This document shows, piece by piece, positions 1 through 45,203 of a DNA stretch of 45,203 nt; position 1 is the first letter of the stretch; each line of letters begins with the position of its first letter. The translations under genes and the position numbers were made by a program. The stretch is taken from the UHGV virus genome UHGV-0169311. The stretch is one strand, 5' to 3'. The notes beneath the pieces are model-generated. The model did not search any database. It had not been told where the DNA came from and saw only the letters and a list, made by a program, of their open reading frames with translations. This DNA comes from a virus.

Positions 1-49
1 CTTTGTGTACACTTTTGTGTACCCAAAAACAAAAATGTGTACCCATTCA

Positions 50-1243
50 ATGATCACCGACACAAAGCTCAGGAAGGCGCTCGGCAAGAAAAGAGATGAT
101 ATCGAGATTATTTCTGATTCGCACGGGCTCAACGCCAGAATCAGCCAGGCCGGAAAAATATCATTTTTCTATCGGTATCGCTGGGCCGGTAAAGCGGTAA
201 AACTCAATGTTGGTGATTATCCTGCAATGAGTATCACCCAGGCAAGAGAGCGTCGCCAACAATTCAGAAACTGGTTAACTGAGGGACTGGATCCGCGAGA
301 GCAGGTGAAGCTGGATAAGCAGACCCGACAGGAAGCGATGTCCGTTGCCGAAGCGTTCAATTACTGGATTGAAAGGCACTGTATCGCTAACGGGCTAGTT
401 AAAGTCGATTACTATCGCCAGGTGTTTGAGAAACATATCGCCGAACCGATGAAGAATGTCAAAGTCGATAACACAGCGAAAATGCACTGGATCAACGTCT
501 TCGATTCTATAGAAAGCAGGGTGATGGCTCATTACATGCTTTCGCTGTGCAAACGGGCGTTTAGGTTCTGCGTTAACAGAAGTGTGATCGCCTCAAACCC
601 ACTCGAGGGATTACTGCCATCTGATGTCGGGCAAAAGCCTAAAAAGAGAACTCGCAGGATGGACGATGACGATCTGCGCAAAATCTATCAGTGGTTGAAA
701 AGCCATATGTCGATAGAGTCCGTTTTCCTGGTGAAATTTATTATGCTTACCGGATGCCGTACGGCTGAGATTCGACTTAGTGAGAGATCATGGTTTCGAT
801 TGGATGATAATGAGTGGGTCGTGCCTGCGGGCAGTTATAAAACTCGGGTACATATTAGAAGGGGACTCTCAGACGCCGCCGTTAACCTGGTCAGAAATCA
901 CCTCAAGAAAATAAACACCAATCACCTGGTGACTTCACAACGTAAAATTGATGGCGGGATCAAAGATTCGCCCGTTCATTCACCTGTGGCATCCAATTAC
1001 GCCCGTTCTATTTGGAATGGAACAGGTATGGCAGAGTGGTCGCTTCATGATATGAGGCGGACGATAGCCACAAATCTCTCTGAGTTAGGTTGCCCGCCGC
1101 ACGTAATTGAAAAGCTGCTCGGGCATCAGATGGTGGGGGTTATGGCGCATTACAACCTTCATGACTATATCGATGATCAGAAACACTGGCTCCGCGTTTG
1201 GCAGAGCCATCTTGAAGAGATCATCGGAGAGCCCTTCAGTTAA
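50..1243 (+). CDS. int: Tyrosine integrase (P4-type phage integrase)
   Basis: 412-aa ORF (track 5..1243, GTG start). C-terminal catalytic pattern HDMRRT ... GHQ ... MAHY (R, HxxR, Y). Most likely start is the ATG at 50 (MITDTKL...); no clear RBS. Confidence 0.85.
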
Positions 1244-1482
1244 TTTATCTTCTTTTTATCCTCCCACTCTTTGATTGACTCAGAGCGCCAGCGGTTAGGG
1301 TTGCCGGGCCAGTCAGGGGGTGGGAACGGGCATACGAAGCCCCGAGGCATTGTGTCTGCACTTTGCCATGACCAAAGGGTTTTGCGTGAAATTTTGTAGC
1401 GACTGGTCAGGTCTGACGTTACCAAAATATCATCCATAGCTCTCTCCAGTTGCCCGTTCGGGCCATTCAAAATCTTTTTCAA
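1240..1482 (-). CDS. Excisionase-like DNA-binding protein (AlpA/Xis family)
   Basis: 80-aa ORF convergent with int, ends overlapping. Pattern [14 protein letters not shown] ... P ... [10 protein letters not shown] resembles AlpA/Xis HTH proteins (from memory). Confidence 0.5.
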
Positions 1483-1721
1483 CCAACCTGCCCGGGCAGG
1501 GAGCGGAGACGGCGCATGCCGGTCATCGCTGTGGCCACGTAGCTCGCCTTTCGGTTCACCACCTCCACCCAGACTTTCACGCCTTCAACCTTCACCGTAT
1601 AAGTCTCTTTCATCTTGCTTCGCCCATAGTCGCCATATGTTTGCAAGTGAGCTGCCAGCGCGATGTCGCATGCTTGGCGAGCTAAAGGTGATTGCTTACT
1701 TCCTCGATTGATCAGTCGCAT
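1479..1721 (-). CDS. Hypothetical protein
   Basis: 80-aa ORF, start overlaps the stop of the upstream gene in the leftward operon; no recognisable family. Confidence 0.4.
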   Translation of the reverse strand: MRLINRGSKQSPLARQACDIALAAHLQTYGDYGRSKMKETYTVKVEGVKVWVEVVNRKASYVATAMTGMRRLRSLPGQVG

Positions 1722-1759
1722 ATAATCTCCTTGAGGGAGGGTTACCCCTCCCGGTCTCG

Positions 1760-2878
1760 TCAGGCCACGTATTCCGGTTTCATATCCGCCAGGGTGATGC
1801 TGAATTGATCGTGCAGTTCATCGCCTAAGTGACGCTTTGAAGATGCAAGCATGCGCTCGGCTTCAGCGAACCGTTCGGCTGCATGCGGCTCGTCGGGCTG
1901 GGGCAGGGATTTAATAGCCTCCTCAACCTTGTTGCGTGCATCCACTAGGTAATAACGCTTTACGGCTTTGTTTTTCAGCTCGGTGAATAGTGCGGATCCC
2001 AGCGTAGCTTTCGCCGTTTCAATGTCGGCACGCAGCGATTTGGCGCTATCCACGTCCTGAGCAGATTCGATGCGTTCGCGGAAATCATCGGCAAGAGAGT
2101 CGACATTTACCGACGATTCCTGTGCGCTTTGCGTGGTTGTGACGGTGTCACCTGAGATATCAGCCAGGCTAACGCGTTGCGGCGTTGGGTTGATCTCTTT
2201 TTCTGTGCGCTGTTCAATCTCATCAGGGGTGTACACACCAAGAACAACTGCAGGGCAATACAGGCGCGCCCAGTATTTGAGTGCCAGATAAGCGATCTGC
2301 TGTTTCGGGTTTGATACCCAAAGTGGAGAATTACGTGTGATTACGCTGGAGAGGAAAACAGGCTCTCCCCAGGTGATATCACTTTCACCGCGAATAACGG
2401 CACCTACCCGTACCGACAGTCCTTGTTCATCAGCACTTTCCCAACCGCGTACCATTTCTTTCTTGTCGTACGTCCCGCCACCTTTCGCAGGCTTTTTAAC
2501 GGTTATCTCGCGGCTGCTGGCACATTTCGACCAGTCGCCCTCGTACTCATAGTGAAAGCGGCCAACGATGGCGTTTGAGCTGGAGATCACCGCATTAACC
2601 AGTTGCGCTTCGTATCCCAGGACACCGTTAACCAGGTGCGTCTTTTGCGCCACGGCGTAAGGGTTCATACCCCACTGCATCGCCTGCATGATGATGGCCA
2701 TGCAGTCTGCCGGATTGCCGCGGAGGTGCTCAGGCACCGTTACGGCTGCCTGTGCCATCAACCCGGCGACAGACTGAAGCTGGGTTAAAGCCTGCACGTT
2801 GAAAATGGCATTGCTGGCTGAGATCGTGTTTGGAGTCTGCTGTTCAGCGGTTACGATATTCGTGTTTTCCATCATCAT
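1760..2878 (-). CDS. bet: Single-strand annealing protein, Bet/Red-beta-like (RecT superfamily)
   Basis: 372-aa ORF directly downstream of the exonuclease gene. Segment CMAIIMQAMQWGMNPY resembles the lambda Bet core (ANQYGLNPW) and the C-terminal part resembles the Bet C-terminus (from memory). Confidence 0.7.
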   Translation of the reverse strand: MMMENTNIVTAEQQTPNTISASNAIFNVQALTQLQSVAGLMAQAAVTVPEHLRGNPADCMAIIMQAMQWGMNPYAVAQKTHLVNGVLGYEAQLVNAVISSSNAIVGRFHYEYEGDWSKCASSREITVKKPAKGGGTYDKKEMVRGWESADEQGLSVRVGAVIRGESDITWGEPVFLSSVITRNSPLWVSNPKQQIAYLALKYWARLYCPAVVLGVYTPDEIEQRTEKEINPTPQRVSLADISGDTVTTTQSAQESSVNVDSLADDFRERIESAQDVDSAKSLRADIETAKATLGSALFTELKNKAVKRYYLVDARNKVEEAIKSLPQPDEPHAAERFAEAERMLASSKRHLGDELHDQFSITLADMKPEYVA

Positions 2879-2883
2879 TCCCC

Positions 2884-5793
2884 TTATGCCTGAGTACGCA
2901 GCGCTTCAAGGCGGCGCAGGTCGAAGTCGTTCAGTTCGTCGGTGTAGTCAGCAGTGATTGGCGCTGGCCATTCACCTGTGTCGAATCCGGTTGCGATATT
3001 GCGCATCGCTTTGCGGTACTCGAACATACCCAGCTCCAGTAGTTCAGCGGATGCCTCGATGATGGCGATCCAGTGGTAGTTCTCGTCTTTGTTGACGAAA
3101 ATCCAGAAGAACTGATCCAGCGCTGCGGTTTCGCAGTACATAGCCGCGCTCAGGTGATAATCACGTTCAATAATTTCCCGGTGTAGCCTGGCGCGCAGGC
3201 TTTCCTGCTTAACATTCCACATGCTGATGGTTTTCAGGTCTGCACCTATACGCACGCCATCCAGGTCGATCTCAAGGTCAGGGCGCACACGAACTTCCAA
3301 GCCCGTCTCCTCGTCAAAACCAAAGTAGCTCACCTCAACGGCTCGGCTAGGGTGGGTCAGCAGCATGCCGGCGGTCGGGTGTGCCAGAAGCGCTTTTTGA
3401 ATATTCAGCGCGGTGCTCAGCTGCTGGCGGGTGACCAGCACTTTTCCTTCCGGGTTATCGCGCCAGGCATCCAGCAGTTCGTCGGCAAATACGGCATCTG
3501 GTTTGACTGCCTTCACGGCCTGGATCATGTCTGCTTTGGTACCGGACACTTTCAGTGGTGCCGGTTTCTGTGCTTCCTGAGCCACAAGGTCAGGGTTGAT
3601 GATTGCCAACTGCTCCAGCAGCGCGTCACGGCTGCCGCTGGTTTTAACCGGCGGCGGCAGGGTGGCGTTGTACTCTTTAATGCATGCCTTCATTGCCGTC
3701 GCCGTCTGCTTCTGGTCACCATCAATACGCTGGAAGTCAGCTGGCAGCGCCATATAGTTCTGTGCCGTTTCTTCCAGGTTAGCGCCAAGCGGAACCTGCG
3801 GCGGCAGGGTGGCGTTGTACTCTTCCAGTAACACCTTGATGTCGTCGGCAGACAGCAGCGCCGGCAGGCTGGCATTGTGCTCATCGATAAAGGCGCGCAG
3901 GGTCGCGGCCGTTGTGAATGCGCCTTCAGGGATCACCGGTTCAACGCTGAATTCTGCGTCCAGTAGTTCAGGCTGCAACGCCAGCGCATGCACCAAGTTG
4001 CCCATGTCCAGCACCGCTGAGCGCTCTTTGACGATGGTTTTCTCTACGTGGCGCGCATTGAAGTACATCAGCGAAACGCGCGCATCTTTCACCTGGGTTG
4101 AGCTGATGCCGTTGGCGGCGTGGCAAACCTCGTTTGGCAGCCCTTCATAGCGGCCTGGCTCGAAATAAGCGGGATAAACAACAGCTGGTTCGTCAGATTG
4201 CGCTTCTGGCTCGGTTTGTGCTGCAACTGGTTCGGTTTGGCTTACAGAATCGCTATTTTTGGCGACAGAATCCGTATTCTGGTCTACATCGTCCTTCTGG
4301 CTGGTATCTGACTCTTCACCAGACTCCAGACTGCTTTCGCCTGGCTGTACTTCATCACCAGCTTGTTTTTCATCACTGACAGTTTCTTGAACCTGCACAT
4401 TGCTGGTGGTCTCCGTAGCCTTTTTCGTGCCATGAGTTGCTGAGTTCTGCAGCAAAGCCGTAACGTCGAATATTCCGTTGCCGACATTTTTAACCAGTTC
4501 TTGTTCGACTTTCTGCGGTTGTGCTGCCGCTTCCTCTGCGCGGCGGCGTGCTCCTTCTTCACGCACGCGTTGCAGGTTCTCTTCGTGAGTGCAGAAGGAT
4601 TTGCGCGGAGACTCCTTACCTTCAGGTTGGGGAATTTCCTGTGCTGCGGGTTCAGCCTCATGCAACGGCAATAACTCGACCGCGGAATTGAACGCGGCTG
4701 TCATGGTCTGGTTAACAAATTCCAGGTGAGCGACAGGAGTTAAATGAATATTTTCCGGTGCGATACGTACCAGGTTAAAAATAGCCGTGCGGTTAACACC
4801 CAGAACGCCTGGCTGATTGCGCAGGATGTTGCTCCATGATTTCCATGGTTCTTCTTTTTTGGTCACGATTTCTTTAGCGCGACGAAGAATGCTGCCCGGG
4901 ATCTCGAAGTGGTTGAAGTCCATAGGCAGAAGGGCACACGCAATCTCTAAATCGAGAGTGTCCAGTGTGTGGTGTGCGTCAGGTCCACGGTCAGTGACGT
5001 AACCGCCGTCGGCATTAGTGCCGGAATCAGTACGCTGCACACTACTGATGTGATTACCGGCAGCCCATTCACGCGCCAGGATGCCACGGTCAATGTAATC
5101 AGTCGCCGCCCACATTCTGGTGAAACGGAGTACCAGCGCGAGTTCGTGACGCTTGTCCTGGCTGAACACTTTGCGAATGGCATCGGTGTAGCGCCACAGG
5201 TCTTTGGTGTCGTAACCCTTCACTTCCGGGCAGTTCTCAGCAGCTAACAGCAAGTTCTGGACGTAACTGTTATCAGTGTCCATCTCCAGCGCGCCGATAG
5301 CTTCGTACTCTTCGTGGGTTACGTGGTGGCGCAGTTCGTCGGCGGTGAACTGGGAAAGCAGTTGCTTACGAAACGGCATCTGCACTACCGGGTAGAGGGT
5401 TGAGTCGTCGTCGTGTTCGTCCAGCGTGATGCCAGCGGTTTCTGGCAGCGTTGACTCAGTAGTTATGTGACTATCAACGGTCTGAGCCGTTTTCTCGTCA
5501 GAGTTTTCAGCTGTGACTTTTGGCAGCCAGGTGCGGTCATCGTTCTGCAGTTCGTAGCGTTCGCACCAGGTGTAATCCACTGCGCCTTCTTCCGGCAGGT
5601 CGTCATATACCGGGAAATCGGTGCGGATTGGTTTGGCATAATCTTTACCGCGGCCAGTTTCTTCAATTCCGGCTTCTTCCAGTGCCACATCGAGTTGGAG
5701 ATTGGCGCGCGCTACACTTTTCGCAGTGAACCAAATCACTGCATCTTTCTTGCCAGACTTCTGACTGGCTTTTATCAGATGGAAAAATTCCAT
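2884..5793 (-). CDS. recE: RecE-like exonuclease (exonuclease VIII family) with long N-terminal region
   Basis: ORF track 2884..5898 (GTG). Preferred start is the ATG at 5793 (MEFFHLIK...) preceded by AAGAGGA. C-terminus has a PD-(D/E)xK-like pattern (RPDLEIDLDGVRIGADLKT). Synteny exonuclease then annealase. Confidence 0.55.
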   Translation of the reverse strand: MEFFHLIKASQKSGKKDAVIWFTAKSVARANLQLDVALEEAGIEETGRGKDYAKPIRTDFPVYDDLPEEGAVDYTWCERYELQNDDRTWLPKVTAENSDEKTAQTVDSHITTESTLPETAGITLDEHDDDSTLYPVVQMPFRKQLLSQFTADELRHHVTHEEYEAIGALEMDTDNSYVQNLLLAAENCPEVKGYDTKDLWRYTDAIRKVFSQDKRHELALVLRFTRMWAATDYIDRGILAREWAAGNHISSVQRTDSGTNADGGYVTDRGPDAHHTLDTLDLEIACALLPMDFNHFEIPGSILRRAKEIVTKKEEPWKSWSNILRNQPGVLGVNRTAIFNLVRIAPENIHLTPVAHLEFVNQTMTAAFNSAVELLPLHEAEPAAQEIPQPEGKESPRKSFCTHEENLQRVREEGARRRAEEAAAQPQKVEQELVKNVGNGIFDVTALLQNSATHGTKKATETTSNVQVQETVSDEKQAGDEVQPGESSLESGEESDTSQKDDVDQNTDSVAKNSDSVSQTEPVAAQTEPEAQSDEPAVVYPAYFEPGRYEGLPNEVCHAANGISSTQVKDARVSLMYFNARHVEKTIVKERSAVLDMGNLVHALALQPELLDAEFSVEPVIPEGAFTTAATLRAFIDEHNASLPALLSADDIKVLLEEYNATLPPQVPLGANLEETAQNYMALPADFQRIDGDQKQTATAMKACIKEYNATLPPPVKTSGSRDALLEQLAIINPDLVAQEAQKPAPLKVSGTKADMIQAVKAVKPDAVFADELLDAWRDNPEGKVLVTRQQLSTALNIQKALLAHPTAGMLLTHPSRAVEVSYFGFDEETGLEVRVRPDLEIDLDGVRIGADLKTISMWNVKQESLRARLHREIIERDYHLSAAMYCETAALDQFFWIFVNKDENYHWIAIIEASAELLELGMFEYRKAMRNIATGFDTGEWPAPITADYTDELNDFDLRRLEALRTQA
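3651..3824. repeat. 27-bp perfect direct repeat, two copies (3651..3677 and 3798..3824) inside the recE-like ORF
   Basis: gcggcggcagggtggcgttgtactctt occurs twice 147 bp apart (in frame), giving a repeated EYNATLPP block in the protein. Confidence 0.85.
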
Positions 5794-5931
5794 GTGAGAT
5801 CCTCTTTTTTGAGTGTTAGAATCCCCGGGCCAGAGATAGCGCCCATTGGATGTTTTTTGGTTTGGTATAAATTCCGGTGTAACTTTGGTCGGTGGCACCG
5901 GACGTGAATCCCGCCTTGCGCGGGGTTTTCG

Positions 5932-6093
5932 TTATGCTTCGTGGGCCATCTGGTCGAACGAAGCGCAACGTACTGAACAGTAATCACGTTGCTCGCGTTT
6001 CAACTGCGTGCCGTGGATAAAGAGCAGTTCGTTTTTAACTTCCTTCCCTTGCTTGATCGGCTTGCGGCAGTACGCGCATTTTTTCTCCTGCAT
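5932..6093 (-). CDS. Small Cys-rich protein (53 aa), not in the ORF track
   Basis: ATG preceded by GGAG at 8-nt spacing. Translation MQEKKCAYCRKPIKQGKEVKNELLFIHGTQLKREQRDYCSVRCASFDQMAHEA has CxxC ... CxxxC, zinc-ribbon-like. Sits between two leftward genes. Confidence 0.35.
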   Translation of the reverse strand: MQEKKCAYCRKPIKQGKEVKNELLFIHGTQLKREQRDYCSVRCASFDQMAHEA

Positions 6094-6104
6094 AACTCAC
6101 TCCG

Positions 6105-6311
6105 TTAATGGCTAAGGCCATGTCCTAAACCGTTTAGATAAACCTCAACCAGCAAATCTTTGGTGTAGGTACGTTCGATGCCACGGTGAAGATACAGGCG
6201 ACCGCGTGCGTTAGCAGATGCGGTCCAGGTTGAGTCTTTGTGTTTTACAAGCATCCCCGGCTGAACTGCGCCGCGGTTTACTGTCTGTGTACCGTAGTGC
6301 TGATGAACCAT
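6105..6311 (-). CDS. Hypothetical protein (69 aa from ATG; ORF extends to 6470 from a GTG)
   Basis: In-frame ATG at 6311 preceded by GGAG (ctggagtacatcATG); the longer GTG-initiated form has no RBS. Confidence 0.4.
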   Translation of the reverse strand: MVHQHYGTQTVNRGAVQPGMLVKHKDSTWTASANARGRLYLHRGIERTYTKDLLVEVYLNGLGHGLSH

Positions 6312-6490
6312 GATGTACTCCAGTTTTTCTGAGTGAACTTCGCTGGTGGTGCCGTGGTGCTGATCTTCACAGTTGAGCGTTTTAACTCTGCAGTTCACCA
6401 CCGCGAAACCCACTCTTATGTGCCTGTCTTTTATCCACTTCAGGCTCGGTGGTATGCTGGTAGTTCTCACACAGCCAGCAAGGAATAACT

Positions 6491-6784
6491 ATGAAATCAG
6501 TAACTAAGCCATGCCCTATTTGTGGTGAAGATGCTTTGTCTTTTAACCAGACAAATCAGTTGGTTAACATCAAAGTAAAACCACCAACTATTCGTGAAGT
6601 TCCATCAGTGGTTTACGTTTGCGATACTCACGGATGGTTTTCACTTTCAGAACAGATAAACAGACTCGTCACATCTAATAACGACCCTGCGGCTAAGCAA
6701 AAACTGGCTGTTATTGTCAAAGAGCGATATGTGCCGGAACAGGATCAGCCGTTAGCCCTGAAACCTATTGAGTCGCTCGCATAA
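6491..6784 (+). CDS. Hypothetical zinc-ribbon protein
   Basis: 97-aa ORF with AAGGA RBS; CPICGE ... YVCDTHGW (CxxC ... CxxH). Rightward gene embedded in the leftward early region. Confidence 0.5.
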   Translation: MKSVTKPCPICGEDALSFNQTNQLVNIKVKPPTIREVPSVVYVCDTHGWFSLSEQINRLVTSNNDPAAKQKLAVIVKERYVPEQDQPLALKPIESLA

Positions 6785-7034
6785 GGTCTTTTCGGCTCTC
6801 GCTGCGATATCCCAGGCGGTACATTTTCACGTAGGCTTTGCCGCGAGGAATGCCGCCTGTTTTGTTGAATCTCTGCTGGGCGCGGCGATGGTGTTTTGCT
6901 TCAGGGCTGTTTGAACCTTTCCCGCCATTCGATCGAGAACTTGGGAGTTGCATTGGCTTTTGGCGTGAATAGAATTTACGTGCCCAGCATGCTCCAAAGC
7001 CGATCATGCCTGTTTTCTTCGTATTACCTTTCAT
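6765..7034 (-). CDS. Hypothetical basic protein
   Basis: Internal ATG at 7034 preceded by GAGGGG; Lys/Arg-rich 89-aa product; overlaps the 3' end of the convergent 6491..6784 gene by 20 nt. Confidence 0.3.
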   Translation of the reverse strand: MKGNTKKTGMIGFGACWARKFYSRQKPMQLPSSRSNGGKGSNSPEAKHHRRAQQRFNKTGGIPRGKAYVKMYRLGYRSESRKDLMRATQ

Positions 7035-7329
7035 CTCAATCCCCTCGTTTGCCCTTGTCGCCAGGCTGGCGGAACGTTTCAAACCTACTGCGCGTTAATC
7101 TCACCACCTCATTCCGGTCTTCGTATGCCCCGGACGGCTTCTTCGTGGGCGTCCTGCCTAGGTGGTTGTGTTGATGGAGTAAGTAAAACACCGCTTTACC
7201 ATTAAGTCAAGTAATGCAGATTAAAAAGGTAAAGCATAGCTGTATGTTGGGCGAAATTTATCCAGATTAGAGATGATTGCATCAACTAAAAGTGTGTATG
7301 ATGAAAAAAAACATCATTGAGGGTGGGAT

Positions 7330-7524
7330 ATGGAAAAGTTCTACGTGGGTTACAACGATGTATGTCAGGCGGTAGGTAGAGCGACGCTGAATCTGATATC
7401 ACATGGAGACGCGCCCACTACTGAGGCGATCATTTCAATGCTGGAGTCGCTGGGGGATATTGAGCAGAACGATTTTTGGCGACAGGTGTTCAGGTTTGCT
7501 GCTGAGGAAGTGCGAAAAGGGTAG
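7330..7524 (+). CDS. Hypothetical protein
   Basis: 64-aa ORF with RBS GAGGGTGGG before the ATG, AT-rich upstream region, followed by a GC hairpin. Confidence 0.45.
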   Translation: MEKFYVGYNDVCQAVGRATLNLISHGDAPTTEAIISMLESLGDIEQNDFWRQVFRFAAEEVRKG

Positions 7525-7529
7525 GCAAA

Positions 7530-7560
7530 AGAAACCCCGGCGCGGTGGCCGGGTTGGAGA
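7530..7560. terminator. Bidirectional hairpin between convergent genes (stem CCCGGC / GCCGGG, 7536..7553)
   Basis: 6-bp GC stem with 6-nt loop; on the minus strand it is followed by GTTTCTTTTG, on the plus strand by TTGGAGATTATTTT. Confidence 0.45.
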
Positions 7561-7986
7561 TTATTTTCTAGATGATGTTGGGGACCAAGGTAACGTTATA
7601 GTATCTAACACTGTGTTTTTGAACATATTTTCAAAAACTGTTTTTGTACATACATATACATAATTTTCAAAAAACCAAGCATTTTCATTATAAAAATCCT
7701 CAGTTACTTCTTCATCGAGGTCACACTCAAATGTTAGTGTCAAGGTAGCCTCTGCCTTGAACAATACATCCTCACCATCATCAAAATCTTTTTTATCGCG
7801 AGGGAAACCAGTTATCGATGGCTTAACTTCAATAAAGAGCCAATTTCCATCTTCATCTTTTTGAGGAACAACGTGATGCTCAGAAAATTTTAAGCTATAT
7901 TTTCCGCCTTCAGAATTATCACTGTCGTCGATAAAAAGGGAAGAACCCTCGAGATCAAATCCCTTAAAGCGAATTTTATCAAGCAT
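7561..7986 (-). CDS. Hypothetical acidic protein, translationally coupled to hicB
   Basis: ATG at 7986 overlaps the hicB TGA (TGATG). 141-aa Asp/Glu-rich product; AT-rich DNA. Confidence 0.5.
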   Translation of the reverse strand: MLDKIRFKGFDLEGSSLFIDDSDNSEGGKYSLKFSEHHVVPQKDEDGNWLFIEVKPSITGFPRDKKDFDDGEDVLFKAEATLTLTFECDLDEEVTEDFYNENAWFFENYVYVCTKTVFENMFKNTVLDTITLPWSPTSSRK

Positions 7987-8459
7987 CAATGTGGCACTCC
8001 GTTGTCTACTGAAACTTCCCAATAGGTCTCTTCTGTACGTCTACGGGATGAGAAGAAAGTAACTTCTCTAACATCCCTCGGTTTTTCAAAGTGGTAGTGA
8101 ACCTCTTTTTTCCCATTAACTGACTCACTGACAGCCTGTTTTACATAATCGTTTAAAGTCATATTCTTAGCTTTAGCAGCTAAATATGCTTTTTTATGCA
8201 GGGATTCACCTATCCGGATGTTAAACGAACCACTCATTGTCTTATCTGGAGATTTTCCTATCTCTTCACAAGTGGAGAGGTAATCGTCCACGGCCTCCTC
8301 AAAGGCTGCACGGAGTTCTGCAACCGTTGCACCCTCATAAGTGACGAGATCATTTATACATTCGAGTTTTCCATGCATCACCCCATCTTCAAATGAAATG
8401 CTGGAGCTACCATAGTAACCTTTGTATTTCATCAAGTTATTCATGATCATCAATCTCAT
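7986..8459 (-). CDS. hicB: HicB-family antitoxin with C-terminal extension
   Basis: MKYKGYYG ... NDLVTYEGATVAELRAAFEEAVDDYL ... SGSFNIRIGESLHKKAYLAAKAKNMTLNDYVKQAV matches the HicB pattern (RNase H-like fold plus RHH) from memory; about 45 extra residues follow. Start ambiguous (ATGs at 8459, 8450, 8444). Confidence 0.75.
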   Translation of the reverse strand: MRLMIMNNLMKYKGYYGSSSISFEDGVMHGKLECINDLVTYEGATVAELRAAFEEAVDDYLSTCEEIGKSPDKTMSGSFNIRIGESLHKKAYLAAKAKNMTLNDYVKQAVSESVNGKKEVHYHFEKPRDVREVTFFSSRRRTEETYWEVSVDNGVPH

Positions 8460-8691
8460 CTAACAGCTGTTTAACTTCTTCCAAGACGTACCTTTTGAGG
8501 GTGTTTTCAGGATGAGGCTCATGAAAAATGACCAATCTATCAACACGTTGGTTGTAAAATTTACGGCCAGAACCTCGTTTAGCATTCAAAAGCTTGAAGC
8601 CATACTGGTTCATGAGAGTAACGAACTCATCCCAAGTAAAATTTTTGGGTAAGCCGTCTAACTTTGACTTTAGCTTTTCCTTTCTTCCCAC
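8437..8691 (-). CDS. hicA: HicA-family toxin (mRNA interferase)
   Basis: 84-aa ORF with GFKLLNAKRGSGRKFYNQ ... LVIFHEPHP ... LKRYVLEEVKQLL, the HicA/YcfA pattern (from memory); directly upstream of and overlapping hicB. Confidence 0.7.
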   Translation of the reverse strand: MGRKEKLKSKLDGLPKNFTWDEFVTLMNQYGFKLLNAKRGSGRKFYNQRVDRLVIFHEPHPENTLKRYVLEEVKQLLDEIDDHE

Positions 8692-8718
8692 GAAGGATAC
8701 ATCCTCTGTTAAAGGTAG

Positions 8719-8739
8719 TGCAACTGAAATCTAGTTGCA
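8719..8739. promoter_or_regulatory. Inverted repeat TGCAACT-N7-AGTTGCA upstream of hicA
   Basis: Perfect 7-bp arms, 28-48 bp upstream of the hicA start on the minus strand; candidate autoregulatory operator. Confidence 0.3.
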
Positions 8740-8851
8740 AGCTATGCTATCTATAGACAAAATGTTTCATTGTTATATCAGAAGATACCCGATCTGTTTC
8801 ACCTTCAACTACTATAATTTGTTATAAGCTATCAACCGGTGGAACTGCGAA

Positions 8852-8950
8852 TTAGCCGCTGGGTGTTGCGTATCCATCGATGATAAACCATGCCATAAAC
8901 CCCATAGCTACGATGAACACCAAGATCGGAAACACTATACCAATTCTCAT
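8852..8950 (-). CDS. Small hydrophobic peptide (32 aa), not in the ORF track
   Basis: ATG preceded by AGGGA; MRIGIVFPILVFIVAMGFMAWFIIDGYATPSG is a single predicted transmembrane helix; between the repressor paralogs and hicA. Confidence 0.3.
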   Translation of the reverse strand: MRIGIVFPILVFIVAMGFMAWFIIDGYATPSG

Positions 8951-8995
8951 GATTTTATCCCTGTCTACCCATGCTTCCTGGGCACCAGCGGCTCG

Positions 8996-9388
8996 TTACT
9001 CGGCATCGCCCTTAATCCGCCGCCCCATATATTTGGCGTACAGATCGTCGAGTTCCTTCAGGCGCAGTGATACCGCCTTAAGAACTCCACCCTGATCCTC
9101 TTCGGGGAGTTGACGGAAAAGGCGTAAAAGCTCTTGCTCATTACTTTTTAATCCATCATTGGGCCCTATATCCTGCCCCAAAACCCAGGCTAAATTCACA
9201 CCAAGCGCATCAGCTAGCTTAAGTGCGGAGTTTTTCCCAATAGTTCCCCTTACAAACCAGTTGTTAACCGACTGGGATGTTACGCCACAAATTCTGGCCA
9301 GATCTGCTTTTGAGAGATGTTTACTATTCGTGATCTCATTGAGTCGTCTGACCTGTGGGTTATCTGATTCGTGTGTATTTTTTCTCAT
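8996..9388 (-). CDS. HTH repressor-like protein (paralog 2)
   Basis: 130 aa from the ATG at 9388 (track start is GTG 9403). HTH segment SKADLARICGVTSQSVNNWF and C-terminal helix LPEEDQ ... LRLKELDDLYAKYM. Paralogous to 9408..9791. Confidence 0.55.
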   Translation of the reverse strand: MRKNTHESDNPQVRRLNEITNSKHLSKADLARICGVTSQSVNNWFVRGTIGKNSALKLADALGVNLAWVLGQDIGPNDGLKSNEQELLRLFRQLPEEDQGGVLKAVSLRLKELDDLYAKYMGRRIKGDAE

Positions 9389-9407
9389 GTACAAGAGTAT
9401 CACTTAG

Positions 9408-9791
9408 CTAATCAGCATCGCCCCTGATTCTGCGATTCATGTACTTGGCATATAGTTCATCGAGTTCCTTCAGACGCAGGGAGAAGATCCTTATCATATT
9501 CTGCTGTTCTTCTTCCGGTAACTGTCTGTAGAGCTCCAGAATACGTTGTTCATCAGGCTTAAGACCATCCTTCTCTCCAACATCCTCACCAAGTAGCCAG
9601 GGGACGGACACCCCTGCAGCGTCAGCAACCGCTAATGCAGAACTTTTGCTGATTCTTCCTGTTTTGAACCAACTGGAAACAGCTTGCTTACTGACGCCAG
9701 CAACCCTGGCCATCTCTGTTTTAGAGAAACCTTTCCTGTTCAGTTCTGTAAGCCTGGAAATCAGCTCATTTGTCATTGTTTTTTCGCTCAT
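9408..9791 (-). CDS. HTH repressor-like protein, probable prophage repressor (paralog 1)
   Basis: 127 aa; HTH segment SKTEMARVAGVSKQAVSSWF; short, no peptidase domain; divergent from the Cro-like gene across an operator-bearing intergenic region. Confidence 0.6.
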   Translation of the reverse strand: MSEKTMTNELISRLTELNRKGFSKTEMARVAGVSKQAVSSWFKTGRISKSSALAVADAAGVSVPWLLGEDVGEKDGLKPDEQRILELYRQLPEEEQQNMIRIFSLRLKELDELYAKYMNRRIRGDAD

Positions 9792-9800
9792 TTCATTAGT

Positions 9801-9817
9801 GTAAATGATCGCTTTAC
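9801..9817. promoter_or_regulatory. Operator-like palindrome GTAAA-N7-TTTAC (copy 1)
   Basis: gtaaatgatcgctttac in the repressor/cro intergenic region. Confidence 0.5.
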
Positions 9818-9850
9818 TGTCAGGTAGGCATTCATGGTTTGACTTTTATA

Positions 9851-9867
9851 GTAAAATGATGCTTTAC
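9851..9867. promoter_or_regulatory. Operator-like palindrome GTAAA-N7-TTTAC (copy 2)
   Basis: gtaaaatgatgctttac, 50 bp from copy 1 and 23 bp upstream of the Cro-like start. Confidence 0.5.
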
Positions 9868-9889
9868 TTTTGCCATCTAAGGAGGTCCT

Positions 9890-10114
9890 ATGACTGGTAT
9901 TGAGAAAGCTATTCAAAAGTTCGGCACAGGTGCGGCACTCGGAAGAGCGCTTGGATTTTCAAAAATGACAATTTCCAACTGGAAAAAAACTGGCATTCCG
10001 CCCGATCACATTCTCTCTGTTTTTGAGCTTACGGGGGTCACACCGCATGAGTTGCGGCCTGACTTATATCCAAATCCAACCGATGCCTTACCAGTGCAAG
10101 AAACGAGGACGTAA
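9890..10114 (+). CDS. Cro-like HTH regulator (YdaS-like)
   Basis: 74 aa with RBS GGAGG; HTH LGRALGFSKMTISNWKK; ELRPDLYP motif as in YdaS-type Cro proteins (from memory). Confidence 0.6.
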   Translation: MTGIEKAIQKFGTGAALGRALGFSKMTISNWKKTGIPPDHILSVFELTGVTPHELRPDLYPNPTDALPVQETRT

Positions 10115-10116
10115 AC

Positions 10117-10656
10117 GTGCAATCACTATCACTTCATCAAAATAGCGGATATCAACCGGCTGCGATGATAAATCGCAATCAACCTGTCTCGGTAGATAAA
10201 CATGACCAGATCCGCGATGCCGTTCGTGCGTGGGCGGGTGTAGATGGTCAGGATGTCGTTTCTGCTCTGATCATCGAAGAGTACCAGGCTCAAGGGGGAG
10301 ACGAGATCACTTTCCCTGATGACCTCAGCCGACAGCGTCAGAAGCTTTTCCGCTTTCTGGATAACCATTTCAACAGCGAACGGTACCGCGAAAACGTTCG
10401 CCAGCTGACTCCGGCAATCCTCGCTGTCCTGCCGATTGAATACCGCAATCGTCTGCTACCAGAAGACAACGTAATGGCTCGTCTGGCAAGGCTGGAGAAG
10501 GAAACCAGCGAAGCGAAGATTGCTGTCGCAATGGATGCGCCACGTCATCAGAAGCTGAAAGAGTTGAGCGAGGGGATCGTGGAGATGTATCGCGTTGACC
10601 CTGGGTTAACCGGTCCGTTGATGGAAATGGTGCAGATTATGCTGGGGGCTATATGA
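10117..10656 (+). CDS. YdaT-like protein (occupies the CII position)
   Basis: 179 aa; TPAILAVLPIEYRNRLL resembles the YdaT motif IPAILAILPRELRHRL (from memory); immediately follows the Cro-like gene. Confidence 0.45.
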   Translation: MQSLSLHQNSGYQPAAMINRNQPVSVDKHDQIRDAVRAWAGVDGQDVVSALIIEEYQAQGGDEITFPDDLSRQRQKLFRFLDNHFNSERYRENVRQLTPAILAVLPIEYRNRLLPEDNVMARLARLEKETSEAKIAVAMDAPRHQKLKELSEGIVEMYRVDPGLTGPLMEMVQIMLGAI

Positions 10657-10740
10657 CCGGTTCAAAAATGGCGAAAGCCGCGGTGCTCGAACACCAACGG
10701 CTTTCAGGTGCAAAAACAGTGCGTAATTGCGGAGAACAGT

Positions 10741-11649
10741 ATGTCAAACACCGCTGAAATAATCAATTTCCCAAATAAAACCGAACAACCGGGAGGTCGT
10801 ATGGCCGACCTGTCGAACGGGTATACCAAGGTCGCTAACGAGATCCAACAGCTTAAGCCTCGCCTGAGACTGTCAGGCCGGGAATGGCAATGTTTTGAGG
10901 CGGTGATCTGGCTTACCTACGGCTGGAACAAGAAACAGGACCGCGTGACAAATACGGTTATTGCCGAGCTTACGGGCCTGAGCGATACGCATGTATCGGA
11001 CGCGCTTAAGTCTCTCGCAGAACGCAAAATCATCTTTTCACAGAAGCAGGGCATGATGAAAATCGTCGGTGTAAACACTGACCTTTCAGCATGGATTTTA
11101 GACAAACCGGAAACGGGAAGAAAATTCCCGAAAACGGGAAAATCCTTCCCGAAATCAGGAATAACCTTCCCGAAAACGGTAGACACCCAATACAAGAACA
11201 AGAACAGTATTAAAAGATCTTCGTCCGAGAATTCTGACGAATCCTCTGACGCACGTCTGAAGAAATTTTTATCAACTCATCCTGAAGCTGCGGTCTACAC
11301 ACCATCCGGTGCGAAGTGGGGCTCTGCTGAAGACCTCGAGACAGCTAAGTGGATTTCCTCCAGGGTGAAGCTGATTAACCCAACCTGCAAAGCCCCGGAC
11401 ATGACCTCCTGGTCTAACACTGTTCGCCTGATGCGCCAGATAGACAACCGGTCGCACCAGGACATCTGCGCGCTGTATGACTGGGCTAGCAAACACCACT
11501 TCTGGCAGACCAACATCCTGAGTCCCGAAAGCCTGCGTAAGCAGTGGGACAAGCTGACAATGCAGCGTAACGCCGGAGGTGAGCAGCGCGCTGTCAAGCC
11601 AGATCTGGACTTCAACAACACTGACTGGGCCTATGGGGTGATCCGATGA
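10741..11649 (+). CDS. O: Replication initiation protein O
   Basis: Start MSNTAEIINFPNK parallels lambda O MTNTAKILNF; TYGWNKKQDRVT motif; contains internal iterons. Confidence 0.8.
   Translation: MSNTAEIINFPNKTEQPGGRMADLSNGYTKVANEIQQLKPRLRLSGREWQCFEAVIWLTYGWNKKQDRVTNTVIAELTGLSDTHVSDALKSLAERKIIFSQKQGMMKIVGVNTDLSAWILDKPETGRKFPKTGKSFPKSGITFPKTVDTQYKNKNSIKRSSSENSDESSDARLKKFLSTHPEAAVYTPSGAKWGSAEDLETAKWISSRVKLINPTCKAPDMTSWSNTVRLMRQIDNRSHQDICALYDWASKHHFWQTNILSPESLRKQWDKLTMQRNAGGEQRAVKPDLDFNNTDWAYGVIR
11104..11182. repeat. Origin iterons: four ~16-bp repeats (TTCCCGAAAACGGGAA-like) at 21-bp spacing inside the O gene
   Basis: Copies at 11104, 11125, 11146, 11167; each is an imperfect palindrome; an A-rich tract follows. 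Analogous to ori-lambda within O. Confidence 0.6.
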
Positions 11650-12335
11650 AATCTCTTGCAGAGCAGATGCGTAACCACGACCGCGAGCAGATGAGCCGCA
11701 TGGCCCATAACCTGCCAGAGCAGTACCAGGAGTGCGCGCCGGTCGAGCAGGTGGCGCAGGTATTCAACAAGCTGTTCAACGAGCTGCGCGCCGCGTTCCC
11801 GGCCAGCATGGCGAACTTCCGCACCCAGGAAGACCTGAACGAATTCCGCCGTCAGTGGCTGCTGGCGTTTCAGGAGAACGGGATCCACACCATGGCTCAG
11901 GTCGATGCCGGCATGCACATTGCCCGCCGCCAGGAGCGCCCATTCCTGCCGTCGCCGGGCCAGTTCGTCGCCTGGTGCAAGCAGAGCGGCGGCGCGCTGG
12001 GCGTCAACGTTGACCAGGTGATCGCCGAATACTGGGACTGGCGTAACCGCTCGTTCGAATTCATCTCCAGCGAGCAATTTCCATGGTCGCAGCCGGTCAT
12101 GTACCACATTTGCGTAGAATTGCGCCACCGCAGCACCGAGCGCCAGTTAACGCATGGTGAACTGGCACGCGAGGCAGGCGATCTGCTGGACATGTGGGAA
12201 AGGCGCGTCACCGAGGGTAAGCCAGTGCCGCCGGTACGCCGGGCTATTGCCGCACCAGCTGCCGAGCAAGGGCCGACGCCGATCCAGCTGCTGCTGGCCA
12301 AGTACAACCGCAACAAGTCGAACGGGATGGTGTGA
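11646..12335 (+). CDS. P: Replication protein P (DnaB helicase loader)
   Basis: Strong colinear similarity to lambda P (MK..AEQM.N.DREQM ... RPFLPSPGQFVAWC) from memory. Confidence 0.85.
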   Translation: MKSLAEQMRNHDREQMSRMAHNLPEQYQECAPVEQVAQVFNKLFNELRAAFPASMANFRTQEDLNEFRRQWLLAFQENGIHTMAQVDAGMHIARRQERPFLPSPGQFVAWCKQSGGALGVNVDQVIAEYWDWRNRSFEFISSEQFPWSQPVMYHICVELRHRSTERQLTHGELAREAGDLLDMWERRVTEGKPVPPVRRAIAAPAAEQGPTPIQLLLAKYNRNKSNGMV

Positions 12336-12336
12336 C

Positions 12337-12681
12337 ATGAACATAACAATCCGTGAGCAGGTGCTGGCAGCCCTGCGCAACAACCCAGGGTTGAACAACG
12401 CCAAACTGGCAGGGCTTATCGGCATGGACACCAAAAAGATATCCGGAACGGTGAGCACGCTGCTGGCAGACGGCCTGATCCGCTGCGAAGGAAAATACGG
12501 CCAGCGCCTTTACAGCCTGACCAGCTACGGAATGCGCTTCGCCCCTGACACGATACCTGGCATGAAGCAGGGTAAGTCGAAGTTAATTCAGCGGACGGAC
12601 ACAAACGTGATCTGCCAGGAGTGCCGCAACAGCGCGGCGATGAGAAGGGTATTGATGGTTTGGGGGAGGGTAGGGGTATGA
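12337..12681 (+). CDS. Hypothetical protein (possible winged-helix)
   Basis: ATG at 12337, 1 nt after the P stop; track ORF 12154..12681 is its in-frame upstream extension inside P. Confidence 0.5.
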   Translation: MNITIREQVLAALRNNPGLNNAKLAGLIGMDTKKISGTVSTLLADGLIRCEGKYGQRLYSLTSYGMRFAPDTIPGMKQGKSKLIQRTDTNVICQECRNSAAMRRVLMVWGRVGV

Positions 12682-12875
12682 AAATCGAAGATATCAAAAA
12701 CGTTGCGGTGTTCTTCAATATGAACGGCAAGACAGTAGCGTTACGAATGGATGCTGAGCAGAAGCGGATCGTCGCATTAATGGCGCTTAACACGGCTGAT
12801 GCTCGGGCAGAACTGATTGAAGTGCCGCACATGACTTTACCAGCAGACCCAGCCATGGAGGAGGCCGCCCAATGA
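12678..12875 (+). CDS. Hypothetical protein
   Basis: ATG overlaps the upstream stop (ATGA); G-rich RBS; 65 aa. Confidence 0.45.
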   Translation: MKIEDIKNVAVFFNMNGKTVALRMDAEQKRIVALMALNTADARAELIEVPHMTLPADPAMEEAAQ

Positions 12876-13414
12876 GCAACATCGACAAACGTGGATTACG
12901 GGAAGCAGCGGAGAAGGCGACGAAAGGCCGGTGGGCTGTTGAGTTCGACGATGAGATTTACTCCACTGACGGCGTGAACCATGAGCAAATAGCCATGGTA
13001 TTCAGTGAAAACGAAGCGCGTGATGCTGCATTTATCGCCGCAGCCAACCCCGCCACCGTGCTGGCGCTGCTGGATGAGCTGGAAGCCGCAGAGAAGCGCA
13101 TAGCAGAACTGGAGGCGCGTTCATTCAATCCAGCAATTCTGGATGTGGTAGCCGAACGTCAGCGGCAACAGTCGGTTGAAGGATGGACTCCTGAACATGA
13201 CAACGCATATCAAAATAGCGAATTAGCAGATGCAGCGGCTTGTTACGCAATTCATGCGCACAACCAAGGTTTCTCCACTCCAGCACATTGGCCGTGGTCG
13301 CCTGATTGGTGGAAGCAATCAGGAGCACGCTGCGACTTGGTAAAAGCTGGCGCTCTTATTCTGGCAGAAATTGAACGCATTGACCGCGCAGCTGGCGTTG
13401 GAGTTCCTGCGTAA
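12872..13414 (+). CDS. Ead/Ea22-like protein
   Basis: N-terminus MSNIDKRGLREAAEKATKGRWAV ... AANPATVLALLDELEAAEKRIAELE typical of Ead/Ea22-like proteins (from memory). Confidence 0.55.
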   Translation: MSNIDKRGLREAAEKATKGRWAVEFDDEIYSTDGVNHEQIAMVFSENEARDAAFIAAANPATVLALLDELEAAEKRIAELEARSFNPAILDVVAERQRQQSVEGWTPEHDNAYQNSELADAAACYAIHAHNQGFSTPAHWPWSPDWWKQSGARCDLVKAGALILAEIERIDRAAGVGVPA

Positions 13415-13688
13415 GTACTGCGGTGAGGATTGCGACGGGCTGGTAGATATTGACAGAATCACTTTTCGCATCGTTGATATCGGTATGCGGATGCTGCAAC
13501 CGCACGAGCTATACCGCGCGCAGGGCTTCCCGGAGTGGTACATCATCGATCAGGACTATCGGGGGCAGAAGTACGCGAAGGACAAGCAGGTTGCGCGTTG
13601 TGGCAACGCAGTTCCGCCGCCATTCGCCGAGGCACTGGTGAGAGCTAATTTACCGGAGCTTTGTCAGCAGAAAGAGATCGCAGCTTAA
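13371..13688 (+). pseudogene. C-terminal fragment of a DNA (cytosine-5) methyltransferase
   Basis: RMLQPHELYRAQGFPEWY ... RCGNAVPPPFAEAL matches C5-methyltransferase motifs IX-X; no catalytic N-terminal motifs upstream; overlaps the Ead-like gene in another frame. Confidence 0.45.
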
Positions 13689-13787
13689 TGTCCGAGTTTC
13701 AGAACATGGTGTAACAAATCCTGCTACTTCAATGACGTAGATTCAAACCTGATATAATTAGTCTCTTCACAACACGAGGAGCCTAAA

Positions 13788-14024
13788 ATGCACCATTACA
13801 TGATCCCTATCAACGGAACTGTTCACCTGATCAAGACTGACTCTCTAATCCCTGAAGGGATTGAGTATAGCTTTGAAGGAGAAAGTCTAATCTGCGCTCA
13901 TGCCACTTTTAAATCTGGGACGTATGGCTTCCTGATACCAAAGGGAAATCAGTTGAATAGAGAGCATGCGTTCTGGCATGTAAGTGGAATTCACCCTAAT
14001 CCCCTGGGAATGGATAAATCGTAA
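13788..14024 (+). CDS. Hypothetical protein in an AT-rich insert
   Basis: 78 aa, RBS GAGGAG; lies between two diverged copies of the methyltransferase 3' end. Confidence 0.45.
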   Translation: MHHYMIPINGTVHLIKTDSLIPEGIEYSFEGESLICAHATFKSGTYGFLIPKGNQLNREHAFWHVSGIHPNPLGMDKS

Positions 14025-14216
14025 TCCATAATATGCATGCCATCGTCCTGAACATACGGTGGCATGCATCCGGCACTACAACAGAAACGTTAAAGTGCAA
14101 ACAATACAATTCGAGCAATATTCAACCTGTCACAGATGGCGAATACCACCGCCATTTCGTGCATTCTGTGGTTTCTATTACCCATTGCGTTAATGCTGTC
14201 CAATCATCAGCTCGCT

Positions 14217-14276
14217 GAGGCGCTGGTTAGGGCTAACCTACAGGAGCTTTGTCAGCAGAAACAAATAGCGGCGTAA
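14217..14276 (+). repeat. Diverged second copy (~80% identity) of the 60 bp at 13629..13688
   Basis: Both copies encode ...EALVRANL(P/Q)ELCQQK(E/Q)IAA-stop; the second has no methyltransferase body upstream. Confidence 0.6.
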
Positions 14277-14293
14277 TAAAACATCGCTAATTC

Positions 14294-14320
14294 AACCCGC
14301 TACGGCGGGTTTTCTTTTTT
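14294..14320 (+). terminator. Rho-independent terminator
   Basis: AACCCGC-TACG-GCGGGTT stem-loop followed by TTTCTTTTTTT. Confidence 0.6.
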
Positions 14321-14383
14321 TACTACTGACAGAAAATTAACAATTTGTGCTCTTAAAACGTTGATCATTTCCGCGCATAGGTA

Positions 14384-14403
14384 TACTGTATAAAAACACA
14401 GTA
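14384..14403. promoter_or_regulatory. LexA box (SOS operator)
   Basis: TACTGTATAAAAACACAGTA: perfect CTGT-N8-ACAG, 19 bp upstream of the dinI-like start. Confidence 0.7.
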
Positions 14404-14421
14404 CATGCAATTGGGGCCATT

Positions 14422-14655
14422 ATGAAAGTTGAATTAACCATTGATCGCATGAAAGAACTTCCTAAAGGCGCAGTACCAGCACTGGAGAAAGAACTGCTTA
14501 AGCGCCTGAATGATCACTATGACAATTGCAGGCTCACAATCCGCCGTGCCGGGGCCGATGGGTTAAGTGTTTTTGGTGGTGACAAGGACGATAAAAAGAA
14601 AATTGAATCAATCCTCCAGGATACCTGGGAAAGCGCTGACGACTGGTTTTATTAG
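14422..14655 (+). CDS. dinI: DinI-family protein
   Basis: 77 aa; colinear with E. coli DinI (MRIEVTI ... LSV.G..K.DK..I..ILQ.TWESADDWF) from memory. Confidence 0.8.
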   Translation: MKVELTIDRMKELPKGAVPALEKELLKRLNDHYDNCRLTIRRAGADGLSVFGGDKDDKKKIESILQDTWESADDWFY

Positions 14656-14772
14656 AATTGCGCTTAAGGCTGGCGCGCATTTTTCAGAATACCGCAATTT
14701 GCGTAACCCTCTGATGCTGCTGCCGACAATCTTTAATCGCGTCTGTTAGTCGCTCGAAGGGAGAACATAAAT

Positions 14773-15021
14773 GTGAGTGATTCAGCTTTGCAAACGTCAG
14801 AAGACAACTGGTATGACATTGTAAGAAGGTCTGACGGCTGCGTGGTGTTTAGCTTTCCTTCATCGGGCAGGCATCTAATTTATCGCGTCAATGGCATGGT
14901 TTCTATGCGGCCTTTGCTGGATGATGAAGAGGTCTTTACTCCTAATGGTTTTATGCAGTTTATTCACCGTCTCGGCTACCGGGTAACCCCACCTTCTGAT
15001 AATATGAAATCAACGGTCTGA
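14773..15021 (+). CDS. Hypothetical protein (GTG start); candidate antirepressor by context
   Basis: 82 aa, RBS GAAGGGAG; second gene of the LexA-box/dinI unit. Confidence 0.4.
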   Translation: MSDSALQTSEDNWYDIVRRSDGCVVFSFPSSGRHLIYRVNGMVSMRPLLDDEEVFTPNGFMQFIHRLGYRVTPPSDNMKSTV

Positions 15022-15055
15022 ACAACCGTAACCTACTGCGCCACGGAGAGAAACC

Positions 15056-15655
15056 ATGGCGCACGAACTACAACTCATCAAGCATTCCTCAGGAATCCTG
15101 ATCCCCGCTACGCCGGAGACCAGTGATTTACTGCAATCAAAAATCAAACTCGGCTCCGTACTGGTGGCTGAGTTCCGGCAGGTACGCAACCCGGCCTTTC
15201 ACCGTCGTTTCTTCGCGTTACTCAATCTCGGTTTCGAATACTGGGAACCCACCGGCGGGGCAATCTCCTCCAACGAACGCAAGCTGGTAACCGGCTATGC
15301 CAAGTTCCTTGCCTCATTCGCGGGAAGTGAAGCAGCACTCCTGGATGCTGCTGAGCAATATCTGGACCGCATCGCCGATAAGCGCGCCGGTAGTATCAGC
15401 ATCTGCAAATCCTATGACGCATACCGTGCATGGGTGATCATCGAGTCTGGCCACTACGACGCTATCCAGCTTCCTGACGGCACTCTTCGTAAACACCCCC
15501 GCAGCATTGCCTTCGCCAACATGGACGAAACCGAGTTCCAGCAGCTGTACAAAGCCGCGCTCGATGTTCTGTGGCGCTGGGTATTGTCCCGGGCATTCAA
15601 GGACCAGCGTGAAGCGGAAAACGCCGCATCGCAACTCATGAGCTTTGCGGGGTGA
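15056..15655 (+). CDS. Phage nin-region protein (DUF1367-like, from memory)
   Basis: 199-aa ORF with conventional start; MA..LQLIKHSSGILIPATPE N-terminus. Confidence 0.5.
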   Translation: MAHELQLIKHSSGILIPATPETSDLLQSKIKLGSVLVAEFRQVRNPAFHRRFFALLNLGFEYWEPTGGAISSNERKLVTGYAKFLASFAGSEAALLDAAEQYLDRIADKRAGSISICKSYDAYRAWVIIESGHYDAIQLPDGTLRKHPRSIAFANMDETEFQQLYKAALDVLWRWVLSRAFKDQREAENAASQLMSFAG

Positions 15656-15861
15656 TGGCGATGAAATATTCCTGGTTCCATCATACCGATTGCACAACCC
15701 AGCAGGCCGAAGAGCTCATGGAGGAATACCAGCGCCGCGGCGTAATGGTAGAGCGCAGCCTGAACTCCGATTATCTCACCTGGACCGTCAGCGCCCGGCT
15801 TCCTGAAGGCAATAAACCACCGCGTATAAATCGCCAGTGGCAAAACCGGATATGGGGGTGA
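15652..15861 (+). CDS. Hypothetical protein
   Basis: 69 aa, start overlaps upstream stop. Confidence 0.45.
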   Translation: MMAMKYSWFHHTDCTTQQAEELMEEYQRRGVMVERSLNSDYLTWTVSARLPEGNKPPRINRQWQNRIWG

Positions 15862-16145
15862 GCGTGGCTATTTATCGCAGCAAGAAATGGCTCGCCGCCG
15901 TCGGGCAGATCGAACGTTGTGTTCTTTGTGGCGCATGGGGAACGCAGGTGGCACACCGGAACGAAGGGAAAGGCATGGGATTAAAAACTGATGACTGTGC
16001 GACAGCTGCGCTCTGCGTTTGCTGTCATGACAGCATTGATAACGGGAATAAGCTGAACAGGGAAGAGCGCCGGCAGCTTATGGATCGCGCGATTGTTCTG
16101 ACAGTGATTGAAGTTGCCCGCCGCGGGCTGGTGGTGCCCGCATGA
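15837..16145 (+). CDS. Phage nin-region Cys/His-cluster protein (DUF1364/YbcO-like)
   Basis: CVLCGAWGTQVAHRNEGKGMGLKTDD ... CVCCHDSIDNG; start ambiguous within 15837..15866. Confidence 0.45.
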   Translation: MAKPDMGVSVAIYRSKKWLAAVGQIERCVLCGAWGTQVAHRNEGKGMGLKTDDCATAALCVCCHDSIDNGNKLNREERRQLMDRAIVLTVIEVARRGLVVPA

Positions 16146-16498
16146 AAATTTACGAAATTACGCCGATTGGCAAGCCCAGGATGACTCAGCGTGACCGATG
16201 GCATAAACGGCCAGCAACGGCAGCGTACTGGGCTTACAAAGAACAGGTCAGGTTGCTCGGCATCCGTCTGCCTGAGTCCGGATATCACGTCACGTTCGTT
16301 ATCCCCATGCCAAAGAGCTGGAGTAAGGCAAAGCGGGCGCAATATGTCGGCAAGCCACATCGACAAAAGCCGGACAAAGACAACCTGGAAAAAGCTTTGC
16401 TGGATGCAGTGTTTGACGAGGATAGCCATGTCTGGGACGGACGGGTTACCAAAATCTGGGGAGAAACCGGGCAAATCATTATTGAGGAGGCCAAATGA
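16142..16498 (+). CDS. rusA: RusA-family Holliday junction resolvase
   Basis: 118 aa; PDKDNLEKALLDAV parallels the RusA D-x-D-N-L-x-K-A motif (from memory). Confidence 0.7.
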   Translation: MKIYEITPIGKPRMTQRDRWHKRPATAAYWAYKEQVRLLGIRLPESGYHVTFVIPMPKSWSKAKRAQYVGKPHRQKPDKDNLEKALLDAVFDEDSHVWDGRVTKIWGETGQIIIEEAK

Positions 16499-16632
16499 AG
16501 CCAGAAACGCTTGAGATACTCCGCGCGCGCTGGCAGCGCCTTCGCATTTATCGCTACCGGGGATCGGTGCTGGTGGATTATCGCATTCTTCGTAATTTTG
16601 TTCGTATCTATCATTCAGCAGGAGCAGCCTAA
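16495..16632 (+). CDS. Small basic protein (45 aa), not in the ORF track
   Basis: ATG overlaps the rusA stop (ATGA) and its stop overlaps the Q ATG (TAATG); strong RBS GAGGAGG; MKPETLEILRARWQRLRIYRYRGSVLVDYRILRNFVRIYHSAGAA. Confidence 0.4.
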   Translation: MKPETLEILRARWQRLRIYRYRGSVLVDYRILRNFVRIYHSAGAA

Positions 16633-17414
16633 TGAACCTCGAAAACACCGTGAAATATCACTTCGCCAAGTCGACGCTTATTAGCGACTCTCCGCGCGCC
16701 ACTGGTTCAGATTCGCTGACCGGGACGGATGTCATGGCGGCCATGGGCATGACCCAGGAACGTGCCGCCATGGGATACAGTGCCTTCCTCGGCAAGATGG
16801 GCATCAGTTACAACGATCGGGAGAGGGCGATTGAGTTGCTGTCTGAGTACGCGTTAACCAAATGCGATAAGGTTGCCGCGCTGCGCAAGCTGGACGATGC
16901 GGTTAAGCCACTGGTTATGCACCAGCTGGCCACCTTCGCGTTCGAGGACTATTCCCGCAGTGCTGCCAGCGTAAAACAGTGTGACTGCTGCTCGGGTCAG
17001 GGATTCATTGAGGCTGATGTTTTCACCAATAAATTCCGCAAGCCAGAAGGCAAAATGACAGTGTCCGGAATGGTGAAGGTCAAAGAGTCTGTGAAGGTGC
17101 TCTGCAAAAAGTGCAATGGTGCCGGAACCGTTAGCGCGGCATGCATTGATTGCCACGGGCGAGGAAAGGCAGTAAACCAAGACCTGACGGAAAAGCAGGG
17201 TATTCCTGTCCTGGCGGATTGTAAGCGCTGCGGCGGTCGCGGATATGAACGTATCCCATCAACTGAGGCCCACGCAGCTGTTTGCCAAATTACGGATGCT
17301 ATCAGCCTGGATACGTGGAAGAAGTCTGTTAAACCGTTCTATGATCAGCTGATTACGAAATTCGATATTGAAGAGGCATGGGCCGAAACACAGCTTAAGC
17401 AAATAACACGATAG
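16632..17414 (+). CDS. Q-like late-gene antiterminator
   Basis: 260 aa with repeated CxxC clusters, immediately upstream of a ~500-bp non-coding region with terminators and the lysis cassette. Confidence 0.6.
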   Translation: MNLENTVKYHFAKSTLISDSPRATGSDSLTGTDVMAAMGMTQERAAMGYSAFLGKMGISYNDRERAIELLSEYALTKCDKVAALRKLDDAVKPLVMHQLATFAFEDYSRSAASVKQCDCCSGQGFIEADVFTNKFRKPEGKMTVSGMVKVKESVKVLCKKCNGAGTVSAACIDCHGRGKAVNQDLTEKQGIPVLADCKRCGGRGYERIPSTEAHAAVCQITDAISLDTWKKSVKPFYDQLITKFDIEEAWAETQLKQITR

Positions 17415-17510
17415 CGATTACGAAAATAGTCTGCGCTTTGATTGCGGCTATTTACTTTTCCCGAATCTGTGTTAATTTTGTCCCAACGATGGGTTAATGC
17501 CTTCGTTTCA

Positions 17511-17546
17511 AGCCCTGCGGATAACACCGTGGGGCTTTTGCGTTTC
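17511..17546 (+). terminator. Putative terminator/structured RNA downstream of Q
   Basis: AGCCC ... GGGCT stem with interrupted inner pairing, followed by TTTGCGTTTC. Confidence 0.3.
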
Positions 17547-17791
17547 TGGAGGGTAAGAAAATGCACCAGTAAACGGATAGACCGCAGCCGAAAGGCAAAG
17601 CAGCAGTCATGATGCTGCCCTGAGTCGCCATTGAGCGAGCCTGTGTAGCGATGGGTTAAGGTTCATGTATTAAAAATAGCTCCGGTAGAGCAGCGCGAAC
17701 GCCAGACGCGCACCGGTTATAAGCGGCGATAGAGCGACAGCACCTCAAGGGCATGAGCGTGGCCACTCCGGGTAGTGGCAAAGAATTTATA

Positions 17792-17820
17792 GCCTCGCTT
17801 ATGCGGGGCTTTTCTATTTC
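17792..17820 (+). terminator. Rho-independent terminator (GCCUCGC-UUAU-GCGGGGC plus U-tract)
   Basis: 7-bp stem with one G-U pair (valid only on the plus-strand RNA), followed by TTTTCTATTTC. Confidence 0.55.
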
Positions 17821-17930
17821 AGGCCTCACGGGAATCATCCGCTACGTGCTTTGTTGATAAATCCAGCCCGTGAAGCCTGACCCTTTTCAAACACACACAC
17901 AGCGCCATCCGAAAAATCGGAGGTGAGGCT

Positions 17931-18209
17931 ATGACCAGAATGAGCACCATTTACAGCAGACTTTCATATGGAACAGGAACCACGCTGACCGGCTGCGGTG
18001 TATCAGCGAAGGCATATGCCGAAACAGCAAAAACAGCAAAAGAGGTGTCCTGGATGTTGGCCGACAGAATTGCAGGGTTAAGCCTGAGCGACTGGGCAAT
18101 TATTGTCGGTATCGCATGCACGGTAATCACCTGTGCAGTGAACTGGTATTTCCGCTGGAAAGAACGGGAGGATCGGCGCAATGGCTATGTCTCTAAAGCT
18201 GAAGAATAA
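17931..18209 (+). CDS. Holin (pinholin, S21-like)
   Basis: 92 aa, RBS GGAGGTGAGG, dual Met start (M1/M4), hydrophobic segment, C-terminus NWYFRWKEREDRR resembling phage 21 S; followed by a SAR endolysin. Confidence 0.75.
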   Translation: MTRMSTIYSRLSYGTGTTLTGCGVSAKAYAETAKTAKEVSWMLADRIAGLSLSDWAIIVGIACTVITCAVNWYFRWKEREDRRNGYVSKAEE

Positions 18210-18729
18210 ATTGAGCGCAGCGGTCGTTGGTTTGATTCTTGCCGGGGCTTCCGCACCCGTGATTCTCGATCAGTTTCTGGATGAGAAAGAGGGTAACAGC
18301 TTGACAGCATATCGCGACGGCGGCGGACTCTGGACCATTTGCCGTGGTGCAACAATGGTTGATGGCAAGCCAGTAGTACAGGGCATGAAGCTGTCAGCTG
18401 AGAAATGCGCCCAAGTAAACGCCATTGAACGCGACAAGGCGCTGGCGTGGGTTGACCGAAATATCAAAGTACCACTGACCGAACCACAGAAAGCGGGTAT
18501 CGCTTCTTTCTGCCCATATAACATCGGCCCCGGAAAATGTTTCCCGTCTACGTTCTATAAGCGAATTAATGCTGGCGATACGAAAGGAGCCTGTGAAGCT
18601 ATCCGCTGGTGGATTAAAGACGGTGGCCGCGATTGCCGCCTGACCAAGGGCCAGAAGGATGGATGTTATGGGCAGGTAGAACGGCGGGACCAGGAAAGCG
18701 CACTGACGTGCTGGGGGATAGACCAGTGA
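18181..18729 (+). CDS. SAR endolysin (T4-lysozyme-like, GH24)
   Basis: N-terminal SAR segment LSAAVVGLILAGASAPVIL, catalytic E ... D ... T spacing (DEKEGNSLTAYRDGGGLWTICRG). Confidence 0.8.
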   Translation: MAMSLKLKNKLSAAVVGLILAGASAPVILDQFLDEKEGNSLTAYRDGGGLWTICRGATMVDGKPVVQGMKLSAEKCAQVNAIERDKALAWVDRNIKVPLTEPQKAGIASFCPYNIGPGKCFPSTFYKRINAGDTKGACEAIRWWIKDGGRDCRLTKGQKDGCYGQVERRDQESALTCWGIDQ

Positions 18730-19229
18730 AGCCGGGTGGCATCTGCATCATTGTGATTGTTGCGTTGGTAGGTTCGTTTCTCGCTGGCAGTGAGTGGACG
18801 AACCGCAGCTGGAAAATAAAGTGGGCTGACCGGGATAGCGCGGAATCTTCACAGGAAGCGAATGCACAGACCGCAGCTCGTATGATTGAACAAGGGCGAA
18901 CAATCGCCCGGGATGAGGCCGTTAAAGATGCTCAAGCTCAAGCAGCGAGCGCTGCCGTTACTTCTGCTGGCCTGGCTACCACTGTTAAGCAGCTGCGCGC
19001 CGAAGCAACAAAACTCGCTACCCACATGGACGCCGCAAAGCACACCGCAGATCTCGCCACTTCCGTCAGAAGCAAAACAGCCGGAGCCAACGCAGCAATG
19101 CTTGCCGACATGCTCGGAAGCCTTGCAGAAGCAGCTCGATATTATGCTGGACGATCTGACGAAAGCTACCGGGCAGGAATGACGTGTGAGCGGATTTACG
19201 AATCAGTGCGACTGTCGAATAACCAATAG
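18726..19229 (+). CDS. Rz: Rz-like i-spanin
   Basis: GTG overlapping the endolysin stop; N-terminal transmembrane segment then Ala/Gln-rich coiled-coil-like region. Confidence 0.7.
   Translation: MKPGGICIIVIVALVGSFLAGSEWTNRSWKIKWADRDSAESSQEANAQTAARMIEQGRTIARDEAVKDAQAQAASAAVTSAGLATTVKQLRAEATKLATHMDAAKHTADLATSVRSKTAGANAAMLADMLGSLAEAARYYAGRSDESYRAGMTCERIYESVRLSNNQ
18928..19182 (+). CDS. Rz1: Rz1-like o-spanin lipoprotein embedded in Rz in another frame
   Basis: MLKLKQRALPLLLLAWLPLLSSC (lipobox LSSC), Pro-rich mature part; entirely inside Rz. Confidence 0.7.
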   Translation: MLKLKQRALPLLLLAWLPLLSSCAPKQQNSLPTWTPQSTPQISPLPSEAKQPEPTQQCLPTCSEALQKQLDIMLDDLTKATGQE

Positions 19230-19400
19230 GCGATTCATGCTGCTAGTTTTCGTCCTCTTGTCGATATGGCTCTGTCGGCAACATGAGGAACGCCGCTGGC
19301 CTTCGGTCGGCTTTAATGTCTCATCGCTGATGCTCATCACCGAGCAACCGGCACGCAGTAAGGGGCTGCGCTGAGATAAGAGCCGAGAATTCAATCAAAT

Positions 19401-19423
19401 CGCCTCGCACTCGCGGGGCTTTT
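19401..19423 (+). terminator. Rho-independent terminator (GCCUCGC-ACUC-GCGGGGC plus U-tract)
   Basis: Same stem sequence as the terminator at 17792; followed by CTTTTT. Confidence 0.5.
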
Positions 19424-19436
19424 TAACAACTGAGGA

Positions 19437-19640
19437 ATGAGCATGACAGTAGTTCTTACAGCTAAGCAGATTGAAGACCTGGCAGCCTTCGCGAAGGAAG
19501 ATGGCCAGCCTCAATACACCATCACCACCGGCACAATTCCTGAATTTGAAGCTGATAATGGTGAGATTATCCCCGGTTATACCGGACTTATCGCCTATTC
19601 AGAATCACTGGATCACGGTGTGTTGCAACTCGACGACTAG
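19437..19640 (+). CDS. Hypothetical protein
   Basis: 67 aa, RBS GAGGAATGAG; first gene after the lysis cassette. Confidence 0.45.
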   Translation: MSMTVVLTAKQIEDLAAFAKEDGQPQYTITTGTIPEFEADNGEIIPGYTGLIAYSESLDHGVLQLDD

Positions 19641-19708
19641 CGGCATTACAGCAGGCATTCACTGAGTGCCTGTGATAATGCAACAGCCCGTACAAAACGG
19701 GCTTGGAT

Positions 19709-20323
19709 TTATCTCTTTGTTGCGTTCATGGTCACATGGTAAACGAATTGGCTAAATTGGTTATCCCAGCGCCCATTATGATTAGCTGCAACTAATTGCA
19801 TTAACGCCTGCATTAACTTGCTGAACAGCAAGATTAACTTAAGTCTGTTTTTTGAACTGTCACTATCTAAGGAAACTTCTTCGGTTAATTGATTCTCGGC
19901 GTTAAAAATACCCAGTTTTGATTCTTCCATGCTGGGTTCCGTTGGATGCTGTTTAAAGTATTCAGTCAGAGTATCCTTCAGGCTCTGGATCCTTGAATCA
20001 GCAATGCTTTGTATTGATGGATTGTGTGCAAGGTCATTACGCATTGAGTTGATGGTTTTAAGTGATTTCATAAGTTCCGGGGGGATTCCCAGGTTTCCCG
20101 CCATGGATATTTTAGTATTACATTCGATTAAAAGTTTGTTTTTATCTCTTCCAAAGAGATCTTGGCAGTCACAGCATGCGCATATCCATGCTTCGACCAT
20201 GCGCTCACAAAGTAGGTGAATGCGCAATGTAGTACCCACATCGTCATCGCTTTCCACTGCTCTCGCGAATAAAGATGGAAAATCAATCTCATGGTAATAG
20301 TCCATGAAAATCCTTGCATTCAT
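19709..20323 (-). CDS. Hypothetical protein with HEPN-like R-x4-H motif (candidate abortive-infection/defence gene)
   Basis: 204-aa ORF on the strand opposite the late operon, AT-rich; motif MRNDLAHN; Cys cluster CACCDC; alternative start M7 with AAGGA RBS. Confidence 0.5.
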   Translation of the reverse strand: MNARIFMDYYHEIDFPSLFARAVESDDDVGTTLRIHLLCERMVEAWICACCDCQDLFGRDKNKLLIECNTKISMAGNLGIPPELMKSLKTINSMRNDLAHNPSIQSIADSRIQSLKDTLTEYFKQHPTEPSMEESKLGIFNAENQLTEEVSLDSDSSKNRLKLILLFSKLMQALMQLVAANHNGRWDNQFSQFVYHVTMNATKR

Positions 20324-20708
20324 AAATCCTCCAGGTAGCTATATGCAAATTGAAACAAAAGAGATGGTGATCTTTCTAAGAGATGATGGAATCTCCCTTC
20401 AGTATCCCGATGGTCAATGCGCTGGATATGGGATAGATGGGAATATGCTGATTTTTATGGGACAGAGTTGCGCACTGTTCCCAACTAAAATCATTTTGCA
20501 CGATCAGCGCACTACGAACTTTACCCACAAATAGTCAGGTAATGAATCCTGATATAAAGACAGGTTGATAAATCAGTCTTCTACGCGCATCGCACGCGCA
20601 CATCAAAGAGAGTCTTTCAGTAGTGAGCCTGGGTGATGCCGTTAGGTTGCGTTTACCTCTCGGGCGGCATTGCCGTGCGACAGGCTCACGCCTAAAAGGA
20701 AATATTCC

Positions 20709-21437
20709 ATGAGTAACAAAATCATTACGCTATCTGGCGCTGCTAATGAAGTGCTTTATGCGCTGTTTTTCCGTGGCGCGTTGCTGTCTGGTGATCTGCC
20801 TTCTAAATCTGGCACAGCCGAATTGCGCGAGCTTGGTTTTGCTGAAACCAGACACACAGCAACTGAATACCAGAAAGAAAATCACTTTACCTTTCTGACA
20901 TCAGAAGGGCAGAAATTTGCCGTTGAACACCTGGTCAATACGCGTTTTGGTGAGCAGCAATATTGCGCTTCGATGACGCTTGGCGTTGAGATTGATACCT
21001 CTGCTGCACAAAAGGCAATCGACGAGCTGGACCAGCGCATTCGTGACACCGTCTCCTTCGAACTTATTCGCAATGGAGTGTCATTCATCAAGGACGCCGC
21101 TATCGCAAATGGTGCTATCCACGCAGCGGCAATCGAAACACCTCAGCCGGTGACCAATATCTACAACATCAGCCTTGGTATCCAGCGTGATGAGCCAGCG
21201 CAGAACAAGGTAACCGTCAGTGCCGATAAGTTCAAAGTTAAACCTGGTGTTGATACCAACATTGAAACGTTGATCGAAAACGCGCTGAAAAACGCTGCTG
21301 AATGTGCGGCGCTGGATGTCACAAAGCAAATGGCAGCAGACAAGAAAGCGATGGATGAACTGGCTTCCTATGTCCGCACGGCCATCATGATGGAATGTTT
21401 CCCCGGTGGTGTTATCTGGCAGCAGTGCCGTCGATAG
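20709..21437 (+). CDS. Hypothetical protein
   Basis: 242 aa from ATG with AAGGA RBS (track ORF starts at 20670); immediately upstream of cos; no recognisable family. Confidence 0.55.
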   Translation: MSNKIITLSGAANEVLYALFFRGALLSGDLPSKSGTAELRELGFAETRHTATEYQKENHFTFLTSEGQKFAVEHLVNTRFGEQQYCASMTLGVEIDTSAAQKAIDELDQRIRDTVSFELIRNGVSFIKDAAIANGAIHAAAIETPQPVTNIYNISLGIQRDEPAQNKVTVSADKFKVKPGVDTNIETLIENALKNAAECAALDVTKQMAADKKAMDELASYVRTAIMMECFPGGVIWQQCRR

Positions 21438-21583
21438 CATGCAATTGATAATTATTATCGTTTGCGGGTCCTTTCCGGCGATCCGCCTTGTTACGGGGCG
21501 GCGTCCGCGCAGATTCTCGCTATATATGAAAATTTTGGACATGAGGTTGTTGTTTAATCATTGCTGAAAACGGGTGAGGGAAT
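21438..21583. other. cos region; putative cohesive-end core GGGCGGCGTCCG at 21496..21507
   Basis: ttacggggcggcgtccgcgc ... tttcgctatatatgaaaatttt closely parallels the lambda cos sequence (TTACGGGGCGGCGACCTCGCGGGTTTTCGCTATTTATGAAAATTTT, from memory), immediately upstream of Nu1. Confidence 0.6.
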
Positions 21584-22090
21584 ATGGCCGTGCTATTGAA
21601 TAAATCTGATATGGCTTCCTCGCTGGGAATATCCGTCCAGGCCTTTGATAAATGGGGTGTCCAGCCAGTAGAAAAGAGAGGGCGAGAAGTCTTCTTTGAC
21701 GTTCGTTCAGTCGTTGATAACCGCATCGAACACCAGAGTCGAAAACTACAACCATCGCCGGGAGAAGACGATGATGGTGTCAATATTGATTATGAACGTT
21801 GGCGTTTAACTCGTGCTAATGCGGATGCGGCTGAGCTGGCCAATGAGAAAAAGCGTCGCGAGGTCGTAGAGACTGCGTTTTGTACCTTCGTGTTATCCAG
21901 AATTGCCGCTGAAATATCCAGTATTCTGGATGGCATACCCCTTTCGATGCAGCGCCGGTTCCCTGAGCTGGAAAATCGGCATATCGAGTTCCTGAAAGGG
22001 GACGTAATAAAGGCGATGAATAAGGCTGCGGCGCTGGATGAACGGATTCCGGGGTTGTTGAATGATTATATCGACCAGTCAGGTAGCTAA
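21584..22090 (+). CDS. nu1: Terminase small subunit
   Basis: Colinear with lambda Nu1 (EVVETAFCTFVLSRIA.EI.SILDG.PLS.QRRFPELENRH) from memory. Confidence 0.9.
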   Translation: MAVLLNKSDMASSLGISVQAFDKWGVQPVEKRGREVFFDVRSVVDNRIEHQSRKLQPSPGEDDDGVNIDYERWRLTRANADAAELANEKKRREVVETAFCTFVLSRIAAEISSILDGIPLSMQRRFPELENRHIEFLKGDVIKAMNKAAALDERIPGLLNDYIDQSGS

Positions 22091-23984
22091 TCTGCGAGCA
22101 GCGGTAAAAGCTGGTCTGAAATCACTATACCGCCCGGAACCCATGACAGCTGTCGAATGGGCCGATGCGCATTATTACCTTCCGAAGGAATCCGCTTATC
22201 AGGAAGGGCGCTGGGAAACATTGCCATTTCAGCGCGCGATCATGAATGCGATGGGCAGCGACTATATTCGCATTGTTAACGTAATTAAGTCGGCGCGAGT
22301 AGGCTATTCGAAAATGCTACTCGGCGTCATTGCTTATTTCATCGAGCACAAACAACGTAATGAGTTGCTGTGGCTGCCGACCGACGGCGACGCAGATAAT
22401 TTCATGAAGTCACACGTTGAACCTACGATTCGTGATGTTCCCTCGCTGTTATCACTTGCTCCCTGGTATGGGAAAAAGCACAGGGATAACACGCTGTCGA
22501 TGAAGCGATTTACCAATGGCCGTGGCTTCTGGTGCTTGGGTGGTAAATCGGCAAAGAACTATCGTGAAAAATCAGTCGATGTCGTTGGATACGATGAGCT
22601 GGCTGCGTTTGACGCTGATATTGAGAAAGAGGGTTCGCCGACCTTCCTGGGGGATAAGCGTATCGAGGGTTCTGTTTGGCCCAAATCCATACGCGGTTCG
22701 ACACCGAAATTGCGTGGAACGTGTCAGATTGAGCGAGCAGCAAAAGAGTCCGGACATTTTATGCGATTTCATGTCGCATGCCCGCACTGTGGTGAAGAGC
22801 AGTATCTTAAATTTGGTGACCGGGATACTCCTTTCGGCTTCAAATGGGAGCCTGAGCAGGCCGAAACGGTCTACTACCTCTGCGAGCATAATGCTTGTGT
22901 CATTAAGCAACACGAACTGGACTTTTCCAACGCTCGTTATATCTGCGAATTGACCGGAATATGGACGCGCGACGGGCTTCGCTGGTTCTCATCGTCTAAT
23001 GCTGAAATTGACCCACCTGAAAGCGTAACTTTCCACATCTGGACTGCTTTTAGCCCGTTTACCACTTGGGTACAGATAGTTAAAGACTGGTTCAAAACGA
23101 AAGGCGACACGGGTAAACGCAAGACATTTGTGAACACCACCCTGGGCGAAACGTGGGAAGCGAAAATCGGTGATCGCCCCGATGCAGACGTTTTAGCAGA
23201 GCGTAAAGAGCACTTTGATGCAGCAGTACCTGAGCGAGTGGCGTATCTGACAGCTGGTATTGACTCCCAGCTCGACCGTTACGAAATGCGTGTGTGGGGA
23301 TGGGGGCCGGGTGAGGAAAGCTGGCTTATCGACAGGCAAATCATCATGGGTCGCCATGATGATGAGTCAACGCTTGCCCGTGTGGATGAGGCGATTAACA
23401 AGACATATAAACGCCGGAACGGCGTAGAAATGTTTATATCCCGTATCTGCTGGGATATCGGTGGTATTGATCCCACTATCGTTTACAACCGCTCGAAAAA
23501 ACACGGTCTGTTTCGTGTGATCCCGATAAAGGGTGCGTCGGTTTATGGAAAGCCGGTGGCGAACATGCCACGCAAACGCAACAAAAACGGTGTTTATCTG
23601 ACAGAAGTGGGTACTGATACCGCGAAAGAGCAGATTTATAACCGCTTCACGCTGACCGTTGAAGGTGATGAGCCTCTGGCCGGTGCCGTTCACTTCCCCA
23701 ATAACCCCGATATTTATGATCTTTCAGAGGCGCAGCAGCTGACCGCCGAAGAACTGGTCGAAAAGTGGGTTGATGGTAAGAGAAAAATCATATGGGACAG
23801 CAAAAAAAGGCGAAATGAGGCTCTCGACTGCTTTGTTTACGCACTGGCGGCGCTTCGTATCAGCATATCCCGCTGGCAGCTTAACCTTGATTCACTTCTT
23901 GCCAGCCTGCTGGAGGAAGAAGGCACCCGTAACAATAACAAGACCCTGGCGGATTACGCGCGGGCATTGTCTGGAGAGGAATAA
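22062..23984 (+). CDS. A: Terminase large subunit
   Basis: Near-colinear identity with lambda gpA over 640 aa (from memory). Confidence 0.95.
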
Positions 23985-24190
23985 TGGCAACACAGACTGA
24001 ACTGGATGCCGCGCGCGCTGCGTTACATGACCTGATGATGGGGAAACGAGTGGCGACGGTACAGAAAGATGGCCGAAGAGTGGAATTTACAGCTACCTCA
24101 GTCACCGATCTCAAAAAGTATATTGCTGACCTTGAATCTCAGGTTGGTACCACATCACGACGCCAGGGGCCTGCAAGGTTTTACGTATGA
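23984..24190 (+). CDS. W: Head-tail joining protein W
   Basis: 68 aa, colinear with lambda gpW ([40 protein letters not shown]). Confidence 0.9.
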
Positions 24191-25779
24191 AAATACCATC
24201 TTTAGTGGGTCCTGACGGGAAAACGTCCCTCCGGGAATACGCGGGGTATCATGGCGGCGGCGGAGGGTTTGGTGGTCAGTTGCGGGGCTGGAATCCACCA
24301 AGCGAAAGTGCTGATGCGGCTCTTCTGCCTAACTTCTCGCGCGGAAATGCCCGTGCTGACGATCTGGTCAGAAATAATGGCTATGCGGCAAACGCCGTGC
24401 AGCTCCACCAGGACCACATCGTCGGGTCATTTTTCAGACTCAGCTATCGACCGAGCTGGCGCTATCTTGGCATCAATGAGGAGGATTCACGCGCATTTTC
24501 GCGGGATGTAGAAGCCGCCTGGAACGAGTATGCCGAGGATGATTTTTGCGGGATTGATGCTGAGCGCAAGCGAACCTTTACGATGATGATCCGTGAAGGT
24601 GTGGCCATGCATGCGTTTAACGGTGAATTATGCATGCAGGCGACATGGGACAGCGATTCAACGCGTCTTTTCCGTACTCAGTTCAAAATGGTCAGTCCGA
24701 AGCGCGTCAGTAATCCAAACAATATCGGTGATACCCGGAACTGTCGCGCCGGTGTGAAAATAAATGATAGCGGTGCTGCGCTGGGATATTACGTCAGCGA
24801 CGATGGTTATCCCGGCTGGATGGCGCAGAACTGGACCTACATTCCTCGCGAACTACCCGGCGGTCGACCTTCATTTATCCATGTATTCGAACCGATGGAG
24901 GATGGACAGACCCGTGGGGCCAATGCGTTTTACAGCGTGATGGAGCAGATGAAAATGCTCGATACCCTGCAAAATACCCAGCTCCAGAGCGCGATAGTGA
25001 AGGCTATGTATGCCGCTACCATCGAGAGTGAACTGGATACCCAATCGGCGATGGACTTTATTCTCGGCGCGGATAATAAAGAGCAGCAGAGCAAACTTAC
25101 GGGCTGGCTCGGTGAAATGGCGTCCTATTACTCAGCTGCGCCTGTTCGCCTGGGTGGGGCAAGGGTTCCACACCTGTTGCCGGGTGATTCTCTCAACCTT
25201 CAGTCGGCGCAGGATACCGATAACGGCTACTCGACTTTTGAACAGTCCCTGCTGCGTTATATTGCCGCTGGGCTTGGTGTGTCGTATGAGCAGCTTTCGC
25301 GAAACTATTCGCAGATGAGCTACTCGACCGCACGCGCAAGTGCTAACGAGTCCTGGGCGTACTTTATGGGGCGTCGCAAGTTTGTGGCATCCCGACAGGC
25401 CTGTCAGATGTTTCTTTGCTGGCTTGAAGAGGCGATTGTCCGCCGCGTGGTCACGCTTCCTTCGAAAGCCCGGTTCAGTTTCCAGGAGGCGAGAACAGCC
25501 TGGGGGAATGCCAACTGGATTGGCTCTGGTCGAATGGCAATTGACGGGCTGAAAGAGGTACAGGAGGCCGTCATGCTCATTGAGGCAGGTCTCAGCACGT
25601 ATGAAAAAGAGTGCGCCAAACGCGGTGATGATTATCAGGAGATTTTTGCCCAGCAGGTCCGGGAAACCATGGAGCGTCGTGCTGCGGGTCTGAAACCACC
25701 GGCATGGGCCGCTGCAGCTTTTGAGGCCGGAGTGAAAAAATCAAACGAGGAGGAGCAAGATGGCGCACGAGCTGCGTAA
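24187..25779 (+). CDS. B: Portal protein
   Basis: Near-colinear identity with lambda gpB (from memory). Confidence 0.95.
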
Positions 25780-27103
25780 TCTTCCGCATATTGCCAGTAT
25801 GGCCTTTAATGAGCCGCTGATGCTTGAACCCGCCTATGCGCGGGTTTTCTTTTGCGCGCTGGCTGGCCAGTTGGGCATCACCCGGCTGACAGATACCGTC
25901 TCTGGCATCACGCTTGATGCCGGACAAATAGCCGAACCGCTGGCGCTGTTTGGTGAGGATGATGACATGGATCCCCGTCCATCACGCAGCTATCAGGTGG
26001 CAAATGGTATCGCGGTCTTGCCGGTTTCCGGCACGCTGGTCAGTAAAACCCGTGCGCTTCAGCCTTATTCCGGCATGACGGGTTACAACGGGATCATTGC
26101 TCGCCTGCAGCAGGCAATCAGTGACCCCGGCGTTGACGGCATTCTTCTGGATATGGATACGCCGGGTGGAATGGTGTCCGGGGCGTTTGACTGCGCCGAC
26201 ATTATAGCCCGTATGCGCGATATCAAACCCATCTGGGCGCTGGCCAATGACATGAACTGCAGTGCAGGGCAGCTTATAGCCAGTTCGGCATCGCGACGGC
26301 TGGTCACACAAACGGCCAGAACCGGCTCCATTGGGGTCATGATGGCGCACAGCAACTATGGCGCTGCGCTCAAAACTAACGGCGTTGAGGTCACGCTGAT
26401 TTACAGCGGCGATCGCAAGGTCGACGGCAACCCTTACGAAAAGCTTCCGAAAGATGTGCGTGCTGATTTCCAGACGCGTATCGATGCCACTCGTCAGATG
26501 TTTGCCGAAAAGGTTTCCGCTTATACCGGCATGTCTGTTCAGGACGTGCTGGACACCGAAGCGGCAGTATTCTCCGGCCAGGAGTCTTTGGATAACGGAC
26601 TGGCGGATGAACTTGTTAACAATACCGATGCGCTCGGCGTGATGCGCGAAGCACTCGACAGACGCAAAAAAACAACCCTTGGAGGAACTATGCCATCACC
26701 TTCTGCTTCAGCTGTGACCACTAAGCCAGTTGACCAGGCAGCAACTCAGACAACTGCCTCAGCTGAACAGGTCGCTACCGTTGACACGACCATTGCTTCC
26801 GTAGCGGCCCCTGTAGATGTCAGTGCGCAGGTTACTGCAGCAGTAGCTGCAGAGAATAGCCGCATCATGGGCATCCTGAACTGCGATGAGGCTAAAGGGC
26901 GTGAGTCACAGGCGCGAGCACTGGCCGAAACGCCGGGTATGACGGTAGAGAGCGCACAGCGCATTCTGGCTGCTGCACCGCAAAGTGCCCAGGCGCGTAC
27001 CGATACGGCGCTGGATCGTTTGATGGAAACAGCACCCGGTGCACTCCCAGCAGGTAGCGCATCTTCTGATGCCGCTGACGATTTGTTAAACACCCCCGTT
27101 TAA
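25760..27103 (+). CDS. C: Head maturation protease / scaffold (ClpP/S49-like)
   Basis: Colinear with lambda gpC (from memory). Confidence 0.9.
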   Translation: MAHELRNLPHIASMAFNEPLMLEPAYARVFFCALAGQLGITRLTDTVSGITLDAGQIAEPLALFGEDDDMDPRPSRSYQVANGIAVLPVSGTLVSKTRALQPYSGMTGYNGIIARLQQAISDPGVDGILLDMDTPGGMVSGAFDCADIIARMRDIKPIWALANDMNCSAGQLIASSASRRLVTQTARTGSIGVMMAHSNYGAALKTNGVEVTLIYSGDRKVDGNPYEKLPKDVRADFQTRIDATRQMFAEKVSAYTGMSVQDVLDTEAAVFSGQESLDNGLADELVNNTDALGVMREALDRRKKTTLGGTMPSPSASAVTTKPVDQAATQTTASAEQVATVDTTIASVAAPVDVSAQVTAAVAAENSRIMGILNCDEAKGRESQARALAETPGMTVESAQRILAAAPQSAQARTDTALDRLMETAPGALPAGSASSDAADDLLNTPV

Positions 27104-27112
27104 GAGGCTATC

Positions 27113-27445
27113 ATGGCAATTACTGAAGTTTTCACACATAACCAGCCGCTCGGTAACAGCGACCCGGCGCACACTGCGTATGGTCCTGGCGAACTGACGG
27201 CTTCCACTCCAGCCATGACGCCGCTCATGCTGGATGCCACTTCTGGCAAGCTGACCGTCTGGGATGGTGCTCATGCTGGCGCGGCAATGGGCATCCTGGC
27301 TGTAACCGCAGACCAGAACAGCGCGGAACTGGCATATTACAAATCTGGCTCTTTCCGTATTGAAGATGTCCTCTGGCCATCTGCCGTCACCGACGACAAC
27401 ATTAAACGTAACGCGTTCGCCGGTACTGCAATCAGCATCGTTTAA
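27113..27445 (+). CDS. D: Head decoration protein
   Basis: 110 aa, colinear with lambda gpD (from memory). Confidence 0.9.
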
Positions 27446-27474
27446 TCCGCATTTCTACAACCATCATCATTCAT

Positions 27475-27499
27475 AAAAGCCGCTTGCGCGGCTTTTTTT
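27475..27499 (+). other. Terminator-like RNA hairpin between D and E (AAAAGCCGC-TTGC-GCGGCTTTT plus T-tract)
   Basis: Perfect stem followed by TTTTTTT, 14 nt upstream of the E start, inside the late operon. Confidence 0.4.
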
Positions 27500-27512
27500 A
27501 CGGGAAAAATCT

Positions 27513-28538
27513 ATGTCCGTTTACACCACTGCCCAACTGCTGGCGGTCAATGAGAAGAAATTCAAATTCGATCCGCTTTTCCTGCGTATCTTTTTCCGCG
27601 AAACCTATCCCTTCAGTACAGAGAAGGTTTACCTGTCGCAAATTCCTGGCCTGGTCAATATGGCGCTTTACGTCTCGCCGATTGTCTCCGGCAAAGTGAT
27701 CCGCTCCCGTGGCGGCAGCACGTCTGAATTCACGCCGGGTTATGTGAAGCCGAAACACGAAGTTAACCCACTGATGACTCTCCGCCGCCTGCCGGATGAG
27801 GATCCGCAGAATCTCGCTGACCCGGTCTATCGCCGTCGCCGCATTATCCTTCAGAACATGAAGGATGAAGAGCTGGCGATTGCTCAGGTCGAAGAGAAAC
27901 AGGCTGTTTCGGCGGTGCTCAGCGGTAAATACACCATGACCGGGGAAGCGTTCGAGCCTGTTGAAGTCGATATGGGCCGCAGCGCTGGTAACAACATTGT
28001 CCAGGCCGGTGCGGCTGCATGGTCAACCCGCGACAAAGAAACGTATGACCCGACCGATGACATTGAAGCCTACGCGCTCAACGCCAGCGGTGTGGTCAAC
28101 ATCATTGTGTTCGATCCGAAAGGCTGGGCGCTGTTCCGTTCCTTCAAGGCTGTTGAGAAGAAGCTGGATACGCGTCGTGGTTCTAACTCTGAGCTGGAAA
28201 CTGCCGTGAAAGACCTGGGTATGGCTGTTTCATACAAGGGGATGTTTGGCGATGTGGCCATCGTGGTGTACTCCGGCCAGTACGTCGAAAACGACGTCAA
28301 AAAGAATTATCTGCCGGACCTGACAATGGTGCTGGGGAATACCCAGGCTCGTGGCCTGCGTACCTATGGCTGCATTCTTGATGCTGATGCCCAGCGCGAA
28401 GGTATCAATGCCTCGACACGCTACCCGAAAAACTGGGTGCAGTCGGGGGATCCGGCGCGCGAATTCACCATGATTCAGTCAGCTCCGCTGATGCTGCTGC
28501 CAGACCCTGACGCATTCGTCTCCGTCAAACTGGCATAA
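27513..28538 (+). CDS. E: Major capsid protein
   Basis: 341 aa, near-identical N-terminus to lambda gpE (MS.YTTAQLLA.NE.KFKFDPLFLR). Confidence 0.95.
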   Translation: MSVYTTAQLLAVNEKKFKFDPLFLRIFFRETYPFSTEKVYLSQIPGLVNMALYVSPIVSGKVIRSRGGSTSEFTPGYVKPKHEVNPLMTLRRLPDEDPQNLADPVYRRRRIILQNMKDEELAIAQVEEKQAVSAVLSGKYTMTGEAFEPVEVDMGRSAGNNIVQAGAAAWSTRDKETYDPTDDIEAYALNASGVVNIIVFDPKGWALFRSFKAVEKKLDTRRGSNSELETAVKDLGMAVSYKGMFGDVAIVVYSGQYVENDVKKNYLPDLTMVLGNTQARGLRTYGCILDADAQREGINASTRYPKNWVQSGDPAREFTMIQSAPLMLLPDPDAFVSVKLA

Positions 28539-28583
28539 CTTCCCCCAGTGGCCCTGTCGGGCCACCTTTCTGGAGTATTTCCC

Positions 28584-29000
28584 ATGACAGAAAAAGAAAA
28601 GCTGGTCGCCCGCCTGAATGAACTTGGGACCCAGCTTAACCGCGAGGTCAGTACCAGCGGCACCATTCAGGAACTGACGATGCGTATTGCTGAGCTTGAA
28701 GAGGAACTGGATGGCAATGCCGGGTCAGTTGACGGTGAAAACGGCGTGCAGAATGCTTCCGACAGCACCGACAGCACCGACAGCACCGACAACAATGTTG
28801 CTAACGTGGCAAAAGTAAAAACGGAATCGGCCACAACGGGTGACCTGGTATCAGTAGAAACGCTGGCCACCCTGCATATTGACGCTCTGCATGCCACGCG
28901 TAACGAGCCGGTATCTATCGTAGAGCCTGGTGTGATTATCCGCGTATCTGAACAGGATGCCGACGACTTGATCGCAAAGGGGCTGGCTTTCGAAGTCTGA
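28584..29000 (+). CDS. FI: DNA packaging protein FI
   Basis: Start MTEKEKLVARL (track ORF starts upstream at 28548); similar to lambda gpFI at both termini, with a variable acidic/Ser-Thr linker. Confidence 0.8.
   Translation: MTEKEKLVARLNELGTQLNREVSTSGTIQELTMRIAELEEELDGNAGSVDGENGVQNASDSTDSTDSTDNNVANVAKVKTESATTGDLVSVETLATLHIDALHATRNEPVSIVEPGVIIRVSEQDADDLIAKGLAFEV
28761..28790 (+). repeat. 9-bp tandem repeat (GACAGCACC) x3.3 in the FI linker
   Basis: gacagcaccgacagcaccgacagcaccgac encodes DSTDSTDSTD. Confidence 0.85.
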
Positions 29001-29010
29001 AGGGGGCCAC

Positions 29011-29364
29011 ATGGCTGATTTCGATAATCTCTTTGACGAGGCCATGTCGCGAGCTGATAGCGCTATCCGTGGTGTGATGGGCACAGAGGCAAAGGTGATG
29101 TCAGGCGCTTTGTCAGGTGCCACCCTGGTCGGTGTATTCGATGATCCAGAAAATATCGGATATGCCGGTGCCGGGATTCGTGTTGAAGGAACCAGCCCGA
29201 CCCTGTTTGTGGAAACCGCCACTGTCAGGCAGCTGCAGCGTATGGACACGCTGACGATTAACGGTCGGCAATTCTGGGTTGAACGTATTGGTCCGGATGA
29301 CTGTGGCTCCTGTCATATCTGTCTGGGTAACGGCTCTCCACCTGCATCTTCGCGTCGCCGTTAA
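29011..29364 (+). CDS. FII: Head-tail joining protein FII
   Basis: Colinear with lambda gpFII (MADFDNLFD ...). Confidence 0.9.
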   Translation: MADFDNLFDEAMSRADSAIRGVMGTEAKVMSGALSGATLVGVFDDPENIGYAGAGIRVEGTSPTLFVETATVRQLQRMDTLTINGRQFWVERIGPDDCGSCHICLGNGSPPASSRRR

Positions 29365-29373
29365 GGAGCGCAT

Positions 29374-29928
29374 ATGTCCATAAAAGGCCTTGAACAGGCC
29401 ATAGAAAACCTTAACAGCATCAGCAAAACGGCTGTTCCGCGGGCATCGGCGCAGGCCGTTAACCGCGTGGCAAACCGGGCCGTCAGCCGCAGCGTGGCAG
29501 TCGTATCAAAAGATACGCGCGTACCGCGAAAACTGGTAAAGCAACGCGCCAGGGTGAAGCGTGCGACGGTCAATAGACCTCGTGCACTTATCCGGGTAAA
29601 CCGGGGAAATTTACCGGCCATTAAACTCGGTACCGCAAGCGTGCGACTTTCCCGCAGAAAACGGGACAAGAAAGGGGCCAACAGCGTTCTGCGCATAGGG
29701 CCATTTCGTTTTCCGGGCGGCTTTATCCAGCAACTTAAAAATGGTCGCTGGCATGTCATGAGGCGGACTTCAAAACCTCGTTACCCCATTGAAGTGGTCA
29801 GCATCCCGCTGGCAGCTCCATTAACTACGGCATTTAAAGAAGAACTGCCGAAGCTCATGGAGTCAGATATGCCCAAAGAGCTCCGGGCATCCCTTACCAA
29901 CCAACTCAGGTTAATTCTGACACGATGA
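29374..29928 (+). CDS. Z: Minor tail protein Z
   Basis: Colinear with lambda gpZ (M.IKGLEQA.ENL..ISKTAVP ...). Confidence 0.9.
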   Translation: MSIKGLEQAIENLNSISKTAVPRASAQAVNRVANRAVSRSVAVVSKDTRVPRKLVKQRARVKRATVNRPRALIRVNRGNLPAIKLGTASVRLSRRKRDKKGANSVLRIGPFRFPGGFIQQLKNGRWHVMRRTSKPRYPIEVVSIPLAAPLTTAFKEELPKLMESDMPKELRASLTNQLRLILTR

Positions 29929-30323
29929 AACACAGCGATATTCGCAAGGTGATTATTGACGCGCTGGAAAGCGCGATTGGTACTGATGTCATTTATTTTG
30001 ACGGCAGACCTGCAGTGCTCGAAGAGGGTGATTTTCCCGCTGTTGCCGTCTACCTGACAGATGCGGAATACACAGGGGAAGAACTGGACGCCGATAGCTG
30101 GCAGGCCATTCTGCATATCGAAGTCTTTCTTGAGGCTCAGGTACCTGATTCTGATCTGGATGACTGGATGGAGACGAGAGTGTATCCGGTTCTCGCAGAG
30201 GTTCCGGGGCTTGAATCTCTTATCACCACAATGGTTCAGCAGGGCTATGACTACCAGCGCGATGACGATATGGCGCTGTGGAGTTCTGCCGACCTGAAAT
30301 ATTCCATTACTTACGACATGTGA
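29925..30323 (+). CDS. U: Tail terminator protein U
   Basis: Colinear with lambda gpU (MKH ... FDGRPAV ... [19 protein letters not shown]). Confidence 0.9.
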
Positions 30324-30330
30324 GGACCCT

Positions 30331-31068
30331 ATGGCCACACCAAACCCGCTGGCACCAACAAAAGGTGCTGGTACCACCCTCTGGGTTTACACCGGAACTG
30401 GTGATCCATACGCCAATCCGCTTTCAGACGTTGACTGGCTGCGCCTGGCAAAGATTAAAGACCTGCAGCCCGGAGAACTGACAGCTGAATCGGAAGATGA
30501 CACCTACATCGATGATGAGAATGCCGACTGGACATCAACGATGCAGGGGCAGAAATCAGCCGGTGAAACAAACCTGACGCTCGCATGGATGCCGGAGGAT
30601 TCCGGTCAGCAGGACCTGGTGAACTGGTTCGATGAAGGCACCGTGAAGGGGTATAAAATCAAATATCCGAATGGTGTTGTCGATGTCTTTAAGGGCTGGG
30701 TGAGCAGTCTCGGCAAGACCATCTCGTCTAAAGAGGTCATGACCCGCACGGCAAAAATCACCAACAATGGCAAACCATCGCTGGCCGAAGACAGTGGTAC
30801 CGCGCCGATTGCCGTTACGGGGATCAGCCTGGATAAATCCACGGCGGCTGTGGCTGTCGCGGCCACGACGCAACTGGTTGTTTCTGTCCTGCCAGCAAGT
30901 GCTTCAGATAAGTCTTTCCGCGTAGCCAGTTCTGATCCGTCAAAAGCAACGGTCACCGTCAGCGGCAATACCCTGACTGTTACCGGCGTGGCGGCAGGCA
31001 CCGTCGAGATCATCGTAATGAGCAATGACGGTAACTTTGTGGCGATCTGCAAAGTCACTGTTTCCTGA
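30331..31068 (+). CDS. V: Major tail protein V
   Basis: Colinear with lambda gpV including the C-terminal Ig-like part. Confidence 0.9.
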
Positions 31069-31104
31069 TAACCGGGGCGAAAGCCCCGTTCCCCCGGAGT
31101 AATT

Positions 31105-31527
31105 ATGTTTCTAAAGAGCGAGCTGCTTGAAAGTAACGGCAGCAGCGTCACATTGTTCCAGCTGTCGGCGCTGCAGCGTATTGAATACCTCGAATACCTG
31201 AAACAACTTGAGGCGGTTGAAGCTGGTGATTTTCAGGCTGCCATTACCCTTACCGTGAAGAGTGGAGCATATCTGGTGGCAATGTCACTCTGGCATGGCC
31301 ACGCGCTTAAAGGATCGCAGGGAGAAAACGCGGCGGCGGAAGTGGAGCAGATTCAGGATGAGGTCATGCAGACATGGCCGACCGAACTTGTTGCCGAAGC
31401 CGAATATAAGGTGAAACTCCTGTCCGGGATGATTGCGCCGGTCACTGATGACCAGGCTGAGCCCGGTGAAGAACGTAATGAACCCGCTGAACCTGTTACT
31501 GCGGAAAAGCCCTCGCCAGTGAGCTGA
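31105..31527 (+). CDS. G: Tail assembly chaperone G
   Basis: Colinear with lambda gpG (MFLK ... VTL.ELSALQRIE ...). Confidence 0.85.
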   Translation: MFLKSELLESNGSSVTLFQLSALQRIEYLEYLKQLEAVEAGDFQAAITLTVKSGAYLVAMSLWHGHALKGSQGENAAAEVEQIQDEVMQTWPTELVAEAEYKVKLLSGMIAPVTDDQAEPGEERNEPAEPVTAEKPSPVS

Positions 31528-31856
31528 AGTTTGCCATGAAACTGGCGCGTGAGTTCGGTCGCCCGGACTGGCGTGCCATGCTTGCTGGCATGTCCTCAAC
31601 GGAATACGGCGACTGGAAAATCTTCTACCAGGACAATTACTTTCATGATGCGCAGCTGGATGCTCATTTCTCCGGTTTGCTCTACACCATCTCAACCCTG
31701 TTTTTTGCTGATCCGGAATTAACACCGGACAGTTTCAGCATCCTTTCCCCTGTATCGGAAAGCATCGACGTTGATGAGCCGGATGACGATACGCTGATGG
31801 CGAAGGCTGCAGGTATTTCAGGAGGCGTGCGCTATGGCCCAGACGGCAGTGGGTGA
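31509..31856 (+). CDS. T: Tail assembly protein T portion, expressed as a G-T fusion by -1 frameshift
   Basis: T frame is open from 31491 and overlaps the G 3' end; the only slippery-like heptamer in the overlap is G GAA AAG (31503..31509); downstream sequence LAREFGRPDWRAMLAGMSSTEY matches lambda gpT. Confidence 0.7.
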   Translation, partial: ALASELKFAMKLAREFGRPDWRAMLAGMSSTEYGDWKIFYQDNYFHDAQLDAHFSGLLYTISTLFFADPELTPDSFSILSPVSESIDVDEPDDDTLMAKAAGISGGVRYGPDGSG

Positions 31857-34350
31857 TCTGGTCGTTAACCTTGACGTTAACTCGACGAAATTTAACGAGC
31901 AGCTTAACTACGTCAAAAAAGAATTAAAGCAGACTGGCAGCGCGGCGAACGACGAAGCGCTACGGATCCAGCAGTCCTTTAGCCGCCAGGAGAACGCCGC
32001 GCGCAAGGCGGGTATTTCAATAGGCCAGTATAACGCAGCAATGCGTATGCTTCCGGCGCAGTTTACCGATATAGCTACGCAGCTAGCGGGCGGGCAGAAC
32101 CCATGGCTGATTCTGCTTCAGCAGGGCGGTCAGGTTAAGGACTCCTTTGGCGGGATCATTCCGACATTCCGGGCGTTGCTGGGGACGATTTCCCCGTTGA
32201 TGGTCGGCATTGGTGCATTGTCCGTTGCAACGGGCGCGTTGTTCTATGCCTGGTACCAGGGCTCTTCCACTCTGTCTGATTTCAACAAAACGCTGGTACT
32301 GTCGGGGAACACAGCCGGACTGACAGCTGACCGCATGCTGGCACTGGCGCGGAACGGACAGGCAGCGGGGCTAACGTTCAACCAGACCAGTGAAGCCCTG
32401 ACCGAGCTTATCAATGCAGGTGTGCGTACTGGCTCGCGCTTTGATGAAATGAGCCAGGCGGTGGCGCGGTTTACTGATGCCTCCGGCGTGCCGGTGGAGA
32501 AAGTCGCTGCAGCCTACGGCAAGCTCGCAACTGACCCGACATCGGGCCTGATCGCGATGGCCCAGCAGTTCCATAACGTTACCGCAGAACAGATTGCCCA
32601 TGTGGCGCAGCTGCAGCGTGCCGGTGATGAGGCTGGCGCACTGCAGGCGGCTAACGAGGCGGCTACAGCCGGATTCAACGATCAGACCAAAGCCATCCGC
32701 GACAATATGGGGACGATAGAGTCTTCAGCGGACTCCCTGAAGCGCGCCTTCAAGTCGATGTGGGATGCAGCCCTCGATATTGGCCGACCTGACACCGCGC
32801 AGGAGATGGTGGCAAAAGCCGAAGCCGCGTTCAAAAAAGCTGATGAAATCTGGAACCTGCGTAAAGGTGACCGATATGTCAATGATGAGGCTCGCGCCCG
32901 ATTCTGGAATGACCGCGAAACGGCCAGGCTTGCGCTGGATATGGCGCAGCAGCAGGCGGGAATTGCCAGGGCGAACGAAGAGAATGCATCGCGCGAAGCG
33001 GCTGCGGAATCGGATCGCCAGAAGTATGCTGCGCAGGCACAGGCAAACTATGCCAAAACGCAGACGGCACTGGAGAAATACACGGCCAGGCAGAGCGAGC
33101 TCAACAAGGCGCTGAAAGAGGGGCGGATCCTCCAGGCTGACTACAACATCAACCTGGCTGCCGCGAAAAAAGAGTACGAAGACACCCTTAAAAAGCCGAA
33201 GAAGACCCCGGCAATCAGAACCCCCGCAGGTGCCCGTGCCACCGATACGGCCAGTGCCCAGACGCTGGAGCTACAGACACAGCTGCGCACCCTGCAGGAG
33301 CATAAGAGCATCAATGACACCATCAGCCAGCAGCGTCAGGAGCTGTGGCGTCAGCAGTCCCGCTTTACGGTTCTGGAAGAGGCCGCGAAGACCCGAACGC
33401 TTTCTGCTGAGGAAAAATCCCTGCTGGCCAGTAAAAGTGAGGTGCTTTCCCGTGCGGAGCTGAATGCGAAGCTTGGCGATCAGATAGTGGCGCAGGAGCG
33501 GCTTAACCGCCTGCAGGATACGTCCCAAAAATACGTCACGCAGATCGGCGAGAAAACCCGAGCCCTTGCGGAAAGTGCTGGTATGAGCAGTCGTGCAGCA
33601 CAACGCCGCAATGAGGAGGCCCAGCTTCTTCAGGGCTGGAAAAATGGTGGCGGTTCGGAGAACGACGCTGGTTATCAGAATGAGCTGCAGGCGCTGCAGG
33701 CGTATTACGCCGAGCAGGATAAGCTGCGGGACGACTGGCAATCCGGGGCCAAATCCGCATGGGCAGATTATGTTGATTCCGCTTCAGATGCTTATGGCCA
33801 GATGAAGTCGGTTGCCACCAGTACGTTTGATGGCATCGGGCAGAATATGGCAGACATGCTGACACGCGGAAAGGCTGACTGGGCTGACTTTACCCGCTCC
33901 ACGCTCTCCATGCTGACACAAATTCTGCTGAAGCAGGCAATGACCGGACTGGTAGATTCAGCCTCCACGGCGCTGGGGTTTGCCAGCGGGGGATTCACCG
34001 GTTCGGGTGGGAAATATGAACCCGCAGGTGTCGTTCACCGTGGCGAATTTGTTTTCACCAAAGAGGCTACCAGTCGGATCGGCGTCGGCAACCTTTACCG
34101 GATGATGAAAGGGTACGCCACAGGAGGGCTTGTCGGGGGCAGTGGCACAGGTCCCGCTGCAGCACCTTTCGGGGTGAGCGTGTACGCGCCTGTGACCGTC
34201 GAGAATGCCTCCGGTGGCGCACAGCAGCAAAATGACGGAGACAGGCTGGGTAAGGCGTATCAGCAGGTGATTAACAAATCTGTCAACGATGGTATCGCCA
34301 GGGCAATCCAGCCCGGTGGGCTTATCTGGAATGCGAACAATCGCAGGTAA
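31834..34350 (+). CDS. H: Tail tape measure protein
   Basis: 838 aa, colinear with lambda gpH (from memory). Confidence 0.9.
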   Translation: MAQTAVGDLVVNLDVNSTKFNEQLNYVKKELKQTGSAANDEALRIQQSFSRQENAARKAGISIGQYNAAMRMLPAQFTDIATQLAGGQNPWLILLQQGGQVKDSFGGIIPTFRALLGTISPLMVGIGALSVATGALFYAWYQGSSTLSDFNKTLVLSGNTAGLTADRMLALARNGQAAGLTFNQTSEALTELINAGVRTGSRFDEMSQAVARFTDASGVPVEKVAAAYGKLATDPTSGLIAMAQQFHNVTAEQIAHVAQLQRAGDEAGALQAANEAATAGFNDQTKAIRDNMGTIESSADSLKRAFKSMWDAALDIGRPDTAQEMVAKAEAAFKKADEIWNLRKGDRYVNDEARARFWNDRETARLALDMAQQQAGIARANEENASREAAAESDRQKYAAQAQANYAKTQTALEKYTARQSELNKALKEGRILQADYNINLAAAKKEYEDTLKKPKKTPAIRTPAGARATDTASAQTLELQTQLRTLQEHKSINDTISQQRQELWRQQSRFTVLEEAAKTRTLSAEEKSLLASKSEVLSRAELNAKLGDQIVAQERLNRLQDTSQKYVTQIGEKTRALAESAGMSSRAAQRRNEEAQLLQGWKNGGGSENDAGYQNELQALQAYYAEQDKLRDDWQSGAKSAWADYVDSASDAYGQMKSVATSTFDGIGQNMADMLTRGKADWADFTRSTLSMLTQILLKQAMTGLVDSASTALGFASGGFTGSGGKYEPAGVVHRGEFVFTKEATSRIGVGNLYRMMKGYATGGLVGGSGTGPAAAPFGVSVYAPVTVENASGGAQQQNDGDRLGKAYQQVINKSVNDGIARAIQPGGLIWNANNRR

Positions 34351-34355
34351 CAGTT

Positions 34356-34703
34356 ATGACGATAGAAACATTCTCCTGGGGTATTAAGGTCTCCAGCCAG
34401 CCCACAGAGGGAAGCAAAGACACCGTCAGGAAGGTCCAGTTCGGCGACGGTTACGCACAGGTGAGCGGCTCAGGTCTGAATGATGAAATTCGCACCTATG
34501 AATTTTCCTTCTCAGGGGATCCGACTACAGCGAATGAAATTCATGCCTTCCTTCGGCGGCATAAAGTGAAGTCGTTTATTTTCACTCCGCCTTTCGGCGA
34601 TACCGCGCTGTGGCGTGTCGAGGCTGACACGCTCAAAAAGGTGGTTAAAAACGTAAAAGTGATAACCGTAACCGCAACGTTTGAACAGGCATTTGCACCA
34701 TGA
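34356..34703 (+). CDS. M: Minor tail protein M
   Basis: 115 aa at the gpM position; VRKVQFGDGY motif. Confidence 0.85.
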   Translation: MTIETFSWGIKVSSQPTEGSKDTVRKVQFGDGYAQVSGSGLNDEIRTYEFSFSGDPTTANEIHAFLRRHKVKSFIFTPPFGDTALWRVEADTLKKVVKNVKVITVTATFEQAFAP

Positions 34704-35455
34704 GTCTTAATGCTGATTATCAAAAACTCGAGCCGGGCAATGAAGTCCGGCTTTTTTCTGTCGATGGCACAGCGTTCGGTATGTCAGATGTACTCCGCTT
34801 CCACGCACATAATATCGCGCATACCCCGGAAGAGATTGAGGCTGCAGGCGGGGATGAGAATAAACTTCCGGCGAAGTCCATCTGGTGGCAGGGGGAGGAG
34901 TATAAAGCCTGGCCGTGTCAGGTTGAGGGTATTGAAGCGACTACGGACGGTACCAGTCCACAGCCAAAACTGAGTGTGGCGAACCTGGACAGCTCGATCT
35001 CAGCGCTCTGTCTGGCGTATGACGATCTGCTGCAGGCGAAAGTGAGTATCCACGACACGCTGGCACAGTATCTGGACGCCAGAAATTTTCCGCAGGGCAA
35101 TCCCACTGCAGACCCGTCACAGGAAAAGCTGAAGGTCTTTTATATCGATGCCAGAAGCACCGAGACGGATGAATCTGTTGAATTTACGCTTTCCAGTCCG
35201 ATGGATTTACAGGGCCAGATGATACCCACGCGGCAGCTGCATTCGTTATGCAGCTGGTGCATCCGGAACAAGTACCGGACCGGCGACGGCTGCGACTATG
35301 CCGGAACGCGCTATTTCGACAAAAACAATAATCCGGTTGACGATCCATCGCTGGATGTCTGCAACGGCACGCTGACGGCCTGCAAGCTCCGGCACGGAGA
35401 CAGCAACGAGCTGCCGTTTGGCGGTTTCCCCGGTACATCTCTTATCAGGAGCTGA
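34700..35455 (+). CDS. L: Minor tail protein L
   Basis: 251 aa at the gpL position; C-terminal Cys cluster as in gpL. Confidence 0.85.
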   Translation: MSLNADYQKLEPGNEVRLFSVDGTAFGMSDVLRFHAHNIAHTPEEIEAAGGDENKLPAKSIWWQGEEYKAWPCQVEGIEATTDGTSPQPKLSVANLDSSISALCLAYDDLLQAKVSIHDTLAQYLDARNFPQGNPTADPSQEKLKVFYIDARSTETDESVEFTLSSPMDLQGQMIPTRQLHSLCSWCIRNKYRTGDGCDYAGTRYFDKNNNPVDDPSLDVCNGTLTACKLRHGDSNELPFGGFPGTSLIRS

Positions 35456-35456
35456 T

Positions 35457-36188
35457 ATGCGCCAGAAAACCATTGATGCCATCATGGCACACGCTGCAGC
35501 GGAATATCCGCGAGAGTGCTGCGGCGTGGTGGCACAGAAAAGCCGGGTTGAGCGCTATTTTCCCTGTCGTAATCTCGCAGCAGAGCCGACTGAACATTTT
35601 CACCTGTCCCCCGAAGATTACGCAGCGGCAGAAGACTGGGGGACGGTGGTGGCCATTGTTCACAGCCATCCTGATGCGACGACGCAGGCCAGCGAGCTGG
35701 ATAAGGCGCAGTGTGATGCAACGCTGCTGCCCTGGCATATTGTGAGCTGGCCAGAGGGGGATTTACGTACCATTCAGCCACGCGGGGAGCTGCCATTGCT
35801 GGAGCGTCCGTTCGTGCTTGGCCACTTCGATTGCTGGGGTCTGGTAATGAGCTATTTCCGGCAGACCCACTGTATCGAGCTCCACGATTACCGGGTGGAT
35901 TATCCCTGGTGGGAAAACGACTACCCGGACAATTTCTATCAGGAGTGCTGGTACGAGTGCGGATTCAGGGAGTTTGATGGTCCGCCTCAGGAAGGGGACC
36001 TCGTCATCATGCAGGTGCAGGCCGATAAGTGGAATCATGCCGGGATTTTACTGGAGGGTAACATGCTGCTGCACCATCTTTACGGGCATCTGAGTCAACG
36101 TGTTCCTTATGGCGGATACTGGCAGGAGCGCACAATGAAGATCGTTCGCTATAAAGATGTAATGGCAGGTGAAACATGCAGGAAGTAA
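35457..36188 (+). CDS. K: Tail assembly protein K (MPN/NlpC-P60-like)
   Basis: Start MRQKTIDAIMAHA; colinear with lambda gpK (PRE.CGVV ... HSHPD ... ELDKAQCDAT). Confidence 0.85.
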   Translation: MRQKTIDAIMAHAAAEYPRECCGVVAQKSRVERYFPCRNLAAEPTEHFHLSPEDYAAAEDWGTVVAIVHSHPDATTQASELDKAQCDATLLPWHIVSWPEGDLRTIQPRGELPLLERPFVLGHFDCWGLVMSYFRQTHCIELHDYRVDYPWWENDYPDNFYQECWYECGFREFDGPPQEGDLVIMQVQADKWNHAGILLEGNMLLHHLYGHLSQRVPYGGYWQERTMKIVRYKDVMAGETCRK

Positions 36189-36766
36189 TGACCCGCATTG
36201 AGCTTGGCGGCGTGCTCGGGAAAACATTCGGTAAAGTTCACCATCGCCTGATTTCCCGCGTGAACGAAGCGAGTGTTGCGCTGGCAAAGACTATACCGGG
36301 CTTTGAGCAGTTTATGATTTCCAGCCAACGCCGTGGTCTCACTTATTCAGTATTCAAAGGGAAAAAGAATATTGGTGTTGATGACCTGGGTTACCCGGTC
36401 ACCGGCGATGTCATTCGCATTGTCCCGGTGATTATCGGGAGCAAAAAGGCCGGATTACTCCAGACAATACTTGGTGCAGTTCTGGTTGCCGTTGGGGCGG
36501 TGCTTAATTTCACACCCTGGGCTGCGGCATCACCATTCTTATACAAATTCGGTGCCGCAATGATGATTGGCGGGGTTGTTCAGATGCTTTCCCCTCAACC
36601 AGCGGGGCTGGCCAGCAAACAGAGTTCAGATAACCGCGCCTCATACGCGTTCGGTGGAGTCACCAACACCGCCGCGCAGGGCTATCCGGTACCGCTTCTT
36701 TATGGTCGTCGGCAAATCGGCGGTGCGATTATTTCTGCCGGGATTTATGTCGAAGACCAGCAATAA
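36176..36766 (+). CDS. I: Tail assembly protein I
   Basis: 196 aa at the gpI position, Gly/Ala-rich hydrophobic middle region. Confidence 0.85.
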   Translation: MQEVMTRIELGGVLGKTFGKVHHRLISRVNEASVALAKTIPGFEQFMISSQRRGLTYSVFKGKKNIGVDDLGYPVTGDVIRIVPVIIGSKKAGLLQTILGAVLVAVGAVLNFTPWAAASPFLYKFGAAMMIGGVVQMLSPQPAGLASKQSSDNRASYAFGGVTNTAAQGYPVPLLYGRRQIGGAIISAGIYVEDQQ

Positions 36767-36782
36767 ATAAAAACCTCCTTTC

Positions 36783-36808
36783 AGGCCACCTCAGGGTGGC
36801 CTTTTTTA
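36783..36808 (+). other. Terminator-like RNA hairpin between I and J (GGCCACC-TCAG-GGTGGCC plus T-tract)
   Basis: Perfect 7-8-bp GC-rich stem followed by TTTTTT, 10 nt upstream of the J start. Confidence 0.4.
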
Positions 36809-36818
36809 TGGGCGCAAT

Positions 36819-39800
36819 ATGGCTACATCTACTCCGATTAGAGGCCGCAAGGGCGGCAGCTCCAGTTCACGCACCCCGACTGAACAACCAGACGATCTCC
36901 AGTCCGTAGCGAAAGCCAAAATTCTTGTTGCACTGGGAGAGGGCGAATTTGCAGGGCAGTTGACGGCGAAGGATATCTATCTCGATGGCACGCCACTGGA
37001 GAATGCAGACGGATCGCAAAACTTCAGTGGCGTGGCGTGGGAATTTCGTCCGGGGACTCAGGCACAAAAATATATTCAGGGTATCCCCGGCACAGAAAAT
37101 GAAATCAGCGTGGGCACCGAAGTGTCAAGCACCACCGGCTGGACACATACCTTTACCAACACGCAACTGTCAGCCGTTCGCCTGCGCCTCAAGTGGCCAT
37201 CGCTTTTTAAACAGGAGGATGATGGCGATCTGGTTGGCTATTCAATTAACTACGCTATTGATCTGCAGACCGATGGCGGCACCTGGCAGACGGTACTTAA
37301 TACCAGCGTAACCGGCAAGACAACTTCCGGCTACGAACGCAGCCATCGTATCGATTTACCACAGGCAGGCAGTACATGGACGGTGCGCCTGCGTAAGCTT
37401 ACGGCGGATGCCAACAGCGCGAAAATTGGCGACACGATGACGCTGCAGAGCTACACAGAGGTTATTGACGCCAAACTGCGTTATCCAAATACCGCGCTGC
37501 TGTACATCGAATTCGACTCAAGCCAGTTTAACGGCTCTATCCCGCAAATATCCTGCGAACCGCGAGGGCGTGTAATCCGCGTTCCGGATACGTATGACCC
37601 GGAGACCCGCACCTACAGCGGCACATGGACAGGGGCGTTTAAGTGGGCGTGGACGGATAATCCAGCCTGGATTTTTTACGATCTGGTGGTGAGCGACCGC
37701 TTTGGGCTGGGCAATCGCCTGACGGCGGCCAATATTGATAAATGGACGCTTTATCAGGTCGCGCAATATTGCGATCAGCCGGTTCCTGATGGTAAAGGCG
37801 GTAGCGGCACTGAGCCTCGCTATACCTGTAACGTGTACGTGCAGGAGAGGAATGACGCCTATACCGTGTTACGTGATTTTGCGGCGATATTCCGGGGCAT
37901 GACGTACTGGGGTGGCGATCAAATCGTTGCGCTGGCGGATATGCCCCGCGATGTGGATTACAGCTACACGCGTGCAAACGTGGTTAATGGGCGCTTTACC
38001 TATTCGGGCAGCACCACCAAAACCCGCTATACCACGGCACTGGTTTCCTGGTCCGATCCGGGTAATGCCTACGCGGATGCGATGGAGCCTGTATTTGAGC
38101 AGGATCTCGTTGCTCGCTTTGGCACAAATCAGCTCGAAATGACAGCCATTGGTTGTACCCGGCAGTCAGAGGCAAACCGCAAAGGACGTTGGGGTATCCT
38201 GACCAATAACAAGGATCGCATCGTGTCGTTCGATGTTGGTCTTGACGGTAAGATCCCACAGCCTGGTTATATCATCGCGGTTGCCGATGAGCTGCTTTCC
38301 GGAAAAGTGATGGGAGGGCGCATCAGCGCGGTTAACGGTCGCGTTATCACGCTTGATCGTGATTCGGCAGCCGCTCCCGGAAGCCGTCTGATGGTTAACC
38401 TTCCGTCCGGCGCATCGCAGAGCAGGACGATACAGAGCGTAAACGGGCGGGCCGTCACTGTGACAACGGCATACAGCGAAACACCTGCAGTGGAATCGGT
38501 GTGGATTGTCGAGTCTGAAGAGCTTTACGCGCAGCAATATCGCGTTATCAGCGTTACGGATAATAATGACGGAACGTATTCGATTGCTGGCGCTTTGCAC
38601 GATCCGGATAAATATGCGCGTATCGATACCGGTGCCATTATCGACCAGCGGCCAATAAGTGTAATTCCGCCCGGTAATCAGTCCCCGCCAGCTAATATCG
38701 CGATCAGTTCGTTTTCTGTCGTTCAGCAGAATATCAGCGTTGAGACCATGCGCGTCAGCTGGGACCAGGCGAAAAATGCTATCGCGTATGAGGCACAGTG
38801 GCGTCGCAATGACGGGAACTGGGTGAATGTGCCGCGCAGCTCCACCACGTCATTCGATGTTCCGGGGATTTATGCAGGACGCTACCTGGTTCGCGTGCGT
38901 GCCATCAATGCCGCCGAAATTTCATCTGGGTGGGGCTATTCAGAAGAGAAAACGTTGACGGGTAAAGTGGGAAACCCACCGAAGCCGGTTGGCTTCATCG
39001 CTTCTGAAAACGTGGTATTCGGTATCGAGCTGAACTGGGGATTCCCGGCGAATACCGAAGACACGCTGAAGACGGAAATTCAGTACAGCCTGACCGGTAG
39101 CGAAGATGATGCAATGCTGCTGGCCGATGTGCCTTATCCGCAGCGCAAATATCAGCAGATGGGTCTTAAGGCAGGGCAGATTTTCTGGTATCGCGCGCAA
39201 CTGGTCGACAGAACGGGAAACGAGTCCGGGTATACCGACTGGGTGCGAGGTCAGGCCAGCATCGATGTTTCCGATATCACCGATGTGATCCTGGAGGAGA
39301 TCAAAGACTCCGCTACGTTTAAAGATCTGATTGAGAGCGCAGTGGACAGCAATGAAAAAATTGCTGGCATGGCTGACGAAATCAAAAACCATGCCGACGA
39401 GCTGGAGCAGCAGGCGAAAGATATACAGGAAAACGCTGACGGGCTGGCGCAGGCGGCGGTAAAAATCGATGAGATTTCCGTTTCAATGGACGGTATGACA
39501 GGAGGCGTGAAGAATTCGGCAATTGCGATAATCCAGAATGGGCTGGCGCAGGTTGTCAGTCGTCGTTCCCAGACAGCAACAAACGCCGGGAACAGTGCCA
39601 GTATAGACAGAGTGGATACTACGATTGCCGATACCAGCCAGGCGGTCGCACGCGCGCTGGTCACACTGGATGCAGAAGCTGGTGGCAATATCTCTAACTC
39701 AACGGACCTGACAGAAACTCTTGCTGATTTCACCCAGGCTTCGGCAACAAAAATCAACACTCTGACTGTTAAATCAGGCGAAAACAGTGCAGCGATAAAC

Positions 39801-40274
39801 GTCAACGCACAGGCTATAGCAGATGTAAACGGTAACCTCAGCGCGATGTATAACATCAAGGTGGGGGTGTCCAGTAACGGGCAGTATTACGCTGCCGGGA
39901 TGGGTATTGGGGTTCAAAATACACCCTCCGGCATGCAGTCACAGGTAATCTTCCTGGCAGACCGTTTCGCCGTGACTACTATGGTCGGCGGGACTGTAAC
40001 ACTGCCGTTCGTTATCCAGAATGGCCAGGCCATTATCAGGGATACAGTCATTGGCGACGGGACCATAAGCAATGCAAAAATTGGCAATTACATCCAGTCG
40101 AACAATTATGTTGCCGGCTCTGTTGGCTGGAAACTGGATAAGTCCGGGACGTTTGAGAACTACGGTTCGACAGCTGGGGAGGGAGCCATGAAGCAGACCA
40201 ACCAGACAATCAGCGTCAAGGATGGCAACAACGTTCTGAGAGTGCAGGTTGGCCGATTAACGGGGGTGTTCTGA
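36819..40274 (+). CDS. J: Central tail fibre / host specificity protein J
   Basis: 1151 aa; N-terminal two thirds colinear with lambda gpJ (YTEVIDAK.RYPNTAL ...); C-terminal third divergent. Confidence 0.9.
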   Translation: MATSTPIRGRKGGSSSSRTPTEQPDDLQSVAKAKILVALGEGEFAGQLTAKDIYLDGTPLENADGSQNFSGVAWEFRPGTQAQKYIQGIPGTENEISVGTEVSSTTGWTHTFTNTQLSAVRLRLKWPSLFKQEDDGDLVGYSINYAIDLQTDGGTWQTVLNTSVTGKTTSGYERSHRIDLPQAGSTWTVRLRKLTADANSAKIGDTMTLQSYTEVIDAKLRYPNTALLYIEFDSSQFNGSIPQISCEPRGRVIRVPDTYDPETRTYSGTWTGAFKWAWTDNPAWIFYDLVVSDRFGLGNRLTAANIDKWTLYQVAQYCDQPVPDGKGGSGTEPRYTCNVYVQERNDAYTVLRDFAAIFRGMTYWGGDQIVALADMPRDVDYSYTRANVVNGRFTYSGSTTKTRYTTALVSWSDPGNAYADAMEPVFEQDLVARFGTNQLEMTAIGCTRQSEANRKGRWGILTNNKDRIVSFDVGLDGKIPQPGYIIAVADELLSGKVMGGRISAVNGRVITLDRDSAAAPGSRLMVNLPSGASQSRTIQSVNGRAVTVTTAYSETPAVESVWIVESEELYAQQYRVISVTDNNDGTYSIAGALHDPDKYARIDTGAIIDQRPISVIPPGNQSPPANIAISSFSVVQQNISVETMRVSWDQAKNAIAYEAQWRRNDGNWVNVPRSSTTSFDVPGIYAGRYLVRVRAINAAEISSGWGYSEEKTLTGKVGNPPKPVGFIASENVVFGIELNWGFPANTEDTLKTEIQYSLTGSEDDAMLLADVPYPQRKYQQMGLKAGQIFWYRAQLVDRTGNESGYTDWVRGQASIDVSDITDVILEEIKDSATFKDLIESAVDSNEKIAGMADEIKNHADELEQQAKDIQENADGLAQAAVKIDEISVSMDGMTGGVKNSAIAIIQNGLAQVVSRRSQTATNAGNSASIDRVDTTIADTSQAVARALVTLDAEAGGNISNSTDLTETLADFTQASATKINTLTVKSGENSAAINVNAQAIADVNGNLSAMYNIKVGVSSNGQYYAAGMGIGVQNTPSGMQSQVIFLADRFAVTTMVGGTVTLPFVIQNGQAIIRDTVIGDGTISNAKIGNYIQSNNYVAGSVGWKLDKSGTFENYGSTAGEGAMKQTNQTISVKDGNNVLRVQVGRLTGVF

Positions 40275-40275
40275 T

Positions 40276-40578
40276 ATGGCTTATGGAATACAGACCTGGG
40301 ATGCTTCGGGAAACCCCAACAACTACGGAATCAAGCCCGTTTCCGTTGTTGGACGTATACAACTTGCCGCCGGACAAAACTCCGGCAGCTGGTCTTTCAC
40401 TGTACCCTCAGGAATGAAGGTCGGTTTTGCGCTCTCACTTGATGAAGGAGGTAACAGCGTAGGGAGGAGCATTGTCGCGTCAGGGAACACAATAACCGTA
40501 ACCGCAGCCTCTTCTGTGGGCCTGGGTAATTACCCGGCCTCTAAATGTGAGGTGGTCGTTTTCATGGAGAAAGCATAA
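40276..40578 (+). CDS. Hypothetical protein (post-J)
   Basis: 100 aa, starts 2 nt after the J stop; shares a WDASG motif with the next ORF. Confidence 0.5.
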   Translation: MAYGIQTWDASGNPNNYGIKPVSVVGRIQLAAGQNSGSWSFTVPSGMKVGFALSLDEGGNSVGRSIVASGNTITVTAASSVGLGNYPASKCEVVVFMEKA

Positions 40579-41252
40579 TGGCCGAATTTGGCGCGATGAT
40601 ATTAATGGATAACGGGAATCCCTTTGTAACGCCACAATCAACGCCTTTCTGTCTTTACGGGAAGTATACCTTCAATTCATCCGCGAATGGCAGTTCTCAG
40701 CAGGTTGCTCAAAATATCGCTTTAAACGCTGATTACCCAGTGATGGTTTTTATCAAAACCACCAATACAGCACAGCCCACTCCGGTTATGTCTTACAGGA
40801 ACGGCGGTAATGTGTATGTTGCTGGTGTTAATCCCTACAACCAAAGTTTCACTTTAACGGCGTACGTTTTTGCCATATTCCCGCAGATATTACCGAAATG
40901 GGGTTTGGCAATATGGGATGCGAGCGGAAAGCTTGTGTTAACTAATGAGTCCCGTGTGCTATCAGACCTGCAGACGGTTGGCACGCCTGGTGCAAACGGC
41001 GGGATAAATATTGACCAGACGCTGAGCGGGTCATGGGCCGTTGCACCTGCTCAGTTGGGTCAGACCATCATTGTGAATAATTCAACCCAGCCTCCGACTA
41101 TCTACACGATAAATGCTTATTCTTCATGCAGGTTTGACGGGGCCAATACGAGGATAAACGCAGGGGGGACCTCCACTGGGGCAGGTTCACCTGGAGGGGG
41201 AACGAATACTGGCATTTCATTAACCGCCATAAATACAGCGGCCTATGATTGA
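40578..41252 (+). CDS. Hypothetical protein (post-J)
   Basis: 224 aa, start overlaps the upstream stop; Gly/Thr/Asn-rich. Confidence 0.5.
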   Translation: MAEFGAMILMDNGNPFVTPQSTPFCLYGKYTFNSSANGSSQQVAQNIALNADYPVMVFIKTTNTAQPTPVMSYRNGGNVYVAGVNPYNQSFTLTAYVFAIFPQILPKWGLAIWDASGKLVLTNESRVLSDLQTVGTPGANGGINIDQTLSGSWAVAPAQLGQTIIVNNSTQPPTIYTINAYSSCRFDGANTRINAGGTSTGAGSPGGGTNTGISLTAINTAAYD

Positions 41253-41290
41253 TTGATCGTTTTTAGCGATCAATAACATAATATTGATCT
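41252..41290. promoter_or_regulatory. Cluster of three GATC sites within TTGAT/ATCAA palindromes upstream of the lipoprotein gene
   Basis: GATC at ~41255, 41268, 41286; inverted repeat ATTGATCG-N7-CGATCAAT. Confidence 0.3.
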
Positions 41291-41363
41291 ATCCAATCAA
41301 TTATACCCACCAGAATTGTATTGGTATCGTCTAAGATACTGAATTCCTCTGGATACTATCAAA

Positions 41364-41597
41364 ATGAGAAAACTGATTATCTGCATGGCAGGCGCTGTCA
41401 TGCTTACAGGATGCGCTGGCGTAATTGAGAAACAGGAACCAGTTTGCAGCGGCACTGCAATCGTTGGCGGTCAGGAAACTACGGTTCAGATTTACGGTGT
41501 GCGTAAACAAAACAACCAGACGCAGTACCGGGCTGGATATCCTTTCAGCTGGCGCTGGGTAAGTGCGAATACATTTACCGAAACAACCTGCAAATAA
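41364..41597 (+). CDS. Small lipoprotein, Cor-like (superinfection exclusion candidate)
   Basis: Signal peptide with lipobox LTGC; size and post-J position as for Cor of phi80/HK022-type phages; motif QNNQTQYRAGYPFSWRWVSANTFTETTC recalled as Cor-like (uncertain). Confidence 0.45.
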   Translation: MRKLIICMAGAVMLTGCAGVIEKQEPVCSGTAIVGGQETTVQIYGVRKQNNQTQYRAGYPFSWRWVSANTFTETTCK

Positions 41598-41616
41598 CCC
41601 ACTACGCTTAAACATA

Positions 41617-41641
41617 AACCTCGCTCCGGCGGGGTTTTTTT
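41617..41641 (+). terminator. Rho-independent terminator (AACCUCGC-UCCG-GCGGGGUU plus U-tract)
   Basis: Stem with one G-U pair, followed by TTTTTTT; third occurrence of the CCTCGC/GCGGGG stem. Confidence 0.6.
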
Positions 41642-41657
41642 ATTGCCTGGAGAAAAT

Positions 41658-43061
41658 ATGCTTTATAACACCGGCACCATCGCCATTAATGGAAATACCG
41701 CCACCGGGACGGGTACAAACTGGACGGCACCGGCCAGCCAGGTCCGCGCTGGCCAGACGATTATCGTGATGTCTAACCCGGTGCAGCTGTTTCAGATTTC
41801 ATCCGTGAACAGCGCCACGTCAATGACGGTTACTCCAGCTGCTTCCCCGGCGCTGAGCGGCCAGAAGTATGGAATTCTTGTGTCGGACATTATCTCGGTC
41901 GACGGACTGGCACAGGCCATGTCTCAGCTCATCAATGAGTATGACGAGAATATCGGTGCGTGGGAAACGTTCGCCACCACCTCAGCAAACCAAAGCATCA
42001 CAGTTACCATCAACGGCACCGCCGTAACCATCCCAGGCATCGGTAAACTTGCGCAGAAAGGGAGCAATGGTGCGCTTGCAATCGCTGACGGCGGGACCGG
42101 GGCAACGAAGGCAGAAGACGCTCGCACAAACCTCGGTTTAGGCACATTCGTTACCCAGGAAGATCAGAGCATCGTCTATGGCCCGTCGCGGGATCATGCG
42201 CTTGTCGTACGAAAAGACGAATGGGGCGTCGTTGTTTCGGATAATGGTAATCCGGTACCACTCGGAACCCGTTATGGCGGAACGGGGGCAACCACCGGAG
42301 ATTACTGGGGAGCCTGTACTAACATTGGAGCCATAAGACAAAAGACAGCACGGTTTGTGCCTGGTGATACACCGACGAACATTTACTGGAAAAACAGTAC
42401 CGGCTTCATTACTGGCCAGGTTGAAGGTGGAGCCTTAGGGGCATGGATTGATATTACCTCTGCCGATGAAGCCGCCCGAATGCAGCTAATAGGTTTTTAT
42501 GACGACAATAATGGTAAACGTGGGTTCGGTTATAAGGTTTATAACCCCAACTCTCAGTCCTGGTACAATCTCGCCGTAGTGCGTGATACAAGCAACACAA
42601 CCGTAGATAGCAACGGGTTTATCAAAATCGCGTCACCAATTGTGAAGATTTACGGTGACGGACGATATGAAACTAACGATGAATCAGAAGGTGTTACGGT
42701 CACTCGTCTGGATGTAGGCCAATATCTCATTGATGGGTGTGAATCACTCAATTCAGACGCTGCCTGGGGCGGTATCGACGGAGGGTTTGAGATTCCCACA
42801 GACCGGAATAAACAACCGCTGATTTGGCTGGATTATGAGGTTAATGCCGATGGTTCTGTGTTGGTCAAAACCTATCACCGTACCCACCCTGACGCACCAG
42901 CGTTCGCCAGAAACGAACAGGACGGCGTGAGTAATGGCGATCCAGTCGACATTCCGCGCGACCAGTTTGTGTCCGTTCGTGTCGAAATGCCTGCTGATTC
43001 TTTATACAACCAAAAGCTCAGAGCCGCAGAGCAGGCCCTCATTACAGATACAGGTGAATAA
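41658..43061 (+). CDS. Tail fibre protein (constant part)
   Basis: Start MLYNTGTIAINGNTATG (track ORF from 41643); contains the fibre motif GGTGATKAEDARTNLGLG; its stop lies 3 nt before the left inverted repeat. Confidence 0.65.
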   Translation: MLYNTGTIAINGNTATGTGTNWTAPASQVRAGQTIIVMSNPVQLFQISSVNSATSMTVTPAASPALSGQKYGILVSDIISVDGLAQAMSQLINEYDENIGAWETFATTSANQSITVTINGTAVTIPGIGKLAQKGSNGALAIADGGTGATKAEDARTNLGLGTFVTQEDQSIVYGPSRDHALVVRKDEWGVVVSDNGNPVPLGTRYGGTGATTGDYWGACTNIGAIRQKTARFVPGDTPTNIYWKNSTGFITGQVEGGALGAWIDITSADEAARMQLIGFYDDNNGKRGFGYKVYNPNSQSWYNLAVVRDTSNTTVDSNGFIKIASPIVKIYGDGRYETNDESEGVTVTRLDVGQYLIDGCESLNSDAAWGGIDGGFEIPTDRNKQPLIWLDYEVNADGSVLVKTYHRTHPDAPAFARNEQDGVSNGDPVDIPRDQFVSVRVEMPADSLYNQKLRAAEQALITDTGE

Positions 43062-43063
43062 AG

Positions 43064-43089
43064 GTCGGTTTAGGAAACAGCGCTACGAG
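43064..43089. repeat. Left inverted repeat / crossover region of the invertible segment
   Basis: gtcggtttaggaaacagcgctacgag is the exact reverse complement of the right repeat; contains a gix/hix-like half site (TTTCCTAAACCGAC on the complementary strand). Confidence 0.75.
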
Positions 43090-43114
43090 GGACGTTGGAT
43101 CAGCAGCGGGAACA

Positions 43115-43771
43115 GTGGCCGCTGGCGATGATTCTCGCCTCGGTACGGTGAACGGAAAGACCGGGGGGCAACTTACAACAGCATCGATTTATACAGGTGC
43201 GAGCACGCAAAATGCAAATAACCGAGTAGGTATGCAGTCCATTGCCGCTAATTCGGTTGGTGGTCCTGTTGGCCGAACAACCTTTCAATATTTTAATGAC
43301 ACAGGATATGTGGGTGCTACGAGAGGCGGCGGTTACTTAATCCAGGATATCCGTATAGGTATAGATAAAACTGACGGTACATGGGTTACCTGGTCATTTG
43401 ATTATGGCGGAAATGCGACAGCTAACAATGGCGCCTGGGTCAATAATTCCGACCGTCGTATTAAAACAAATACCAGGCCGATTGAATCTCCGCTTGAAAA
43501 AATGAAGATGTTACGTGGCTATACATGGGAACGACTGGATAACGCACCTCCTGGCCAGGGGTTTATCGCGCAGGAGCTGATGGAAGTGATACCGACGGCT
43601 GTTTTCATCGGCGGCACAACCATCCTTGATGACGGGACACAGATTGAAGATACATTATCGGTCGATGTAGCAGGTGCGGCCGCAGCACTTCACCACGAAG
43701 CCATGCTGGCATTGATGGAAAAAGTTGAAGAACTAACCGAAAAATTCGAGGCGTTGCAGGCGGGTAGCTAA
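43115..43771 (+). CDS. Fibre-tip cassette A with C-terminal intramolecular chaperone (peptidase S74-like)
   Basis: Track ORF (GTG). Motif SDRRIKTNTRP ... MLRGYTWERLD ... GFIAQELMEVIP typical of S74 auto-cleaving chaperone domains; reading frame is open from 43058 with no ATG. Confidence 0.55.
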   Translation: MAAGDDSRLGTVNGKTGGQLTTASIYTGASTQNANNRVGMQSIAANSVGGPVGRTTFQYFNDTGYVGATRGGGYLIQDIRIGIDKTDGTWVTWSFDYGGNATANNGAWVNNSDRRIKTNTRPIESPLEKMKMLRGYTWERLDNAPPGQGFIAQELMEVIPTAVFIGGTTILDDGTQIEDTLSVDVAGAAAALHHEAMLALMEKVEELTEKFEALQAGS

Positions 43772-43775
43772 ATAA

Positions 43776-44570
43776 TTACTTGGCCAGTAAAAAATTATCT
43801 ACCTGTGTTTTAAGGCTATCAATCTTGACCATGAGAGCAAGGATCGCTTCATGGTGAAGAGCTGCCGCCACGCCGAACGTATCAACAGATTTTACATCCT
43901 CAATTTCTGAGCCATCTCGTAAGGTTGTTTTTCCATATGATTTCACTGCGTCAGGGAAAACCTTCTCAACTTCCTGGGCTATGAATCCATACCCGTGCGC
44001 AGGGGTATCGAGGCGGTCACATTCGACGCCTCGAAGCTGCTGCATTTTCATTAGCGGATCAGCGATTACCGTAACATTTTCTTTGATGCGTTCATCAGAT
44101 GCTGTTACCCAATTGCCTGTGGCAGCGCCATTTGAATGGAAAACCCAAGTGACCATCCCTTCCTGATTCGACCCTTTCAGGTTTAGTGTGACATTATCAA
44201 AATTAGCCCCGCCACCACGGGCTCCCCCGAAAGACCATTCTCCTGTATACCAGGTGCCTTTGATGAGGTTGACGTAATTACCTGTATTCGGGTTATAGCC
44301 ACTGGCCACGACCAGGCTGATGCCGTTATTCATCAATCCACCGCCACCATTATCCCCAGAATTGATGGCAAATCCGGGGTTACCGTTAATCCCTGGCTGG
44401 ACTGTAATTGGGCTCGTAATTTTCCCACCCACTTTCTGATCGACAGAATTGAGCCGTGAATCATCGCCGGCGGCGACCGTTCCCGCCGCTGCGCCAACGT
44501 CTCTCGTAGCGCTGTTTCCTAAACCGACGTTTAATAGATTGCCACGGGGCGGCCTGGCCGATAACTTCAC
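43776..44570 (-). CDS. Fibre-tip cassette B with C-terminal intramolecular chaperone (peptidase S74-like)
   Basis: Motif SDERIKENVTV ... LRGVECDRLD ... GFIAQEVEKVFP; shares the repeat-encoded VGLGNSATRD ... AAGDDSRL N-terminal block with cassette A; its GTG start lies outside the segment on the invertase side. Confidence 0.55.
   Translation of the reverse strand: MKLSARPPRGNLLNVGLGNSATRDVGAAAGTVAAGDDSRLNSVDQKVGGKITSPITVQPGINGNPGFAINSGDNGGGGLMNNGISLVVASGYNPNTGNYVNLIKGTWYTGEWSFGGARGGGANFDNVTLNLKGSNQEGMVTWVFHSNGAATGNWVTASDERIKENVTVIADPLMKMQQLRGVECDRLDTPAHGYGFIAQEVEKVFPDAVKSYGKTTLRDGSEIEDVKSVDTFGVAAALHHEAILALMVKIDSLKTQVDNFLLAK
44503..44528. repeat. Right inverted repeat / crossover region of the invertible segment
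   Basis: ctcgtagcgctgtttcctaaaccgac; coordinates +/- 1 nt. Confidence 0.7.
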
Positions 44571-44604
44571 CTGATTTTTTTGCAGAATTTATAGGGTGAA
44601 AAAT

Positions 44605-45153
44605 ATGCAAATTGGCTATGTCAGAGTGTCAACAAATGACCAAAATACAGATCTCCAGCGCCAAGCTCTCGAACGCGCAGGATGTGAACAGGTTTTTGAA
44701 GAAAAAATGAGCGGGACGGTAGCGAACCGGCCAGCGCTCAAAAAGCTTCTGCGGACTCTGAATGCGGGCGATACACTGGTGGTGTGGAAGCTGGACAGGA
44801 TAGGCCGCAACGTTCTGCATGCGCTGTTGATGTTCCAGCAGTTACAGGAAAAGGGTATCAACTTCCGCAGTATTACCGATGGCGTGGATCTCAAAACAGC
44901 CAGCGGCCGCTATAACTTTCGTAACATCCTTTCCGCAGCACAATATGAATCTGATCTTAATAGCGAACGTACCTTAGCAGGGCTGGCCGTAGCCAGGGCA
45001 AAATGGCGAGTTGGTGGTCGCAGGCCTAAGTTCACGGATGAGCAATGGCGGGAAATGGGGGAGCGGATGGCAACCGGTGAATCACGACAAAGCGTATCAA
45101 AAACGTATGGAGTAGGGCTCTCAACTCTGTATAAAAAGTTTCCAGCTAGCTGA
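44605..45153 (+). CDS. DNA invertase (serine recombinase, Gin/Pin/Hin family)
   Basis: MQIGYVRVSTNDQNTDLQRQALERAGCE matches the Gin/Pin N-terminus with the catalytic Ser in VRVSTNDQ; C-terminal HTH. Track ORF starts at an upstream GTG (44596). Confidence 0.9.
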   Translation: MQIGYVRVSTNDQNTDLQRQALERAGCEQVFEEKMSGTVANRPALKKLLRTLNAGDTLVVWKLDRIGRNVLHALLMFQQLQEKGINFRSITDGVDLKTASGRYNFRNILSAAQYESDLNSERTLAGLAVARAKWRVGGRRPKFTDEQWREMGERMATGESRQSVSKTYGVGLSTLYKKFPAS

Positions 45154-45203
45154 TAACGGGAAAGAAACAGAGAAGGGCACAAATATTGTGTACTTTAATG
45201 TGC

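Follow-up and report, generated by a model that had tools for sequence, protein, structure and literature searches.

A probable three-site Gin-family inversion switch with three alternative side tail fibre tips in a lambdoid prophage of E. coli

The locus analysed here raises the question of how a side tail fibre gene can make use of tip cassettes that are encoded directly behind it in another reading frame. It lies in the viral genome UHGV-0169311 (45,203 nucleotides, hereafter the window), which represents a phi80/HK022-like lambdoid prophage of E. coli. The fibre ORF stops in frame 0 at TAA 43059-43061, and the frame of the following cassette is frame 2, with a TGA at 43055-43057. An earlier note had recognised both the stop codon and the change of frame, held an in-frame fusion of fibre and cassette to be impossible and offered three explanations: expression from the invertase side, a frameshift or a disrupted fibre gene. 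According to our analysis, region 41658-45153 is, with a probability of about 0.9, a site-specific inversion switch of the Gin family, in which one side tail fibre gene is provided with three crossover sites and three alternative C-terminal cassettes. The Gin/Pin-type segment, gix-like sites, S74 cassettes and invertase of that note were retained, while its claim about the fusion and its three explanations were not. The fibre gene, crossover sites (s1 to s3) and cassettes (C1 to C3) are located as follows.

41658..42134, + strand: side tail fibre gene, constant N-terminal part (codons 1-159; last residues ...AEDARTNL)
42121..42146, + strand: crossover site s1, 26 bp, CTCGCACAAACC TC GGTTTAGGCACA, in frame in the fibre gene (N-L-G-L-G)
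42135..43061, + strand: cassette C1, fused to the constant part, Pfam Phage_tail_C_2 (E 6e-62), stop TAA 43059-43061
43053..43078, + strand: crossover site s2, GGTGAATAAAGG TC GGTTTAGGAAAC, direct relative to s1 and inverted relative to s3
43059..43141, no strand: left arm of the inverted repeat, s2 plus the conserved 5' end common to the S74 cassettes
43067..43771, + strand: cassette C2, silent, Peptidase_S74 PF13884 (E 4e-12), SDRRIK...GFIAQE
44525-43776, - strand: cassette C3, silent, Peptidase_S74 PF13884 (E 4e-11), SDERIK...GFIAQE
44451..44533, no strand: right arm of the inverted repeat, an 83-nt imperfect repeat
44514..44539, - strand: crossover site s3, ATCTATTAAACG TC GGTTTAGGAAAC on the - strand, inverted relative to s1 and s2

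A 15-mer scan of the window revealed a third site at 42128-42142 (AAACCTCGGTTTAGG), an exact match to the site pattern. The invertase-side site, which differs from it at one position, also matched exactly, and the middle site (s2) matched with one mismatch. By our own estimate, some 0.004 matches with at most one mismatch are expected by chance on both strands of 45 kb, and the GGTTT core is present at only three sites within the window. All three sites share the form (12 bp) TC GGTTTAGGnnnn with the central TC and intact half-sites, the core of s1 being AAACC-TC-GGTTTAGG. Like the sites of Gin, Hin, Cin and Pin, they are 26-bp imperfect palindromes with a 2-bp central core and occur in inverted orientation, and their form fits the 26-bp crossover consensus tabulated in PMC4134206. 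The gix/hix-like half sites seen earlier are borne out by the s1 core AAACCTCGGTTTA, which is identical to Mu gixL/gixR and, as in Mu, also codes for NLGL at about codon 160-170 of the fibre gene. The perfect 26-bp inverted repeats reported to bound the segment were found as the core (GTCGGTTTAGGAAACAGCGCTACGAG, 43064-43089 and 44503-44528) of the 83-nt imperfect inverted repeat, the arms of which are 88% complementary; the TAA ends two nucleotides before the perfect repeat rather than the three given previously.

Site s1 is situated in frame within the fibre gene at about codon 160 and forms the junction with the constant part, while s2 is the internal site of the larger three-site system. 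The switching unit is thus the 2.4-kb region 42128-44532, comprising three sites and three cassettes. Nucleotide homology with relatives carrying different cassettes (L002, L003, L005, L006, L007 and L010-12) ends at 42142-42144, and the constant part shows 81% amino acid identity to the N-terminus of gp22 of phage LLS. Recombination of s1 with s3 or s2 is predicted to give in-frame, full-length fusions (...TNLGLG|NSATRD...). Since the actual point of fusion is internal to the fibre gene, the out-of-frame puzzle vanishes. A natural case of the fusion that had been considered impossible is P0001, a 418-aa fibre composed of the constant part and C3, found on nine contigs (NCBI, ENA, Logan) and 94% identical over 100% of its length to the predicted protein. 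More than two sites, together with in-frame fusion of each cassette to one constant 5' part, characterize the locus as a multiple-inversion fibre switch.

C1 is the currently expressed cassette, and the TAA at 43059 is its own stop codon. Its Phage_tail_C_2 domain is full length (model positions 1-133 of 133), and the constant part with C1 shares its architecture with gp22 of LLS, a plaque-forming phage. An identical 467-aa fibre is present on 21 contigs; five of the six places shown are in the state of the window and the sixth is cut by a contig end, the remaining 15 contigs being reported solely as having similar neighbouring genes. In the L010-12 genomes C1 itself is inverted and silent beside the invertase; of the C1-like cassettes elsewhere, those of L006 and mEpX1 are inverted and that of LLS is expressed. 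The two convergent cassettes noted before as having S74 C-termini both match PF13884 above the gathering cut-off of 22 (46.6 bits for C2, 43.6 bits for C3). C2 and C3 carry the S-D-x-R-x-K cleavage motif of S74 tips (SDRRIK and SDERIK, respectively) and are tips with a predicted S74 self-cleaving intramolecular chaperone. A C2-type cassette occurs on the same constant part in P0121/L020 (88% identity, full length), and in P0001/L010-12 the constant part continues in frame into C3. C3 (96.6% nucleotide identity) was also found at the same GLG junction behind an unrelated fibre N-terminus in the IMG/VR locus L009.

The proximity of the fibre stop to the left repeat, with the cassette frame opening right afterwards, might suggest that a programmed or mutational frameshift at 43055-43061 joins the 472-aa fibre ORF to C2, or that the fibre gene is disrupted there. 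This explanation, to which we give next to no probability, is already contradicted by several observations. A -1 shift would be confined between TGA 43055-57 and TAA 43059-61, and no slippery X XXY YYZ heptamer was found in the permissive window 43058-43058/61 (GGTGAATAAAGG). The constant part with C1 is a complete protein with the domain, architecture and distribution described above. Comparison with homologues, which had been proposed as a way of detecting a once-continuous gene that was later split, showed instead that L004, L006 and L010-12 all keep the GGTGAATAA-AGGTC junction, in either orientation.

The three-site switch predicts exactly four isomers by enumeration, and three of them were retrieved from public genomes at 99.8% identity and with exact reciprocal hybrid sites. 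Isomer A is the state of the window (C1+ C2+ C3-). Isomer B, the product of s2×s3 inversion, was found in L004 (E. coli LR536431), where the 1475 bp at window positions 43059-44533 are inverted at 99.8% identity, the flanks are colinear and the site flanks are exactly swapped. Isomer C, the product of s1×s3 inversion, was found in L010-12 (GCA_049821225.1 and two other assemblies) as an inversion of 42128-44532 with 99.79% identity over 2405 nt and with two hybrid sites, one joining the left half of s1 to C3 and the other the left half of the invertase-side site to C1. Breakpoints thus map to s1 in isomer C, to s2 in isomer B and to s3 in both. Isomer D, in which C2 is expressed, was not found for the exact segment among the public genomes compared. 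In the relatives L006 and L007, three sites are arranged as + - -. A further pair of arrangements was seen in E. coli CX15/CX04 and CX07/CX21, which are a 2325-bp s1×s3-type inversion apart (CX15 and CX07 come from one collection); this inversion swaps the expressed tip from Phage_tail_C_2 to S74. With L004, L010-12 and CX15 versus CX07, the segment occurs in both orientations with breakpoints at the sites, as established by comparing genomes rather than from reads of the window's strain or one culture.

RecA-dependent homologous recombination between the inverted repeats, instead of the invertase, is a scarcely credible source of these isomers. For s2 and s3, which share 26 bp perfectly and 83 nt at 88%, it could allow a rare inversion leading to isomer B. 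However, s1 and s3 have only the 10-bp core TCGGTTTAGG in common, so isomer C did not arise in this way; the s1×s3 breakpoints in L010-12 and CX07 fall inside a gix-like site, where no more than 10-11 bp of core are shared, and an intact Gin-family invertase adjoins the segment. This gene and its candidate enhancer are located as follows.

44605..45153, + strand: Gin-family serine DNA invertase, 182 aa, Pfam Resolvase and HTH_7, a mosaic allele with the joint at about 44795
44605..44724, + strand: putative Fis-dependent recombinational enhancer, in the first ~40 codons of the invertase gene

The earlier assignment of this gene to the Gin/Pin family agrees with its Pfam matches (Resolvase, E 1e-38; HTH_7, E 2e-9) and with an end-to-end alignment to Mu Gin 3uj3 (residues 1-181 to 1-181, E 4e-62). 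The protein has the size (~180-190 aa), the catalytic serine near position 9-10 and the C-terminal HTH of small serine recombinases, and it keeps catalytic Ser9, GYVRVST, the LDRIGR arginines and the ERT motif. Switches of the Gin/Hin/Cin/Pin type depend on a cis-acting enhancer bound by Fis, which the invertase gene usually contains in its 5' part, and Kahmann et al. reportedly located that of gin there in 1985. At third codon positions, identity to Mu gin is 0.69-0.80 for codons 1-15 and 21-40 and about 0.1-0.45 for most of the remaining gene, and a Fis-like 15-mer at 44698 (GAAGAAAAAATGAGC) is homologous to GAAGATAAATTAAGC in gin. On this pattern, the window's switch may likewise depend on Fis and the putative enhancer.

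The window's invertase is nevertheless a divergent allele, strongly unlike Gin and Fin at residues ~66-135 (alpha-D/alpha-E), and has Trp134 where Gin, Fin and the alleles of mEpX1 and L006 have a conserved Gly. The canonical allele accompanies isomers B and C of the exact segment (L004, L010-12), which therefore do not prove that the window's invertase is active. The switch could be real for the family and yet frozen in this lineage, with an inactive mosaic invertase (Gly134Trp) and with C2 and C3 as silent relics unless an invertase acts in trans. In agreement with this, the W134 allele with these cassettes is in state A in the window, YPE10, L014-L017 and L019 (L018 is cut by a contig end). 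Clonally related assemblies are, however, expected to share one orientation even if the switch is active, and the invertase gene beside the clean s1×s3-type inversion of the CX strains is identical to the window's in 549/549 nt. Another prophage in the CX strains has a recombinase gene whose product might act in trans, a mode of action documented for PinQ (PMC12529663). As the catalytic residues are also kept and all three sites are intact, we regard a frozen switch as unlikely, and inversion in the window would presumably be catalysed by its own invertase.

The remaining explanation is a two-cassette switch read from the invertase side, in which GTG 44570 would supply a constant N-terminus of 14 residues to the cassette that happens to be next to it, made as a free protein of ~26 kDa. 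ORF 44570-43776 is indeed open and gives MKLSARPPRGNLLN followed by VGLGNSATRD, as noted before; PGAP annotates it as a 264-aa protein and the same gene call recurs in databases (P0012). Expression from it found no support, since no Shine-Dalgarno-like sequence precedes the GTG (AAAAAAATCAG GTG), no leftward promoter was found in a scan of 44533-44700, and the GTG lies only 34 nt from the ATG of the divergently oriented invertase gene. Such a product would also lack the ~160-residue constant domain carried by every full-length homologue. When C1 occupies the invertase-side position, as in L010/L011, the gene calls (Logan, ENA) are 323 aa long for a cassette body of ~309 codons, consistent with a start in the same flank. 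The silent S' ORF of Mu (Mup52 in the Mu record) likewise overruns the G-segment boundary, and about half of random 14-codon stretches are free of stops by our own estimate. The GTG-44570 ORF is generic read-in from the invertase-side flank, and with the third site supplying a complete alternative explanation, reading from this side is highly improbable.

In a lysogen, the invertase-side cassette might still be expressed alone, from GTG 44570 or after inversion by a trans-acting Pin-family enzyme, as a free receptor-binding tip that coats or blocks the surface receptor, a recombinase-controlled superinfection exclusion. The analogue is StfE2, a protein that arises when PinQ inverts the e14 P segment (PMC12529663). 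If this very unlikely proposal held, the conserved open frame in the flank would be functional rather than incidental.

The sites, frames, natural isomers and fusion proteins being observed, the three-site switch may operate as follows. The constant 5' part (~159 codons, ending at s1) presumably anchors the fibre to the tail, and every cassette opens with its own site, coding G-L-G in the same frame. C2 and C3, with their S74 chaperones, would need no separate assembly gene. The invertase would recombine any two inverted sites at the central TC dinucleotide. From the state of the window, s1×s3 would invert 2.4 kb and fuse C3, s2×s3 would invert 1.47 kb and merely reorder the silent cassettes, and C2 would be fused by a second inversion starting from either product. 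The silent cassettes stay untranslated from the fibre frame; the TAA of C1 and the cassette-frame TGA intervene. Four reachable isomers would give three fibre variants and presumably three receptor specificities, from which a change in host range would follow.

This is an ordinary Mu/P1-style DNA inversion. Mu G/Gin, like P1 C/Cin and e14 P/Pin, has the same order of constant fibre 5' part, gix, cassettes, gix and invertase in the same direction. The window differs from Mu in having three sites and three cassettes instead of two, cassettes that are single ORFs without a separate U/Tfa assembly gene (two S74, one Phage_tail_C_2), a lambdoid siphovirus as the virion and an invertase with the divergent alpha-D/alpha-E segment. 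The three-site, four-variant, three-C-terminus architecture is already known from other prophages. The P2-like prophage of EPEC E2348/69 was shown experimentally to have 3 inverted repeats, 4 variants and 3 C-termini (Goldberg et al. 2014, PMC4272514), and the Min system of plasmid p15B is multi-site according to the citation of Sandmeier et al. 1992 in PMC12315714. In both, as in the window, one invertase serves more than two crossover sites, and the nested large and small inversions of the EPEC module match the enumeration for the window exactly. The phage type and cassette domains differ from these systems, and the isomers of the window come from genome comparison alone. The p15B element has six sites and many more isomers.

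LLS (gp22/gp23/Fin; PQ299149; Genome Res 2025, PMC12315714), mEpX1, mEp237, phi80 pinL and HK225 belong to the same phage group and share the constant fibre N-terminus. In LLS, the annotated IR-L falls within the fibre gene, where s1 lies in the window, and a Phage_tail_C_2 cassette is paired with an S74 cassette, and the mEpX1 invertase differs from that of the window by one residue. Two sites and two cassettes make up the switch in LLS and in mEpX1; the window adds a third cassette and the internal site. Multiple inversions also shuffle the C-terminal segments of one adhesin-like protein in the R64-type shufflon (Rci). Shufflons depend on a tyrosine recombinase that acts at 19-bp sfx sites. 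An R64-type shufflon was rejected for the window, as its adjacent recombinase is a member of the serine Resolvase family and acts on gix-like sites.

For annotation and host-range prediction, the prophage would be read as having three alternative fibre tips and a receptor specificity changeable by inversion, in place of the fibre and two orphan "tail fiber domain-containing proteins" of automatic annotation. With three of four isomers of one 2.4-kb module in public assemblies, it is a clean natural example in which S74 self-chaperoning tips and a Phage_tail_C_2 tip appear as interchangeable cassettes in lambdoid phages, and it leaves the current understanding of DNA-inversion switches unchallenged.

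The right end of the window, which is a phi80/HK022-like lambdoid prophage, very probably (about nine chances in ten) carries a three-site, three-cassette DNA-inversion switch of one fibre gene. The genes and sites concerned are listed below.

Features of the right end of the window
36819-40274, J tail-tip gene
Between the J gene and the Cor-type gene, two small ORFs like HK022 gp24/25
41364-41597, Cor-type exclusion lipoprotein (77 aa), matching a gene that the YPE10 and mEpX1 annotations call phage exclusion lipoprotein Cor
41616-41637, strong terminator-like hairpin
41658-43061, fibre gene (467 aa), consisting of a constant part (codons 1-159, 41658-42134) and the expressed cassette C1 (42135-43061, +)
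42128-42142, +, repeat-core match 1, within the fibre gene; 26-bp site s1, CTCGCACAAACC-TC-GGTTTAGGCACA
43060-43074, +, repeat-core match 2; 26-bp site s2, GGTGAATAAAGG-TC-GGTTTAGGAAAC
Between the fibre gene and the invertase, two convergent S74-domain ORFs, the silent cassettes C2 (43067-43771, +) and C3 (44525-43776, -)
44518-44532, -, repeat-core match 3; 26-bp site s3, ATCTATTAAACG-TC-GGTTTAGGAAAC
44605-45153, serine invertase (182 aa)

Only 20 nt separate the terminator-like hairpin from the fibre ATG downstream, so that antiterminated late transcription may be required for fibre expression. Rfam and tRNA scans of the whole window gave no match.

In the GenBank record of phage LLS, a member of the same group as the window's prophage, IR-L is annotated roughly 500 nt into the fibre gene, and the repeat core was therefore searched across the window. 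AAACSTCGGTTTAGG has three matches when up to one mismatch is allowed. The 26-bp sites agree with the consensus of the family compiled for prophages of E. coli EC958 (PMC4134206). In Mu, gixL and gixR both have the sequence TTATCCAAAACC-TC-GGTTTACAGGAA, which specifies NLGL near codon 169 of the S gene; in the fibre gene, s1 specifies TNLGLG around codons 157-161. G-L-G is read in one common frame at all three sites.

The earlier note had described an inverted repeat beside a Gin-type invertase, enclosing two S74 cassettes out of frame with the fibre gene. The repeat was confirmed (arms 43059-43141 and 44451-44533, 83 nt, 88% complementary, with a perfect 26-nt core), the fibre ORF does stop at TAA 43059-61 in a frame different from that of the cassette, and a 264-aa ORF from GTG 44570 runs into the right-hand cassette. 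Both cassettes matched Peptidase_S74 above the gathering score, and the assignment of the invertase was borne out by end-to-end alignment to Mu Gin. The three explanations offered for the frame difference, namely expression from the invertase side, a frameshift fusion and a disrupted fibre gene, were all rejected, as s1 within the fibre gene allows in-frame fusions. Since s2 is an internal site, nothing need be read across it.

C1 is a complete expressed module that terminates with the TAA codon at 43059 and has a Phage_tail_C_2 domain (E 6e-62). Its fibre has the architecture of gp22 of the plaque-forming phage LLS, and the identical 467-aa protein was found on 21 contigs, which together with the completeness of C1 speaks against a disrupted gene. 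This TAA and a cassette-frame TGA keep the silent C2 untranslated. A frameshift fusion of fibre and cassette would have only a very narrow permissive window lacking a slippery sequence. GTG 44570 has neither a Shine-Dalgarno sequence nor a predicted leftward promoter, and its product would be devoid of the constant domain found in every full-length homologue; the promoter/terminator scan gave no leftward element from the invertase side, with counts not above those of shuffles. The ORF extension from this GTG appears generic: silent C1 adjoining the invertase in two relatives (L010/L011) was called as 323 aa, exceeding the cassette body, and the silent S' ORF of Mu (Mup52) also extends past the G-segment boundary. 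Silent cassettes (43115-43771 and 43776-44570 in the window; also in loci L001, L004 and L013) are automatically annotated as stand-alone "tail fiber domain-containing proteins", with the start placed either at a GTG within the cassette (43115), which is not conserved in C3, or at a GTG in the invertase-side flank.

Fusion of the constant part (41658-42134) with C3, read as the reverse complement of 43776-44525, gives an uninterrupted ORF of 408 codons, and its fusion with C2 (43067-43771) one of 393 codons. The predicted junction peptide of the fusion fibres is ...TNLGLGNSATRDVG(A/S)AAG, and S74 cleavage is predicted after ...NN|SDRRIK and ...TA|SDERIK. Enumeration of inversions between oppositely oriented sites yields exactly four isomers: A, the state of the window; B, after s2×s3 inversion; C, after s1×s3 inversion, with C3 expressed; and D, with C2 expressed. 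Three of the four were seen in public genomes for the window's own segment.

Isomer B was found in E. coli LR536431 (L004), which carries window 43059-44533 in reverse orientation (99.8% identity) with colinear sequence on either side; s2 and s3 have exactly swapped their left and right parts. For isomer C, a protein search with the predicted fusion of constant part and C3 returned an E. coli protein of 418 aa (P0001; 94% identity, 100% coverage), encoded on contigs from three sources (GCA_049821225.1, one Logan assembly and one ENA assembly). On these contigs the gene order is fusion gene, C2(-), C1(-), invertase, and window 42128-44532 is inverted (99.79% over 2405 nt) with the hybrid sites AAACC-TC-GGTTTAGGAAACAGC... 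and AAACG-TC-GGTTTAGGCACATTC... Because s1 and s3 have only TCGGTTTAGG in common, this exchange was site-specific and not homologous. A fusion of the constant part to a C2-type cassette is present in locus L020 (P0121, 88% identical, full length). In an IMG/VR contig (L009), a C3 cassette (96.6% nt identity) follows an unrelated fibre N-terminus, the two being fused at the same GLG junction. Against relatives with other cassettes (L002, L003, L005, L006, L007), homology of the constant part stops exactly at 42142-42144. Three sites in a + - - arrangement are present in L006 and L007, and in L006 a Phage_tail_C_2 cassette is silent and adjoins the invertase. The exact junction of s1-left with C2/C3-right had 0 matches in the genome_contigs scan; two loci in IMG/VR carry this pattern and were included in the analysis.

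The invertase gene of the window is a mosaic with a joint near 44795. Over its first ~64 codons it has ~99% nucleotide identity to the canonical Fin-type allele carried by other prophages, and nucleotide homology to L004, L007 and L010 stops at 44795. Residues ~66-135 (alpha-D/alpha-E) diverge strongly from Gin/Fin, and residue 134 (codon 45004-45006) is Trp, in contrast to Gly in the Gin, Fin, mEpX1 and L006 alleles. Loci pairing this allele with these cassettes are in the window's state, so a switch frozen in the window's lineage was considered possible. A synthetic junction of inverted C1 and window-type invertase found no place with at least 80% query coverage in complete E. coli genomes; isomers C or D with the exact cassettes and this allele are thus absent from the genomes searched. 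The same search brought to light E. coli strains CX15/CX04 and CX07/CX21, which argue against freezing: their invertase gene is identical to the window's (549/549 nt), and a clean inversion of 2325 bp, with s1- and s3-type sites at its ends, distinguishes CX15/CX04 from CX07/CX21. This inversion switches the expressed tip from Phage_tail_C_2 to S74. The four strains belong to one collection, with equal chromosome length in CX15 and CX07. The invertase of another prophage may have acted in trans, as documented for PinQ (PMC12529663). In the inverted isomer, the hybrid s1 site is AAACC-TT-GGTTTAGG (L022 2191-2205 in CX07; same position in L024, CX21), with a TT central dinucleotide where every other site seen, including both parental-type sites of CX15, has TC. 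The mismatched core may lock this isomer or record conversion at the crossover. Codons 1-40 of the invertase gene show raised synonymous-site conservation relative to Mu gin, and the homologous position holds a Fis-like 15-mer; these features suggest that the 5' part of the gene contains a putative Fis-dependent enhancer.

The switch shares its mechanism with Mu G/Gin, P1 C/Cin and e14 P/Pin, and the apparent out-of-frame anomaly is explained. The multi-site elaboration matches the Min system of p15B and the P2-like prophage of EPEC E2348/69, for which sequencing and PCR demonstrated three inverted repeats with four coexisting variants and three alternative C-termini (PMC4272514). A two-cassette version was noted in LLS (PMC12315714). 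Specific to the window are the third cassette, the combination of Phage_tail_C_2 with S74 tips, also present in LLS but unremarked there, and the absence of separate assembly genes, as the tips chaperone their own folding. No paper combining the phrase "intramolecular chaperone" with invertible fibre cassettes was found, a weak result given incomplete literature coverage.

It appears that the switch moves as a cassette, with s1 as one boundary and a point inside the invertase gene as the other. The stretch 42128-44795, which covers the module and the initial 190 nt of the invertase gene, shows 99-99.8% identity to L010-L012 and L004; the neighbouring J-to-fibre region is just ~90% identical between prophages sharing the module, which otherwise differ and are integrated at different loci (yciI/tonB versus yecD/aspS side). 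The window itself looks like an entire prophage trimmed at its attachment sites: it opens with a 412-aa ORF (5-1243), 50 nt remain past the invertase stop (45154-45203), yciI-tonB follow the invertase in relatives, and mEpX1 has a phi80-like attP ~120 nt downstream of its invertase.

A decayed relative is present in E. coli MB06022 (L005, 2029-4694), with two site-like sequences that point the same way and lack an inverted partner, inserted Hemerythrin and DinI genes, and a shorter recombinase ORF (174 aa) lacking the IGYVRVST start. In mEpX1 (L003), an opposite-strand "hypothetical protein" is annotated over an inverted site at 4008 and an unannotated inverted Phage_tail_C_2-like cassette (3289-3533; 77% nt identity to window 42747-42991), for which reason the invertible segment seemingly went unrecognised in the record.
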